Source of the DNA: Trueperaceae bacterium
Lineage (GTDB): Bacteria; Deinococcota; Deinococci; Deinococcales; Trueperaceae
Direction of reading: 5' to 3'
DNA length: 64,000 nucleotides
Assembly (NCBI GenBank): GCA_965213925.1
Contig: OZ243927.1
Span: forward strand, 1,440,001 to 1,504,000
Shown here in pieces: positions 1-64,000 of this stretch. Position 1 is the stretch's first letter. Every line of letters begins with the position of its first letter. The translations under genes and the position numbers were made by a program. Below the pieces are notes generated by a model. The model was not told the DNA's origin, did not search any database, and saw nothing but the letters and a program-made list of their open reading frames with translations.

Positions 1-1033
1 TCTCTTCTAAGCGGGAGGAAATCTCGCGGAGCGCCTCCGCCCAGCGCGAGGTCGAGTCCGCCATGACCGACACCCCGTAGCCCTGGTCGCGGAAGTATTC
101 CGCGATGGTGATGCCCGTATAGATGGACGCTTCGCGCGCCGCCACGGGCATGTTCGAGGTGTTGGCGATGAGCACGGTGCGCTCCATCAAGGGGTTGCCC
201 GAGGTGGGGTCTTCGAGTTCAGGAAACTCCACGAGCACGTCCGTCATCTCGTTGCCACGCTCGCCGCAGCCCACATAGACGACGATGTCCGCGTTGCCGA
301 ACTTCGCAATCGACTGCTGCGTGACGGTTTTACCCGAGCCGAAAGGACCCGGAATCGCCGCCGTGCCGCCCATCGTCAGCGGGAAGAGCACGTCTAAGAT
401 GCGCATTCCGGTCAAGAAGGGCGTGACGGGGTCGAGCTTTTTGGCGACTGGACGCGCCTGGCGCACGGGCCAGGGGTGGTAGAGCTTGAGTTCGGTGCCG
501 TCCTCTAAGGTCGCGATGACCTCCTCGACGGTGTACTCGCCCTTCGAGGCGATAGACTTGATTTTGCCCTTCGTGTCGGGCGGAACCATGATCTTGTGCG
601 TGAACGAGAACTCGGGGACGGTCCCTAAAATCTGACCGCCTTGGACCTCGTCGCCTTCGGAGACTTTGGGGGTGAACTCCCACTTCTGGTCGCGCGAGAG
701 CGAGTCGACCACCAAGCCGCGCCCGATGTAGGTGCCGGACTGCTCGTTGATGGTGTCTAAAGGGCGCTGAATCCCGTCGAAGATGCCGTTGAGCATCCCC
801 GGTCCGAGTTCGACCGTTAAGGGCAAGCCCGTCGAAACGACCGCCTCGCCGATCGTGAGACCGCCCGTATCTTCGTAAACCTGCACGAAAGCGGTGTCGC
901 CGTCCAAGCGGATGATCTCCCCGACGAGTTGCTCCTCGCCGACGCGCACGATGTCAAACATGCGTGCGCCCATCATCCCCTTAGCGATAACCGCCGGACC
1001 CGAGATGCGCTGAACTGTTCCTTCGATGGCCAT
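1..1033 (-). CDS. atpA: V/A-type ATP synthase catalytic subunit A (runs off the window start, 3' part missing)
   Basis: Manual translation from ATG at 1033: [19 protein letters not shown]...[23 protein letters not shown]...ELGPGML..., Walker [46 protein letters not shown] upstream. Not in the ORF track because it is truncated. Confidence 0.97.
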
Positions 1034-1113
1034 TGTTGCCTCCCTTGAAGAGGTATGTCGTTTTGATGCTGAGAGCCTAGATGTCGAACTCTCAGCTTAT
1101 CCTAAGGTTGAAA

Positions 1114-1200
1114 AGTATTCAGTAGTCAGGTGTCAGAATTCAGCAGTCAGCAGGTTTTCCATGCTGAATTCCGATTACTGATACCTGACTACTCAGTATT
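1114..1200. repeat. Heptamer-tandem-repeat inverted hairpin in the atpF-atpA spacer
   Basis: agtattc-agtagtc-aggtgtc-agaattc-agcagtc followed by complementary ctgaatt-ccgatta-ctgatac-ctgacta-ctcagta. Confidence 0.7.
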
Positions 1201-1237
1201 TTACGACTCCATCTTTCGGTCACTACACGCTACTCCG

Positions 1238-1564
1238 TCACTCGAGCTTGATGTCAAACCCGATCGCACTGCGCACGAGCGATTTCATGTAATCTTTGGG
1301 GTCTTCGTCCTCGTCGAACGCCGCGCCCAGGCTGGGCATGGAGAGCAAGACGGGCAGGTCGCGTCCGCGCATGGCGCGCGCCGCTGCCTCGTTAGGTGCC
1401 GGGATGAGCCCCTGGTCTACGGCGACGAGGCCGTAGTCTTCAGATTCAATGACGTTCTCGAGCGCCTCTTGCGCCCCCTCTTGGTCTGTCTCTAAAACCT
1501 CGACGCCTGCCAAGCGGAAGCCCGTGGCGGTCTCGCTGTCGGTCAGAATGAGCATCTTAGCCAC
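1238..1564 (-). CDS. atpF: V/A-type ATP synthase subunit F
   Basis: ILTDSETATGFRLAGVE motif, C-terminal VRSAIGFDIKL, operon position. Confidence 0.95.
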   Translation of the reverse strand: MAKMLILTDSETATGFRLAGVEVLETDQEGAQEALENVIESEDYGLVAVDQGLIPAPNEAAARAMRGRDLPVLLSMPSLGAAFDEDEDPKDYMKSLVRSAIGFDIKLE

Positions 1565-2579
1565 GGCCTACCTCCTTGCCGAGTTCGCGCTCGAGCGCCT
1601 CGCGCGGCACGTTGTAGTATTTGCCCCTCGCGACGAGTCGGAGCCTCGAGGTCTCCTGCTCCTTGAGCCGCAGGTAGTAGAGCACCACGCCGATGCCCAG
1701 AGGGTTGCTCAAGTAGAGCTTGCGGGCGCTTTTATCCAAACTGCTCCGAATCACCTCTTCGGCTTCGCTCAGGTTGTCCGTCTCGGCAACTTCGCTAAAG
1801 CTCGTGTTGGAGAGGGGCTGCATGTCGCCGGAGAGGAGCGTGTCGAACATCGTCCGGCTGACCTCTTTGCCGCCTGAGAGGTAGAGCTTGTCCGCGTCGG
1901 CGTCGCCAACTGCGCTCTGCATCTTCGAAGCGGTGCGGATATTTGCCGCGTCCACCTCGCGCTGGATGTGCCGCGTCAGCATATCCGAGTGCGGGTTTTC
2001 GTCTAGCGCTTCGAAGAGGGCGGCGTAGTAGGCGCGGTCTAGGGCGAGTTCGAATTCGAAGAGGTCGCCGTCTGAGCTGTATTGACCGACGGCTTTGGTA
2101 AAGGCTTTCGAGAGCGGATGCCCGGTGATCGCGAGCGCTTGCGCTGCTGCGGGTAGGTCGGCAGCTTCGGCGATGTTGTTTAAGACCGCTGGCTTGAGTT
2201 CGCCCGCTGGGATAAGGACCGACTTGACGTCCTCCGCCTCGCGCCCCGAGTGCTTCGCCCGCGCGATCGCCTTGAGGTTTTGCAGGTCGTAGCGCAGCAA
2301 AAAGGTCGCGATGAGCCGCTCGGGAGCGCCGTCCGAGAAGTTGAGGATGGTGCGTGTGATGTTGCGGAAGTTGCGGGCTAGCGCAGTATCCACGACGCGC
2401 AGCCCGCTGTGTTGCGACTGCGCCTCCTCCACCTCGCTGCTATAGGGCGACTGCCCGAGCGAACTCATGAAGGCGTCGAACCCGGAAGCGTTGAGGGCGT
2501 CGGCGTAGAAGTCGTCGCCTAAGAGCTTCGCTTTGAGCCCGCGCACCCGCGCGTTGATGTAGCCGTAATCCGAGGGCAT
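1557..2579 (-). CDS. atpC: V/A-type ATP synthase subunit C (d)
   Basis: Likely true start MPSDYGYINARVRG at 2579; YDLQNLKAIARAK and EVDAANIRTA motifs. The ORF-track extension to 2774 overlaps atpE. Confidence 0.93.
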   Translation of the reverse strand: MPSDYGYINARVRGLKAKLLGDDFYADALNASGFDAFMSSLGQSPYSSEVEEAQSQHSGLRVVDTALARNFRNITRTILNFSDGAPERLIATFLLRYDLQNLKAIARAKHSGREAEDVKSVLIPAGELKPAVLNNIAEAADLPAAAQALAITGHPLSKAFTKAVGQYSSDGDLFEFELALDRAYYAALFEALDENPHSDMLTRHIQREVDAANIRTASKMQSAVGDADADKLYLSGGKEVSRTMFDTLLSGDMQPLSNTSFSEVAETDNLSEAEEVIRSSLDKSARKLYLSNPLGIGVVLYYLRLKEQETSRLRLVARGKYYNVPREALERELGKEVGRG

Positions 2580-2583
2580 ATGC

Positions 2584-3270
2584 TTAGCGTTCCTGACTAT
2601 CAGCGTCGTTGCTATCGTCACCGTTGCTATCGTCACCGTTGCTATCGTCACCGTTGCTACTATCGGCGTTGCTCTCGGTATTGCCCTCTGAGAAGAGAAC
2701 CTTGGAGACTTCTGAGGCGAGGTCATCTTTGGCGGACTCCAACCTGTCAAACAGGCTATTCTCCACCGTTGCACTCGCTCTAGTCGAGCGAACTTTGACG
2801 CCGCCCTCGACGGTCTCGTCCGTTTCCATCTTGTCGGCTAAGCCATGCTTTTTCGCCGCATCACTGATGTGCTTTTGGTCGTTCGGGTTGACGTAGAGCT
2901 TGGAGACGTTGTCGCTACCACCTAATGACTCGACGACCTCTTCCAACAAAGAGGTCAACACAGGCTTGTAGCGCTTGGCATCTTGGGTGAGGTCGCGGAG
3001 GTCCTGCTCAACCTGATCGAAGACCGACTCGACGGCGCGGTGCTGCGCCTTGAGCCGCATGGAGGAAGCTTCCAGCTGCGCTGAGCTGCGCCCACGCACC
3101 TTGACGGCTTCGCTCTGCGACGACGACGCGCGTTCCTTTTGTGCGCGAATCGACTCGGCTTCTTCTTCAGCCTGAGACTTAATTTCCGAGGCACGTTCAC
3201 GCGCCTCGGAGAGAATGGACTCGATCTCCGCGCCTGCTTCTTTCTCGAGCAGAGCAGAAAGATTCGCCAC
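2584..3270 (-). CDS. atpE: V/A-type ATP synthase subunit E
   Basis: N-terminal coiled coil, VNPND, GGVKV...VENSLFDRL; low-complexity acidic tail. Confidence 0.92.
   Translation of the reverse strand: MANLSALLEKEAGAEIESILSEARERASEIKSQAEEEAESIRAQKERASSSQSEAVKVRGRSSAQLEASSMRLKAQHRAVESVFDQVEQDLRDLTQDAKRYKPVLTSLLEEVVESLGGSDNVSKLYVNPNDQKHISDAAKKHGLADKMETDETVEGGVKVRSTRASATVENSLFDRLESAKDDLASEVSKVLFSEGNTESNADSSNGDDSNGDDSNGDDSNDADSQER
2607..2659. repeat. 15-bp tandem repeat (about 3.5 copies) encoding the (SNGDD)n tail of subunit E
   Basis: cgttgctatcgtcac x3 plus a partial copy. Confidence 0.9.
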
Positions 3271-3272
3271 GC

Positions 3273-3584
3273 TTAACCCCCTAGGTTACCCTGCAAGAAG
3301 AAGGCGATAACGAAGGCGAAGATGATGATGGTTTCAGGAATGACCAAGTAGATGAGAATCTGACCGAACGCTTCGGGGCGCTCCGCGAGCGTGCCCGCAC
3401 CCGCGCTACCAATCGAGGCTTGCGCGATACCGACGCCGATGGCTCCTAAACCGATGGCGAGCGACGCGCCAATCGCCAAGAGACCGTCGCCGATGCTAGC
3501 ACCGCCGCCGCCGCCCCCTTCTTGGGCGAAGACGAATCCTGCAACGAGCATAAAGGCGAGTACGGATAAAAGTTTCTTCATCAT
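3273..3584 (-). CDS. atpK: V/A-type ATP synthase proteolipid subunit K (c), with N-terminal signal-like segment
   Basis: Gly-rich hairpin GLGAIGVGIAQ...IPETIIIFAF with the carrier Glu. Confidence 0.95.
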   Translation of the reverse strand: MMKKLLSVLAFMLVAGFVFAQEGGGGGGASIGDGLLAIGASLAIGLGAIGVGIAQASIGSAGAGTLAERPEAFGQILIYLVIPETIIIFAFVIAFFLQGNLGG

Positions 3585-5575
3585 GCTTTTCCTCCAAAGA
3601 GTCTAAAGGGATTGTACGGACGACCGTTTTCTTCGTAAAAGCCGAATTTGGTAAAGAATTCGACGTAGTGAAGACGTAAGGGTTGCAGCGTGTGACCGAT
3701 AATCGTCAAGGCGATCGCGACGGTATGCACAAAGAGCGCCGCGATAATCCCTAAAATCGGTCCGATAATGGGCGCGACGCCGTTGAGCGCGAAGCCCACG
3801 TCAGTCGCGAGGTTAGCGACCAACGCGGCGGACAAGCCGACGGCGAAAAGTCGCAAGTAAGAGAGGATGTTGCCCGAGTTGGAGATAAGCTCCACGAGCA
3901 TCAGCGGCATTCGCGCCATCACGACGCCTAACAAAAAGACAGCGAAGCCTAGCGCCACGAAAAAGAGCACGAAGGCGTTGCCCTGCAAATTGTCGGTGAG
4001 AAAGGCGTAGGAAAAAACAACCGTGGCCGCTAAACCGAAGAACATGCCGATACCTTCCCAGGTGTGGTGCGAGTCGCCATGCTTGATGCCGTAGTAGGTG
4101 CGCAGCCCCCAACCGAGCAGCACCTGGAACACGCCGAAACCGATAGAAGCTAACAGCAGCGGCGTGGTTTGTTCTACTCTAAAGAGCAGAATGGGAATCC
4201 AGCCGTAGCCCTCTTCGTGGTGCAAGGGTGTATAGAAAATCGGCTTGCCGCCAAAGATGTAGATTCGCTCTAAAGCGTTACCGAAGAACTCGCCGTAAAT
4301 AAAGCCGAACGCGATGCTCCACGCCGCGCACCAGTTGATGACCGTGCCGATCGTCGGCAGCGCACTCGGCGAGATGGTGATGCCTAGAGGTCCTAAGCTA
4401 AGCGCGTTGCCCTTTTTGCCCCTCGAGCGGAACCACAGCCCGAGCGCTAAGAATGCCAGACCGAAGCCGATATCGCCGACCACTAGACCGAAAAAGAGCG
4501 GGAAGAAGACGGCTAAGGTCCAACTTGGGTCGAAGTAGCCGTATTTAGGCGGGCTGAAGAGCGACAACAACCCCTCGAAGGGGCTGATCCAGCCGGGGTT
4601 CTCGAGCTTGACCGGAATCCCTTTATCGTGGTGTTCGTCCGCCTTGCGCGACTCAGCGACGATGTCCTCACCGAACTGCTTCTCCAGAGCGCTCACCACG
4701 CGGCGGCGGTCCTCACTCGGGACCCAGCCCTGCAGCGCAAAGCTGTAGCGTCCGCCCGCCAGATCACCTAGCGTGTGGTAGCGACTCTGGTAATTGACAG
4801 CGACTTGATGCAGCGCTTTTAGCTTTGCGCCGTGCACCTTCGCGAGATGCCCCAGATCGCTCTGGATGGTCTTGAGGCGCTTAGGCAGCGTTTGCGAGCG
4901 CTCTTCCATCACGTGAACGGCTTTGGCGAAGCCGTGCTCGCCGTAGCGCTCAGGCAGTTTAAGCTCGGCTAAGCCGACGCGGTTGAGCGCCGCCGCAAGT
5001 TCGTTCTTGTCGTCCTTGAGCACGGCGACAACCGCTAAGCGCTCGCTGCGGAAGGACTTGCTCGACATCTCAAAACAATCTTCTAAGGATTCGTTGAGGG
5101 AGTCGCGCGCCTCTTTGAGCGTATCCTCGTCCGGCGCTAAAAACGCTGTACCGTAGAGGTAGCGGCTGCCTTCGAGTTGCGCCAGCTCCGGCGCGAGTTC
5201 TCTGAAGAGTGGCAGATACGTATTGATGAGGTCTAACTCATCACGAATCTCGCCGCGCTCGGCGACGAGGGTGTCCGTCTGGCCGCCCAAGTCACTCAGG
5301 TACGACTGAATCTCGGTGAGGCTATTCGGGACTTCACCCTTGCTGCTCGCTTCACGCTCAATAGAAAGCGTGTCAATGAGGGCTTCGCTCCTCGAGACCA
5401 CGCCGTCCCAGTTATCTCGCGCTTTCTGGTCACCCTCTTTGAGTTCAAAGCGGTTTAGCTCTTCGCCCTCCAAAGGAACGACCTGTACGACGCCCAAGCT
5501 CTGCAAGCTCGTCAAGAGGTCCTTGGCGATACTTTTACGTCCGACGATTAAAAGCCGGTCCATCGTTGCGATCAC
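3581..5575 (-). CDS. atpI: V/A-type ATP synthase subunit I (a)
   Basis: GWVP, FPLFFGLVVGDIGFG, SNSGNILSYLRLFAVGL and LRLHYVEFF motifs. Confidence 0.96.
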   Translation of the reverse strand: MIATMDRLLIVGRKSIAKDLLTSLQSLGVVQVVPLEGEELNRFELKEGDQKARDNWDGVVSRSEALIDTLSIEREASSKGEVPNSLTEIQSYLSDLGGQTDTLVAERGEIRDELDLINTYLPLFRELAPELAQLEGSRYLYGTAFLAPDEDTLKEARDSLNESLEDCFEMSSKSFRSERLAVVAVLKDDKNELAAALNRVGLAELKLPERYGEHGFAKAVHVMEERSQTLPKRLKTIQSDLGHLAKVHGAKLKALHQVAVNYQSRYHTLGDLAGGRYSFALQGWVPSEDRRRVVSALEKQFGEDIVAESRKADEHHDKGIPVKLENPGWISPFEGLLSLFSPPKYGYFDPSWTLAVFFPLFFGLVVGDIGFGLAFLALGLWFRSRGKKGNALSLGPLGITISPSALPTIGTVINWCAAWSIAFGFIYGEFFGNALERIYIFGGKPIFYTPLHHEEGYGWIPILLFRVEQTTPLLLASIGFGVFQVLLGWGLRTYYGIKHGDSHHTWEGIGMFFGLAATVVFSYAFLTDNLQGNAFVLFFVALGFAVFLLGVVMARMPLMLVELISNSGNILSYLRLFAVGLSAALVANLATDVGFALNGVAPIIGPILGIIAALFVHTVAIALTIIGHTLQPLRLHYVEFFTKFGFYEENGRPYNPFRLFGGKA

Positions 5576-5892
5576 GGTAGTACCTGCTCTTTGACGCGCT
5601 CAACCGCTTCGCCTCTGTTTTTCTCGGCTTGCGACTCGATGGTTTCGACCTCTCGCCGCGCCTCTCTTAAGACCTCTTGCCGCGCCTCTTCGCTCTCGGC
5701 TCGAGCCGCCTCGCGCCGCTCCTCGGCCCTTTTATCCGCCTCTTGCCGCGCTTCGGTTTTGATCTGTGAGGCTTCTTCTTGCGCCTCTTGGACGATTTGC
5801 TCCGCTTGTCGCTTCGCGTCCTCGACCTTGCCAATTAGGGTTTGCTCTTGAGAAACTAAATCCTGCAAAAGTTTTTCGCCCTGGGCTTCCAA
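5572..5892 (-). CDS. V/A-type ATP synthase peripheral stalk subunit G/H
   Basis: 106-aa charged coiled coil, first gene of the operon, GGAGGAGG RBS before TTG. Confidence 0.85.
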   Translation of the reverse strand: MEAQGEKLLQDLVSQEQTLIGKVEDAKRQAEQIVQEAQEEASQIKTEARQEADKRAEERREAARAESEEARQEVLREARREVETIESQAEKNRGEAVERVKEQVLP

Positions 5893-6113
5893 CCGGTCCT
5901 CCTCCCTCTACACTAAAACCAACTGATTTACCCCGGATAGCTTAGCCTGTACAAACATGTGCAGACACGCCCCCAACTCTACACGAAAGTGACGAGCCGA
6001 ATGCGCGGACTGCCCAGGTAGAGTAAACAGTGCGTACACAGGTACCAAATGGGGCATAAAAAAACGCGAGGTTACAGTTACGTGCACCTAACCAACCGCG
6101 CTTTGCAGCGCTA

Positions 6114-6142
6114 AGCATAACAACCCCACCAGAGAGTGTCAA
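6114..6142 (-). promoter_or_regulatory. Sigma70-type promoter of the ATPase operon
   Basis: Minus strand TTGACA-17 nt-TATGCT, about 220 nt upstream of the first gene. Confidence 0.7.
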
Positions 6143-6507
6143 CGAGACGAATGTCCCTTGTATTACCCCTTACCTGCGAGGCTTCGAAGAGGGGTTTAGA
6201 AGGCGCGGCGGCGCGCGGGTGAGAGTTGAAATATTGCGGCGCTGAGGGAGTTTCTTAAATTGAGTGGGACCTAACATAAGCTCCTTAATTCAAGTCGGGG
6301 AATATAGTAGGGAGCATTGAGCCGTTTGTTCAGCGAGACATTCTTCGCATCTGTCCAGGTTAGCACCGTGCAGAAATTCGCACCTTCCTTTCGGCTGCTC
6401 GACCTTACTGAATGTTCCGCCACGCCACCCTCCGATAAAGGTTAAAGTACAAATAACCGTTTATCATTGGCACAACCGTCTCTAGCTGGAATCTCTCGAG
6501 GAGCACT

Positions 6508-7269
6508 ATGAACATCAGCCTCTTCATCACCTGCTACAACGACACGCTCTACCCCGAAACGGGCAAGGCGATGGTCGAACTGTTCGAGCGTTTGGGTCAC
6601 GAGGTGGATTTTCCCTTCGAGCAGACTTGTTGCGGACAGATGCACTTCAACACGGGCTATCAGCGGGAGACCTTGATGATGGCGCGCAAGTTCGTGGAGA
6701 TTTTTAGGGACACTGAGGTCGTGGTGTCGCCCTCGGCGTCGTGTGTGGGGATGGTGCACGAGTTCTATCCGTATCTGGCGCAAGAGCATGGCGATGACGC
6801 GCTGCTGAAAGAACTAGAGACGCTCGCGCCTAAAGTCTTTGAATTCTCCGAGTTTTTAGTGAAGAAGTTGGGCATCACCGATGTCGGCGCGTACTACCCG
6901 CACCGCGTCACCTATCACCCGACCTGTCACAGCTTGCGCGGGCTCAAAGTAGGCGACGCGCCCTTGACGTTGCTCGAGCATGTGCGTGGGCTCGAGTTGG
7001 TTGCTCTGGAGGGAGCCGAGACGTGTTGCGGCTTCGGCGGCACATTTGCAGTCAAGAATGCCGACACCTCGGCGGCGATGCTCAGCGACAAGCTCAGGAA
7101 CGTCCAAAATACTCACGCCGAAGTGTGCGCGGCGGTGGATAATTCATGTTTAATGCATATCGGCGGCGCACTCCACAGGCAGCGGAGCGGCGTGAAAACA
7201 GTTCACATCGCGGAGATTTTGGTGGCTACGGATCAGAAAAAGGAGCAAGGAGCAAGAAGCAAGGAGTAA
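6508..7269 (+). CDS. lutA: Lactate utilization protein A (CCG-domain Fe-S protein)
   Basis: SLFITC, QTCCGQMHFNTG, YHPTCHSLR, TCCGFGGTFAVK, SCLMHI. Confidence 0.93.
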   Translation: MNISLFITCYNDTLYPETGKAMVELFERLGHEVDFPFEQTCCGQMHFNTGYQRETLMMARKFVEIFRDTEVVVSPSASCVGMVHEFYPYLAQEHGDDALLKELETLAPKVFEFSEFLVKKLGITDVGAYYPHRVTYHPTCHSLRGLKVGDAPLTLLEHVRGLELVALEGAETCCGFGGTFAVKNADTSAAMLSDKLRNVQNTHAEVCAAVDNSCLMHIGGALHRQRSGVKTVHIAEILVATDQKKEQGARSKE

Positions 7270-7313
7270 GAAGCAAGGCATTTTTATTCTTAATTCTTGC
7301 TTCTTACTTCTCC
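7240..7313. repeat. Heptamer-repeat hairpin overlapping the lutA stop
   Basis: (agcaagg/agcaaga/agtaaga)n then complementary tcttgct-tcttact-tctcc. Confidence 0.7.
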
Positions 7314-7336
7314 AGTTTTAGTAAAGAGAGGTTGAC

Positions 7337-8797
7337 ATGGCACTTCCCAGCAGACCCCCGAGCACAACGCCTATCCCCCTCCCGATGGCGTTTCAAGAGG
7401 CGGCGAAGAGCGAGTTGGAAAACGCCCAATTGCGGCGCAATTTGCACAAGGCAACCCACACCATCCGCGATAAACGCGCCGAGGTCGTGAACGAGCTGCC
7501 CGACTGGGAAGCGTTACGTGACGCAGGGCAGCAGGTTAAAGAAGAGGTCATGCGCAACCTGGACACATATCTGCTGAGGCTCGAGGAGTCCGTCACGAAC
7601 GCAGGCGGGCACGTGCACTGGGCGCGAGACGCAAAAGAAGCGCAAGACATCGTCACGCGCTTGGTCAAGGAGACGGGCACAAAAGAGGTCATTAAAGTCA
7701 AGTCGATGACCACCGAGGAGATTAAACTCAACGACGCGCTAGATGAGGCGGGCGTCCACGCCATCGAGACCGACTTAGCCGAACTCATCATCCAACTCGC
7801 CGGCGAGGAATCCTCGCACATCCTCGTCCCGGCGATTCACAAAAACCGCGCCGAAATCCGCGAACTCTTTTTACGCACGCTAGACGTGGACGAGCTATCC
7901 GACGACCCGAAGGAACTTACCGCAGCGGCGCGGCGCTACTTGCGCGAGAAGTTCTTAAACGTCGAAGTGGGCATCAGCGGCGCGAACTTCGCCGTGGCGG
8001 AAACGGGCACAGTCGGCGTGGTCGAATCTGAAGGCAACGGGCGGATGTGTTTGACGTTACCCAAAACGCTCATCAGTGTGATGGGTTTGGAGAAAATCCT
8101 CCCCTCTTGGCAAGACCTAGAGGTCTTTTTACAACTCCTGCCGCGCTCCTCGACGGGCGAGCGGATGAACCCCTACACGACGATGTGGACGGGACCGCAC
8201 GCAAATCATAGGGGCGGAGACGGACCACAGACCTTTCACCTCGTCCTACTCGATAACGGGCGCACCGACGTGTTGCGCGATGAGGTCGGGCGGCAGGCGC
8301 TCCACTGCATCCGCTGTAGCGCGTGTCTAAACGTTTGCCCCGTGTATGAGAAGGTTGGCGGGCACGCTTACCGCTCTATCTACCCTGGACCCATCGGCGC
8401 GATTTTGACGCCGCAACTCAAAGGAATCGAGAACGCTTCTTCTTTACCCTACGCCTCCTCGCTCTGCGGCGCGTGCTACGAGGTCTGCCCGGTCAAAATC
8501 GACATTCCGAAAGTTTTGGTGCATCTGCGTGGCAAGGTCATCGAAAAGAAAGAGGAGACGTTTAAGGGGAGAGCGAATCAAGAGGCGCTAGCGATGAAAG
8601 GTGCAGCGGCGATTTTTGCGAGCCAGAAGCGTTACGAGCGGGCGCAACGCCTCGCGAAATTGGCGCAGACGCCCTTTGTGCGTAGAGGTGCGATCGAGTA
8701 CTTGCCCGGTTATCTCTCGGGCTGGACGGCGACGCGGGACGTCAAAGCCGTGCCGCAAGAATCCTTCCGCGATTGGTGGCGCAAGCGTGAGCAGTAA
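7337..8797 (+). CDS. lutB: Lactate utilization protein B (LUD plus 4Fe-4S)
   Basis: KVKSMTTEEI, ETDLAELIIQL, ESEGNGRM, CIRCSACLNVCPVY, SSLCGACYEVCPVKI. Confidence 0.95.
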   Translation: MALPSRPPSTTPIPLPMAFQEAAKSELENAQLRRNLHKATHTIRDKRAEVVNELPDWEALRDAGQQVKEEVMRNLDTYLLRLEESVTNAGGHVHWARDAKEAQDIVTRLVKETGTKEVIKVKSMTTEEIKLNDALDEAGVHAIETDLAELIIQLAGEESSHILVPAIHKNRAEIRELFLRTLDVDELSDDPKELTAAARRYLREKFLNVEVGISGANFAVAETGTVGVVESEGNGRMCLTLPKTLISVMGLEKILPSWQDLEVFLQLLPRSSTGERMNPYTTMWTGPHANHRGGDGPQTFHLVLLDNGRTDVLRDEVGRQALHCIRCSACLNVCPVYEKVGGHAYRSIYPGPIGAILTPQLKGIENASSLPYASSLCGACYEVCPVKIDIPKVLVHLRGKVIEKKEETFKGRANQEALAMKGAAAIFASQKRYERAQRLAKLAQTPFVRRGAIEYLPGYLSGWTATRDVKAVPQESFRDWWRKREQ

Positions 8798-9443
8798 GGG
8801 CGTAGACAGTAGCGGGAGCGCGAAAGAGGTCATTCTAGGACGTATCCGCGAGATTATGCAGGACGCGCCCGCAGCGGAGCCGATCGCGCGCGAATATATT
8901 CAAACGTCTGAGCACGATGCGTCGTCGCAAATCGACCTCTTTACCGAGCGTCTGGTGGATTACGGTGCGGACGTTCATCATGTGACCTCTTCTGAGATTT
9001 CGAAAAAAGTGGCGGAGCTTTGTGGGGCTCAAAAGGTCGAAAGTTTGGTCGTACCAGCGGACTTGCCGCAGGACTGGCTGCCGAAAGAGGTGGAGATTCG
9101 TCCTGACGAGGGGTTGGGGCGGGAGGTGCTCGAGTCCACCGGCGGCGTCATGACCGGCTGCGCGCTCGCCGTCGCCCAAACCGGCACGATCATATTAGAC
9201 GGCGGCGAGCGGCAGGGGCGGCGCGTGATTACCTTGCTGCCCGACTTTCACATCTGCGTCGTCTTATCTGAACAAATCGCGGGCATCGTGCCCGAAGCCG
9301 TGAGCCGCTTGAAACCTTCCGCGAAGCGCCCGCTGACCTTTATCTCGGGACCCTCCGCCACCTCCGACATCGAGCTGAGCCGCGTCGAAGGCGTCCACGG
9401 TCCGCGCTCGCTCGCGGTGCTCGTGGTGAAAGGGGCGAGCTAA
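8787..9443 (+). CDS. lutC: Lactate utilization protein C
   Basis: GTG at 8787; AVAQTGTI, LTFISGPSATSDIELSRVEGVHGP. Confidence 0.93.
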   Translation: MSSKGVDSSGSAKEVILGRIREIMQDAPAAEPIAREYIQTSEHDASSQIDLFTERLVDYGADVHHVTSSEISKKVAELCGAQKVESLVVPADLPQDWLPKEVEIRPDEGLGREVLESTGGVMTGCALAVAQTGTIILDGGERQGRRVITLLPDFHICVVLSEQIAGIVPEAVSRLKPSAKRPLTFISGPSATSDIELSRVEGVHGPRSLAVLVVKGAS

Positions 9444-9645
9444 AGCGCACGTCTTTTCGCCTAACGGCTCAGGGCGACAGTCTCACCTTTCAGCCGATAG
9501 CCCAACCTCATCTCGAAAGGCTTCTTCACGCCTTTCTCACCTCCCGCTGATAGTTCTCTGAAGGATTTTAGGGTATAATCGTGTAATCCATCTAGGAGGC
9601 AGGGCCGCCACTCACAACCCGACTAACACAGATACGGACTCTGGC

Positions 9646-10248
9646 ATGGACGATATCAACAACCACGACACCATCCACGCACTCGACCCCTTCGCCTACG
9701 ACGAGGACCTGGAAGCGCTCAGCCCGATCGCAAACGTTAATGCGACGCGGGTGCTGATCCTCAACGCCTCATACGAGCCGCTGCATGTTTGCTCGGTTAA
9801 ACGGGCGGTGGCGCTTCTCATGTATGAGGTTGCCGAGCGCGTCGAGGACAGCGCCCGTGTGCTCCGCTCGCCCAGTCAAATCTTTGTGGTGCCGAGCGTG
9901 ATCCGCCTCAAGAAGTACGTGAAGCGTCCCCCGCGCCACCGCGTCGCCTTTAACCGCAAAAATGTCTTCCGCCGCGACGACCACACCTGCCAGTACTGCT
10001 TCGTCAAGAGCAGCGACCTCACGCTCGACCACGTGTTGCCGCGCAGTCGGGGCGGGGGAACGAGCTGGGAGAACGTGGTGGCGTGCTGCCACAAGTGCAA
10101 CGCGAAAAAGCGCGACCGTACCCCCGATGAGGCGAAGATGGCGCTCAAGCGCAAACCCTACGCGCCGCGCTTTATGTTCTCTTCGGCGTACGGCATCTTG
10201 CCGAGCATCGACCCGATTTGGGAAAAGTATCTACCGCGCTCCAAGTAA
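9646..10248 (+). CDS. HNH endonuclease (McrA/COG1403-like)
   Basis: VLILNASYEPL, VPSVIRL, CQYC...LTLDHVLPRSRGG...WENVVACCHKCNAKK; TATAAT at 9574-9579. Confidence 0.9.
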   Translation: MDDINNHDTIHALDPFAYDEDLEALSPIANVNATRVLILNASYEPLHVCSVKRAVALLMYEVAERVEDSARVLRSPSQIFVVPSVIRLKKYVKRPPRHRVAFNRKNVFRRDDHTCQYCFVKSSDLTLDHVLPRSRGGGTSWENVVACCHKCNAKKRDRTPDEAKMALKRKPYAPRFMFSSAYGILPSIDPIWEKYLPRSK

Positions 10249-10257
10249 TACGAGGTT

Positions 10258-10288
10258 GCACGGCTTAGTCTGAAAAACTAAGCCGTGC
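10258..10288 (+). terminator. Stem-loop after the HNH gene
   Basis: gcacggcttag / ctaagccgtgc 11-bp perfect stem, no clear U-tract. Confidence 0.55.
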
Positions 10289-10762
10289 CCTTCACGGATG
10301 AGACGTAAACTCGGCGCGACCCGCTAGCTAAAGCTGAGTTGCTGAAGAGTTTTATGCGCGAAGTAAAGTCGCTCTGCTCCCGCTGGGCGAAGCAACGCCC
10401 TCAGTAAGAATAATAAGGATAAGTAGTGCAATTCCGTATAACTTCGCCAGCGTTCGCTCGAGCCTCGTACAAAACGTGTCCTCACCTCGGTCTTCATCCA
10501 AGTTCTAACCGAACATTATCCTCTCTCTCATCGTGTATAGGTTGAGAGAGGGTTTCTTCGGCTTATTCAGAGCTGCAACTCGCATTTTCTCACCTTTTAT
10601 AAGAAACCGTTCATTACAATATAACAACTTTCATTTTCTTCGGGCAGTGCGTCGTGTAGAGAGGGAGACTCGCACCTTTGGGTTTAAGCGGATAGCTACG
10701 CGTCGCCGCCGAACCAGCTAACCAACACGCTCACTTAAACACGTTCGCTTAACAGAGGGGAA

Positions 10763-13369
10763 ATGATGAAGAGTTTAGGCAAATTGCCAGGTCAATTACT
10801 TAGCGCGGCGCTGCTCGCCGCGCTTATTTTGGTCGGCTGTCAACAGGAAGAAACGTCAGCTTCTGTGGCGGAGACGTTGCAAGACGATGGGCGCTTCAGT
10901 ACGTTGAGTTCGCTTTTGGGAGAGGGTGAGTTGCAGTCTTTGCAGGGCGGCTCTTTCACGATTTTCGCGCCGACGGACGAGGCGTTCGAGGCGCTCTATG
11001 AAGAGGTCGGTAGCATCGACCCCGAACGCCTCCGCCAAATTTTGCGCTACCACCTCGTACCCGAGGGATACAGCGCCGAAGACCTTATCGCGCTGGACGG
11101 GCAGAGCATTACGACGCTCGAGGGCGGCGACATCGCCATCAGCGTAGAGGACGGCGCGGTCATCTTGAATGGGCGCGTTAAGGTCATTCAAGCTGATATT
11201 TTCGCGCTGGACGGCGTTATTCATGTGATCGACGCCGTGCTCATCCCTGGCGAAGGTGATGGCGAGGGCGATGGGGGCGGCGAAGCGATCAGCTTCGAGA
11301 GCACACCGGGGCTCACGACGGTGCAAGACGACTCGGTGAGCGATTCCATCGAGATTGACGATCCGCGCTACTTGACTGACCTCAGCGTGACGCTCGATAT
11401 CACTCACCCGTTCGTCTTCGACCTCATCATCACTTTAGAGCACGAGGAAACGGGCACGATCATCACCTTAGTTGAGAAACCCCGCTCCGACGACAGCGAC
11501 GTTAAGACGACCTTGACCGACAGCGCCGAGCTGAGCCAAGCGGACGTTGCCTACGACCCGGAAGCCGACATCGAAGCGTTCCCCGAGGCTGAATATAGAC
11601 CGCTCGAGCCCCTGGAGTTCTTCTACGGCGAGGCGCTTGCGGGCACCTGGACGCTCACAGTGCGCGACGACGTAGACAATCCCGACTCGGGCACGCTCAA
11701 CGCCTGGTCACTCAACTTTGGCGCGGTGGCAGAAAAACCCGATCCCGCGATCTACCTGACGCCTGGCGGCAGCAACGTCAGCGCGCTCGTGCCGGGAACG
11801 ACGGAAGCGTTGGTTTTCAACGTTAAACGGCTCGCGGACTTAGAGGGCGACGTTGAGCTTAGCGCGGACAGCGGTGACGGACTCTCGGTAGACCCCGTCA
11901 CGATAGACGCGGACGCCGAACAAGGTGTGTTGCCTGTCGAGGTCGCTGACGGAGCCGACTTGGGCGAGCGGACGCTCACCGTCACCGCTCAGAGCGGTGA
12001 CGCAACGAGGGAGGTCACGCTCGAGCTGATGCTCGCCCCCTTCGACCACCACGACGTCGAACTCCTAGCCTACTTGCCCCTCGCCACCATCGGCACGCCC
12101 GACGGTGACGGCAACGACTCGTGGGGCTGGACCGACCCCGAGACGGATCAAGACATCGCCATGATGGGCACCACCACGGGCGTCGCCTTCGTAGACGTGA
12201 GCGACCCGAGCGAGCCGGAATACCTGGGGCTCTTGCCGAGCTACAGTCCTGAGGGCTCGGGCAATATCTGGCGCGACATCAAGGTCTACAAGAATCACGC
12301 CTTCGTGGTGAGCGAAGCCGAGGGTCACGGAATGCAAATTTTCGACCTCACGCAGCTTCGCTCGGTCTCGAGCCCGCAGACCTTCGAGGAGACCGCTCAC
12401 TACGACGGTTTCGGCAACGCGCATAATATCGTCATCAACGAGGCGACGGGCTTCGCCTATTCGGTCGGCGCAACCGAGGAACAGTACGACCAGGTCTGCT
12501 TCGGCGGTCTCCTGATGTTAGACCTCTCGACGCCCACCGAGCCGGCGTCTGCGGGCTGCTTCGCGGGCGGCGTGCCCGAGGGTGAGAGCGCGGGCGAAGC
12601 GTATCCCGAAGACGTCTACGTCCACGACGCCCAGTGCGTCATCTACGAGGGTCCAGATGAGGAGTATCAGGGCAGCGAAATCTGCCTCACTTCGGACGGT
12701 CAGATCAACGAAGGCAGCGCGGACTATTTAGGCGTCGCCGACGTGTCCGACAAAGATAACGTCGTGCAGGTCTCGAGGGTCGAATACGAAGGCGCAGGTT
12801 ACGCCCACCAGGGTTGGCTCACCGAAGACCACGCCTACTTCATCTTCAACGATGAGCTAGACGAACTCGATAACGGCGTCGACACCCTGACCTACATCTG
12901 GGACGTGCGCGACCTGGACAACCCCACGCTCGCAGGTACCTTCAAGAACCCCAGAGACGCCATCGGTCACAACACCTACACGCTGGACAATTACGCCTAC
13001 CAAGCGAACTACACGAGCGGTCTGCGCATCGTGGACTTGACCGACATCGGCGCAATCGAAGAGGTCGCTTACTTCGACACCTACCCCGAAGACGACGAAG
13101 ACAACCCCGAGCATGACCACGGCGACCACGACCATGACGACCACACTGAACTGAGGGCGCAAGCGTGCGCCGCAGGCGGCGCTAAGACGCAAAGTTTAGA
13201 AACGCTTCACCACCCCGAAGAGAACCCGCTCGCGCTCGCCTGCACCGAGGCGGCAGCCTTTAGCGGCGTCTGGAGCAACTACCCCTACTTTGACGACATC
13301 GTCATCTTGAGCGATATCGACCGGGGCTTCTTCATCGTCAAACCGGACATTCACGACCACGATCATTAG
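10763..13369 (+). CDS. Acidic lipoprotein: fasciclin + proprotein-convertase P-like + Ig-like + choice-of-anchor B (LVIVD-type) domains
   Basis: Lipobox LVGC; FTIFAPTDEAF and GVIHVIDAVL (fasciclin); LDITHPF...GTWTLTVRD...GTLNAWSL (P domain); GNDSWGWTD, WRDIKVY, HDAQCVIY, YAHQGWLTED, YQANYTSGLRI, WSNYPYF (choice-of-anchor B). Confidence 0.85.
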   Translation: MMKSLGKLPGQLLSAALLAALILVGCQQEETSASVAETLQDDGRFSTLSSLLGEGELQSLQGGSFTIFAPTDEAFEALYEEVGSIDPERLRQILRYHLVPEGYSAEDLIALDGQSITTLEGGDIAISVEDGAVILNGRVKVIQADIFALDGVIHVIDAVLIPGEGDGEGDGGGEAISFESTPGLTTVQDDSVSDSIEIDDPRYLTDLSVTLDITHPFVFDLIITLEHEETGTIITLVEKPRSDDSDVKTTLTDSAELSQADVAYDPEADIEAFPEAEYRPLEPLEFFYGEALAGTWTLTVRDDVDNPDSGTLNAWSLNFGAVAEKPDPAIYLTPGGSNVSALVPGTTEALVFNVKRLADLEGDVELSADSGDGLSVDPVTIDADAEQGVLPVEVADGADLGERTLTVTAQSGDATREVTLELMLAPFDHHDVELLAYLPLATIGTPDGDGNDSWGWTDPETDQDIAMMGTTTGVAFVDVSDPSEPEYLGLLPSYSPEGSGNIWRDIKVYKNHAFVVSEAEGHGMQIFDLTQLRSVSSPQTFEETAHYDGFGNAHNIVINEATGFAYSVGATEEQYDQVCFGGLLMLDLSTPTEPASAGCFAGGVPEGESAGEAYPEDVYVHDAQCVIYEGPDEEYQGSEICLTSDGQINEGSADYLGVADVSDKDNVVQVSRVEYEGAGYAHQGWLTEDHAYFIFNDELDELDNGVDTLTYIWDVRDLDNPTLAGTFKNPRDAIGHNTYTLDNYAYQANYTSGLRIVDLTDIGAIEEVAYFDTYPEDDEDNPEHDHGDHDHDDHTELRAQACAAGGAKTQSLETLHHPEENPLALACTEAAAFSGVWSNYPYFDDIVILSDIDRGFFIVKPDIHDHDH

Positions 13370-13375
13370 GTGACG

Positions 13376-13403
13376 GTAGGGATGATTTGTAAATCGTTCC
13401 TAC
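13376..13403 (+). repeat. GTAG-type REP palindrome
   Basis: gtagggatgattt-gt-aaatcgttcctac. Confidence 0.7.
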
Positions 13404-13406
13404 TCA

Positions 13407-13603
13407 GTACACTGTCAGCTAAATTCTGCAACACTGTTGTCACCCTGTTCACGAAGTTAGGCGTAGCCCGGTTGCCGAAGGGTCTCGTCTTCCAATCTCG
13501 ACGATTGGAAGACGAGATTCTTCGACTCCGCTTCGCTCTTCTTCGAAGGTGCTAACGCGAACCGCTCAGAATGACATCACTCATTTTTTACTTGACGCTG
13601 TAC
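13407..13603 (+). mobile_element. MITE-like dispersed repeat, copy 1
   Basis: Ends GTACACTGTCA...TTGACGCTGTAC; TCA direct repeat on both flanks (CTCAG context); internal TGTCACCCTG...GGTCTCG...GAGATTCTT...CAGAATGACA. Confidence 0.8.
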
Positions 13604-13634
13604 TCAGCGCCATATTCGACTGTAGCTAAACCGT

Positions 13635-13663
13635 GTAGGGGCAAGTTCGAAGCTTGCTCCTAC
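13635..13663 (+). repeat. GTAG-type REP palindrome
   Basis: gtaggggcaag-ttcgaag-cttgctcctac. Confidence 0.7.
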
Positions 13664-13770
13664 AAACATGTACTCTAAGGCGCGATAACTCACCTCTTGT
13701 ACCCAGCCTGGCATTCCACCTGAGCGGCGTGAGGTAGGCTAGTTCTCATGTTGATGTCGGCGGAACGTGC

Positions 13771-15048
13771 GTGTTAGGGCTACGAACTTTAGGGAAGACC
13801 AAATCTTGGGCACAGGGCGTCTTTTACGGCTGGTGGGTCTTAGCTGGAAGTGTCGCCACCCAATTCTTAACCGCGAGCTTTACCTTGCAGTCTTTTGGCG
13901 CGTACTTCGCGGTGATGGCTCCCGAGTTCGGCTGGAGCAAAACGGCGTTTTCGGTGGCGTTTGGCATTCAGCAGGCGGGGGGCGGCTTGCTGGGACCGGT
14001 TATCGGCTGGCTCTTGGGGCGCTTCGGCTCGAGGGGGGTCATCCGCGTCGGGCTCATTATCTTCGCCATCGGCGTCGCCTTGCTCAGTCAAATTCAGACG
14101 CTGGCGCATTTCTACGGTGCAGTCTGCGTGATCGCCCTAGGTGCTAGCTTGTCTGGTTTTTTGCCGCTCAACACCGTTGTTGTGCAGTGGTTTCGGCGCT
14201 GGCGCTCGTTGGCGTTGGCGTTCGTGCAGACGGGAATTGCGCTAGGCGGGCTTGTCGTCCCTATCGTCGCGTGGGCGCTAGAGACCTACGGTTGGCGCGC
14301 TTCGGCGCTGGGCTCGAGTCTCCTGGTCCTTCTTATCGGCGTCCCGCTGACCTACGTTCTGCGCAATACGCCCGAAGAGATGGACTTAGAACCCGACGGC
14401 GGTTTACCGCCGCAGAACCCGGACGCTGACCCTCAAGAGCGCGACTTCACCGCGCGTGAGGCAGTCCGCACGAGAGCCTTCTGGTTCATCTCCTTCGGTC
14501 ACTCTTTGGCGCTCGGCGTCGTCTTCGCCGTGCTCGCGCACCTCGTCGTCTTCCTCACAGACGACTACGGCTTTTCGCTTACACTTGCCGCGACGATGGT
14601 CACGGTCATGACCTCGATGAGCGTCGCCGGGCAGCTTATCGGCGGCGTTTTGGGTGACAAGTTCGACAAGCGCTTCATCGCCACCGCCGCGATGTTCGGT
14701 CATGCGGGCGGACTACTTATGCTGACCTACGGCACGGGGCTTCCGTGGGCGATCGCCTTCGCGGTCACGCACGGGCTCGCGTGGGGGCTGCGCGGCCCTG
14801 TTATGCAGTCTCTACGCGCGGACTACTTCGGGCGCACCCACTTCGGACAGATCATGGGGCTCTCCTCGCCGATCATCACGGTGGGAATGGTGGGCGGTCC
14901 GGTAGTCGCGGGCAGCTTTGCCGACCTTTTCGGCAGCTACCACATCGGTTTTACGGTGCTCGCCGCGTTCGCTGCGCTGGGTTCGGTCTTCTTTGTGTTG
15001 GCGACACCGCCAAAGCGTTCTGAGTCGGAATTTAAGCCAGCCGAGTAA
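13771..15048 (+). CDS. MFS transporter
   Basis: About 12 hydrophobic segments; FYGWW start, GWLLGRFGSR and GVLGDKFDKR loop motifs, ADYFGR. Confidence 0.9.
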   Translation: MLGLRTLGKTKSWAQGVFYGWWVLAGSVATQFLTASFTLQSFGAYFAVMAPEFGWSKTAFSVAFGIQQAGGGLLGPVIGWLLGRFGSRGVIRVGLIIFAIGVALLSQIQTLAHFYGAVCVIALGASLSGFLPLNTVVVQWFRRWRSLALAFVQTGIALGGLVVPIVAWALETYGWRASALGSSLLVLLIGVPLTYVLRNTPEEMDLEPDGGLPPQNPDADPQERDFTAREAVRTRAFWFISFGHSLALGVVFAVLAHLVVFLTDDYGFSLTLAATMVTVMTSMSVAGQLIGGVLGDKFDKRFIATAAMFGHAGGLLMLTYGTGLPWAIAFAVTHGLAWGLRGPVMQSLRADYFGRTHFGQIMGLSSPIITVGMVGGPVVAGSFADLFGSYHIGFTVLAAFAALGSVFFVLATPPKRSESEFKPAE

Positions 15049-15136
15049 GCTGTGATTTCCTTTTATGCTAACGTCACAGTGAAAGGCTGAGACTAAGGGC
15101 AGACTGAGGGTGCACGCCACTTAACGAATGAGGTAC

Positions 15137-15331
15137 ATGATGAATGATGATAGACAGGACCGCAGGCAGGACGATGACCGCGAGCTGACCTTCGAGAGCG
15201 GCTACGGGGCGCAGGACAAGGTGTTGGAGGATGACGAGACCTTGGAGGACGTCGCGGGCGTGAGCGAAGAGGATATCCGCGAAGACTTGCGGGAAACACA
15301 AGAAGAGGATGAGGCGAAAAGCAAAGATTAG
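15137..15331 (+). CDS. Small, very acidic hypothetical protein
   Basis: GAGG RBS before ATG 15137; D/E-rich and probably disordered. Confidence 0.6.
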   Translation: MMNDDRQDRRQDDDRELTFESGYGAQDKVLEDDETLEDVAGVSEEDIREDLRETQEEDEAKSKD

Positions 15332-15341
15332 GGCGCGGGGC

Positions 15342-15884
15342 TCAGGTCAGCCTCGAAAAGACAATCTGAATGCCCATAAAGATACCGAGCGGCAAAACGA
15401 TGACGAGCAGCGCGTAGATCGTCACGACGGGCCAGACTGCCCGCTCCAGGAAAACTTGCAAACCGTAGCGGAGCACCGCGAGATGCCACACGAGCAAAAG
15501 CCCTACGCTCAGCACGAAGCCCAGCATGGGAACGACTAACAGAGCAGGCAGCATCGAGACGCCGACGAAAAACGCGGGCGTCCAACTCCAGCCCGCGACC
15601 TCCCACGCCCGCACGTCGAGCGAGCCGGGGCGCTGCAATGAGACGCCGCCCAAACCCCAGAAGAAGAGTAGTTGCAACGCGCCTACACCGAGCGCGAGCG
15701 CGAAGATAGGCAAGTAGGCGTTCGAGCCGCTCGAGCGGATGAACGCCAGCGCTAGCGTAAGCGCGTAGACGAGGTAGGAACAGAACGCTACGGTAAAGGC
15801 TCTGAGGATACGAGCGTCCTGGGGCTCCAACCAGGTAAAAAACCGGCGCGGAGCCGACGCCGCCGACCACATCTCCTGGATCAT
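15342..15884 (-). CDS. Hypothetical membrane protein (Yip1-like topology)
   Basis: About 5 TM segments; ATGA overlap with mqnD. Confidence 0.75.
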   Translation of the reverse strand: MIQEMWSAASAPRRFFTWLEPQDARILRAFTVAFCSYLVYALTLALAFIRSSGSNAYLPIFALALGVGALQLLFFWGLGGVSLQRPGSLDVRAWEVAGWSWTPAFFVGVSMLPALLVVPMLGFVLSVGLLLVWHLAVLRYGLQVFLERAVWPVVTIYALLVIVLPLGIFMGIQIVFSRLT

Positions 15885-16729
15885 GAAGCGGGAGCCGTCT
15901 GTAGGGTGAGGAAAAGAGGTTCTTTGGGCTCCGGGATGAGACCCCTTCCTTTCGCGCGCTCGAGCAGGGTCCGCACCGCCTGCTCACCCGTTTCGCCGAC
16001 GTCTAACGAATAGTCGTTCACGTAGAGGTCAATGTGCCGCTGCATGACCTCTGCCGACATCTCCTGCGCGTGCGCCGCGACGTAGGGCTGCGCCTCTTCG
16101 CAGTGACGGTAGCTGTAGCGTAAACTGTCCCGGATGACCTCTTGAATGTGCGCCAACCTCTTCTCGCCTAACGAACGCCGCGCCATGATGCCGCCGAGCG
16201 GCAAGGGCAAGCCCGTCTCCTGTTCCCACCACTCGCCCAGGTCGAGATGTTTCTGCAAGCCGTACTCCGCGAATGTAAAACGCGACTCGTGGATGATGAG
16301 CCCCGCGTCCACCTCGCCTGCCGCGACTGCGGGCATAATTTTGTCGTAGCGAAGCTCTACGACTTCAATATCGTCAGGTTGCGAAAGCTTGAGCAAGAGG
16401 TTCGCGGTGGTGAGCCCGCCGGGGATAGCGACGCGCCTGCCCGAGAGGTCACCCAGGACCTCTTTCGTCACGAGGAGCGGCCCGACGCCCTTGCCGAGCG
16501 CGCCGCCGCTACGGAGCATGACGTAGTCGTCCGTGAGGTGTCCGTAAGCGTGATAGCTGATTTTGGTCACGTCTAACGCACCCTTTCGCGCCAACCGGTT
16601 GAGGGCTTCGACGTCCCCTAGCCTCACCTGCCAGTCCATATCAGAAGCGACCTTGCCGTGCGCTAGTCCGTAGAAGATAAAGCAGTCGTTGGGGCAAGGT
16701 GAATATCCGAGCGTCAAAGGTGTCGTCAC
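15881..16729 (-). CDS. mqnD: 1,4-dihydroxy-6-naphthoate synthase (futalosine menaquinone pathway)
   Basis: LGYSPCPNDCFIF, DVEALN, SGGALGKGVGP, GLIIHESRFT, DLGEWWE...PLPLG, HIDLYVN. Confidence 0.95.
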   Translation of the reverse strand: MTTPLTLGYSPCPNDCFIFYGLAHGKVASDMDWQVRLGDVEALNRLARKGALDVTKISYHAYGHLTDDYVMLRSGGALGKGVGPLLVTKEVLGDLSGRRVAIPGGLTTANLLLKLSQPDDIEVVELRYDKIMPAVAAGEVDAGLIIHESRFTFAEYGLQKHLDLGEWWEQETGLPLPLGGIMARRSLGEKRLAHIQEVIRDSLRYSYRHCEEAQPYVAAHAQEMSAEVMQRHIDLYVNDYSLDVGETGEQAVRTLLERAKGRGLIPEPKEPLFLTLQTAPAS

Positions 16730-16735
16730 GGTGAT

Positions 16736-17158
16736 CTACAGCAACCTTTGGTGATCTGCGAGCATACAGCGGCTTTGGATGACATCAATTCCGGCGTCTG
16801 AAAGCTGTTCTGCAACCTCATCGTGACGGATGCCCGACTGAAACCAAACGACTTTAGGGCGCGGCTCCATCGCCAAAATATCTTCGACATGCTCGGGTAG
16901 ATTGTCGCTGCGGCGGAAAACGTCCACCACATCAATCGGTTTTTGCAGGTCTTGAAGGTTTGGTAAGAAGGGTTCTCCGAAAAGCGTCTTCCCCTCGTGT
17001 ACGGGATTGACCGGGTAGATCGTGTAGCCTTCGCCGTAGAGGTACTTAGGGACGTAGTGCGCCGCCTTGCTCTCGCGTACGTTCGCACCCAAAACTGCAA
17101 CGGTTTCGCTCTCGCGGAGCACGCGCACAACCTCTTCTATGTCGGTGAGTATCGCCAT
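16736..17158 (-). CDS. CoA-binding protein (YccU-like)
   Basis: VAVLGA...YPVNP...IDVVDVFRRS...VWFQSGI...RCM. Confidence 0.9.
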   Translation of the reverse strand: MAILTDIEEVVRVLRESETVAVLGANVRESKAAHYVPKYLYGEGYTIYPVNPVHEGKTLFGEPFLPNLQDLQKPIDVVDVFRRSDNLPEHVEDILAMEPRPKVVWFQSGIRHDEVAEQLSDAGIDVIQSRCMLADHQRLL

Positions 17159-17375
17159 GCTTCAGTCTACGCGATAAGGGGCTGTATGAACTCTGTCTAC
17201 AAAACTCGCGTGTATTAAAACTCGAGGGGCTAAAACGAGAGGCTAGAATCCAGTACGGTTAGTCCAAACATGGTGTGACAATCTACACACGCGCCTTTCT
17301 CCCTCACCTATGCTGCTACTTAGGGCACAAGAACGCAAAAACGTGTCTGTATCTACATCTTCAAGGGGGAGTAGT

Positions 17376-18236
17376 ATGTTTTTCCATGTCAAAAAGTTGC
17401 AGTTTGGAGCCGAACCGAGCCGTCCGGACCCGCTTTTAGCTAAGAAGATGCAAGAACTCATCGGCGGACCCTACGGCGAGATGAGCGTGGCGATGCAGTA
17501 CATGTTTCAGGGCTGGAACTGCCGCGCGAGCAAAAAGTACCAGGACATGATCATGGACATCGGTGCGGAGGAGATGTCGCACGTGGAGATGCTTTCAGTC
17601 ATGGTCTCGAAGCTCTTGGACGGCGCACCCCTCAACCCGGACGAGGCGAACTCGGTGATGCCGGGCGTGTCGCCTGCGCAAGCCGCCGCGATGAACCCCA
17701 AGCACGTCATCGCCAGCGGTACGGGCGCGATGCCCGCGGACAGCGTCGGCTACCCGTGGAACGGTAACTACATCATCGCCAGCGGCAACCTCTTGGCGGA
17801 CTTTAGAGCCAACGTCGCTGCCGAGTCGCAGGGGCGCTTGCAGGCGATTCGCATCTACGAATCCACTGACGACGAGGGCGTCAAGAAGCTCTTAGAGTTC
17901 ATGATCGCCCGCGACACCATGCACCAAAACCAGTGGCTCGCCGCGATTGAGGAGTTGCAGAAGGACGGCTTGGAAGAGGTCATCGCGCCCTCGAACTTCG
18001 ACCGGAGCCGCGAAAACCAGGACGTGAGCTACCAGTACTGGAACCTTTCAGAAGGCAACGACTCCCGCCAGGGTGCGTGGGCACAGGGAACTGCACCGGA
18101 CGGCAAAGGGACCTTCGAGTACCTGGAGAACCCCCAGCCGCTAGGCGAGCAGGCGGAGCCGCTGCCAGCGGGCGACGACCGATTGCACAACACGGGTATG
18201 GCGAACGCGACACAGGGCGTGCCGGGGGACGACTGA
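17376..18236 (+). CDS. Manganese catalase family protein
   Basis: MFFH start with GGGGGAG RBS; QELIGGPYGE, DIGAEEMSHVEM, ANVAAESQGR, ARDTMHQNQW. Confidence 0.92.
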   Translation: MFFHVKKLQFGAEPSRPDPLLAKKMQELIGGPYGEMSVAMQYMFQGWNCRASKKYQDMIMDIGAEEMSHVEMLSVMVSKLLDGAPLNPDEANSVMPGVSPAQAAAMNPKHVIASGTGAMPADSVGYPWNGNYIIASGNLLADFRANVAAESQGRLQAIRIYESTDDEGVKKLLEFMIARDTMHQNQWLAAIEELQKDGLEEVIAPSNFDRSRENQDVSYQYWNLSEGNDSRQGAWAQGTAPDGKGTFEYLENPQPLGEQAEPLPAGDDRLHNTGMANATQGVPGDD

Positions 18237-18272
18237 GAGCAGACAAGAAATTCGAAGCTAAGTTGGAACCGA

Positions 18273-18318
18273 GTAGAGGGAGGTCTCGAGACCCTTCGCA
18301 GCCTCGAGACCTCCACTA
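18273..18318 (+). repeat. REP-like hairpin between the catalase and dehydrogenase genes
   Basis: gtagagggaggtctcgag...ctcgagacctccacta. Confidence 0.5.
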
Positions 18319-18352
18319 AGAACTTCTGCAAAAGACCCCATAAGGAGATGAG

Positions 18353-19561
18353 ATGAAAGCAGTTGTATTCCACGGCGTCGGTGACATCCGTTTAGACGAC
18401 GTACCCGACCCGCAGATTCAAGACCCCAACGACGCGGTGGTACGCCTCACCGCGAGCGCGATTTGCGGCACCGACTTACACATGATTCGCGGCACGATGG
18501 CGGGCATGAAGCCCGGCACGATTCTCGGGCATGAGGGCGTCGGCGTGGTCGAAGAGGTCGGCGAGGACGTGCGCAACTTCCGCCCCGGCGACCGCGTGGT
18601 GATTCCCTCGACCATCGGCTGCGGGAGCTGCGTCTACTGCCGCGACGGGTACTACGCCCAGTGCGACAACGCCAACCCGAACGGCAAGCTCGCGGGCACC
18701 GCCTTTTTCGGCGGACCGGAGAGCACCGGACCCTTCGACGGGCTGCAAGCGGAAAAGGTGCGCGTGCCCTTCGCGAACGTCGGACTCGTCAAAGTTCCCG
18801 ACAACGTCGCCGACGAACAAGCCATCCTCATTTCGGACGTCTTCCCGACGGGTTATCAGGGCGCGGATATGGCAGACATTGAGGCGGGCGACACGGTGGC
18901 GGTTTTCGGCTGCGGCGCGGTGGGGCTCTTTGCGATTCTGAGCGCCAAGATGTTGGGCGCGGGGCGCGTCTTTGCGGTGGACAGGTTAGAAGACAGGCTC
19001 GAGATGGCGCGCAACTTAGGCGCGGAAGCCGTCAACTTCGAACAAGAAGACCCCGTAGAAACCCTGCGCCGCTTGACGGGTGGCAGCGGTCCCGACCGCA
19101 TCATTGACGCGGTGGGCGTAGACGCCGAGCACGCCGAGCAGGGTCCGGCGACGCCGAGCGGCAGCGAGGACGAAGGGTTCGACCAAGAGGTCTCGCAGGT
19201 CGCACCGGAGCAAAACCCGGACGGCGAGCTGTGGGTGCCGGGGAGCGCACCTTCGCAGGCGCTCGAGTGGTGCGTCCAAGCACTCGCCAAAGCGGGCACC
19301 TTGTCTATCATCGGCGTCTACCCGCCCAACATGGAGAGCTTCCCCATCGGTCAAGCGATGCAGAAAAACATCACCATGAAGATGGGCAACTGCAACCACC
19401 GCAAATACATCCCGATGCTCTTGGGTCTTACCGCCTCGGGCGCGGTGGACCCCGTGAAGGTCCTGACTCAGATGGAGCCGACGCAAAATGCGATAGACGC
19501 TTACAAAGTGTTTGATGAGCGGCAGCCCGGCTGGATCAAGGTGGAGCTGGAAACGGCGTAG
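18353..19561 (+). CDS. Zinc-dependent MDR dehydrogenase (formaldehyde-dehydrogenase-like, YbdR type)
   Basis: ICGTDLH, GHEGVG, CGSCVYC...C, SDVFPTG, GCGAVG. Confidence 0.9.
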   Translation: MKAVVFHGVGDIRLDDVPDPQIQDPNDAVVRLTASAICGTDLHMIRGTMAGMKPGTILGHEGVGVVEEVGEDVRNFRPGDRVVIPSTIGCGSCVYCRDGYYAQCDNANPNGKLAGTAFFGGPESTGPFDGLQAEKVRVPFANVGLVKVPDNVADEQAILISDVFPTGYQGADMADIEAGDTVAVFGCGAVGLFAILSAKMLGAGRVFAVDRLEDRLEMARNLGAEAVNFEQEDPVETLRRLTGGSGPDRIIDAVGVDAEHAEQGPATPSGSEDEGFDQEVSQVAPEQNPDGELWVPGSAPSQALEWCVQALAKAGTLSIIGVYPPNMESFPIGQAMQKNITMKMGNCNHRKYIPMLLGLTASGAVDPVKVLTQMEPTQNAIDAYKVFDERQPGWIKVELETA

Positions 19562-19847
19562 CCTCACACTGTTTTGTGAACGCGCTGCTCGAGAGGGCGG
19601 CGCGTTCTCACTGTCAAAGGAAGGGTTACGCAAGTTCCGGGACAAACCCAGCGACCGAACAGCGATCTCATCGAGCGAACAAGCCTATCCTTATCGCCAT
19701 AGATGTCGCCGCCTGCGCTCGTCCTTAATGTAGTGTGAGGGGCGGTGCTGCCCCTCCCCGAGCGCGCCAGACGGTGATGGCGGGGCAGCGACTTATCACC
19801 TCGCTCGCCTTCCCTTAAATCCTGAACCCGCGCGCGTTTGTGCGCAC

Positions 19848-19877
19848 TTGCGCTCGAGGGGGCTAACACGCTACTAT
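19848..19877 (+). promoter_or_regulatory. Candidate sigma70 promoter of rplS
   Basis: TTGCGC-18 nt-TACTAT. Confidence 0.45.
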
Positions 19878-19998
19878 TACAAGGTTGTGCCAGCGGCCCA
19901 CGCTAGATGTGGACTTCGCCTAAAGGTAACCTCAGAACTATTTATATTTTCTATCCCAGCAAGCACTATTTAAGCCAATATACTTAAAGGAGGAAGGC

Positions 19999-20412
19999 AT
20001 GAAATACAATAAAGGCGCGATTTTGCGCTCGATCGAACAGCCTTACTTGCGCGACGACATCCCCGAATTCGACACGGGCGATACCGTGCGCGTCAACTAC
20101 AAGGTCTCGGAAGGCAACCGCACCCGCGTTCAGGCGTTTGAAGGCGTCGCCATCGCGCGTCAGAACGGTAAAAAAGGCGCGCGCGCGTCGTTCACCGTGC
20201 GCAAAGTGAGCTTCGGCGAAGGCGTCGAGCGCGTTTTTCCGCTGCACTCGCCGCTGATCGACTCCGTCGAGATCGTTCGTCGCGGGCGTACCCGCCGCGC
20301 GAAGCTCTACTACCTGCGTGAGTTGCGCGGCAAAGCGGCGCGTCTCAAGACGGACGTGAGCCGCCAGGAAGAGGACCGCGCGGCGGCGCGGGCGGCGCGC
20401 GGCGCTAAGTAA
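19999..20412 (+). CDS. rplS: 50S ribosomal protein L19
   Basis: [52 protein letters not shown]. Confidence 0.98.
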
Positions 20413-20441
20413 GCGTTGCACGCGTTTTGGCTGCGCCACGC

Positions 20442-20471
20442 TTGACAGGCGCGCGCTAAAGACGCTAAACT
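20442..20471 (+). promoter_or_regulatory. Sigma70 promoter upstream of tRNA-Ala
   Basis: TTGACA-18 nt-TAAACT. Confidence 0.7.
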
Positions 20472-20500
20472 AGCTGTTGCTGCTCTTTAAGCGGCGACGC

Positions 20501-20576
<76 letters not shown>

Positions 20577-20825
20577 CGCAGCAGGTATCATCTGGACACA
20601 GACGCTCCTACTCGAGAAGCCTCGATGAGCACGCACGTTGAAAGATGATACTTGCGCTATTTACGCTCAGTTGTTGTAGTGAACGCTGTAAGCCCGTTTA
20701 GCGGGCAAGTCCTGGGCGTCGTTCGGAAGCAGATTTCGACAACGTATCCAGGATTTATATTTGATACTAGTGGAACAATACGCTGTTCTTTGTGGTAAGG
20801 CGCAGTAGAGCAGTTGGAGGTTGAG

Positions 20826-21131
20826 ATGTTCGCAATTATTCAAAGTGGCGGCAAACAGTACCGCGTGGCGGAAGGGGACGTGCTGAAGCTCGAGTCCCTT
20901 AAAGCCGAGCCTGGCGATACCGTCGAGTTGCCCGTTATGATGTTGGGCGGCGACGAAGTCAAGGTCGGCGCACCCTTAGTGGACGGCGCTAACGTCAAGG
21001 CCGAGGTCGTCTCGCACGGACGCGGCAAGAAAATCTATATCTATAAGTTCAAGGCGAAGGCGAACTACCGCCGCAAAAACGGTCACCGCCAGCCTTACAC
21101 CGAAGTTCGCATCAGCGAGATTTCAGGCTAA
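20826..21131 (+). CDS. rplU: 50S ribosomal protein L21
   Basis: [14 protein letters not shown]...GHRQPYT; GGAGG RBS. Confidence 0.98.
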
Positions 21132-21149
21132 GTCCGTTAGGAGGACAAA

Positions 21150-21428
21150 ATGGCACATAAGAAGGGTGTAGGCAGTTCTAAAAACGGACGCGACAGCGAG
21201 TCGAAGCGTTTAGGCGTGAAGCGTTTCGAAGGTCAAGTTGTTCTCGCAGGTAACATTTTGGTGCGTCAGCGTGGCACGAAGTTCAAGCCTGGTAAGAATG
21301 TTGGGCAAGGCAACGACTTCACGCTCTTTGCGATGCGTGATGGTGTCGTGAAGTTCCACAACAAAGGCTCCAAAGGGCGCTTTATCAGCATCGAGAGCCA
21401 AGATTCAACCGCTATCGCAGCGGACTAA
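21150..21428 (+). CDS. rpmA: 50S ribosomal protein L27
   Basis: [24 protein letters not shown]...ILVRQRGT. Confidence 0.98.
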
Positions 21429-21446
21429 GAGAATTGCGAATACGAG

Positions 21447-21475
21447 GACGCGAGGGTCAACCTCGCGTCTTTTTT
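21447..21475 (+). terminator. Rho-independent terminator after rpmA
   Basis: gacgcgagg-gtcaa-cctcgcgtc then a T-tract. Confidence 0.8.
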
Positions 21476-21508
21476 CTGCTTAAAAGGTAGATAGAAGAGG
21501 GTTATGTC

Positions 21509-22795
21509 ATGGCACTACGAGACGTTCTCGACATCACAGTTCAAGGGGGCAAGGGCGGTGACGGCGGTATGTCGTTTTTGCGTCTTAAATATGTGCCTAA
21601 AGGTGGACCCGACGGCGGGCATGGCGGGGACGGCGGGAGTGTGTACTTAGAGGCCGTCGATGACGTGTCCTCTTTAGAACGCATGGTCGGGCAGCGGCTC
21701 TATAAAGCGCAAACGGGTGGACAGGGCGAGGGACGTAACCGAGCGGGCGCGAAGGGTGAAGACATCACGCTCAAGGTTCCTGTCGGCACGCTAGCGACCG
21801 ACTTGGATACAGGCGACGTGCTCGCGGACCTCTTAGAGGTCGGGCAGCGCGCGCTCGTCGCGCAAGGCGGACTCGGCGGACGCGGCAATACCTCGTTCGC
21901 GACGGCGCGTCGGCAAGCGCCACGTTTTGCGGAATTTGGCACCAAAGGGGAGAAGCGGCGCGTCAGGCTCGAGCTGCGCACGATCGCCGACATCGGTTTG
22001 GTGGGCTACCCGAACGCGGGTAAGTCGAGTTTGTTAGCCGCACTCTCCAACGCCAAGCCGCAGATTGCCTCGTATCCTTTCACGACGCTGAGCCCAAACT
22101 TAGGTATCGTCGAGCGCGGGCACGAGCGTTTTACTTTGGCGGATATCCCCGGTATCATCGAAGACGCGCATAAGGGCAAAGGGCTAGGGCTGGAGTTTTT
22201 GCGGCACATCTCGAGGACGCGCTTGCTCGTCTTTGTCCTTGACATCGCCGAGTCACCCGCCGACAATTTAGAGGCGCTCCGGCGCGAGCTGCGCGAGTAT
22301 GACCCGCTCCTTTTAGACCTGCCCGCGCTCGTCGTGCTGAACAAGACGGACCTTGCGGCTGAAGAGGAGGTGGAGGAGATTATTGCTACCTTGACGCCCT
22401 TCGGACTACCCGTGTTGGCGGTGTCGGCGCTGGAAGCGCAAAACTTAGACGCCTTGCGGCAGAGCCTTTTCGACCTGCTGCCGCAGCGTTCGGAAATCGC
22501 GCCGATCAGCTCTACACCCACGAAAGTCGTGGTGGACCCCGTACGCGTTGTACAAGAGGACGGGCTTTGGCGCGTTACGGGCTCTGAAATCGAGGCCGTC
22601 ATCTCGCGCTTTAGCCCGACGAACCCCGAAGCGGTCGCCTACTTGCAGCACCACTTCGCCTCGTTGGGCGTCAACAAGCTGCTCAAACGAGCGGGCGCGC
22701 AAGACGGCGACGATGTGGCGATAGGCGACGCTGTTTTTGAGTACTTTGACGAAGATAAAACGAGGGGTGCAGGCGTACAAAACGAGGTAAGCTAA
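21509..22795 (+). CDS. obgE: GTPase ObgE/CgtA
   Basis: Gly-rich Obg domain; [23 protein letters not shown]-terminal OCT domain. Confidence 0.97.
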
Positions 22796-22897
22796 GTACT
22801 GTGATACTTGCACCCATATCCCCTCCCTCAAAGGGGTACACTCCTGCGGTGAGGGTCGTTGCGGGGATTAAAGGGTGAGGTTTCGCATGGTGATGAA

Positions 22898-23491
22898 GTG
22901 AGGCTTGGGCTCTTCGGTGGACGCTTCGACCCGGTGCACGCCGGTCACCTCATGGTGGCGCAGTGCGCGCTAGAGTCGCTGGAACTCGGCGAGCTGTGGT
23001 TCATTCCCGCCAAGACGCCGCCTCACAAAGAGGCTGCCGCCGCCCCCGAGAAGCGCTTCGAAATGCTCCTACTCGCCACCAACGCGCATCCTCAGTTTCG
23101 CGTGAGCCGCTTAGAAACCGGGCGTACAGGCGCGTCTTACACCTTCGACACGGTGCGTGAGGTTCGCGCCCAACGACCTGAAGACGAGCTTTTCTTTATC
23201 ACAGGCGTAGACGCCTACGCTGAGATTGCCAGTTGGTACCGCGCCCGCGAGCTTGTTTCTTCGGTTTCAATGGTTGCGCTGAACCGCCCCAGCTATTCGC
23301 TTGGTAAGGTCGAACCCTATTTTAAGGAGAGAGTCCGCCTTTTAGACACGCCGCGGTGGGAGGTCTCGAGTACCGAGATTCGCCGCCGCCTAGCCAACGG
23401 CGAGAGCGTTCGTTATCTTGTCCCCCAACCCGTGGAGAACTACCTTGCAAAAAACCCTCTTTACCATGAACAGCCCCTGCACCAGAAGTAG
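22898..23491 (+). CDS. nadD: Nicotinate-nucleotide adenylyltransferase
   Basis: GLFGGRFDPVHAGH, PPHK, SYTFDT, FFITGVD, VSSTEIR; start uncertain (22859 or 22898). Confidence 0.93.
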   Translation: MRLGLFGGRFDPVHAGHLMVAQCALESLELGELWFIPAKTPPHKEAAAAPEKRFEMLLLATNAHPQFRVSRLETGRTGASYTFDTVREVRAQRPEDELFFITGVDAYAEIASWYRARELVSSVSMVALNRPSYSLGKVEPYFKERVRLLDTPRWEVSSTEIRRRLANGESVRYLVPQPVENYLAKNPLYHEQPLHQK

Positions 23492-24038
23492 CGTGCAGCC
23501 CTACTGCGCGCGCGTCAAAGAGATGGTCAGCGCGAAGCGTTTCGAGCACATCATCCGCGTCGCTGTCCTCGCGGAGACGATCGCGAGGGCGAACGACTTT
23601 TCTGAAGATGAACTTCGGGCGACGAGCCTCGCGGCGACGCTTCACGACGTCGCGAGAGACCTTCCCCCGGACAAGATGTTCGCGCTCGCGCCCCCCGAAA
23701 CGGAGTTGGAGCGAAAGCATCCCTTAGCCGTACACGGGCGCGCGGGCAGGCGCATCATCGAAGGCTGGGGCGTGAACGACGCGCGCGTGCTCGACTCGGT
23801 CGAGGGGCACGTCTTCGGCGTCTCCCACGATAACCGCATCGGCATGGCGGTCTACATCGCCGACGTGTCCGAGCCGGGGCGCGGCGTCAACGCCGACATC
23901 CGCGAGTTAGCCATGCACAACCTCTTCCGGGCGTACCAGCGGGCGGTCAACTCCAAAGTGAATTACCTGCGCTCGAGGGGCAAAGCGGTTCATCCCGCTA
24001 CGATGAAGGTCTATAGGGAGATATGCGGTTCAGCTTAG
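23466..24038 (+). CDS. yqeK: HD-domain Ap4A hydrolase (YqeK)
   Basis: RFEHIIRV, LHDVAR, HG, YIADVSEPGR; follows nadD. Confidence 0.85.
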   Translation: MNSPCTRSSVQPYCARVKEMVSAKRFEHIIRVAVLAETIARANDFSEDELRATSLAATLHDVARDLPPDKMFALAPPETELERKHPLAVHGRAGRRIIEGWGVNDARVLDSVEGHVFGVSHDNRIGMAVYIADVSEPGRGVNADIRELAMHNLFRAYQRAVNSKVNYLRSRGKAVHPATMKVYREICGSA

Positions 24039-24056
24039 AGTTGATCAGCTCAGGGT

Positions 24057-25358
24057 TTGTACGAGGGGACGAAGCGGAAGCGCGTGCGTAACTTTAGCCG
24101 TTTCATCCAGGTGCTCGGCATTTTGATAGGGCTCGGCGGTGTCGCAGGTTTCTGGCTCACCCAGGACGTGCAGCGCACCATCTTGAGCGAAGAGCAAGCC
24201 GACCTCATCAACCCGAACAGCGAAGCGTTCCAAGCGAGCTTCGTGGTGGCTGGTCGCGACTACGACTACGAGCCAGCCGGCCCGATGGTCTGGAAAGATG
24301 GCAAGCTGCAGCGCTCGTATACAACAGAAGCGGAGCTGGGCTTTCGCACGGATACGATTATTTACGTCAATATTGTCGGCAACGACGTCTACATGGTCAA
24401 CATTCCTAGAGATCTCTACTTGCACGACTATGACGTCGGCATCAACGGTATCTACCAATATGGACCTGAAATTTTCGGTGGTATGAACCGCGCCGAGCAC
24501 GTGCGCAGAGCGGTTTCGGAACTGCTGGGCGTGCCGGTGGACTACTACGCGGTTATCAACATCGACATCTTCGAGAAGCTCGTAGACGCGGTTGGCGGCG
24601 TCGACTTAGACGTGCCCTATAGAATGTACTGGCAGGACCAAGCAGGCGGGCTCGACATCGATCTGCAACCGGGCTTTCAGCATCTAAATGGCGAGCAGGC
24701 GTCCGGGTTTATCCGCTACCGCCAAACCTTGCGCGGCGATATCGACCGAATCGACAACGTGAAAACGCTGGCAAGAGCGATGCTCGCCAAGCTCAAAGCG
24801 CAGAACGTGCGCGCGGTCGGCACGCTGCCTAAGTTGGTTGAGACGTACCTCGAGGAGGTCGACACCAACGTCAGCCCGGCACTGGTTTCAAAGCTCGTTC
24901 CCCGCCTCCCCAACCTAGAAATCGACGCCGCCACCTTGCCCATCAACGACGTCGAGGGCAGCGGACGTTACGTCGAAACGGACCGTCAGCGTACCGAGGC
25001 CTTTCTGGCGGATTTCTTCGGCGGCGAAGCGCGTAAGCTTACCCAAGCGCCTGAAGCGAGCGTGCGCATCTCGAACCGGAGCGGCGTACCCTCTTTGGCG
25101 GCGGAGGCGAAGCGCATCCTCGTGGGGTTGGGCATTCCGGAGGAACAGCTCAGCGTGGGGGAGGCTCCCCCTGTCGTTTCGTCACAGATTGTGACCACCG
25201 GACGCACGCTCAGCGCCGCAAGTTATTATGCCGACCTCACGGGGTTAGGCGTCCAGCAGATCGACCGCTTTGAACGCAGTGTTGACGCAGATATTGAGGT
25301 CGTTTTAGGTCAGGACGCCCGGGAGTTTTTCTACGCGCAGTTGGCGCAAGCGCCGTGA
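24057..25358 (+). CDS. LCP (LytR-CpsA-Psr) family protein with C-terminal LytR_C-like domain
   Basis: N-terminal TM; RTDTII, NIPRDLY, LVDAVGGV, LNGEQASGFIRYR...GDIDRI; tail DIEVVLGQD. Confidence 0.9.
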   Translation: MYEGTKRKRVRNFSRFIQVLGILIGLGGVAGFWLTQDVQRTILSEEQADLINPNSEAFQASFVVAGRDYDYEPAGPMVWKDGKLQRSYTTEAELGFRTDTIIYVNIVGNDVYMVNIPRDLYLHDYDVGINGIYQYGPEIFGGMNRAEHVRRAVSELLGVPVDYYAVINIDIFEKLVDAVGGVDLDVPYRMYWQDQAGGLDIDLQPGFQHLNGEQASGFIRYRQTLRGDIDRIDNVKTLARAMLAKLKAQNVRAVGTLPKLVETYLEEVDTNVSPALVSKLVPRLPNLEIDAATLPINDVEGSGRYVETDRQRTEAFLADFFGGEARKLTQAPEASVRISNRSGVPSLAAEAKRILVGLGIPEEQLSVGEAPPVVSSQIVTTGRTLSAASYYADLTGLGVQQIDRFERSVDADIEVVLGQDAREFFYAQLAQAP

Positions 25359-25472
25359 ATAAACGGTGAAGAGGTCCCGTGAAGAGGTAACCTTAAAACG
25401 CTTCTTTACAGGTTATGTTAGGGATAAGAAAAGGTTGATTAGAGCAGCGACACTCATGAGGAGGCAGTCAAG

Positions 25473-25865
25473 ATAGATACCGAACACGTTACACATCAAG
25501 CGAGTACAACCAACATTAGTACCGAAATTCCCCGCGAAGTCCAACTCATCGTGGACGCTTTGGACGATAAACGCGCCAAAGACATCGTCGTGATGGATTT
25601 GAGCACCGCTTCAGAAACACTCGACTACTTTATCGTCGCGTCGGGCGAGTCGGGCTTGCAGCTTAAAGCAATGGAAGACGGCGTCAAAGAGGCGCTCAAA
25701 GGGGCGGGCACGATGCCTAAGGCGGTAGAGGGCCCTTCGGGACGCTGGGTTCTGATGGACTACGGCTACATCACCGTGCACATTATGAGCCCGGACGCAC
25801 GGGAGTTTTACGACCTAGAAGGACTTTGGGCGGACGCGGAACGGCTCGAGATTGAACCCACCTAA
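25473..25865 (+). CDS. rsfS: Ribosome silencing factor RsfS (probable ATA start at 25473; first canonical codon is GTG 25551)
   Basis: ALDDKRAKDIVVMDL, DYFIVASG, WVLMDYG, REFYDLEGLWADA; GAGGAGG 8 nt before an in-frame ATA. Confidence 0.93.
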   Translation: MDTEHVTHQASTTNISTEIPREVQLIVDALDDKRAKDIVVMDLSTASETLDYFIVASGESGLQLKAMEDGVKEALKGAGTMPKAVEGPSGRWVLMDYGYITVHIMSPDAREFYDLEGLWADAERLEIEPT

Positions 25866-25878
25866 TTTATCTCTGTAA

Positions 25879-26220
25879 GTGGCGAGGCATTGGTCAGAAG
25901 AGGTCGCGCGGCGCTACTTAGAAAATGAGGGGTACGAGGTCTTAGAGACCAACTATACCTGTCGCCGAGGCGAGGTGGACCTCATCGTGCAAGAGGGCGA
26001 GGTCCTCGTCTTTGTCGAGGTCAAGCAGCGGAAAAGTACGCTGTACGGCACGCCCGCGGACGCCATCAGCCCTGCAAAAGTCGCCAAACTGCGCCACACT
26101 GCTCTGCATTACCTCATAGAAACACACGGACGTGACGACCTTCCGCTTCGTTTTGACGCCGTTCTTCTCACGGGTACGGACAAGAGATACAGTTTAGAGC
26201 ACCTTAAAGCGGTGTTTTGA
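25879..26220 (+). CDS. YraN/UPF0102 family putative endonuclease
   Basis: NYTCRRGEVDLI...LVFVEVK...RFDAV. Confidence 0.9.
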   Translation: MARHWSEEVARRYLENEGYEVLETNYTCRRGEVDLIVQEGEVLVFVEVKQRKSTLYGTPADAISPAKVAKLRHTALHYLIETHGRDDLPLRFDAVLLTGTDKRYSLEHLKAVF

Positions 26221-26254
26221 GGGGTCCGCCGCGCGGTTGTGGCATACTAGAGCG

Positions 26255-27823
26255 GTGAGCAAACAGAAGAAGGATAAAACGTCGGAGAAATCCTCAACTT
26301 CAGAGAAGAAGCACGTGGCGGTTATCGACCTCGGCTCGAACACGAGCAAGCTGGTACTCATGGAGTACGAGCCGGGGCGCTCCTACCGCCAGCTCGACGA
26401 AATCCGCCAACTGGTACGTTTAGCCGAAGGGATGGGCAAAGCCGACGTGCTGCGCGTGGACGCCGCGAAGCGGGCGATGCAGGCGCTCACGACCTTCGAT
26501 TCCTACTGCAAGGCGATAGGCGTGGAAGACATCTGCATCACCGCCACGAGCGCCGTGCGCGAGGCGACAAACGGCGAGAGCTTTTTGGACGAGGTCAGGA
26601 GCCGCACCGACTTAGAGCCGCGCATCTTATCCGATGAAGAGGAAGCCTATTACGAAGCCGTCGCCGCCGCGAACAGCCTCCCTTTCGACGACGCCTACAT
26701 CTTCGATATCGGCGGAGGTAGCGCCGAATTCAGCAAAATAGAGAAACGCAAGATGGTTCAAGCGAACTCCTACACCATCGGCGCACTGCGCATGACCGAG
26801 CAGTTTCTGACTTCCGACCCACCCAAAAAGAAAGAGGTCAAGGCGCTGAGGAGCCACATTCAGGACTTGATGGGCGACTTTAAGGACTGCGCCGAAGAGG
26901 TGCCCCTCATCGGCATGGGCGGCACCCTGCGTAACCTCGCCAAAATTCAAATCGACCGCGACGACCACTCCGGCGACCTCGTGCACCACTACGTCCTCAG
27001 CAAAGACGACCTAGAAGACATCACCGAAGACCTCTTGGACATGGAGGTCGAGGAGATAAGGGACGACGTGTCGGGGCTTAAAAGCGATCGCGCGGACATC
27101 ATCGCGGCGGGCGCGGTGACGGCTTTAGAGGTGCTCAACATCACAGGCGCGTCCAGCTACGTCATCTGCGACCAAGGCTTGCGCGAGGGGCTCTTCTACG
27201 GCTACCTCTTGGACAGAGACCCACCGCTTTTCGAGAGCGCCGAAGAACTCCGCGACTTTAGCGTGCGCAACCTGGAGCGGCTCTACTACGACAACGAGCC
27301 GCACAACGACCACGTCGAGCACCTCGCCCTGAACCTCTTCGACCAGCTTACCGAGCTGCACGGTTACGGCGACGCCGAAAGGCAGCTCCTCTCAGCGGGG
27401 GCGCGGCTACACGACATCGGCATGGCGATCACCTACAACGACCACGAGGAGCACGGTTTATACATCCTCATGAACCACACGTTGCCGGGGTTCGACCAGC
27501 GCGAGCAGGGGCTCATCGCCCTCTTAGTGCGCTACCACCGCGACGACGACTCGCCCGAGGACGAAGGGCTGGACGACCTCTTAAAAGACGGCGACATGGA
27601 ATGCCTCGCCAAACTCGCGGCGCTGCTGCGCTTAGCGGAATATTTAGAACGCTCTAAGGCGCAGAACGTGAAAGAGGTCAAGTGTCACATTGGGGAGGGA
27701 TACGTGCAAATCGAGGCGCTCTCCGACACGGACGTCACGATTGAGGTGCAGGAGGCGAACTTGCGCAGTGAGCTATTTGCGGAGGCGTACGGGGTCGAGG
27801 TGGAGATCGTGCAACGGTTTTAA
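26255..27823 (+). CDS. ppx: Ppx/GppA exopolyphosphatase with HD-like C-terminal domain
   Basis: IDLGSNT, ATSAVREA, EEEA, DIGGGSAE, GMGGT, RADII, GLREG, LHDIG; CATACT 6 nt before GTG 26255. Confidence 0.92.
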   Translation: MSKQKKDKTSEKSSTSEKKHVAVIDLGSNTSKLVLMEYEPGRSYRQLDEIRQLVRLAEGMGKADVLRVDAAKRAMQALTTFDSYCKAIGVEDICITATSAVREATNGESFLDEVRSRTDLEPRILSDEEEAYYEAVAAANSLPFDDAYIFDIGGGSAEFSKIEKRKMVQANSYTIGALRMTEQFLTSDPPKKKEVKALRSHIQDLMGDFKDCAEEVPLIGMGGTLRNLAKIQIDRDDHSGDLVHHYVLSKDDLEDITEDLLDMEVEEIRDDVSGLKSDRADIIAAGAVTALEVLNITGASSYVICDQGLREGLFYGYLLDRDPPLFESAEELRDFSVRNLERLYYDNEPHNDHVEHLALNLFDQLTELHGYGDAERQLLSAGARLHDIGMAITYNDHEEHGLYILMNHTLPGFDQREQGLIALLVRYHRDDDSPEDEGLDDLLKDGDMECLAKLAALLRLAEYLERSKAQNVKEVKCHIGEGYVQIEALSDTDVTIEVQEANLRSELFAEAYGVEVEIVQRF

Positions 27824-27824
27824 C

Positions 27825-28475
27825 ATGCGTATCAAGATTTGCGGTATTACCAGAGTTGAGGATGCTTTAGCAGCAGAAGAAGCGGGCGCGGACGCGGTTG
27901 GGCTCATCTTTGCGGAGAGGTCTAAACGCCGCATCACGCTAGGGCAAGCCGCTGAGATCAGTGAGGCGTTAGGTCCGTTTGTGGCTCGAGTCGGCGTTTT
28001 CGTCAACGCACCCATAGAAGAGGTCTTTGAAGCCGCGCGAACGCTCCGGTTGAGCGCGGTGCAACTCCACGGACAAGAGAGCGCTGAATACGCGGCGGAG
28101 CTTCGTCCACATGTCCAAGTGATTCGAGCCGTTTCATTTCACGCCGAACTTGACGTGAAGAGGCTAAAGGACTTTCCAGCAGATGCGTTTTTAGTTGACG
28201 GGCTTAAACCGGGGAGCGGCGAGCGTTTCGATTGGGGGCAAGCGAAGCGCTTGCAGACCTTACCCCGCTTTATCTTGGCGGGCGGCTTGTCACCTGAAAA
28301 CGTAGCGGAGGCGGTGCAGACCTTGAACCCTTACACGGTAGATGTCGCGTCGGGGGTGGAGGTGAGCCCCGGCATCAAGGAAAAACGCAAGATACAAGAT
28401 TTTGTACGCCAAGCGCGGCGAGCTGCCAGCGCAAAAGGTTATACACAAGGTTATTCACAGTTATCCACAGGTTAG
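27825..28475 (+). CDS. trpF: Phosphoribosylanthranilate isomerase
   Basis: MRIKICGIT, GADAVGLIF, VGVFVN, VQLHGQE, GSGERFDW, ILAGGLSPENV, VDVASGVE. Confidence 0.95.
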   Translation: MRIKICGITRVEDALAAEEAGADAVGLIFAERSKRRITLGQAAEISEALGPFVARVGVFVNAPIEEVFEAARTLRLSAVQLHGQESAEYAAELRPHVQVIRAVSFHAELDVKRLKDFPADAFLVDGLKPGSGERFDWGQAKRLQTLPRFILAGGLSPENVAEAVQTLNPYTVDVASGVEVSPGIKEKRKIQDFVRQARRAASAKGYTQGYSQLSTG

Positions 28476-28679
28476 CCGCAGCCTGTGGATAACGCATGAA
28501 GCCCCACGACGACGCAAAAACTCGACCTCAAAAGGCAGAAACGCTGTCTGTGACGCGATTTCTCGTTTTGTAAAGAATTTACGTTCGCCTAGCAGATTTG
28601 TCACCCCTTTGTCAAGCACAAAAGTTATCCACAGGTTTACGCGGACTTATCCACAGGGTTTGGCGTACACTTAGGCACA
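28439..28679. promoter_or_regulatory. DnaA-box cluster (candidate oriC or DnaA-titration locus)
   Basis: TTATACACA 28439, TTATTCACA 28451, TTATCCACA 28461, TGTGGATAA 28484, TTATCCACA 28625, TTATCCACA 28647, degenerate TTAGGCACA 28671. Confidence 0.8.
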
Positions 28680-28768
28680 ATATGGAGGCGAAACGTGACG
28701 CAACAGTGGGATTTTTGGCGTGTTAGGCAGATTTGGAATGCGAAGTATTTACGGATAGAAGACACAGT

Positions 28769-28941
28769 TTGTCACCCTGTTCACGCGAGTAGGGCGTTAG
28801 CTTTGCAAAGGACCTTTAAGAAAGCAATGAGTGAAAACCAAAAGACTTTTATTCATTGCTTGTTGCTCATTGCTCGCTACTTCCTAAAAATTCGCTCCGT
28901 TCAGAATGGCGTGATTCAGTTGTTACTTAACGATGTTCTCA
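28769..28941 (+). mobile_element. Decayed MITE copy interrupted by a heptamer-repeat hairpin (28823-28884)
   Basis: ttgtcaccctgttcacg matches the copy-1 interior; cgttcagaatg...ttaacgatgttc matches the right end; agcaatgag...ctcattgctc lies between them. Confidence 0.6.
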
Positions 28942-29145
28942 GTACACCGTCAACTAAATTCTGCGACGCCGTTGTCACCCCGAGCGAAGTCGAGGGGTCT
29001 CGCCTTGCAGTCTCAGTCAGAGGAGAAGGCAAGTTCAGAGATTCTTCGACTCCGCTTTGCTCCGCAAGGCTTAACGCGTCACTTCGTTCCCGCTGGCGAC
29101 TTCGTGAACAGAATGACACAACTCATTTTTTATCTAACGATGTAC
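28942..29145 (+). mobile_element. MITE-like dispersed repeat, copy 2
   Basis: GTACACCGTCAA...CTAACGATGTAC, flanks TCA/TTA, same internal blocks as copy 1. Confidence 0.8.
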
Positions 29146-29157
29146 TTAGGGGTTGCC

Positions 29158-30828
29158 GTGGATAAGCTCGAGTCCGACCTCTCCTTAGAAGCGCGCCGCA
29201 ACGACCCCTTTCACGCGCAGAAAAAATCGTGGGCGGAGCACGCCGAGGCGTTAGAAAGAGAGCGTGAGCGCGTCGCTAAAGGCGGCGGCGAAAAAGCCAT
29301 CAAGCGCCAGCACGGTAAGAACCGGCTGACGGCGAGAGAGCGTATCGCTAAACTGATTGATGAGGGTACGCCGTTCGATGAGCTGATGACCTTCGCAGGC
29401 GACGGATTATATGAAGAGGTCGGCGGTGCACCGTCGGGCGGGACGGTCGCGGGCATCGGCAAGGTGGCGGGGCGCGACTGGATGGTCATAGCGAACGACG
29501 CCACGGTCAAAGCGGGCGCGTTCTTTCCGATTACGGCGAAAAAAGTGATTCGGGCGCAGACGATTGCCTTGGAAAATCACCTCCCCACTATCTATCTCGT
29601 GGACTCGGCGGGTGTCTATTTGCCCATGCAAGACGAGATTTTCCCCGACCAAGACGACTTCGGGCGCGTCTTCTACCTCAACGCGCGGATGAGCGCGTTA
29701 GGCATCCCGCAGATGGCGGCGATCATGGGCAACTGCGTGGCGGGCGGTGCGTACTTGCCTGTTATGTGTGACACGCTCATTATGACGGAGGGCTCGGGGC
29801 TCTACTTGGCGGGTCCGGCTCTGGTCAAAGCCGCCATCGGGCAAGAGGTCAGCAGCGAGGACTTGGGCGGCGCGGCGATGCACGCGGAGGTCGCGGGAAC
29901 CGTGGACTATTTTGAACCGGACGACGAGAGCGCCTTAAAGAGGTTGCGCAGCTTGGCCGGAACCTACGCGCCCGCTGAGTTAGCGCCCTGGGCGGAGGAT
30001 AGGGGAGAGGTCAAAGAACCCAAGCTCAAGTCGCAAGACCTCTTGGGCGTTGTGCCCCCCGAGGGTGGTAAGCGCCCCTACGAAGTGCGCGAGGTGATCG
30101 GGCGGCTGGTGGACGGCTCTACGTTCGACGAGTACAAAGCGAAGTACGGCAAAACTATCGTCTGCGGCACGGCGCGTTTGGGTGGCTACGCGGTGGGCAT
30201 CGTGGCGAACCAGAAGACAGCCGTCAAATCGAAGGGGAAGCTCCAAGTCGGCGGCGTCATCTACGGCGACGCGGCGGACAAGGCGGCGCGCTTTATCCTC
30301 AACTGCAACCAGATGGGGATTCCCTTAATTTTTCTCCACGACGTGAACGGCTTTATGGTCGGACGTGAGAGCGAGCATGAGGGCATCATCCGACGCGGCG
30401 CGAAGATGGTCAACGCGGTTTCGAACAGCGTCGTGCCGCGTATCAGCGTCATCCTGGGCGGCTCGTACGGCGCGGGGCACTACGCGATGAGCGGCAAGGC
30501 GTACGCGCCGCGCTTTATCTTCGCGTGGCCGAGCGCCAAGTACAGCGTGATGGGCGGGCAGCAAGCCGCGAAGACCATTCTGGATATCCAAGCGGCGCAG
30601 CTTAAGCGTGCAGGCAAAGAGCCCGACGACGAAGAGATAGCTGCCTTATATGAGCAGATTCGCGGCGACTACGAACGCGCCCTGGATATCCGCTACGCGG
30701 CGGCGCGGCTCTGGGTGGATGAGGTGATTTTGCCGCTCGAGACCCGTGACCGCCTCATCCGCGCTTTAGACGCTTGTGCGCAAAATGCGGAGATGGAGGA
30801 ATTGAAAGTCGGTGTGTTTCAAGTATGA
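29158..30828 (+). CDS. Acyl-CoA carboxylase carboxyltransferase (methylcrotonyl-CoA carboxylase beta-like)
   Basis: RLTARERI, ANDATVKAG, YLVDSAG, GNCVAGGAY, LYLAGPALVK, GSYGAGHYAM, YAAARLWVD. The ORF-track start at 28933 lies just upstream of the MITE and reads through it; GTG 29158 has an AGGGG RBS. Confidence 0.92.
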   Translation: MDKLESDLSLEARRNDPFHAQKKSWAEHAEALERERERVAKGGGEKAIKRQHGKNRLTARERIAKLIDEGTPFDELMTFAGDGLYEEVGGAPSGGTVAGIGKVAGRDWMVIANDATVKAGAFFPITAKKVIRAQTIALENHLPTIYLVDSAGVYLPMQDEIFPDQDDFGRVFYLNARMSALGIPQMAAIMGNCVAGGAYLPVMCDTLIMTEGSGLYLAGPALVKAAIGQEVSSEDLGGAAMHAEVAGTVDYFEPDDESALKRLRSLAGTYAPAELAPWAEDRGEVKEPKLKSQDLLGVVPPEGGKRPYEVREVIGRLVDGSTFDEYKAKYGKTIVCGTARLGGYAVGIVANQKTAVKSKGKLQVGGVIYGDAADKAARFILNCNQMGIPLIFLHDVNGFMVGRESEHEGIIRRGAKMVNAVSNSVVPRISVILGGSYGAGHYAMSGKAYAPRFIFAWPSAKYSVMGGQQAAKTILDIQAAQLKRAGKEPDDEEIAALYEQIRGDYERALDIRYAAARLWVDEVILPLETRDRLIRALDACAQNAEMEELKVGVFQV

Positions 30829-30895
30829 AGGACTGAGGTCAAAGGACTGAGGACTGAGAGAAAAGAGGGTTTTACTCAGTCCTCAGTCCTTTCAT
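30826..30895. repeat. Heptamer-repeat hairpin at the carboxylase stop
   Basis: (ggactga)n ... (tcagtcc)n. Confidence 0.75.
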
Positions 30896-30978
30896 CTTTC
30901 CTCTTTGACATCCGAGTTGCAGGCCCATGTATTCGAGCACTCCGCGCATTTCCTCCCCTCACCTGTCATACTGTATCT

Positions 30979-31608
30979 ATGAACAACTCACCGTCTGAGT
31001 CAGTGCCCCGCCTCGTCGTCGTGGCGGCGTCGGCAGGGGGGCTCGTGGCGTTAGAGACGTTCCTCTCACACTTGCCCAAAAGCTTTCCCGCGCCGCTCGT
31101 CATCGTCTTGCACCTCTCGCCCGACCACCGCAGCATGATGGCGGAGGTTTTAGGGCGCTATACCGATATGCGGGTGAAGCAAGTCGAAGAGGGCGACACT
31201 TTAAGGGCGGGGACGGTCTACTGTGCGCCGCCGGACTTTCACGTGTTGGTGACGGACGAGCGGAAACTCACGCTGACGCACACAGTTCAAGTTCAATACG
31301 TGCGCCCCTCGGCGGACGCGCTCTTCGAGTCGGCGGCGCAGGTTTACGGCGCGGGCGTCGTGGCGGTGGTGCTCTCGGGTACGGGGCGCGACGGCAAAAA
31401 TGGCGTCGAAGTCGTCAAGGAGCGGGGCGGCGTCACCCTGGCGCAAGACGAGGCGAGTGCGCAGCATTTTGGGATGCCCAAAGCGTCGATTGAGACGGGC
31501 GTGGTGGACTTCGTGCTGCCGTTAGAGGAGCTTGCGACGAAGGTGCTCGAGCTGACCTCCTCCAACCCCGAACCCGACACCAAACGCACAGTTGAGGAGA
31601 CCCCGTGA
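30979..31608 (+). CDS. cheB: Stand-alone CheB methylesterase domain (no receiver domain)
   Basis: AASAGG (catalytic Ser), IVLHL (His), RPSADALF, LSGTGRDG (Asp), GMP. Confidence 0.92.
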   Translation: MNNSPSESVPRLVVVAASAGGLVALETFLSHLPKSFPAPLVIVLHLSPDHRSMMAEVLGRYTDMRVKQVEEGDTLRAGTVYCAPPDFHVLVTDERKLTLTHTVQVQYVRPSADALFESAAQVYGAGVVAVVLSGTGRDGKNGVEVVKERGGVTLAQDEASAQHFGMPKASIETGVVDFVLPLEELATKVLELTSSNPEPDTKRTVEETP

Positions 31609-33539
31609 GCGCCCCCGACGGTTCAACCAATAGCTTAGAGACCCTTGAGGTTCAAGATAGGGCAGCGTTCGAGGATTTGCTCGAGTACTTAAACGTAAAG
31701 CGCAGCATCGACTTCACGGGCTACAAGCGCACCTCTTTGATGCGGCGCTTCGGGCGGCGGATGCAGGTGGTCGGCACCGAATCCTACAGCGACTACCTCG
31801 ACTACTTGGAGGTCCACCCCGAAGAGTTCGATCTCTTGTTCAACACCGTTTTAATCAACGTGACCTCGTTTTTTCGCGATGAGGCGGCGTGGCGTGCGCT
31901 CGCGGAAGAGGTCGTCGCGCCTTTGGTGGAGCGGAAGGCAGGTGAGCCCATTCGCGCCTGGAGCGCGGGCTGCGCGACGGGCGAAGAGGCGTACTCGCTC
32001 GCGATTCTGCTCGCCGAGGCGCTAGGTGTGGACACCTTTCGCAAGCAGGTCAAGATTTACGCCACCGACATCGACGACGAAGACCTCGTTAGGGCGCGGC
32101 AGGGCGTCTACAGCGCGGACAGGGTCGCAGATATGAACGCAGACCTCTTGGAGCGCTACTTCGAGTACGCCTCGGGCAACTACGTCTTTCGGAACGACTT
32201 GCGCCGCGCCGTGATCTTTGGGCGGCACAATCTGGTCTCCGACGCGCCGATTTCGCAGCTCGACCTCTTGCTCTGCCGCAACACCATGATGTACTTTAAC
32301 CGCGAGTTGCAAGAGCGCGTCTTGGCGCGTTTTCACTTCGCGCTTAAAGAGGGCGGCGCGCTCTTTTTGGGCAAAGCCGAGACGATGCTCTCGCGCTCGG
32401 AGCGCTTCAAGCCGCTGAGCCTCAAGCACCGGCTCTTTACGAAGTCCGAAGGCGGGTCGCTGCGCGAACGCCTCCTCACGCTGACCCAGGCGGCCCGTAT
32501 GACCGGGGGTGAGGAGAGCGGGCGCTGGGTGGCGCAAGAGGTGCGGCTGCGCGAAGTCGCCTTTAACGTCTCGCCCGAAGCGCAGGTCGTGGTGGACGCT
32601 AGGGGGCGGCTCGCGCTCGCCAACAGCCGCGCCCGCACCCTGTTTGGTCTTTCCGACGAGAACATCGGGCGCAACTTTCAGGACTTGCGGCTCTCCTACC
32701 AGCCCGCCGAGCTGCGCACGGCGATGGAGAGCGTAACGCAAAAGCGTGACCTCATCCACCTGGGCGGCGTCGAATACGTCTATAACAATGAGGTGCTGCA
32801 CCTAGACGTGCAAATCGTCCCGCTGGTCAACGGGGGTTACAGTAACGGCAACGGTCCGAATGGGGCTACCCCTAAACCTTTGGGCGTCAGCATTCTCTTT
32901 CGCGACGTGACCTCTCACAAACGCTTGCAGAACAGCCTGGAACTCTCCAACGCCGAGCTAGAGACCGCCTACGAGGAGCTTCAGTCCACCAACGAGGAGT
33001 TAGAGACCACTAATGAGGAGCTTCAGTCCACGGTGGAAGAGTTAGAGACCACCAACGAAGAGATGCAGAGCACCAACGAAGAACTAGAGACGATGAACGA
33101 GGAGATGCAGTCCACCAACGAAGAGTTAGAAACCATGAACGAGGAGCTGCGCCTGCGCACCGAAGAGGTGGACCGCTTGAACGTCTTTTTGGAGTCGATC
33201 TTGGGCTCTCTGCGCGCGGCGGTGGTGGTATTAGACCATCAGCTTAATATCTATATCTGGAACGCCCGCGCGGAGGACCTGTGGGGCTTACGCGCCGACG
33301 AGGTGGCGGGGCGCTCGCTCTTCACCTTAGATATTGGAATTGACGTGGACGCCCTCAAAACGCCCGTACGCGCCTGCTTGACGGAACAGTCCAAACACGA
33401 AGAGGTGACGCTAGAGGCGCTCAACCGGCGCGGCAGGACGTTTCAGTGCCGCGTGACCTGTACGAGCTTTGAGGCACTGGACAACGATTTACGCGGAGTG
33501 ATTTTACTCATGGAGGAACAAGGGGCGAGTGATGCGTGA
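31605..33539 (+). CDS. cheR: CheR methyltransferase-PAS-coiled coil-PAS protein
   Basis: DFTGYKR, INVTSFFRD, WSAGCATGEEAYS, IYATDID, LLCRN, LFLGKAE; PAS; heptad tract EELQSTNEELETTNEELQS...; second PAS; no kinase domain. Confidence 0.92.
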   Translation: MSAPDGSTNSLETLEVQDRAAFEDLLEYLNVKRSIDFTGYKRTSLMRRFGRRMQVVGTESYSDYLDYLEVHPEEFDLLFNTVLINVTSFFRDEAAWRALAEEVVAPLVERKAGEPIRAWSAGCATGEEAYSLAILLAEALGVDTFRKQVKIYATDIDDEDLVRARQGVYSADRVADMNADLLERYFEYASGNYVFRNDLRRAVIFGRHNLVSDAPISQLDLLLCRNTMMYFNRELQERVLARFHFALKEGGALFLGKAETMLSRSERFKPLSLKHRLFTKSEGGSLRERLLTLTQAARMTGGEESGRWVAQEVRLREVAFNVSPEAQVVVDARGRLALANSRARTLFGLSDENIGRNFQDLRLSYQPAELRTAMESVTQKRDLIHLGGVEYVYNNEVLHLDVQIVPLVNGGYSNGNGPNGATPKPLGVSILFRDVTSHKRLQNSLELSNAELETAYEELQSTNEELETTNEELQSTVEELETTNEEMQSTNEELETMNEEMQSTNEELETMNEELRLRTEEVDRLNVFLESILGSLRAAVVVLDHQLNIYIWNARAEDLWGLRADEVAGRSLFTLDIGIDVDALKTPVRACLTEQSKHEEVTLEALNRRGRTFQCRVTCTSFEALDNDLRGVILLMEEQGASDA

Positions 33540-33864
33540 GCGAGATAAAAACAAAGTGGGTACGCCGGAGGCTGAAGCGGAGGCGAAAGCGCAAGAGGTC
33601 GAGCGCTTAGCGCGGAAGCTCGAGGCTGAAGTCGCTAGGGCGAAAGAGAGCACGAAGAGGTTAGAAACGACGATCAAACGCGCGGAAGAGGGGATTCACA
33701 CGCTCGAGGACCAAAGCCACAGCTTCGAGGAAACCCTCCACGACGCGCACGGCGAGCATCACGAGACCGAGGATAAGGTTGAGGAGCTAAAGGCCGATTC
33801 TAAAACCGACTCAGATACTGTTTTAGTCATCGAAGAAAGTACAAATGCACCTAATGAAACGTAA
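33532..33864 (+). CDS. Small charged coiled-coil protein translationally coupled to cheR
   Basis: Start overlaps the cheR stop; E/K/R-rich helical sequence. Confidence 0.65.
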   Translation: MRERDKNKVGTPEAEAEAKAQEVERLARKLEAEVARAKESTKRLETTIKRAEEGIHTLEDQSHSFEETLHDAHGEHHETEDKVEELKADSKTDSDTVLVIEESTNAPNET

Positions 33865-33983
33865 GCAAACGTCTAGTTCTAAACCGTAGAAAACGCTACA
33901 CTTTCTGGTGAGAAACTATTATGGAACTCCGGGGTGATTTCGGGAGAGCAACGTGAAGGACGTGGAAAGGACACTTCAACGAC

Positions 33984-35246
33984 GTGGCAACTGGCTTCAC
34001 ACAACGTATTGAAAAACTGCAGAGCTACATCGACACCTTGAAAAAGCGTACCGATGACCCTGTACTCGCTGACCTGGAGGTGTATGAGCAGCTTTCGACG
34101 ACGTTGGAGGAGCTTCAAGTCGCCGAGGAGGAGTTGACGCAGCAAAACGAGATGCTCGTTCAGGCTCAGGAGGGACTGGAGCGCGAGCGGGGGCGCTACC
34201 GCGACCTCTTCGAGTTCGCGCCGGACGGCTACCTGGTGACGGATAGCTCAGGGGTGATTCGCGAGGCGAACCGCGCCGCCGAGCGCCTTTTAGGTAAACC
34301 CGCTGACTATCTGCGCGGCAAACCTCTTTCGGTCTATTTGCATAGCGACGCTCAGCGCGACCTTCGCCAGACACTCGCGCGTCTCACAAGGCGAGAGGAT
34401 GAGGGGAGCGCAGCGCAACCCGAACGCTGGGAGTTAGGGCTCAAAACGGGGTATGAAGGTGAGGAGCCTACCGTAGAGGTCAAGGTGATGCAAGTTCGGG
34501 AGGACGAAGGCGTCACGTTCCGCTGGGGGCTGCGCGAGATCACGGAGCGCAAGGAGATGGAGGAGGCGCTCAGGCGAAGCCAGCTCCGCTTCCGCCAAGC
34601 TTTCCGCATCGGTCCCGTCGCCGCGATCATCACCTCTTTGGAGGACGAAACGCTCCTAGAGGTCAACAGCGCCTTCGAGCGCTTGACCGGCTATTCCCAG
34701 GACGAAGCGCTGGGGCGCACGAGCGAGGAGCTAGGCTTGTGGGCGTCCCCCGAAGACCAGGCTACGATTGAGCGGGCGATGAACGAGGGCGGCGCGTACC
34801 GCGAGGTCGAGCTGCACGTGCGCACGAAACATAACGGCGTGCGCAACATTTTATCCTCCACGGAAATCATCGCGCTGAACGGTCATAACGGCATGTTGCA
34901 CATGTTCTATGACATCACCAAGCGCAAGCAGAGCGAAGAGGAACTTATGCAAGCCATCAACACGGTGATGCAAGACACCGCCTGGTTCAGCCGCTCGGTG
35001 GTCGAAAAGCTCACGCAGCTCCAATCCGGCGAGTTAGACCCCAAGATGGTTTCCGAGCTGACTAAACGCGAGCGTCAAGTTTTAGAGCGCGTGGCGCAGG
35101 GTCACTCCAACGAGGCGATCTCAGAGGATTTGGGCATCGCCAAGCAAACCGTGCGCAACTACGTGACGCGCGTCTACGAGAAGCTGGGCGTACATACCCG
35201 CGCCGAAGCCGTCGTGTGGGCTCGAGAGCGGGGACTGTCGGGTTAA
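33984..35246 (+). CDS. Coiled coil-PAS-PAS-LuxR HTH transcriptional regulator
   Basis: LEELQVAEEELTQQNE, RYRDLFEFAPDGYLVTD (PAS1), EVNSAFERLTGY (PAS2), LTKRERQVL...GHSNEAI...TVRNYV...KLGV (LuxR). Confidence 0.9.
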   Translation: MATGFTQRIEKLQSYIDTLKKRTDDPVLADLEVYEQLSTTLEELQVAEEELTQQNEMLVQAQEGLERERGRYRDLFEFAPDGYLVTDSSGVIREANRAAERLLGKPADYLRGKPLSVYLHSDAQRDLRQTLARLTRREDEGSAAQPERWELGLKTGYEGEEPTVEVKVMQVREDEGVTFRWGLREITERKEMEEALRRSQLRFRQAFRIGPVAAIITSLEDETLLEVNSAFERLTGYSQDEALGRTSEELGLWASPEDQATIERAMNEGGAYREVELHVRTKHNGVRNILSSTEIIALNGHNGMLHMFYDITKRKQSEEELMQAINTVMQDTAWFSRSVVEKLTQLQSGELDPKMVSELTKRERQVLERVAQGHSNEAISEDLGIAKQTVRNYVTRVYEKLGVHTRAEAVVWARERGLSG

Positions 35247-35503
35247 TCCAGGGTGGAACGGGTGCAAGCCGAGCACTCATCGCGAGTAAGAGAGCATGGA
35301 GCGCAGGAGGGATAGAAAATTTATCCTCCTGTCTTAGTCTTGCCTTCTCAGTACCCACCCCTGAGTACATCTGCCTCTATTCGTAGCCCCTTTTTTTGTG
35401 TACTCTTAGAAGTAAACAGTAGTCTGTGAGGTCGGTGAAGAGGTTTGTTTGAGACAGCCTCGCGGGTCTTGCGGGCTGTCTTGAATCTACTTTGGGGGTA
35501 GAG

Positions 35504-35734
35504 ATGACACATTTCGGGGAGTACTTCAAACTTTTGGAACGCTTAGACACTTCGCTAGAGTCCACCTCAGCGAAGGAATGCTCAGAAAAAGAGTTGGAGG
35601 CGCGTCTGCGTGAACTTGGTTATATCGTGCGGCACGACGAGAGGCTTGAGCCCTGGCAGCGCACTGTCCTCTTAGAGCAGCTTTTTTTACTGCAACGCCC
35701 TACGCTTGCACCGAAGCGCGTACATGATGCATAA
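35504..35734 (+). CDS. Small hypothetical protein
   Basis: GGGGG RBS-like tract before ATG; no recognisable motif. Confidence 0.4.
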   Translation: MTHFGEYFKLLERLDTSLESTSAKECSEKELEARLRELGYIVRHDERLEPWQRTVLLEQLFLLQRPTLAPKRVHDA

Positions 35735-36245
35735 GTACCCCTTCCGTTAGGGCATTTGTCACTAGCGGAGGACGACCATACCTGCTTTAATAGAGTACGG
35801 CGTTTGCGTCGTGACATCTGCCGGGGGACGGTAAGCCCACATGAATCCTAAGTTCTGTGGGCTCTTTCTTGGCGGGTCAAAGTGCCGCGGTCCTCAGGCG
35901 ACAGCGGAATTGTACAAAGGTGCGCGCTGGAACATGTTTTTGTAGAGTATGAGTGTTGCTTCACATAGGTGCTCGCACTAATTTAAGTTAAACCAAAAGA
36001 GCGTTGTTAAAGCTGCGCAATACCGTACAGCATTTCCACACTTCGCTGCACCAACTGATTGCGTCTGTTTCTTCTCGCATCCGCTCGCACGTTTCTTTGC
36101 TACAGCAAAGAAACGTGGAAATGCTAGTAGAATCAGCAGTTCGAACGCTCTAGGACAGTCAAAACTAATTAGGTAAGAGTACTTAACTTCGTCCAAACTG
36201 ACCAGATGAAGTCGCGTGGTGCGCTCCCGCTAGACCTGCTATCTG

Positions 36246-36713
36246 CTAAGCGTGCCACTGCCCTAACATCTTCCGAACGGTCACGATTTGCCCTAAGTGA
36301 TAGGCGTTGTGGTCGGCGATGAGCAGGAGTTGGCGCAGGTAGGTGCGCCCTTCGCCGTGCGGAATGCTCGCGGTCAGGTCAGCCTCTCGCGTCAGTGTCA
36401 CGGCTTCGTCTAAACCCTCCTCGAATCCCCTGCGCGTTTCTTGCCACGTCTCTTCGGGTAGAAAAGATACGTTTTGGGGCCAGTATTCGTCCGGCCACTC
36501 GGGCGACGCCCACTCGGGGTCGGTGGTATAGCGCAAGATATCCTCTTGCGCCACACGCATGTGTTCCAAAAGTTGCCAGATGGAGTGGAGACCGGGCTGA
36601 GCGTGCGCCCGCCACTCGGGGCTGAGGTCCTCTAGGGCGTACTCCAAAGTCGCGTGTGCCTGCGCCCCGCGCAGCAACTTGACGACCTCTTCGCGGAACG
36701 TTTGGTCGTTCAT
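36246..36713 (-). CDS. DinB family protein
   Basis: HSIWQLLEHM, WPDEYWP, ADHNAYHLGQI metal triad. Confidence 0.9.
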   Translation of the reverse strand: MNDQTFREEVVKLLRGAQAHATLEYALEDLSPEWRAHAQPGLHSIWQLLEHMRVAQEDILRYTTDPEWASPEWPDEYWPQNVSFLPEETWQETRRGFEEGLDEAVTLTREADLTASIPHGEGRTYLRQLLLIADHNAYHLGQIVTVRKMLGQWHA

Positions 36714-36928
36714 CAGCTTAGCGTACCAACTGACGCGCCGAAGAGGTGCGCGATGTGAGGCGCGGCGGTGGCGGCGTCTTGCAGCGCGTCGGGGCGGCTC
36801 AAAAGGCGTACCAAGGCGAAGCCTAAGCCGATGAGTAGCGCGATGACGACAACCGCGAGGACAATACGCACGACGATTTGTAAGTTAGAGCGCACCTCGC
36901 CGGGGGCTTCTTTGTTAGGTTCGGCCAC
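36713..36928 (-). CDS. Small single-TM hypothetical protein
   Basis: GGAAGG before GTG 36928; one hydrophobic helix; TGATG overlap with the DinB gene. Confidence 0.55.
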   Translation of the reverse strand: MAEPNKEAPGEVRSNLQIVVRIVLAVVVIALLIGLGFALVRLLSRPDALQDAATAAPHIAHLFGASVGTLS

Positions 36929-37118
36929 GGTCTTCCTTCCTATAGGGCTCGAGTTGAAAGGGTAATGATGTTTCATGTATAGCCTCGAGCTTTGTGAATG
37001 ACGCTATGTCGGGGTCGGAGCTAGCGAAAGGGACCGTAACGGCGTGACTCCTTTTTCGGCTCCCGGCGCTCGGTGAGCGCCCCGCTATCGTAACCTGCCC
37101 GCTATCGTAACCTAAACG

Positions 37119-37712
37119 TCACGCTTGGCTGCGCTCATCCAGCACAGGTTCGTTGCCCGGCTTCCACTTGACCGTACAGCCGAGCGCGTACGTTTCCGGC
37201 TCCTTGACGGCGTCGCCCTTTAGAAGCGCGTTTAAAGCGTCCTTTAACTCGTGCGTGCTCGCCTTCTCGGGCTCCTTGAGGTTGTCGTCGATTCTGCCGT
37301 GATAGGCGAGCGTGCGCTCCTCACCAAAAACCAGGATTTCTGGCGTGCGAAAGGTGCGGTACGCCTGCGCGACCTCTTGCGTCTCGTCGAAGAGGTAAGG
37401 GAAGGGGAGCGCGTGCGTCTCGGCGAACGTTTGCATCCCTTCAAAGCTGTCGTCGGGGTAGCGCGCGGCGTCGTTCGAGTTGACCATGACGAACTGAACG
37501 CCCTTATCTTCGTAAGCTTGCGCCAAGCGTTTGAGCCTGTCCAGCGCGGCGAGGACGTAAGGGCAGTGGTTACAACCCTGAACGTAGACGAAGAGGCTCG
37601 AGTCGATGTCCTCGAGGCGGTAAATCTTCTCATCCACGCCGGGCAGCGCGAAGTCGGGCGCATGTGCGCCGATGGGGAGCGGGTCGGGGTGCGTTTTTAT
37701 GCGGGCTTTCAT
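37119..37712 (-). CDS. Thioredoxin-like/AhpC-TSA family protein
   Basis: IGAHAPDFALPG, CNHCPYV, YPDDSF, FPYLFDETQEVA, YHGRIDD, GCTVKW; GAGGAGG RBS. Confidence 0.9.
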   Translation of the reverse strand: MKARIKTHPDPLPIGAHAPDFALPGVDEKIYRLEDIDSSLFVYVQGCNHCPYVLAALDRLKRLAQAYEDKGVQFVMVNSNDAARYPDDSFEGMQTFAETHALPFPYLFDETQEVAQAYRTFRTPEILVFGEERTLAYHGRIDDNLKEPEKASTHELKDALNALLKGDAVKEPETYALGCTVKWKPGNEPVLDERSQA

Positions 37713-38007
37713 CAAAGTCCTCCTCAAATCAAAGCTGCTTTCGACGTTCTTTCGGTTATACTAGCAGGTATCATCTGGTTTGAGACGCCCTCACTATAGA
37801 AAACACTGCGTAGCACGCACGCTATGAGATGATAGCTGCGGCGTTCTGCCTCAGTATGTTTTGGAAGTGCTATACCGAGCGTGAGGTGAGTTATGTGTAT
37901 CCTTGGGTCACGCCCGAGGAGCTGCCGCGCTAAACTAGAGTGAATGAAAGAGGAGCGAACATCAAGGAAAACAGGGGGAGGGCTCGAGCCTCTAAAAAGA
38001 GTATTGG

Positions 38008-38220
38008 GTACACCGTTAATTAAGTTTTGTTGCACGGACCTCTTACTTGTCACCCCGAGCGCAGTCGAGGGGTCTCGTCCCGCAATCTCCGATAGCAAAG
38101 AAGGCAAATGCAGAGATTCTTTCATCGTTCATCCGACGCTGCGCGGTTCGTTGGACCGAAAGGGGGCTCCGCTGCGCTTCGTTCAGAATGACATAGCTCA
38201 CGCTTTACCCGACGCTTTGC
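38008..38220 (+). mobile_element. MITE-like dispersed repeat, copy 3 (right end decayed)
   Basis: GTACACCGTTAA left end; TGTCACCCCGAGCGCAGTCGAGGGGTCTCG; GAGATTCTT; TTCAGAATGACA. Confidence 0.75.
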
Positions 38221-38248
38221 CCACCCAATCCACCAAGGACGCACCCCA

Positions 38249-39967
38249 GTGAGCTTTCTCGCGCCGCAATTTTTATGGCTCTTGCTCGCGTTGCCCGTGG
38301 TGGTGGCGCTGCATTTTGTGCGCAGCAGGCGCAAGCGTTTGGACGTGTCCGCGCTCTTTTTGTGGCGGCAAGCCGCGCAACTCGCCGAGCGCCGCCGCCG
38401 CTTTTCGCCGACCTGGTTGCTCGCGCTGCAGCTTCTCTTCGTGAGCTTGGCGGCGCTCGCCCTGGCGCAACCCAGTTTCAACGTGGGGGGCGCACCGGAG
38501 CGCGTGCTGATCGTCGACGCTTCGGCGAGCATGGCGGCGCGGGATGGCGGGTCGACTCGCCTCGAGCGGGCAAAAGCGGAAGCGGCGGACCTCTTAGCAG
38601 GTGCGGGGCGCGTCGCGGTCCTCCGCGCCGGGCTAGACGCGACCGTCGCGCAACCCCTCAGCTCAGACAGAGGAGCCGTCCGCCGCACCTTGCAGGACCT
38701 CACGGCGGCGGACGCGAGCGCCGACTTGCAGCGCGCCCTCGACCTCGCCGCTTCGGTCGCGCCGGGCGCGGAGCTTCACCTCTTTAGCGATGACCTAGCG
38801 GGTGTGGTCGAGCCGCCCGGAAGCGCGCTCACCTTTCACCCGGCGGTACAACTTGACCAAACTGACGTGCCCCTTCAAAGCCCAGCCAATTGGGGTGTCA
38901 GCGCGTTCGATTTGCGCAACCAGCAAATCTTCGTTTCGGTGGTGAGCAACGCGCGCCGTCCGCAAGAGGTCACGCTCAGCGTGACCAGAGACGGTACCGG
39001 GGAGGATAGACCCGTCGCGCAGACCTCGCTCCTCGTGCCGAGCCAGGGGCAGGCGAACACCTCGTTTCCGGTCGAAGACATGACAGGGTTCTACCGCGCC
39101 GTGATCGAGGTGCCAAGCGAAGATGCCCTCGACCTCGACAACGAAGCCTTCGCGGGCAGCCGCACGCTGGGCGTGGTCGTGACGCCGCCGACGCCGCGCA
39201 TAGAGCGCGTGCTGCGCATCTTGCCGGGTGTGGAGGTGCGCAGCGTGCGGTCGCTCCCGGAGGGTGAAGGGGCTCTCGAGTACGACGTTCTCATCTCTTC
39301 GAACCCGCCACCGGAGACCTTAGCGCCCGGTCGTTACCTCTTCTTCAGAGCGCCCAGCGAGGAGCCGCGCTACGCGCAGATCGCCGACTGGGACCGGAGC
39401 GACCCGCTGCTGCGCTTCGTCGACCTGACGGGCGTGACGGTGGGCTTGCCGCCGGAGGACGCCGAAGCCGCCCCGCTGCCCGCAGGGGACTGGCGCACGT
39501 TGGCGCAGACGAGCGACCTCTCGCCCGCCCTCTTGCGCCTGAGCGAGCCGGGCGTCGAAGCCGCCTTGCTCCGCTTTCACCCCTCTCAGACCGACCTGGT
39601 GCGCCGCGTCGCCTTTCCTATCCTCATGACGAACCTAATGGACGCCTTTCGCGGTGAGCCCCGCTTGCCCTTGGGCGCGCCGCTCAGTGTAGACGGGGGG
39701 AACGCCGGCGAACGCGCGACCGAGCCGGGCGTCTATACCGTCGGCGGCGCGCCCTACAGCGTGAGCTTGTTAAGCGCGGCGGAGTCACGCCTAGAGACCT
39801 CGCTCCCTACGGCTCTTAGCACGCAGAGCGGCGCGGCAAACCCGCCTGAAGAGGCGACGGAGCGCCGCAACTTAGGGCTCTGGCTCACGCTCACCGCGCT
39901 CCTCGTGCTGGTGGGCGAGTGGCTGCTCTGGTCGCGCGGAGGCGGAGGCGGGTGGGCGAGGGCCTAA
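38249..39967 (+). CDS. BatA/vWA-domain membrane protein
   Basis: MSFLAPQFLWLL...LALAQP (BatA), IVDASASM (MIDAS), DALDLDN, C-terminal TM with EWLL. Confidence 0.85.
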   Translation: MSFLAPQFLWLLLALPVVVALHFVRSRRKRLDVSALFLWRQAAQLAERRRRFSPTWLLALQLLFVSLAALALAQPSFNVGGAPERVLIVDASASMAARDGGSTRLERAKAEAADLLAGAGRVAVLRAGLDATVAQPLSSDRGAVRRTLQDLTAADASADLQRALDLAASVAPGAELHLFSDDLAGVVEPPGSALTFHPAVQLDQTDVPLQSPANWGVSAFDLRNQQIFVSVVSNARRPQEVTLSVTRDGTGEDRPVAQTSLLVPSQGQANTSFPVEDMTGFYRAVIEVPSEDALDLDNEAFAGSRTLGVVVTPPTPRIERVLRILPGVEVRSVRSLPEGEGALEYDVLISSNPPPETLAPGRYLFFRAPSEEPRYAQIADWDRSDPLLRFVDLTGVTVGLPPEDAEAAPLPAGDWRTLAQTSDLSPALLRLSEPGVEAALLRFHPSQTDLVRRVAFPILMTNLMDAFRGEPRLPLGAPLSVDGGNAGERATEPGVYTVGGAPYSVSLLSAAESRLETSLPTALSTQSGAANPPEEATERRNLGLWLTLTALLVLVGEWLLWSRGGGGGWARA

Positions 39968-40617
39968 TCCGCCCCCGCATCCGTATCTTCTGCGCTCGTA
40001 TCTGAATCTGTTGTACCTGTTTCGCTGAGCGCCCCTACGACGCTAAAACGCACCGTCACCTCGTCAGCCACCGTCGTTCCTAAAAAGCTCGGGCGGTCCA
40101 TGTCGTAGTCGCTCAGGAGCACGCCGAAGTTGCCGCTAGCGCGGAGCACGCGGTTGCCACCCGTGTTTGTCAACGAAACTTCCGCTGGCACTGTAACCTC
40201 GCGTGTAACGCCGTGCATGTCGAGCGTCCCTACCAAATTGACCGTCTCGGTCTCGCCTACCGCCAAGCTCGCCGTTTCTGCCTGCACGCCCTCAGCGGTG
40301 AGCGTAATCACCGGGTACTCGCCCGTCTCGAAGACGCCGCGGCGCGCGTTGGCGTCGCGGATGAGGTTGCCCGAGTCGAACTTTCCGGGGTCGAGCGTCG
40401 CTTCTAAACTCAGCTCATTTAGGGTGTCGCTGTCGAAGGTCAGCTCGAGCGTCTCTAAGGGCGCACGTCCCTGCCAGGTGCTGCGCGAGTCGGAGGCTTC
40501 GTACTCGATGAAGCTCTCCTGCTGCAGCGCGGCGCGGTAGGTCGTCGCCGTGAGCAAGAGGGCCATGAGGAAGAGCGCGCACCCGAGCAGCGCGGTTTTC
40601 AGCGGTTGTTTCGTCAT
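39964..40617 (-). CDS. YceI family lipid/polyisoprenoid-binding protein
   Basis: Signal peptide; FDSGNLIRD, YPVITL, GTLDMHGVTREV, LSDYDM. Confidence 0.85.
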   Translation of the reverse strand: MTKQPLKTALLGCALFLMALLLTATTYRAALQQESFIEYEASDSRSTWQGRAPLETLELTFDSDTLNELSLEATLDPGKFDSGNLIRDANARRGVFETGEYPVITLTAEGVQAETASLAVGETETVNLVGTLDMHGVTREVTVPAEVSLTNTGGNRVLRASGNFGVLLSDYDMDRPSFLGTTVADEVTVRFSVVGALSETGTTDSDTSAEDTDAGAD

Positions 40618-40883
40618 AGTTTAGTATGGCGGCTGGGGCGAGCCGAAAAGGTGAGGGGTGTTTCATATCAGCGTGAGCGCGCCGGAAAGGTGCGGAGGGC
40701 TGAAAGGAGCACATTCTAATCTGAATTTTCCTTTTGTACCCAGTCAAGGTCGGGACATGTGCGCTTCACCGCTTTTCTCAGAGAAGACAGGGTATGTTGT
40801 AGAGATGAAGAGGGCATTCCCTCGTGCACGCAAGGCGCTACGATTACTAAAATAAGAGATGTTCAAAATCGGAAGGAGATTAG

Positions 40884-41516
40884 ATGAAGTCTAAAGGAAT
40901 CCTCGTCACCGCGCTTATCGTCATAACCGTTATCTTCACCGCGTTCAACTGGGGGGCGCTGTCCACCTACTTGCCTATTAACTTCCTCTTTTTCCAGGTT
41001 CAGCTTCCTCTGGGGCTCTTCCTCATCGGCGCGTTTCTCCTCGCGTGCCTGCTCTTTTTACTGCTGTCACTCTTTAGGCGCGCGGGTCAGCTTCGCCACG
41101 TGATGCACATCGAGCGTCAACTCGACGAGGTACAAAAAAAGCTGGAGAAGCAGCGCTCCGATGAAATTGTGGGGCTCGAGAACAAGATTCTCGGGCGGCT
41201 CGACGGTTTAGAGACCCGTATGTCCGAAACCGACACCGGCTTTCGCACCGTCGTCAGCGAGCACACCAACCACATCGAGGCGCACGAGCGCGCCCAAGTC
41301 GAGCGCTTAGAAGAGCGCGTCCTCTTGATGCGCAACGAACTCGCCGCCGACATCGCTCAAGTCGAGAGTTCTCTAAGAAAGAGCCTGCCCTCTTCCGGGT
41401 CTGGGTCTGGGTCGTTCAGCGACTCCGCGTCGTCCAGCGGCTCCACATCGTCATCTGGTATGTCCACCAAGCCGGACATCACCGTTGTGGATAAAGAGGT
41501 GAAACGCGCGCCATAA
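40884..41516 (+). CDS. LapA-like two-TM protein with coiled coil and Ser-rich tail
   Basis: FTAFNW...INFLFF...LPLGL, then coiled coil; AAGGAG RBS. Confidence 0.7.
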   Translation: MKSKGILVTALIVITVIFTAFNWGALSTYLPINFLFFQVQLPLGLFLIGAFLLACLLFLLLSLFRRAGQLRHVMHIERQLDEVQKKLEKQRSDEIVGLENKILGRLDGLETRMSETDTGFRTVVSEHTNHIEAHERAQVERLEERVLLMRNELAADIAQVESSLRKSLPSSGSGSGSFSDSASSSGSTSSSGMSTKPDITVVDKEVKRAP

Positions 41517-41517
41517 A

Positions 41518-41836
41518 GAGCAACGAGTTAAAAGCAATGAGCAATGAGTACACTGTCAACTAAATAATGAGTGATGTCATTCTGAACGCAGCCCTACGGC
41601 GAGCGTAGGATAGACTCCGCGGAGTGAAAGAATCTCTGCCCTTGCTGACTCCTCTGACAGAGAACGAAAGTTACGAAGTTTTGGTATAGCCAAACGAGAC
41701 CCTCACGCCTTCGCCGAAGCTCCGCTCTACTTCGTGAACAGGGTGACAGCAGTAAGAGAGTATCGATACTTAATTAACGGTGTAATGAGTGAAAATCTTT
41801 AGACTCATTGCTCGTTGCTCATTGCTCGTTACTTCC
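41518..41836. repeat. Heptamer-repeat hairpin (gcaatga)n/(tcattgc)n split by MITE copy 4
   Basis: gagcaacgag...agcaatgagcaatgag | MITE | atgag...ctcattgctcgttgctcattgctcgtt. Confidence 0.75.
41548..41785 (-). mobile_element. MITE-like dispersed repeat, copy 4
   Basis: GTACACTGTCAA...TTAACGGTGTAA; TGA (ATGAG context) on both flanks; inverted internal blocks TGTCATTCTG...AAGAATCTC...CGAGACCC...CAGGGTGACA. Confidence 0.82.
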
Positions 41837-41890
41837 CTACTTGTTCTACAAAACAGCGGAACTCACCGCGCTATCTGCTACGCTAAAGCT

Positions 41891-42253
41891 ATGGAACAAG
41901 CTACCCCCACCCCAGCCGAGCAAAACGGAAGTGCGGACCTTCCCACGAAAGAGGCGCTTTTAGAAGCGCTTAAAGTCGTGAAAGACCCTGAAATCCCTGT
42001 GAACGTCGTGGACTTAGGGCTCATCTACAACGTCGACGTGAAAGAGGGCGGTGAAGTCGACGTTGAGATGACGCTAACGAGCATGGGCTGCCCCGTTCAG
42101 GACATGATCCAAGCCGACGCCGAACTCGCCTGCATGAAAGTGGATGGCGTGAAAAAGGTCAACGTCGAGTTCGTGTGGTCGCCGCCCTGGTCGCCCGAGA
42201 AGATGTCGGACGACGGGAAAAAGCAGATGCGGATGTTTGGATTCAACATCTGA
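41891..42253 (+). CDS. Metal-sulfur cluster assembly factor (SufT/PaaD/MIP18, DUF59)
   Basis: VKDPEIPVNVVDLGLIY, MTLTSMGCP, VWSPPWSPEKMS. Confidence 0.92.
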   Translation: MEQATPTPAEQNGSADLPTKEALLEALKVVKDPEIPVNVVDLGLIYNVDVKEGGEVDVEMTLTSMGCPVQDMIQADAELACMKVDGVKKVNVEFVWSPPWSPEKMSDDGKKQMRMFGFNI

Positions 42254-42284
42254 GCTAGATGTCATCTAACAGCTAATGTGCGGC

Positions 42285-42312
42285 GTAGGGGAGGTTCATG
42301 AACCTCCCCTAC
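42285..42312 (+). repeat. GTAG-type REP palindrome
   Basis: gtaggggaggttc-at-gaacctcccctac, perfect stem. Confidence 0.8.
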
Positions 42313-42407
42313 TTTTGTGAAAATTTTGCGGCAGCGGGCTATATAGGTCTTTCATACTTGAGAAGAGGTGCGCCGTTGCGCCTTAGTCTCGAGTTTAGGA
42401 ATCCACC

Positions 42408-42977
42408 ATGATTAGACCTCTTTCATTCGCGTTAGCCGCCCTCCTTTTGCTTGCTTCATGCGCACCGTCGGCAAGTTCGTCGAACTACGCCGAGCAAATT
42501 TCCGAGAACTTCTTTCGCCTGCCCGACACCTTCAGCATGAACGGAATAAGAAAACAGAAGAGAACAGTCGTGCCCGTTAAACCTGGTCAAACGGTTTTGG
42601 TAGAGAGACCTTCGACGACCGAAGACGGCATCATCGCCTTGACCAGTACCAGAAGGAAATCCGCGCCCATCGTTTATGACGAAACTGAGAAGTACGTTAT
42701 CGCCGAACTAATAGCGCCGCAGGGTTGGACAGCGAGTATCAACTCTGTAAAAAAGGTCGTTGAGTTTGATTCATCAGTGCGATTGGATGCGTACCACTGG
42801 GTCGATATGGGCGGAAATTACGAGCTGAAAGGTACGGGTATGATTCGCTCCAGCAATATCATTAGCTTCACCGTTCCGGAGGATACGCAGCCGGGACGCT
42901 ACCGCTTTAGAGCGCAGTATGAAGCCGAGGGGAAGAAATACCCACCTAGTATCGAGTTTATCGCAGAAGTCCTCTGA
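42408..42977 (+). CDS. Hypothetical lipoprotein
   Basis: Lipobox LASC; visibly more AT-rich codon usage than its neighbours; AGGA RBS. Confidence 0.75.
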   Translation: MIRPLSFALAALLLLASCAPSASSSNYAEQISENFFRLPDTFSMNGIRKQKRTVVPVKPGQTVLVERPSTTEDGIIALTSTRRKSAPIVYDETEKYVIAELIAPQGWTASINSVKKVVEFDSSVRLDAYHWVDMGGNYELKGTGMIRSSNIISFTVPEDTQPGRYRFRAQYEAEGKKYPPSIEFIAEVL

Positions 42978-42995
42978 ATTTTTAGGGTAGCAGGC

Positions 42996-43024
42996 GTAGG
43001 GACGGGCTTCAAACCCGTCCTTAC
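42996..43024 (+). repeat. GTAG-type REP palindrome overlapping the addA stop
   Basis: gtagggacgggc-ttca-aacccgtccttac. Confidence 0.75.
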
Positions 43025-45754
43025 GCGCTTTCCGAAGCGAGCCCCTCCCTAAACGCCTCCTCGAGTACTTCCAGTTGCAACCTCACAACCCGCTTGTCCC
43101 GCAGATACACGAGTTGCACCTGCGGCGTCACCTTGCGGACCTCGCGGATCGCCTGCAAGTAGACGCCGAGCTGGAAGTGATAGCGCTCCGGCTCGACGAC
43201 TTGATCGGTTTTGTAGTCCTCCAAAATCCAATCGTCACCGACGCGGTAGAGGCGGTCGATGACGCCCTGCCAGACGGTCGCGCCGCGGGGCAGCGCCATC
43301 GGCAGTTCGGGGTGGTCTTCGTCGCGCGCGTTTAGGGCGGGGAGTTCGTTTCTCAAGAGGTCTTCGTAGTTGCTAAGTAACCCTCCGACCTCGAGCAAGA
43401 TATCTTGCTGCTCGTTCTCGCTAAAGGGAAACATCACCTCTTGCGCCCCTCAAATTGTGAAGGTGTACTGGATTGTCCGCGCGCCAATTCTGCGAGATGG
43501 CGTAGTGAACCAAGGTGCCCACCGTGCGCGAGCGACCCGGCAAGCGCTCGCCCTCGTCGGGGTCGGCGATGGGCAGCGGTTCGAAAGGGGCTCCTTTGAG
43601 GCTCGAGGGCGACGACACGGGCGGATGCGGATGCGGCGGGAAGGTGCGCGCGACCCAGGGGGAAGGCTCGAGGCTAGGGCGCACCTTATGATTGGAAGAG
43701 GTCGCGGTGACAGGCGCATACGCCCACGTTTTGAGGACGAAGTCGGGGCGCGCCCAAGACGCCGCGCCCGCGCCTAGACCCATCGCGTCCAACCCTTTCG
43801 CCCAACCGTCGGGCTTAGTCCCCTTCACGCTGCCGCTCATCAGCAGCACGTCTTTAGCGCGAGACGCCGCCACGTAGAGCAGGCGGTAGCTCTCCTCTTC
43901 CTCTCGAGCTTGCGCCGCCTCCTTCATCGCCCCGAACTGCGGCGTGTCTTTCAGGGCGAGGTGCCCGGTTTTGGGCTCTACATACAGCGGTTGCGGGTGG
44001 TGATAGGTCTTGCGCCCTAAGTCGAAGACGGCGACCGCGTCCCACTCGAGCCCCTTCGCCCGGTGGACGGTGAGCAGCGAGATCCCCTCGCCGCTCTGCG
44101 GCACGTCGCCCGCTTCGGCTTGGCGGCTCAGGAGGTCGAGGCGCTCTAGCAACACTTCGATTTCCCCCGGCGGCTGCTCCGCGACGGTAAAAAGGAGCGC
44201 GTCCACGTTTTCTCTCGCCCGCGCCTCCAGAAAGTCCATGTAGCGCTTGCCGCCGACGAAGGGCTCCCGAATCAGAAATTTAAGCGCCGCGAGCGGGGTC
44301 GCGCGGACCTGTTCGCGGATTCGCGCCAAGCGTCCGAACAGCTCGGGGTAGTCAGACCCCAAGCGGGCGACGGGGTCTTCCGCCGAGAGGACCCGGTCGA
44401 GTTCGTCAAGCTCGAGCGCGGCAAAGGGGCTCCGCAGCCACGCGCCTAAGCTCAGACCGGACGGGTCGATGCCGACGCGCAGCGCGTGGTAGAGGTCGCG
44501 CACTTCGATGCGTTCGTAGTAGCCGCGCCCTTGCAGCAAGACGTAGGGGAGACCCGTCGCGTCCAGCGCGGCTTCCATGTAGGCGAGCCCGCTGTAAGAC
44601 CTAGCCAAGACCGCCATCTGACCCGGCGCGTAGTGTTCGCATAGCGCCGCCAGCCGTTCCGCCAAGACCTTCGCTTCATAGCGGCGCAGGTCGCCCACCG
44701 GCTGCTCGCCCGTGACCCAGTGAAGCTCGACGCGCCCGCGTTTCTCGGCTTGCGCGCCGGCGGCGTAGACTTCGGGGGCTTCGTTTTGGCTAAAGCCTAA
44801 GTTGTGCGCCGCAAAGGTGCGCGTCATGCCGTTCAGAAAGCGCGTCAAGACGGCGGCGTGGCGGCGCGTTTTGTCCAGTGGCGCTAAGACGTCGCCCGTG
44901 CGGAGCGCGCGGCGGAAGACCTCCACGTCGGCGTTCCGAAAGCCGTAGATGGACTGCTTGGGGTCGCCCACGACTTCGACGCGGATGTCGGCGGACTCGA
45001 GCCGCCTAAAAAACTCCCCCTGCAGCGGGTTCACGTCCTGAAACTCGTCCACGAGCACCACGCGGTAGCGCGCCGCGAGACGCGCCAGCGCGTCCTCCGT
45101 CTGCGCCATCACGAGCGCGCGCCGCTCGACCTCGGCGGGCGGCAAGAGCCGCGCCCCCAAGCGCACGCGGTAGCGGTCATACACCGCGTCAAAGAGCTTG
45201 AGGAGCGCCGTATTTGTGGTGTTCGGCGCGTCCTCGCGGTTTCTGAAACGTTCCGTCAGGGAGCGCTGTCCGAAGAGGTGCATGACGAGCGGCGCGGCGT
45301 TCTCGCCGAGGGCGCTCACAGCTGGGTAGAGACCGTGCTTGGGGTCGTTCGCCACGTAGAGGAGTGAGGTCAACTCCTCCTCGAACATGACCGACGCCTC
45401 CCACTCACCGAGCGAGCGCACGTCCGGGTCTAAACCCAACTGCGGCGCGACCAAGCGCAGCGCCTCGCGCATGAAGCCGTGGATGGTGGTGAGCGTCGCG
45501 CCGCTCAGCTCGCGTTCGGCCTCCTCGAAGGAGGCCCTCGCGTCCGGCGGCGGGCAGAGGTCGAGGTAGCGCCCGGTCTCCAGGACGACCCCCAACCCCG
45601 ACGCGACGCGCTGGCGCAACTCGTTCGCCGCCGTGCGCGTGAAGGTGACGCCCGCGACGCGGCGGAGCGGCGTTCCTCCAGACAGAAGCTCCAAGTAGCG
45701 CCGCACCAAGCTCGTCGTCTTACCCGTGCCAGCGGAGGCGACGCGGACCCTCAC
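43021..45754 (-). pseudogene. addA: AddA-like UvrD helicase/nuclease, frameshifted in this sequence near 43446-43449
   Basis: ASAGTGKT, VTFTRTAA, TTIHGF, VDEFQD, VGDPKQSIYGFR, LTVHRAKGLE, LLYVAASRA; the nuclease motif GVIDRL...EDYKT is in another frame; deleting one C of the C4 run gives continuous NLRAQEVMFPF. Confidence 0.8.
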
Positions 45755-45768
45755 GCTAGCCCGTCACC

Positions 45769-48090
45769 TTAGCGCTGCCCCACGCGGCACAGGTCGAAGA
45801 CGCGGCACTCGCGGCATACGAAGCCGGGGCGGGGCGTCACGTCGCCCCCCTCAAAGCGGACGAACGCGCGCGACGCCTTCTGCTGCCGCGACGCGATCTG
45901 CCGCCACACGTAGCTGATGGGGGCGCCGAACACGTCGACGGGCTCGCCCAACACGGGCAGGAGGTAGAGCCGCACGCCGGAGATGCGCGGACCATACGTG
46001 TCTATAAGGTGCCCCGCCGCCCACAGCTCGTTCCAGCGGTGCGGTTTGCGGACCCACGCCTCGGCGTCCGCTTGGGTCCAGGGCCCCGGTTGCACGAAGG
46101 TGTAGAGCCGCATCTCCTGCCCGGAGCGACCCGCCGCGTCGAGCAGGGCGAAGGGACCGCTCGAGCCTTCGGGCAGCGCCACGCCGTAGGTCAGCGGCAG
46201 GAGGGTTTCCTCTATAGTTGCCAGCCACGCCGCCGCCTCCGGGTAGCGCGCCTGGAGCGCCCCGAGTCTCGCGACGTTAAGCTTGCGCACCTCGCGCAAA
46301 TCGCGCACGAGCGCGCGCCACCAGGGGAGGTCCTCTTGCGCTACGCGCCGCTCCGCCCAGTAGCGAAAGCCGCACGCGGCGTAGCGCGCTAAGGCTTGGA
46401 CGCGCGGCGAGCCGAGCCTGACAGCCTTGAACGACGGGTCGAAGGGGGAGGCTTGGTGCAGCTCGAGCCGACTCCCCGCCGCTACCGCCGGCAGAGGCGC
46501 GCAAGCCGCCCCGACGAGCGCGGGCTCCGGCACGAGCGGTCCGCCCTGGTCGGCTTCGGGATACGTCACAACGACCTCGTCGCCCCGCGTGAGCAGTTCG
46601 GCGAAGAGGAGCGCATCGCGCCCTAAAAAGCGTTTGGGGAGCCCCGCCCCTCGCTCCGGGCTGAAGATCGCCTCGAGCGACCCCCGTTTCTCCTCCGGCG
46701 TAAAGTAGTCCTCCGCCTCGCCGACCGTGTACGCGCCCTCGACCGCGTGCGCGACGTAGACCCGCCTAAAGCGCCGCCCCGAGGCGAGCTTGGCGGTAAG
46801 CAGCGCGACGCCCCCTTTCGGTCGCGAGAAGAGAAAGGTCTCTTGCAAGAGCGCCCCCCACCAGGCGCGGAACTGGGCACCTTTAGCGAGTTGCGCGGCC
46901 TCTTTGGCGCGCTCTAAGGCGTGGTCCTTGAAACTGCCCCAATCGAAGCGCGCCGCGTTCACCCCGAATTCAGGCAAGCTCTCCACCAAATCTTGCGCCC
47001 ACGCAAGCTCGCCGTCCGGCACGTCTAAGCGCCCCAGCCACGCGCGCCACCGCTCGCTCTCGCCGACCTCTTGCGCTAGGAGCGTCAGCGCCTCGCGCCC
47101 CGCCACGCCCCGCGTGAGGGCGGCTTTGGCTAGGGGCGCAAGTTCGGGGATGGCTAATAGCCTCGAGGCGGTCGGGTAGTCGGGCAGCTCCAAGAGGTCC
47201 AAAAGAAGGCGTCCTTGCGGCGTCTCGGCGAGCGCCTTGGGCGTCTCGTCCATCGTCGGCACGCCGTACTCGTCCGCTAGGGACAAAAACGCCCGCACCT
47301 CTCGCTCGGGCAAGATGACCGCTAAGTCCAGGGCGTCGTAGCCGTTCGCCAGGTCGCGCTTGAGGGCGCGCAGGAGCCAGCGCGACTCGGCGACGGGGTT
47401 CGGCGCGCGGTGGGTCTGGACATTGCATGTGCTCGCACGTTCGACCCTTTCGCTCGCCTCTTCACCGGGCGGCGCGTCGGGCAGGCTCAGCCACACGTCT
47501 GTTGTCTGAGCGAGGGCTTTGTAAAGTTCAAGCTCCAAAGGTCCGAGTTCCCTAAAGCCGTCGACCACGATGAGGTCGGCTTCGGGCTCCGCGTCGCCGG
47601 AGAGGGCTAAATGGAGAGCCTCGAGCCGAAAGTCGTCGTAGTCCCACGTCTCACCTTTTAGCGCCTCGTAAAGACGTAACACGGCGCGAAAACGCGCGGT
47701 CTCCTCGTCGTGCACCTCGACCTCTCGCCAGGTCAATCCGAAACGCTTCGCCTCGGCAACCGCCCGCGTGAAGAGCCGCGCCTCGCCCGGCGAGGGCAGT
47801 TCGTTACGCAACTTTTTAAGCGCTTCGCCGACCAGCGCGATGCGCCCCGTGCCGACGACGAGCGGCTTGAGCTTGAGCGCGTGCGCGAGCAGGCGGTAAT
47901 AAACCTGCTGCGAGGAGAGGAATTCCAGACCCAAGACCGCGCCCTCTTCAGCCAGTCGCCGATAAACGTAAGCGCGCTGACTCGGCAAGCCGACCCACCA
48001 CACGCGCTCGCCCCGGTGCGCCGCCCTTCTCGCGACGCCTAACAGCTTCGTCGTTTTGCCCGCGCCTGGCGGACCGGTGAGGAGGTTCAC
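45769..48090 (-). CDS. AddB-like partner subunit (P-loop, degenerate helicase, Fe-S staple domain)
   Basis: LLTGPPGAGKT, IVVDGF, YAACGFRYW plus C-terminal CRECRVFDLC; directly upstream of addA. Confidence 0.8.
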   Translation of the reverse strand: MNLLTGPPGAGKTTKLLGVARRAAHRGERVWWVGLPSQRAYVYRRLAEEGAVLGLEFLSSQQVYYRLLAHALKLKPLVVGTGRIALVGEALKKLRNELPSPGEARLFTRAVAEAKRFGLTWREVEVHDEETARFRAVLRLYEALKGETWDYDDFRLEALHLALSGDAEPEADLIVVDGFRELGPLELELYKALAQTTDVWLSLPDAPPGEEASERVERASTCNVQTHRAPNPVAESRWLLRALKRDLANGYDALDLAVILPEREVRAFLSLADEYGVPTMDETPKALAETPQGRLLLDLLELPDYPTASRLLAIPELAPLAKAALTRGVAGREALTLLAQEVGESERWRAWLGRLDVPDGELAWAQDLVESLPEFGVNAARFDWGSFKDHALERAKEAAQLAKGAQFRAWWGALLQETFLFSRPKGGVALLTAKLASGRRFRRVYVAHAVEGAYTVGEAEDYFTPEEKRGSLEAIFSPERGAGLPKRFLGRDALLFAELLTRGDEVVVTYPEADQGGPLVPEPALVGAACAPLPAVAAGSRLELHQASPFDPSFKAVRLGSPRVQALARYAACGFRYWAERRVAQEDLPWWRALVRDLREVRKLNVARLGALQARYPEAAAWLATIEETLLPLTYGVALPEGSSGPFALLDAAGRSGQEMRLYTFVQPGPWTQADAEAWVRKPHRWNELWAAGHLIDTYGPRISGVRLYLLPVLGEPVDVFGAPISYVWRQIASRQQKASRAFVRFEGGDVTPRPGFVCRECRVFDLCRVGQR

Positions 48091-48181
48091 GCTCCACACT
48101 ATACCTAGCATGTGGGCGTTCGAGGGAGATTTCGTAGCGTAAAAGGCGTTTTAGCGTCGTTCCTTTTTGAACTTAGCGGTA

Positions 48182-48385
48182 GTACAGCGTTAAGTAAAAA
48201 ATGAGGTGTGTCATTCTGAGCGGAACCCTCACCAGGGCAGGCTCCGTGGAGCGTAAGAATCTCTGCCCTTGCTGACTCCTCTGACAGAGATTGTGAGACG
48301 AGACCCTCACGCCTTCGCCGGACTTCGTCGTACTACGTGAATAGGGTGACATGTAAGAGGTAGCAATATTTTGTTGATAGTGTAG
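48182..48385 (-). mobile_element. MITE-like dispersed repeat, copy 5
   Basis: GTACAGCGTTAA...TTGATAGTGTAG; GTAG context on both sides; shares AAGAATCTCTGCCCTTGCTGACTCCTCTGACAGAGA with copy 4. Confidence 0.8.
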
Positions 48386-48422
48386 TAGCCAGCCCAACTG
48401 AACCTCAGCGCATCAAACCATC

Positions 48423-48794
48423 TCAAAGAGTGAGCCAGAGAAGCGCGAAATGGATGAGGGCTAAAGCTGCCGCGCCGTAGATGAATAGGCGAGATTGCGC
48501 CGTGCGAAATTCGTATTGAGGATGTGCCGAAAGCCGCCAATGCAGCCCCGCGTGAACGACCATAAAGAGGTCGAGACCTACCATCGTCCAAAACTGTACC
48601 GCTTCACTTGGAAAAGCAGCCAGCCAGAGGAGCAGGGCGACGACCGGCACGTGAAGAAGGACAAAAGCCCGCCGCGCGCCCTCGTCGGGCAGGGCGCGAA
48701 GCACGAATAAGAGTCGCCATTCGCGCTTGTGGACAGCGTCGAGTTCATGCGCGAGCAGCGTCGAAAAGGCGAGGTAGAAGACGAGGTCGAGCAA
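48423..48794 (-). CDS. Small membrane protein (DUF6713-like)
   Basis: LLAHELDAV...EWRLL...HVP...VHAGLH; about 4 TM. Confidence 0.75.
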   Translation of the reverse strand: MLDLVFYLAFSTLLAHELDAVHKREWRLLFVLRALPDEGARRAFVLLHVPVVALLLWLAAFPSEAVQFWTMVGLDLFMVVHAGLHWRLSAHPQYEFRTAQSRLFIYGAAALALIHFALLWLTL

Positions 48795-48910
48795 GGGTCT
48801 AGCGGCTGGGTGAGTCGCCTAAACGAAGTGCGGTGCTATTTTTGGCGCGCTCTAACGCCTCTACTCGGTGACACCTAGCCTGTTCACCGAGTCGCTCTCT
48901 CGTCTGCCGT

Positions 48911-48936
48911 GTAGGGGTACGCATAGCGTATGCTAC
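48911..48936 (+). repeat. GTAG-type REP-like palindrome
   Basis: gtaggggtacgc-ata-gcgtatgctac. Confidence 0.55.
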
Positions 48937-49877
48937 ACCTCTTCATGAAACTCGTTATAGCGAACCAGTACCTTTACGGGGCGAAGTTCACCGCTTGCGA
49001 GCTGCGCAAAGGTCTTGGGCAAAGCCGCCGCGCTCACCTCGAGGTCGAAAAGCGCCGTCAGTTTGGCGAGGTCAGGCAAGCCGAAAAACCACGTTGCGTG
49101 CTCCTGGTAGTCTTCACCGTCGCTCGAGCCCACCACCCGAAGTTCCTTTTGGTGAAACTGCGGGGTCAGCTCGAGCGGTTCGACGTTGCCGTCCGCCAGA
49201 ACGCAGAGTCGCCCGCCCGTTCGAAGGTTGTCTTGCAAGAGGGCGAAGGCGGCGTTGCGACTCGAGCATTCGAACCCAGCCGTATAAGAGGTCTGAATTT
49301 TATGAGCTTCTTCAAGTGTAAGGACGTTCGTCGCGCCCAACTGGAGGGCTAGCTCGAGCCTCGCCCTGACAGGTTCCACGACATCGACCTCTTGCACGCC
49401 GAGCGCTTTCAGGACGAAAAGCGTCAACAGCCCGATGGCACCTGCGCCCGTCACGAGCACCCGCTCACCGGGTCGCGGCACGACTTTAAGGACGCCTTTC
49501 TTGACATCGTTCGAAAGGATGGCGAGCAGTGCTAAGCGTGGGTCTAAGTCTCGAGGGGCGGGAATGAGTCTGTCTGTGGCGAGAACCTCGTGCGTCACGT
49601 GTCCTTCAGAGGTCACGACGCGGTCTCCTACGCGGAAGCCCCGGACCTCTTCGCCTACGCCGTCGACGATACCGTAGGTCTCGTACCCGGTCATCTTAGG
49701 ATAGGTGACGTGGGCGGGATTTCTGGCGTCGCCCGTAAAGAGCGGCAGCTCTGTACCAAGACTGAGGGCGCTATAGAGCGTGCGGACCAGAACCTCATCC
49801 TTTTGAAGTTTCAGAGACCGAGCTTGCCACGCCAACGTGCGCGGCGCGGTGAGCAAAAGCGTATGCGAAAGGGTCAT
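48933..49877 (-). CDS. Zinc-binding/MDR-family oxidoreductase
   Basis: SALSLGTE, YPKMTGYE, FRVGDRV, GAGAIG. Confidence 0.85.
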   Translation of the reverse strand: MTLSHTLLLTAPRTLAWQARSLKLQKDEVLVRTLYSALSLGTELPLFTGDARNPAHVTYPKMTGYETYGIVDGVGEEVRGFRVGDRVVTSEGHVTHEVLATDRLIPAPRDLDPRLALLAILSNDVKKGVLKVVPRPGERVLVTGAGAIGLLTLFVLKALGVQEVDVVEPVRARLELALQLGATNVLTLEEAHKIQTSYTAGFECSSRNAAFALLQDNLRTGGRLCVLADGNVEPLELTPQFHQKELRVVGSSDGEDYQEHATWFFGLPDLAKLTALFDLEVSAAALPKTFAQLASGELRPVKVLVRYNEFHEEV

Positions 49878-50100
49878 TTGGCTTTATATTATGACGTTGT
49901 GGCGTGGAGCAGCGTATGTGCTCATCTGCAAGGCAAGTCACGGCGTGAGCGTGTGGCGTGGCACTAAGCCTTTGACCGCCACGCTTTTACTCGACCTTTT
50001 GCGCTCCGTGCTCACCGTTCTAACCTAGCGTCTTCATTCATATGGGCGCGGTGTCAAGATGCAATGAAGAATTTCACAGTTGTGCGTTATGCTTGACTTT

Positions 50101-53100
50101 ATGAGGGGCACCCCTATGACGACATTCAGCAGAAGCTTAGCCTTTTTACTGGGCTTCGGCATCACCTTTCTACCCTTTTACGGACCCTTCCTCGGACTGT
50201 TACTCTTCTTCTCGACGCGCTGGTCGTTGCGGCGTTTCGACGTGCTCTGGTGGGGCGCGGCGTTCCTCTTTGCGCTGCCCTCGGCGGTGCGCGGCGACGC
50301 GGCGGGGTTTTTCTTCGGCGCAGTGCAGCTTCTCGCGCCTTGGCTCGTCTACCGCGCCTTCGGGCAGCTCGCGGCGGACCAGCCTCGCATCGGCAAGTCG
50401 CGGCTTTCAGCGCCTATCGGGGTAGGGCTCCTGTCGGGGCTCGCGCTGGTCGTTCTGTTCGGCTGGCTGCAGCTCGGCGCGTTGGGGGCGGGGCTCCTGG
50501 GCACCGTCACCCAGACGTTCGTGGGGGCGGCGGGCTCGAGCGTATACGGTCACACCGTCTTCGCGCTGGGCGCGCTCGTGGCGATTCTCCTGCCCAACAT
50601 GCGCCTCAAGCTGGTCAGCTTGGGGCTCTCGGCGCTCGGCATCCTCGTTTCGGGCAGCCGTGAGGCGGCGCTCGCTTGGCTGCTCGTCGCGCTCACGCTG
50701 CTGCTTATGGGGGGCAAGCGCTCCTGGCGCAGCCGCGCCGCCGAAATCAGTTTGGTCAGCCTCATGCTCCTGGTGGCGGCGGGCATCGGACCGCAGCTCG
50801 GCTGGGGGCGGGTCGGGCTGCTCGTCGACTTAGCGCCCGCGACGAACCCTTCGGTCAACCTCTTGCAGGGCTCGGAAAGCCCCGAGGGTGCCTGGTGGGA
50901 CACGCTCGGCGTTCGCGTACAAGCGGAGCGCGTCACACTCGCCGGGCAGGAGCGCACCAGCTACCACCTCACCAAAGAGACGCCGGAGAGTTGGGGGCGG
51001 CTGCAACAGGTCGTGCCGCTCCTCCCGAACACGCCCTACACGGTGAGCGCCTGGGTGAGAGCGCCAGCGGGCGCGGCGCAGGGCCTACCCGGCATCCAGG
51101 GGCGCGGGCAAGCGGCGGCGGGCGCGACCTTTACGCTGCGCGGCTTCCTGAGCGGCGACACGTGGAAAGCCGACGTCGACGGCGCAGGACGGGTGCTCAG
51201 CGCGGGCATCGCCGCCGAGGAGCGCGGAGAGGAAGGGGCGTGGCGGCGCGTCTGGGTGAGCTTCGTCTATGAAGGAAACGAGCCTCGTCTGCTGTGGTGG
51301 CTGGGGCTCACGCCAGACCAGCGCACGACAGCGGGGAGTCAGGCGAGTTTCGCGGGCTTTCAACTCGAGCGCGGGGATACCCTCACGCCCTATACGCCCG
51401 GCCCCGTCACACAAGGGTTTAGCCTGCGCAACGCCCGCGTCTCCTACTGGCAGTCCGCTTGGCAGGGGTTCGCGGCTCGCCCCGTTTGGGGCTGGGGTCG
51501 GGAGGCGTTCGGCGAGGCGTACCGCTCGAGCTGGCCCGCCCAGCGCCGCCTCCACGAAGTGCCCGAGCACGCGCACAACGTGTTTTTGAATACGCTCTTC
51601 GAGCGTGGTCTCGTCGGGTTCGCCGGGCTCGCCTTTCTGCTATACGCCCTCACAGTGAGGGCGTACCGGGCGAGGGACGCTGCCTTTTTGGTCGTCTTCG
51701 CCGCGCTGCTCGTCGCGAACACCTTCGACACGACGCTTCTTTACGGCGGCGTCCTCTACCCCTTAGCCGCCGTCGCAGGGTGGCGCGCGGCGTCGCGGCA
51801 CGTGCCCGCGCAGCAAGAGGCTACCGCCAAGCAGGTCGGGGTGCGCTTGGCGCTTTCAGTCACCGACTTTTTCACGGCGCTCGCCGCCTTTAACCTCGCG
51901 GCGCTCTGCTTGTGGTGGGCGGGGCGAATGTTCCACTTCGACGCGGGCTCCATCGTCTCGCCGACGGGCGCGATCGGCTACGCGCTGCTGCTATGGCCCC
52001 TCATGGCGTGGCGCGAAGGGCTCTACCCCGGCTACGGTCTGACCGCGCCGCAAGAGCTGCGCAAGCAGGTCTCGAGCGCCGCCTACGCCGGGCTCATCCT
52101 CACGGCGGGCAGCGCCCTCTTCAGCGAAGAGTTGCCCATTCCAGGCACGGTGCTCGTCCTGACGATCCTCTTCAGCGCGGTCTTGTCGCCTTTAGGTCGC
52201 ACCGTCGCCAAGTACGTGCTTCACCACTTTGGCCTCTGGGGGCGCGAGGTGGTGATTCTAGGCGCGGGCAACGCGGGGCGGCGCGTAGCACGGGCACTGC
52301 AGCAGCGTCCTCTGGATGGGCTTCACCCGGTGGCGCTCTTCGACGACGACCCAGCGAAGCGTGACGCGGAGGTCGAAGGCTTGCGCGTCAGGGGTACGCT
52401 CCGCGACGCACAGGCGTTCGCCAAAGCCAGGGGCGTGCGTCATGCAGTCGTCGCCATCTCGCACGCCTCGGACGACACCCTGATGCAGCTTCTCAACACG
52501 CAAGGTCGCGCTTTCAAGCAGGTCCAGTTCGTCCCCCACATCGAAGGCTTGCCCGTTTACGGCGTGCGCGCGGGCTCGCTCGACAACCTCTTGGCGTTGG
52601 AGGTCGACAACGCGCTCAACTCGACCCTCAACCAGAGCGTCAAGCGCGCGCTGGACCTCATCGGCGTCGTGGTGGGCGGCGTCATAATCAGCCCCTTTTT
52701 GCTCCTCCTGATGGTCGCCATCTACCTCGACTCACCCGGACGGGTCTTTTTCGGGCATCGGCGCGTCGGGCAGGGGGGCGAGCACTTCACCACCTGGAAG
52801 TTCCGCACGATGGTCCCGAACGCGCAAGAGGTCCTCGAGGAGCATCTGGCGCGCGACCCCGTCTTAGCGCAGGAGTGGCAGACGAGCTTTAAGCTGCAAG
52901 ACGACCCGAGGATCACGCGAGTCGGTAAGTTTTTGCGCAGGACGAGCCTGGACGAACTGCCGCAGCTCTGGAACGTCCTTATCGGCGAGATGAGCTTAGT
53001 CGGACCGCGTCCCATCATCGACGAGGAGGTGCCGCGCTACGCGACCTCTTTCGAACTCTACAAGCTGGTGCGCCCCGGCATGACGGGCTACTGGCAGGTC

Positions 53101-53238
53101 TCGGGGCGCAGCGACACGGACTACCCGCACCGCGTAGCGCTCGACAGCTTCTACATCCGCAACTGGTCGGTGTGGCTCGACGTGGTGATCTTGCTAGCGA
53201 CGGCGCGCGTCGTGCTCGAGGGCGACGGCGCGTACTAG
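50101..53238 (+). CDS. Fusion of O-antigen ligase (Wzy_C/WaaL-like, with inserted CBM-like domain) and WbaP-type polyprenyl-phosphate hexose-1-phosphate transferase
   Basis: SGSREA; RVSYW...RPVWGWG; HAHNVFLNTLFERG; insert LQQVVPLLPNTPYTVSAWV...QLERG; VILGAGNAG; KRALDL; KFRTM; DPRITRVG...SLDELPQL...EMSLVGPRP; PGMTGYWQVSGRS. Start 50101 or 50116. Confidence 0.88.
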   Translation: MRGTPMTTFSRSLAFLLGFGITFLPFYGPFLGLLLFFSTRWSLRRFDVLWWGAAFLFALPSAVRGDAAGFFFGAVQLLAPWLVYRAFGQLAADQPRIGKSRLSAPIGVGLLSGLALVVLFGWLQLGALGAGLLGTVTQTFVGAAGSSVYGHTVFALGALVAILLPNMRLKLVSLGLSALGILVSGSREAALAWLLVALTLLLMGGKRSWRSRAAEISLVSLMLLVAAGIGPQLGWGRVGLLVDLAPATNPSVNLLQGSESPEGAWWDTLGVRVQAERVTLAGQERTSYHLTKETPESWGRLQQVVPLLPNTPYTVSAWVRAPAGAAQGLPGIQGRGQAAAGATFTLRGFLSGDTWKADVDGAGRVLSAGIAAEERGEEGAWRRVWVSFVYEGNEPRLLWWLGLTPDQRTTAGSQASFAGFQLERGDTLTPYTPGPVTQGFSLRNARVSYWQSAWQGFAARPVWGWGREAFGEAYRSSWPAQRRLHEVPEHAHNVFLNTLFERGLVGFAGLAFLLYALTVRAYRARDAAFLVVFAALLVANTFDTTLLYGGVLYPLAAVAGWRAASRHVPAQQEATAKQVGVRLALSVTDFFTALAAFNLAALCLWWAGRMFHFDAGSIVSPTGAIGYALLLWPLMAWREGLYPGYGLTAPQELRKQVSSAAYAGLILTAGSALFSEELPIPGTVLVLTILFSAVLSPLGRTVAKYVLHHFGLWGREVVILGAGNAGRRVARALQQRPLDGLHPVALFDDDPAKRDAEVEGLRVRGTLRDAQAFAKARGVRHAVVAISHASDDTLMQLLNTQGRAFKQVQFVPHIEGLPVYGVRAGSLDNLLALEVDNALNSTLNQSVKRALDLIGVVVGGVIISPFLLLLMVAIYLDSPGRVFFGHRRVGQGGEHFTTWKFRTMVPNAQEVLEEHLARDPVLAQEWQTSFKLQDDPRITRVGKFLRRTSLDELPQLWNVLIGEMSLVGPRPIIDEEVPRYATSFELYKLVRPGMTGYWQVSGRSDTDYPHRVALDSFYIRNWSVWLDVVILLATARVVLEGDGAY

Positions 53239-53250
53239 CTAAAGAAGACC

Positions 53251-56200
53251 TCACGGCGACGTGTTCAACACCCTCACCCTGCGGGTCAGCTCGGTGACGG
53301 TGCCGTCCACTGTGGCGGCGCGGAAGACGAGGTCGTAGACGGCGTCCTCGGCGTCGGCGGCGACGGGGAGAACCGCGCTGTAACGCCCCGGCTCCTCTTC
53401 GGTGAGTTGAACATTACCTAGCAGGCTTTGCATGCTCACCTCGGCGGCTTCGAAAAGGGGCTCGGCGAAGAGGTCTAAAGACTCGCCCGCCCTGACCGGA
53501 CCGTCGGCAGTGACTTCGAGCCGGGCAACGTCCGGGTCGACGACGAGCTGACCTCGGCGGCTCGCCGTCTCGTCGCCGCGCCGCGCGACCACTTCGAAGG
53601 TGTAGACGCCGGGCGGCGTGTCCGCGGGCACATTCACGCGCCCGAACCACCCGCCCTCCACCGCGAAGAGGTCGCCCTTACCCGCCGGGGTGCTGACGCT
53701 CACGCTCTCGGCGTCACCTTGAACGCTCACCCTGATGAGCGGCGCTGAACCGGGCGGCGCGCGCTCGGCTGTCGGCGTCACGCGGCGCACGCGCAACTTC
53801 GACCCGCCGAAACTCCGCGCTCGCGTGCGCGCGGGTTGGAGCAGGTACGTGACCTCGACGACCTCGCCCGCGCTTACCGTGAGCTGGCGCGCCGCGTCAC
53901 CTAAAAGGACGCTGCCAGCGGGGTAGTCGACGAGCTGCAAGGTCGCCTCGCCGGGGAGCAGCCCGCGCGCCGAAAAGTTGCCCTGCTCATCCGCGCTGAG
54001 CGAGCGGTAGAGCCCTTCGGTGTCGATGAGCAGCAGCCGCGCCGCGAGACCGCGTGCGGGCGTGTCGGCGACACCGTCGGCGTCCGCGTCCTCTAAGACC
54101 CGCCCCCTGAGCGCCGCTGTACGCGCGAGGCGAAAGTCCCACGTGACCTCCTCTTTGAGCGCGACTTCGGCGAAGACCGTATCCGACCCTAGCAAGCGGT
54201 AGGTGATGGGCAGACTCGTAACCTCGAGACTCACCTTGTAGGTGCCGGGCTCCACGTCGGCGCGGTAACGCCCCGCCTCGTCGGTCAGGATTCTGAAACG
54301 CCCTACCCTGACCTCGACGCCCGCGAGCGGACCCTCGTCGGAACGCACCACGCCCTGCACCGCGCCGAGCCGACGCCCGCCCGCAAACTCGCTCGCCCTG
54401 CGCGGAACGCCCACGTCAAAAGCGTAGTCGCTCGAGAGCGACAGCCCTAAGGTGAAAGGACGTTCGCCTGCGCCGCTGCCGTACCCATAGTTGGCGTTGC
54501 CCGCGACGTTGACGCGCCAGGGTCCGCTGTAGAGCACCGTGCCCGCGTTGAGCCCTAACCGCTTCTCCTCGACGTTCCAGGTGCCGTTGCTAAAAAAGGT
54601 GAGGGGCGCGTCGTTCATCTGCAACTTGAGGTCGAGCTGACCCTCCAGATGCCGCGTGCTCGGATAGTAGGTCAGGTCGCTCTCCAAACTGTAGTAGGGC
54701 GTGCCGCGCCGCGCCAAACGCGCGGACGTGTCCAGCGCCAGCTCAGCGCCGTAGACCACGCCGAACTGCGCGTCGGCGAGCCACGCATCGGCAAAAGGCG
54801 TCTCGTACTGGAGCCGCGCAACGTTCTGTGCGCTGCCCATCTCCAAGCTCAGCGTGACGTCGCCGGGTAGCGAGGGCAGATCGTCGAAGATGAGGCGGTC
54901 TTGCAGGCCGATGCTCCAGCCAGCAGCGGGTTTTGAGTCAGAGGAGTTTTTTGAGCCGGAGGAGGTTCTCGAGGAGGTCGCCCCGAGAGAGCCCTTCGCG
55001 TAGAGGTGCCGTCCGGGTCCGTAATAGTCTAACTGGGTTGACGCGCTCGCCCCGTCGGTGAGCAGACCGGTCAGTTTGAGGCTTCCTCGCAGCCTTCCCG
55101 TCGAGAGCTTTCTTTCTCCCTCCAACGAGGCGTCGAGGGCGTCATCGCTCGCTTTGGCTGCAACGCTAAACGCGCCTAAGTCGGCGCTACCACGTGCGCT
55201 GAACTGCGCGTCGCCTGAACGTATCCCCGCCCCGAGTGCGACGGACGCCACTTGAGCATGGTACGCGCCCGCTACGTAACCGGGCGCATCCTTCTCCGCG
55301 CTGAGCGCACCCGCTACCGACCAGCGCGGCGCTTCGTAGCTCCCCGATACGCCGGTGCCCGACGACAGTCCGAGGTTGTAAGGGTCGCCGCCGCTGCCCC
55401 CGACCTGCGCCGTCCACACCTCATGCTGCATCTCCGCGTAAGAACTCAGCATGTCCTTGGCGTCCAGTCTCGCTGTCAAGCTTACAAAGTCAGAGAGCGG
55501 ACCCTCCGCCGTGAGTTCGCCCCCCCAGCTCTCAGTCGAGAGGCTCGCCGAGGCGACGGCATTGAGGCGAAAAGGGTGCGGCGGCGGCACGCCGAAGCGG
55601 GTGACCGTGAGGGTTTTGCGGACGACCTGCTCGCCGCTCGTTAAGACGAGGGTGTAGCTTCCCTCGCTCGAGACCTCGAGCCGCTCCACGCGCCGCTCCT
55701 GCGGCGCAAGCTCGCGCTCGCGCGCCACCAAAACCTCGCCCCGCTGACGCAGCTCGAGGCGCACCGCGCTCGTCACGTTGCCCCGGTTGATGAGGGTGAC
55801 GTTCACTCCTTTGGCGCTCAACACGACCGTTTCGGGCGCGTCTAGGTCCAGCGACGTACGCTCGTTGACCGTGACGGTTGTCTGAACGCTCAGCTCGTCC
55901 GTAGCGGTGCGCAGCGTCAACGTGAGCGTGTCCTCGGCGAACGCAGGCGCGTCGGCAGGCACAGCCAGCGTGAGCGCGATAGGGCGGCTCTGCCCCGGCG
56001 CTAAGGTCAGCTCGCCCGGCTGCCGTAAGATTTTCCAACCCGACGAGGAGCGCGCCTCGGCGCTTACAACCGTGCCGGCTTCCGTCCCGGACGCCTCCGC
56101 GCGAAACACGAAGGTGACGTAGTCGCCGGGCTCGGCGAAGCGGCTGTTCGGCGGCGTCAGGGTCAAGGTTTGCGCGACGCCTGTGCCGACCAAGGCTAGT

Positions 56201-56289
56201 AGCGCCAAGCAGAGAAGGCGCGCGAGAACCGTTAGACGCACCGCCACGCGCTGAAAGGACATGTCGAGAAGGTGAGCGAACTTCGTCAT
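53251..56289 (-). CDS. Large exported beta-rich protein (Ig-like N-terminus, probable beta-barrel middle, SdrD-B/carboxypeptidase-regulatory-like C-terminal domains)
   Basis: Signal peptide ending GVA-Q; alternating amphipathic strands; GPLAGVEV...TDEAGRY...PGTYKV; GRVLEDADADG; start uncertain. Confidence 0.7.
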   Translation of the reverse strand: MTKFAHLLDMSFQRVAVRLTVLARLLCLALLALVGTGVAQTLTLTPPNSRFAEPGDYVTFVFRAEASGTEAGTVVSAEARSSSGWKILRQPGELTLAPGQSRPIALTLAVPADAPAFAEDTLTLTLRTATDELSVQTTVTVNERTSLDLDAPETVVLSAKGVNVTLINRGNVTSAVRLELRQRGEVLVARERELAPQERRVERLEVSSEGSYTLVLTSGEQVVRKTLTVTRFGVPPPHPFRLNAVASASLSTESWGGELTAEGPLSDFVSLTARLDAKDMLSSYAEMQHEVWTAQVGGSGGDPYNLGLSSGTGVSGSYEAPRWSVAGALSAEKDAPGYVAGAYHAQVASVALGAGIRSGDAQFSARGSADLGAFSVAAKASDDALDASLEGERKLSTGRLRGSLKLTGLLTDGASASTQLDYYGPGRHLYAKGSLGATSSRTSSGSKNSSDSKPAAGWSIGLQDRLIFDDLPSLPGDVTLSLEMGSAQNVARLQYETPFADAWLADAQFGVVYGAELALDTSARLARRGTPYYSLESDLTYYPSTRHLEGQLDLKLQMNDAPLTFFSNGTWNVEEKRLGLNAGTVLYSGPWRVNVAGNANYGYGSGAGERPFTLGLSLSSDYAFDVGVPRRASEFAGGRRLGAVQGVVRSDEGPLAGVEVRVGRFRILTDEAGRYRADVEPGTYKVSLEVTSLPITYRLLGSDTVFAEVALKEEVTWDFRLARTAALRGRVLEDADADGVADTPARGLAARLLLIDTEGLYRSLSADEQGNFSARGLLPGEATLQLVDYPAGSVLLGDAARQLTVSAGEVVEVTYLLQPARTRARSFGGSKLRVRRVTPTAERAPPGSAPLIRVSVQGDAESVSVSTPAGKGDLFAVEGGWFGRVNVPADTPPGVYTFEVVARRGDETASRRGQLVVDPDVARLEVTADGPVRAGESLDLFAEPLFEAAEVSMQSLLGNVQLTEEEPGRYSAVLPVAADAEDAVYDLVFRAATVDGTVTELTRRVRVLNTSP

Positions 56290-56401
56290 AGAGCAACGCA
56301 GCCTGAAATGAGATACGCTTCTCTAGGTATAGCAAGGGCTAAGCCCAGACCGAGTGAAGATTTGCTGCTACAGACGTGTGCTTTTTACACTTTTGTCCTG
56401 A

Positions 56402-56590
56402 GTACACCGTTAATTGAAAAATGAATGATGTCATTCTGAACGGAACGAAGTGTAGTGAAAGAATCTCTGCCCTTGCTGACTCCACTTGCTGAGATTGAAA
56501 GGCGAGACCCTTACGCATTCGCCGGACTTCGTCTGACTGCGTGAACAGGGTGACATCAGTGAAGGTGTCAATACTTAGTTGACAGTGTAC
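56402..56590 (-). mobile_element. MITE-like dispersed repeat, copy 6
   Basis: GTACACCGTTAA...TTGACAGTGTAC; TGA (CTGAG context) on both flanks. Confidence 0.82.
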
Positions 56591-56735
56591 TGAGTACGCG
56601 GTCGGCTAAGAAGTGCGATAGTTTTTCAAGCTACAGGGTTAATGAAGCTTCTATTTGTGGAGTGTGAAGTTTTTCGCCGCTCAAACCTCTACCCGGTTAC
56701 AATCGTCCGAATTGACCTCTTGCTAACGTACCCCT

Positions 56736-56933
56736 ATGAGATATTTACTGATTCTTTTACTCACTCTAACGTTTGGACTCGCAGCCTGTGGAGACGGCGA
56801 AAGCGACGCCGAAGCGGGCGCTGAGCAAGCCGCCGAAGAGGTGCAACAGGGCGCAGAGGAAGCGGGCGAAGCCGCTAGTGAGACCGCAGAAGAGGCGGGC
56901 GACGCCGTAGAGGGCGCGACTGACGGAGAATAG
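56736..56933 (+). CDS. Small acidic Ala/Glu-rich lipoprotein
   Basis: Lipobox LAAC; AEQAAEEVQQGAEEAGEAA repeats; TAACGT 6 nt before ATG. Confidence 0.75.
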   Translation: MRYLLILLLTLTFGLAACGDGESDAEAGAEQAAEEVQQGAEEAGEAASETAEEAGDAVEGATDGE

Positions 56934-56955
56934 GCTTCGAACTCAACGTTTTGCT

Positions 56956-57666
56956 TCATAGCCGGGTTGCTTCGTAAAGGGCAATCCCCACCGCTACCGC
57001 GAGGTTCAAGGATTCGATCCATTCACTCTGAGGAATGGTCACGCTTTCGCCCACCTCGCGGTACGCTTTTGGCAACCCTGGTCCTTCGGGTCCGAAGACG
57101 AGTGTAAAGGGAGCGGTGAACGTGACCTCTTGTAGTTCACGCTTTGCGTCCAACATAAAGGGGTAAAGCTGGCGCTGAGTGGTTTCCCTATACGCCTCTA
57201 AATCGTCGAAATAGTGCGCGTTAAGTGCGAAGATCGCGCCCATCGAGGCGCGAACGACGTGCGGGTTGAAGAGGTCGGCGGCGGGGCGTAAGAGCGCCAG
57301 GTCGCGCACGCCGAAGCCCAGCATCGTCCTGACGATGGTGCCCAAGTTGCCCATATCGCTCGGGTTGACCAATAGGAGGTGGTTCGCTTCCTTTTGCAAC
57401 GCCATTTCATACTTTTCAAACACGGCGAACACGTAAACGTTGCCCTTGTGCGCGAGTCTATTGACGAGTTTGTCATTCATTTCAAACGGAACGCTAAGCG
57501 CGTCGCACCGAGAGCGAATTTCCGCGACGCCCTCGCTCACTTCACCCTTGGAATGCGCGACGACGCGCAGCACCTTATCGGGGCGGTGGGTCAAAAGCTC
57601 CAGCGTCGGAAAGATGCCGAAGCTGTAGGAGTGCGTAAAATCCTTTTTGTAGCGTTTGAGCTGCAC
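56956..57666 (-). CDS. TrmH/SpoU family RNA methyltransferase
   Basis: DMGNLGTIVRT, VRASMG, LVFGPEGPGL, IPQS...ESLNLAVA; start uncertain (57666-57693). Confidence 0.9.
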   Translation of the reverse strand: MQLKRYKKDFTHSYSFGIFPTLELLTHRPDKVLRVVAHSKGEVSEGVAEIRSRCDALSVPFEMNDKLVNRLAHKGNVYVFAVFEKYEMALQKEANHLLLVNPSDMGNLGTIVRTMLGFGVRDLALLRPAADLFNPHVVRASMGAIFALNAHYFDDLEAYRETTQRQLYPFMLDAKRELQEVTFTAPFTLVFGPEGPGLPKAYREVGESVTIPQSEWIESLNLAVAVGIALYEATRL

Positions 57667-57667
57667 C

Positions 57668-58666
57668 TTAGACCTTTTCTTGGAGCCCTTCAAAGGGCGC
57701 GGCTAAACCCGCTTCGGCGGCGCGAATCGCCTCATGCGGAGCCCACGCCAACGCCCGCACGCCCTTATAGGCGCGGAGCGCCCCGTCCCGTTCGCCTGCC
57801 AAATCGCGAAGTTGACCCAAGCGCGACAGGAGGTAGCCAGGCAGGTAATACGGCTCGCTGAAGTCGCCTCGGCTCGCCGCTTCTAAGAGGTCCAAGGCTT
57901 CTACGGTGTGACCGTTCGCGAGGAGCAGGTTCGCCTCGTGAAAGCGTGCCTCAGCGAGGTCCGAGGACCTGAGTTGCGCGATCACATTGCCGGGCTCGGG
58001 CACGTCGCCGCGAAAGGCGAAGTCTAGGAGGCTGCGCGTTCTCACCTCTTCTGTGGGTTCGCTCTCGCTCGGAAGGACCAGCTCGGCTTTGTCTCGGAGG
58101 GCGTCCTCTAAAAAGGGTACGTGGTCGATGCTCGCTAGAGCTGCTACGCGCTCGTGCGGCAGCGCTAAAATCCGCGCCGCCATCACCTGGATACGTTCAC
58201 GCAACCAATCCGTGCCCGGACCATCCCCGAACGCCTCCTCTTTGACCTCTGCCTGTTCGCGTATGATCGGCACGACCTCTTGGCGAATGCGTTTTAAGGT
58301 CAATCCTTCTTGCAGAAGTGCGTTAAGAGGCCTTAGCAGTGCGCCCAGTTGCGCTACGGTACCGCGCGTCTTTTCGTACTGCGACAAGTAGCGCTGGAAG
58401 TCGGCTTCGGCGCTCGGGTCGGGGCTGGGCTCGAGCACCCCGTAAACCTCTTTGCCGTTGCGCCTCGCCCACGGCACCACGCTGAGAGGTAACGGAATCT
58501 CGGGCGTGTCTTGCCAGTCCAGCGTGCTAAAAGTGTCGGGCTCTAAAACAGTCGTCGCTACTACGTCCGGCTGAACGTCACGCACGATGTCTTTCACGCT
58601 CACCGCGTTGTAGAGCGGAAAGCGTAGGTGAAAGGGTCCCATGAGCGGGACGAGGGTCAGCTTCAC
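57668..58666 (-). CDS. Hypothetical protein with C-terminal TPR-like helices
   Basis: Long ORF with host-like codon usage; LSRLGQLRDLAGERDGALRAY; GTGA overlap with the upstream gene. Confidence 0.75.
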   Translation of the reverse strand: MKLTLVPLMGPFHLRFPLYNAVSVKDIVRDVQPDVVATTVLEPDTFSTLDWQDTPEIPLPLSVVPWARRNGKEVYGVLEPSPDPSAEADFQRYLSQYEKTRGTVAQLGALLRPLNALLQEGLTLKRIRQEVVPIIREQAEVKEEAFGDGPGTDWLRERIQVMAARILALPHERVAALASIDHVPFLEDALRDKAELVLPSESEPTEEVRTRSLLDFAFRGDVPEPGNVIAQLRSSDLAEARFHEANLLLANGHTVEALDLLEAASRGDFSEPYYLPGYLLSRLGQLRDLAGERDGALRAYKGVRALAWAPHEAIRAAEAGLAAPFEGLQEKV

Positions 58667-58995
58667 GCCTCGTCGTCCCAATCATCTGCATCTAGGTCAT
58701 CTAAACCTAAATCATCTAACAAATCCAAGTCGTCTAATAAATCCAGGTCGTCCAAGTCTAGGTCGTCCAAGTCTAGGTCGTCCAAACCTCTTGCGCGCCG
58801 GAGCTGCTCTAAACGCCACGCTTTTTCGTCCTCGAGCCTTAGTAAATACGCATGTCTGTCGCGCCTCGCCTGCGCCTCGCGCTGAATGCGCCTCAGAAGC
58901 CTCTCGCCCGCAGGGACCTCGGTCTCTCCTTGAGCGGCGCGTTTCTCCGAGCGCCGTTTCGTTTGCTTGCTGCGCCTTTTGCTCTTTTTCGCCAT
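58663..58995 (-). CDS. Small protein with basic N-terminus and (LDD/LD)n acidic tail
   Basis: TACCAT 5 nt before ATG; overlaps the next gene's start; repeat-encoded tail. Confidence 0.6.
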   Translation of the reverse strand: MAKKSKRRSKQTKRRSEKRAAQGETEVPAGERLLRRIQREAQARRDRHAYLLRLEDEKAWRLEQLRRARGLDDLDLDDLDLDDLDLLDDLDLLDDLGLDDLDADDWDDEA

Positions 58996-59234
58996 AGTGT
59001 ATGGTACGGCGTAATATGCAAGGGGAAGGTAGGCTCGAGCGATGAGGCAAGTGTGGAGTAAGAAGTGGTAATGAACGTTCTAGGCTTCTCACTTGCACCT
59101 TCCATGAAGCCCTACTGTAGAGAGCGCTACTGATGAAGGGCGTCAATGCACCTATGGTAGACTGTTAGTAAGTTCACTGTTCGCATGTAGGGGTAAACCT
59201 TACAGCGACGAGCCAGAGACTCTAAGGGGGTTTA

Positions 59235-59777
59235 ATGGATAACTCGAGAGACAATACGAGCACCATACCTAAGGGCAGCGCCCAAACGGAGCACGAGGAC
59301 CCGAGCGCGCAAGAGGCGGCGCAAGACGTTGCCAAAGACGCTCAGGCTAGGGCGCGCGAGGTCGGACGCGCCGTCTCTGAGCAGACCAAAGAGGCGGCTA
59401 AAGAGCTGCGCCAGAGCGCGGAGGCGTCTTTTTCGGACAGCAAGGGGCAACTCGCGCAGCAGATCGCGGGGCTCGCCAAAGCCTTTCGGAGCGGCGGCGA
59501 CACCTTGCGCGACGAGGAGCTAGGTGACTTCGCCCGCTTGAGCGACGGGGCGGCGGAGCGGCTCGAGGACCTCAGCGACCAACTGAACCGCAACACGGAC
59601 GACCTCTTGAGTGACCTGCAGGACGTCGCGCAGGAGCGCCCGGTGCTCTTCGTGGGCGGACTGCTCACCATCGGCGTCCTCTCGGCGCGGTTCTTGAGGA
59701 GTTCGCAGGGCTCATCCGGTTATGACGACTACGACGCCGACTTTAACTACCAGAGTTATGAGCGGGGGGACGAGTGA
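59235..59777 (+). CDS. Hydrophilic helical protein with tail anchor (YqjD/ElaB-like, stress-type)
   Basis: AQEAAQDVAKDAQ repeats; QERPVLFVGG...ARFLRSS; AAGGGGG RBS. Confidence 0.7.
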   Translation: MDNSRDNTSTIPKGSAQTEHEDPSAQEAAQDVAKDAQARAREVGRAVSEQTKEAAKELRQSAEASFSDSKGQLAQQIAGLAKAFRSGGDTLRDEELGDFARLSDGAAERLEDLSDQLNRNTDDLLSDLQDVAQERPVLFVGGLLTIGVLSARFLRSSQGSSGYDDYDADFNYQSYERGDE

Positions 59778-60607
59778 GCGACACGAGAGACAGAAATTTA
59801 GAGAATAAGAGCCCGGACGAGTTGGAGCACGACATCGAAGAAACGCGGGCGCGCATCAGGGGCGAGATGGGCGCGCTGGGCTACAAGCTCGGCCCCGAAG
59901 GGCTACGCGACAGCGCCGGAGACGCCCTGGACGACACGCAAAAAACCGTCATCAGCGTCACGGAGCAGCTTAAAAAGGGCGTCGTCGAAAGCTCGGACAG
60001 CATCGGCGGCAGATTATCGGCGTTCATCAAACAGAATCCGGTGCCCGCGACGCTTTTCGGCGTCGGGCTGGCTTGGCTGCTCAAACAAGGACAGGAGAGC
60101 AGGGGTCACAGGGGTAGTAATACCCTCCGAAGAGGCGGCAGCAGAGGAGGCACCACGGAGAGGGTTAGTCGTGGGCGTAGCAGAAGCCAATCGCGCGCCG
60201 AAGGAGGAGACAGCAGTCGTAACGTGAACCGCTCGCGCTCCGCAGCAGCTAGCGACGATACGGACGATACCATCGTCGCCAATACGCCTGGCGGGAGCAG
60301 TTCCGGGCGCAGTGTAGGAAGCTACGAGCGCACGAACGCGAAAGCGGGCGCTGCGCCCCGTGACGAGGACGAAGCCTTCCGCTCGCATTACGAATCGAAC
60401 GTCAGCGCAAACGGTGACTTTGAAGATTACGAGCCCGCCTACCGCTACGGCTTCGACTTAGCGTCCGAGAGCGAATTTCAGGGTAAGCCCTGGCACGACG
60501 CCAGAGGCGACATCAAGCGCCGCTGGGACGAAGAGCGCAACGAGCCCTGGTATAAGTTTGACGAGGCCGTCGAGCACGGTTACACCACCGCGCAGTCACG
60601 CCGCTGA
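59774..60607 (+). CDS. DUF3618-domain protein
   Basis: SPDELEHDIEETRARI...KLGP; KQNPVPATLFGVGLAWL; C-terminal YEPAYRYG...W. Confidence 0.75.
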   Translation: MSDTRDRNLENKSPDELEHDIEETRARIRGEMGALGYKLGPEGLRDSAGDALDDTQKTVISVTEQLKKGVVESSDSIGGRLSAFIKQNPVPATLFGVGLAWLLKQGQESRGHRGSNTLRRGGSRGGTTERVSRGRSRSQSRAEGGDSSRNVNRSRSAAASDDTDDTIVANTPGGSSSGRSVGSYERTNAKAGAAPRDEDEAFRSHYESNVSANGDFEDYEPAYRYGFDLASESEFQGKPWHDARGDIKRRWDEERNEPWYKFDEAVEHGYTTAQSRR

Positions 60608-60831
60608 GCTTTAGAATACTTGCAGGCATACGAAGTTACTAAGATTGTATCACGCAGATTTCAGCGCAAAGCGCCGTCCCGCTAAGCTTTGCTTGAGAAC
60701 GAAACTTCATCTCTGATGCGTGCTCATCAATGTTTCTCTTAGTGAGAGCGTTGCTGCGCCCAGCGGGAACGGGACCACGCGACTAAACTTCGTTAATTAC
60801 GACCAGATGATACCTGCTATAGGAGGCAGCC

Positions 60832-61245
60832 GTGGCTGACGCAAACCCCAAAAAGGAGCAGAGTTTAGGCGCGCTTTTCGCCGACCTCTCCGACAAGACA
60901 ACCTTACTCATCCGCCAGGAAATTGATCTCGCCAAACAGGAGATGACTGAAAAGATCAAACGCGCGGCGATGGACGTCGTCTCCTTTCTCATCGGCGCGT
61001 TCGTCGCCTACATCGGGCTTTTAGCCCTCATCGCCGCCGCCGCTATCGCCCTCGCGCTGGTCTTACCCGACTGGGTCGCGACACTCATCGTCGGTCTCGT
61101 CGTGATCGCGATAGGCGGTATTATGATAATGGTGGGCGTCAACAGCCTTAAAGACATCAGCCTTAAACCGGAGCGAACGATCAACACCCTGAAAGACACA
61201 CAGACGCTTGCAGATGACGCGAAAGCCGCGAAGGAGCAGTCATGA
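60832..61245 (+). CDS. Phage-holin-family (YqjE-like) membrane protein
   Basis: SLGALFADL...LIRQEIDLAKQEM, two TM, PERTINTLKD; AGGAGG RBS. Confidence 0.85.
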   Translation: MADANPKKEQSLGALFADLSDKTTLLIRQEIDLAKQEMTEKIKRAAMDVVSFLIGAFVAYIGLLALIAAAAIALALVLPDWVATLIVGLVVIAIGGIMIMVGVNSLKDISLKPERTINTLKDTQTLADDAKAAKEQS

Positions 61246-62114
61246 GCGATAAGAATAAAAACAAAAAATCCCCGCTAGTCACAGGCAACAACCGAAAGTC
61301 CGCCGATTCCTTAGCGAACGACGACAGCACCTTAGAGACCGGGTCCAACTTGCCTCAAGAAAGCGACCCGACCACTGCGCCCATCATCACGGGTCAAGAC
61401 ATAAACGAACCCGTTGACCCGAACCCCACCTCGCTCGGCGAGACGCGCTCACCGACCGAGCGCTCGCTGCAGACCGAGGACAAGCTGAGAGACTCTTACG
61501 GGCGTCCGATCGGTAGCACGGACGTAGGCAGTAGTGCAGGGAGCCCAGGCTATCCCCGCCCGTCGGACCGCACAGCGGATATAGGCACCCCCAACACGGG
61601 GAGCAGCTTCGGCAGTCAGGGTCAGTCCAGCAGCCAGTCGGGACAAGACACGACCGAGCAAGCCAAGCGCGAAGCCCAGCAGCGCACCGAGCAAGCGAAG
61701 CAGAAAACGCAGGAGGCGCGGCGCGAGGCGGAGCAGGGGGCGCAGCAGGCGAAGCGCGAAGCGCAGCAACGCGCCAAGCAAGCCAAGCGCGGCTTTTCCA
61801 AGATGATGGACGAGCAACCCCTTGTCGTCGGTTTAGTTGCGGCTCTAGTCGGTATCCTTGTCGGGCTCGCCTTCCCCAGCACCCGCCGCGAAAACGAGAT
61901 GATGGGCGAAGTCAGCGACGGCGCCATCCAACGCGCTAAAGAGGTCGCGCAAAGAACCCTCGAGACCGCCAAAGAGACAGTGAAAGAGGAAGCGCGGAGC
62001 CAGGGCCTAACGCCTGAGAGCCTCAAGCAAGAGGCGCAGGATGTGGCGCAGAAGACGGCGGAAGAGGCGCAGGAGACCGCCAAAGAAGAGGCGCAGAAGA
62101 AGTCGAACAACTAA
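61242..62114 (+). CDS. LEA-like hydrophilic protein with internal membrane anchor
   Basis: 11-residue repeats (TEQAKREAQQR, TEQAKQKTQEA, AQQAKREAQQR); EQPLVVGLVAALVG...PSTRRENEMMGE. Confidence 0.75.
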   Translation: MSDKNKNKKSPLVTGNNRKSADSLANDDSTLETGSNLPQESDPTTAPIITGQDINEPVDPNPTSLGETRSPTERSLQTEDKLRDSYGRPIGSTDVGSSAGSPGYPRPSDRTADIGTPNTGSSFGSQGQSSSQSGQDTTEQAKREAQQRTEQAKQKTQEARREAEQGAQQAKREAQQRAKQAKRGFSKMMDEQPLVVGLVAALVGILVGLAFPSTRRENEMMGEVSDGAIQRAKEVAQRTLETAKETVKEEARSQGLTPESLKQEAQDVAQKTAEEAQETAKEEAQKKSNN

Positions 62115-62135
62115 AAGTCTCTTGCTGTTTTGTCT

Positions 62136-62162
62136 AGGCTCCTCGAGAGGGGAGCCTTTTTT
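62136..62162 (+). terminator. Rho-independent terminator
   Basis: aggctcc...ggagcct followed by a T-tract. Confidence 0.8.
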
Positions 62163-62177
62163 GTTGAATGCGAACGT

Positions 62178-62737
62178 TTACGATTGCTCAAATCTGTAAA
62201 GGAACCAATTAGGAGCAAGACGCAGATATTTTCCTTCGGTTGCTTTGAGCCCTTCTGTGACCTTGTTAGGACTAGGTGTCCACAGGTAGCCAAAAAACTC
62301 GGTGTCAATCATATGAGCTTTCGTGCCCACGATAAGGATTACTTCAGATAAATCGTCACCTCTTACTGACACTCTTAGAACTTTAGCGTGGCGCATAGCC
62401 TCAAACAGCGGTTCATACGCTTCACCTTCTGGATGCTGAGACACACTGTATCTACCTTGCAAAGCTTGCCTCGCATAGGTTACATCCGCGGCTAATATCT
62501 CTTTGACGACTGCCTCGAGCGCGGCTCCATTGGACTGGAAACGACTGCCTCGAGCGCGGCTCCATTGGACTGGAAATGGCTTCTCAAGCGAGCTTCATCG
62601 TGGATTCCAGGGGAGGAGCCACCGAATAGAAGTAGCAAGAAGCCTAGAAAGATAGAAGCTACTACCCCTAACGAAAGAGCCACCGAGCCCACCACTACGA
62701 GTAAGTTGCGAAGCACTGGATTCATTGTGCGGAGCAT
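62178..62737 (-). pseudogene. Membrane-anchored hypothetical protein gene frameshifted by a 35-bp tandem duplication
   Basis: 62506-62540 is identical to 62541-62575; removing one copy joins ORFs 62492-62737 and 62178-62462 into one 174-aa frame (...ALEAVVKEILAADVTYARQALQGRY...). Confidence 0.8.
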
Positions 62738-62800
62738 ATCTAAAGTATAGCTAATGTTCCAGTCAAGCCTTCAGTAATTATCACGCCTTACTAATCCCTC

Positions 62801-63709
62801 TCAAAACACCACCGTCTTATTCCCAAACACCAACACCCTATCCTCCAAATGCGCCGCCACCGCCCGCGCCAACACCGTGCGCTCAATTTCACGCCCAACC
62901 CTCACGAGGTCTTTGGCTGATTCTTTATGCGATACCCGCGCCACATCCTGCTCGATAATCGGACCTTCGTCCAAATCATCGGTGACGTAGTGCGCGGTCG
63001 CGCCGATGAGCTTCACGCCGCGCTGATAGGCGTGTTTGTAGGGATTCGCGCCGACGAAGGCGGGCAAAAAGGAGTGGTGGATGTTGAGGATACGCTGAGG
63101 GTAGTGCGCGACGAACTCGCTTGAAAGAATCTGCATGTAGCGGGCGAGAACGATGAAGTCCACCTTGCCATCCAAAAGCGCCAACACCTGCGCCTCTTGC
63201 TCGGCTTTGGTCTCCTTTGTGACCGGTAAGTGATGAAAGGTCAAGCCGAAGGATTCGACGGTTTCACGTAAGTCGTCGTGGTTGGAAACGACAAAAGGTA
63301 TCTCCACATCAAATTCGCCGCTGCGGACGCGCCAGAGGAGTTCTAAGAGGCAGTGGTCGTATTTGGAGACCATCACTACCATGCGTTTTGTCTGGTCGGC
63401 GTAGGATATGCGCCAGTCCATCGTAAAAGGTTTGGCGACAACCTCGGCGAAGGCGCGCTCAAATTGTGGGCGCGTCACATCTAAGTCTTCTAGGTAAAAG
63501 ACCATGCGCATGAAGAACTCGCCGCCGGTAGGGTCGGTGGAGTGTTGGGCGGCGTCTAAGACGTTCGCGCCGTGCGCGTAGAGAAACTGCGAGACGGCGG
63601 CCACAATGCCGGGGCGGTCCGGGCAGGAGATGAGGAGTTTGGCGGTTTGACCCTTAGAAGTAGGGGGTTGAGGGGAGTGAACGCTAAGCGAGGGGTTGGC
63701 TGAGGACAT
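62801..63709 (-). CDS. purU: Formyltetrahydrofolate deformylase
   Basis: [52 protein letters not shown]...EGPIIEQ. Confidence 0.97.
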
Positions 63710-63788
63710 AGTCAAACTCTATCAGGTGAGCTTGCGGCGGGAGGGTAATATGTGCGTTGACGCCGCCGAAACGCCTTGTTGTGCGGGT

Positions 63789-64000
63789 TTAGGGGCTCGA
63801 GCCCAGCACCGAACGTCCCAAATACGTTTTGAACGCCGCCGCCGAGACCGAACGCGCCAGATAGTACCCTTGCGCATGGGGACAGTTCTGTTGGGTCAAA
63901 AAGTCGAGCTGCGCTTTGGTTTCTACCCCTTCGGCGGTGATGTTAAGCCCTAGCGCGTCCGCCATAAAGAGGATGGTTTCAACGATAGCGACGTCGCCCG
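63789..64000 (-). CDS. C-terminal part of an EAL-domain (c-di-GMP phosphodiesterase) protein, partial
   Basis: Manual translation: AIVETILFMADALGLNITAEGVETKAQLDFL...CPHAQGYYLARS...*. Confidence 0.88.
   Translation of the reverse strand, partial: GDVAIVETILFMADALGLNITAEGVETKAQLDFLTQQNCPHAQGYYLARSVSAAAFKTYLGRSVLGSSP

Follow-up and report, generated by a model that had tools for sequence, protein, structure and literature searches.

A CheB/CheR locus with a PAS-PAS-LuxR protein in the place of a histidine kinase: a split variant of methyl-accepting coiled-coil systems with possible methylation-controlled transcription

The window, i.e. the whole stretch of 64,000 nucleotides of Trueperaceae DNA that we have analysed, contains four co-oriented genes on the + strand: cheB (30979..31608, 209 aa), whose only Pfam domain is CheB_methylest, without a receiver; cheR-PAS-coil-PAS (31605..33539, 644 aa), with the domains CheR_N, CheR, PAS, coil and PAS and without an output domain; a small coiled-coil ORF (33529..33864, 111 aa from a GTG start or 110 aa from the next ATG); and luxR (33984..35246, 420 aa), a receiver-less protein with a hairpin coil, two PAS domains and a GerE domain. 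Our domain search agrees with the positions and the domain make-up given in the first-pass annotation, and the coupling that was claimed there for the first three genes is seen as overlaps of 4 nt (cheB/cheR) and 8-11 nt (cheR/small ORF, across the cheR stop), with luxR standing apart after a 119-nt gap. The scan of positions 30780-35600 for promoters and terminators has given no signal exceeding that of shuffled sequences. Local profile searches of the window have found no ORF for a kinase, a receiver or a GGDEF protein, no HisKA/HATPase domain in the four proteins or in the window, and no chemoreceptor (MCP), CheW or CheA at the locus, which is not a canonical chemosensory cluster.

Both enzymes appear to have kept their active sites: in CheB, Ser18, His45 and Asp138 take the places of the Ser/His/Asp that the solved CheB enzymes conserve and use in catalysis, and Ala16 occupies a motif position that is Gly in the solved enzymes; in CheR, Arg48, Arg91, Asp155 and Tyr230 align with identical residues in 1AF7, and their conservation among 35 orthologues is 90-100%. 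The gene order cheB-cheR-small ORF-coil-LuxR, conservation of which had been proposed as a check, is indeed shared by five genomes from two genera (G000, G001, G002, G005 and G273), the only ones among the 364 phylum genomes searched that have an orthologue of the split CheR. The small ORF, whose heptads are built of Glu/His, is matched in each of the five loci by an ORF that resembles it in place and composition (64-70% identity within the genus, the counterpart of the second genus being matched by eye only), and no family was found for it in the ESM Atlas, where its recognition is low; as its second Glu is not conserved, it has been ruled out as a methyl acceptor. The patchy distribution (5/364 genomes) and Ala16 of CheB would suit a locus that no longer signals by methylation, i.e. 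a horizontally gained remnant or a pair of enzymes that act as scaffolds only; we consider this improbable, since the four frames are intact in all five genomes despite the divergence of their CheRs to 62% identity, and since the active-site residues and the coil are conserved.

The LuxR protein begins with a predicted helical hairpin (33990..34214; helices 3-22 and 28-77) that runs into the first PAS domain, and ends with an output part (34923..35243, residues 314-420) that consists of the last helix and linker of a NarL-type receiver, followed by the LuxR helix-turn-helix. No phospho-accepting receiver was found in this protein, the NarL/FixJ-type matches being confined to residues 312-419; with PAS domains, a LuxR helix-turn-helix and no receiver, it has the composition of a one-component PAS-LuxR regulator. 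Over 106 aa, its C-terminal part shares 44% identity with a receiver-LuxR paralogue, and its ESM Atlas matches are generic PAS-LuxR clusters; the top Foldseek matches of its N-half model are generic PAS domains, with the hairpin in none among the matches listed. None of the four PAS domains of the locus has yielded a ligand assignment. The LuxR protein as a whole looks like a domain swap, in which the N-half of the kinase partner of methyl-accepting coiled-coil (MAC) systems, reportedly so named by Wuichet and Zhulin in 2010, is joined to the C-half of a local PAS-LuxR family.

The hairpin-coil-PAS arrangement at the N-terminus is a widespread module, the usual output of which is a histidine kinase; the outputs that we have found joined to it are kinases, GGDEF-EAL, SpoIIE phosphatase, and Crp-type and LuxR-type DNA-binding domains. 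Among the best 80 of 438 confirmed GTDB loci, a kinase domain occurs in 60/87 coil proteins, and cheR lies within the locus for 44/65 proteins with an N-terminal coil versus 1/22 with an internal coil. Genomes that encode the coil nearly always encode a coil-bearing (MAC-type) CheR too, 35/37 versus 89/364 genomes for the phylum and 41/42 versus 61/201 for the cyanobacterial sample, counts that are confounded by kinship and genome size; in the cyanobacterial sample, the genomes with a split CheR also have the coil in 25/25 cases. Where the coil protein has no adjoining cheR, 35/37 such genomes encode a coil-bearing CheR elsewhere, and in the source genome the two coil proteins are both LuxRs, each adjoining a CheR. 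Heptad position c, which corresponds to the methylated position in chemoreceptors according to the accessible part of PMC6829392, is occupied by Glu in 92% and 94% of the 217 coils, and remains Glu in 82% and 97% of a divergent 38-member subtype where position b has changed to His/Ile; these figures are partly circular, because the profile that gathered the coils describes this same motif. Coil-PAS-Crp proteins of cyanobacteria have often lost Glu43, with no difference between presence and absence of the split CheR (3/11 vs 1/8, from 27 loci less five without the anchor motif, two not of Crp type and one without a row), so the hairpin can persist without its first pair.

The first-pass annotation had pointed to heptad-spaced Glu/Gln pairs in the CheR and LuxR proteins, which we have found for the most part as described. 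The coil of CheR is a predicted 100-residue helix (32910..33209, residues 436-535) with eight EE pairs between residues 457 and 507 at exact steps of 7, two small residues at +4/+5 after six of the eight pairs, and a net charge of -25 over residues 445-514; in LuxR, the pairs EQ35-36, EE42-43 and EE49-50 share one register, while QQ53-54 lies outside it. Both coils are strongly acidic, so that a stable heterocomplex between them is not favoured. The coils also match SMC and further helical families of NCBIfam and Pfam weakly, which we have taken as generic coiled-coil similarity. No site in either coil matches the full chemoreceptor methylation consensus: its small positions are matched at 3/4 by six sites of the CheR coil and by one of the LuxR coil, and at 4/4 by none. 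As EE occurs within the last 14 residues of 63% of ordinary PAS-entry helices (n=377 others), EE pairs alone are weak evidence. Glu42, Glu43, Leu44 and Glu50 of LuxR are invariant in 35 CheR-adjacent relatives with a mean identity of 47%, and Glu43 and Glu50 are its predicted candidate methylation sites; judged by sequence, the best predicted substrate is CheR's own coil, with the conserved Glu43/Glu50 of LuxR as a weaker second.

The description of the module as receptor- and kinase-free holds for the locus and the window, but not for the genome, which encodes two CheB-CheR-kinase fusions and, away from the locus, a chemosensory cluster with two MCPs. Its only MCP and CheW-domain matches are situated about 160 kb from the locus, in a chemosensory cluster at C1:1630-1641 kb that comprises two MCPs, CheW and CheA and contains neither cheR nor cheB; the two fusions and the two MCPs are possible alternative substrates. 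The enzymes of the locus could conceivably serve that cluster as its adaptation enzymes, as its own are missing and one of its MCPs has three 3-of-4 consensus sites (694, 736 and 744) near the signalling domain. The cytoplasmic part of the other MCP has no consensus site; in Deinococcus radiodurans, used as a control, MCP and CheW are matched but CheR is not, so chemosensory clusters without CheR exist; and in our CheR trees (quick and FastTree, unrooted, without a clade test) the window's CheR groups with CheRs that lie beside coil-PAS proteins rather than MCPs. We therefore regard this role as very improbable.

Relatives of the locus unite its parts in one polypeptide: kinase-free CheB-CheR-coil-PAS-LuxR single chains are found in P0271, P0274/L185, L201 (G266) and L202 (G295), and L184 is a CheR-LuxR chain with cheB just upstream. 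These fusions give firmer support for a direct link from CheR/CheB to LuxR. On the same unrooted FastTree they account for three label changes and lie apart from the clade of the window's CheR, suggesting from sequence that the coupling of LuxR to CheR/CheB arose on separate CheR lineages. The earlier proposal that the LuxR coil and/or the CheR coil is the substrate gains from synteny and fusions, and is weakened, as regards LuxR, by the better consensus fit of the CheR coil and, in general, by the other candidate substrates in the genome. It may instead be that methylation takes place only on CheR's coil or on those of the kinase fusions, the LuxR coil being an inherited dimerisation helix; LuxR would then be a one-component regulator that senses by PAS and shares no more than the location with CheR, or only docks on the CheR protein. 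This would accord with the higher conservation of the CheR coil, the frequency of EE-rich PAS linkers, the erosion of the first Glu pair in many Crp-type coils, the presence of the PAS-LuxR C-half family in 51/128 family genomes, mostly without CheR, and the gap before luxR, which may allow separate transcription. We hold it to be rather unlikely: coil-bearing LuxRs have been found only adjoining CheR, the split CheR lacks an output domain, the surface residues Glu43 and Glu50 are invariant in the CheR-adjacent proteins, and the fusions join the same LuxR to CheR.

Our preferred reading, to which we assign a probability of roughly 55%, is that the locus is a split MAC2-like module in which LuxR replaces the kinase, and that CheR and CheB likely set the DNA binding of LuxR by methylating and demethylating Glu residues of the acidic coils; as the regulator occupies the place of the kinase of related clusters, reversible Glu methylation would likely control transcription without phosphorylation. 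In such a module, the eight-heptad coil of CheR would be methylated by CheR itself, at the second Glu of its EE pairs, and the two PAS domains of CheR would adjust how this activity is balanced by an unphosphorylated CheB; the LuxR hairpin coil would be the surface that partners it, with Glu43 and Glu50 as a second set of acceptors; and charge neutralisation there would alter the packing of the LuxR dimer, a change relayed to the helix-turn-helix by way of the PAS domains of LuxR, two in number. The more specific version, in which CheR methylates Glu43/Glu50 of LuxR directly and CheB erases the mark with no phosphoryl step, the hairpin-coil-PAS being a portable input coupled to CheR/CheB on several lineages, we put forward only tentatively. 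MAC systems are widespread; the locus offers a small, fully soluble case of four proteins in which the candidate residues are named and DNA binding can be read out directly, and its one-gene version is provided by the single-chain fusions. If the reading is true, chemotaxis-type Glu methylation would serve bacterial signalling proteins in general, transcription factors included, as an on/off or memory mark, beyond receptor adaptation.

Among known systems, the chemotaxis enzymes CheR (1AF7, 5FTW) and CheB (1CHD, 3SFT) have homologous catalytic domains, whose active-site residues are conserved in the locus proteins; unlike them, the CheB of the locus has no receiver and its CheR comes with a coil and a pair of PAS domains in the same protein. 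The EE pairs at heptad positions b-c followed by small residues are chemotaxis-like, whereas the locus has no chemoreceptor, no CheA and no full consensus site. The NarL/FixJ-type regulators VraR (5HEV), DesR (4LDZ) and VpsT (3KLN) share the LuxR helix-turn-helix, the preceding helix and the linker, and the one-component PAS-HTH factors (FG214, 10JX) share PAS sensing in the same chain, with a match of the PAS fold only; compared to both groups, the LuxR protein has no receiver core and adds a CheR-linked N-terminal hairpin coil. Our literature search for CheB and CheR with LuxR or a transcription factor has given no match; the 2010 MAC paper, a 2021 review or their supplements may list DNA-binding outputs. 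The accessible parts of the sources describe MAC proteins as combining receptor and kinase functions (bioRxiv 2022.05.07.491037, PMC6943060), with MAC1/MAC2 profiles in MiST (PMC6943060), and as uncharacterised, with no biochemical evidence for any of them (bioRxiv 2022.05.07.491037). In both MAC types, as far as these parts describe them, and in the locus, CheB and CheR adjoin, or share a chain with, an acidic heptad coil that is accompanied by PAS domains, with no MCP, CheA or CheW, and the CheR and coil-PAS of the locus are clear orthologues of those in loci with a kinase partner. As in MAC2, CheB and CheR are associated with, and unfused to, a coil-bearing signalling protein, and the coils have methylation-site-like Glu pairs (eight in CheR, two to three in LuxR; 3-of-4 matches), while the histidine kinase domain of a MAC protein is absent; the single chain of CheB, CheR, coil and output that marks MAC1 is split here, and is found in two kinase-output genes of the same genome and in the LuxR fusions of relatives. 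By its sequences the locus is thus a variant of MAC systems, split and MAC2-like, which differs from MAC2 and MAC1, as those parts portray them, in that its partner ends in a LuxR helix-turn-helix rather than a kinase and in its extra small coil gene.

The module consists of four forward-strand genes, all confirmed with the domain make-up that the first-pass annotation had assigned to them: cheB (30979-31608), the product of which has no receiver; cheR (31605-33539), encoding CheR_N, CheR and PAS domains, a predicted 100-residue helix (436-535) and a second PAS domain; a conserved small open reading frame for a 111-aa coil (33529-33864); and the LuxR gene (33984-35246), the product of which runs from an N-terminal coil through two PAS domains to a LuxR helix-turn-helix. 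Overlaps join the first three genes. Local profiles built from the window's own genome (G000) have revealed no kinase, receiver or GGDEF open reading frame in the window, which agrees with the kinase-free locus originally described. The upstream neighbour on the same strand is a carboxyl transferase gene (28933-30828), which nothing ties to the module. Upstream of luxR (33865-33983), about 20 nt enclosing a short inverted repeat are nearly identical across G000, G001 and G002, possibly a promoter or operator; a consensus promoter scan gave no match here.

The reading that we consider most likely (probability about 0.55) is that CheR would methylate the hairpin of LuxR as well as the coil that it carries itself, that the receiver-less CheB would remove the methylation, with the PAS domains biasing the balance, and that the neutralisation of charge would alter LuxR dimer packing and DNA binding. 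The enzyme motifs of CheR and CheB, the aligned residues of which are presumably catalytic, are intact (alignment to 1AF7 and 3SFT/6YMZ); a module reduced to a non-catalytic remnant is a worse fit, and improbable. The receptor- and kinase-free state that had been claimed stands for the window and not for the genome (completeness 96.9%), which holds two CheB-CheR-PAS-coil-kinase fusions (C1:1228405 and C1:4115440), a CheB of 329 aa that stands alone and ends in a Cys/His-rich extension (C1:499152-500141, minus strand; L011:7153-8142), and a chemosensory cluster of receivers, CheA, two MCPs and CheW, without cheR or cheB (C1:1630098-1640876, L012); G000 is thus not free of other candidates. Action of the module's CheR and CheB on MCPs, which are present in this genome, is also a worse fit, and we regard it as very improbable. 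CheBs about as long as the lone one occur inside many related loci, including those of G005 and G273. The only proteins with the hairpin coil in G000 are two LuxRs, the second of which (C1:1233292, 583 aa) adjoins one of the CheB-CheR-kinase fusions, in a row of fusion, stand-alone receiver, coil-PAS-LuxR and GGDEF gene (C1:1228405-1236510; L009:6406-14511) that is also kept in G001 (L016).

An orthologue of the split CheR was found in five of the 364 genomes of the phylum (G000, G001, G002, G005 and G273; two genera), and the order cheB-cheR-small ORF-coil-LuxR is retained in all five: the linkage to the LuxR gene, on which the first-pass proposal leaned, is borne out. The N-half of the window's LuxR protein is 42-47% identical to partners ending in kinase, SpoIIE or GGDEF, and its C-half, which retains the final helix of a NarL-type receiver, is of a PAS-LuxR family present in 51/128 family genomes, which points to a domain swap. 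Among longer proteins related to the C-half are kinase- and receiver-free single chains that combine CheB, CheR, coil and PAS with the same LuxR: P0271 (1343 aa) and P0274 (1206 aa; L185:1391-5092, plus strand), together with CheB-CheR-PAS-coil-PAS-LuxR fusions in GTDB genomes of further genera, G266 (1301 aa; L201:6546-10451, minus strand) and G295 (1521 aa; L202:124-4689, minus strand); P0275 (L184:5995-9734, plus strand) runs from CheR through LuxR in one chain, with cheB just upstream. By their predicted domains, these are one-gene or near one-gene versions of the module. An unrooted FastTree tree with 52 rows requires three label changes among the four fused rows and sets the window's CheR apart, in a clade with full support, which suggests that LuxR and CheR were coupled at least twice and perhaps as often as four times.

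The N-terminus of the LuxR protein is predicted by AlphaFold2 (mean pLDDT 88) to form a helix-loop-helix hairpin (3-22, 28-77) that enters the PAS domain. A GTDB search with this coil gave 438 confirmed loci, the best 80 of which come from cyanobacteria, Chloroflexota, Gemmatimonadota, Planctomycetota, Acidobacteriota and others, most commonly as cheB, cheR-PAS-coil-PAS and coil-PAS-kinase. Among the 87 coil proteins of these best 80 loci, 60 have a kinase domain and 65 carry the coil near the N-terminus; cheR is in the locus of 44 of these 65 (30/41 where at least 3 kb is available on both sides) versus 1 of the 22 with an internal coil. For 21 coil proteins, a Pfam scan gives as non-kinase outputs GGDEF-EAL (2), SpoIIE (1) and Crp-type helix-turn-helix (4). 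The last, joined to the same hairpin-coil-PAS, forms a common cyanobacterial family of ~390 aa, with one Blastocatellia protein (L129:5775-6950, L136:7926-9305, L141:9800-11053, L170, L175, L176, L178, L180 and L092:7141-8565), and is, judging from sequence, a second DNA-binding output. A divergent subtype of the coil, leading into a kinase or GGDEF output, occurs in Deinococcus beside kinase-less CheB-CheR-coil proteins; the Deinococcus loci (L059-L073) hold the latter, one or two extra CheBs, coil-PAS-kinase and often coil-PAS-GGDEF, and L071 (G100) holds broken remnants only.

Coil and CheR also occur together by genome: 35 of the 37 coil-PAS genomes in the window's phylum (364 genomes) are among the 89 with MAC-type (methyl-accepting coiled-coil) CheR, misses being possible because only 8 and 3 candidates were scored per genome; in the cyanobacterial phylum (201 genomes), 41 of the 42 with the coil are among the 61 with CheR, and all 25 with split CheR have the coil. 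Where cheR is not near the coil protein (37 genomes), a split CheR is encoded elsewhere in 25 (2 in two pieces) and a coil-bearing fusion in a further 10. Since kin are non-independent and both traits favour large genomes, this is association and not statistical proof. CBS-coil-PAS hybrid kinases of L094, L116, L142 and similar Nostocales loci have an internal coil and no cheR nearby; a coil-bearing CheR, encoded elsewhere in their genomes, may act on them in trans.

Methylation sites of chemoreceptors follow a consensus (PMC6829392) in which an E/Q pair is flanked on each side by two residues of any kind and, beyond these, two small ones; the modified residue is the second of the pair, at heptad position c. 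Neither coil contains a complete match; with leucines set at d, the EE pairs of both fall at b-c. The CheR coil has eight EE pairs, six with 3 of the 4 small positions, and the LuxR coil has one such site (42-43). The main alternative, in which modification is confined to CheR-type coils and the LuxR coil has a structural role, we hold to be unlikely; direct methylation of the LuxR factor, taken by itself, is a tentative proposal, less likely than not. Residues 42, 43 and 50 are Glu in every one of 35 proteins encoded beside CheR, Glu43 and Glu50 recur in 92% and 94% of 217 coils, and in the 38 divergent coils among these position b becomes His or Ile while Glu at c is kept in 82% and 97%. An EE pair lies close to PAS in 63% of 377 ordinary PAS-entry helices and Glu at both 43 and 50 in only 3%, a partly circular comparison because the coil set was selected by profile. 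In cyanobacterial Crp-type coils the first EE pair is often lost, whatever the CheR type, and Glu50 is retained in 17/19. The commonness of EE in PAS linkers and the loss of the first pair count against LuxR-coil methylation.

We have found no literature joining CheB, CheR, PAS and coiled coil with LuxR or a transcription factor, and the 2010 founding paper on MAC systems may mention DNA-binding outputs; the accessible portions of PMC3543383, PMC2577667 and PMC12077210 add nothing further on MAC proteins. As far as the accessible text of two sources goes (bioRxiv 2022.05.07.491037; PMC6943060), MAC proteins unite receptor-like and kinase parts, with CheB and CheR incorporated (MAC1) or associated (MAC2), and are described as without experimental characterisation. 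The window's locus works like MAC2 and differs from it in having no kinase, on account of which it is a variant of MAC2 and not a member. The module is real and conserved: a variant of the named but experimentally untried MAC system.
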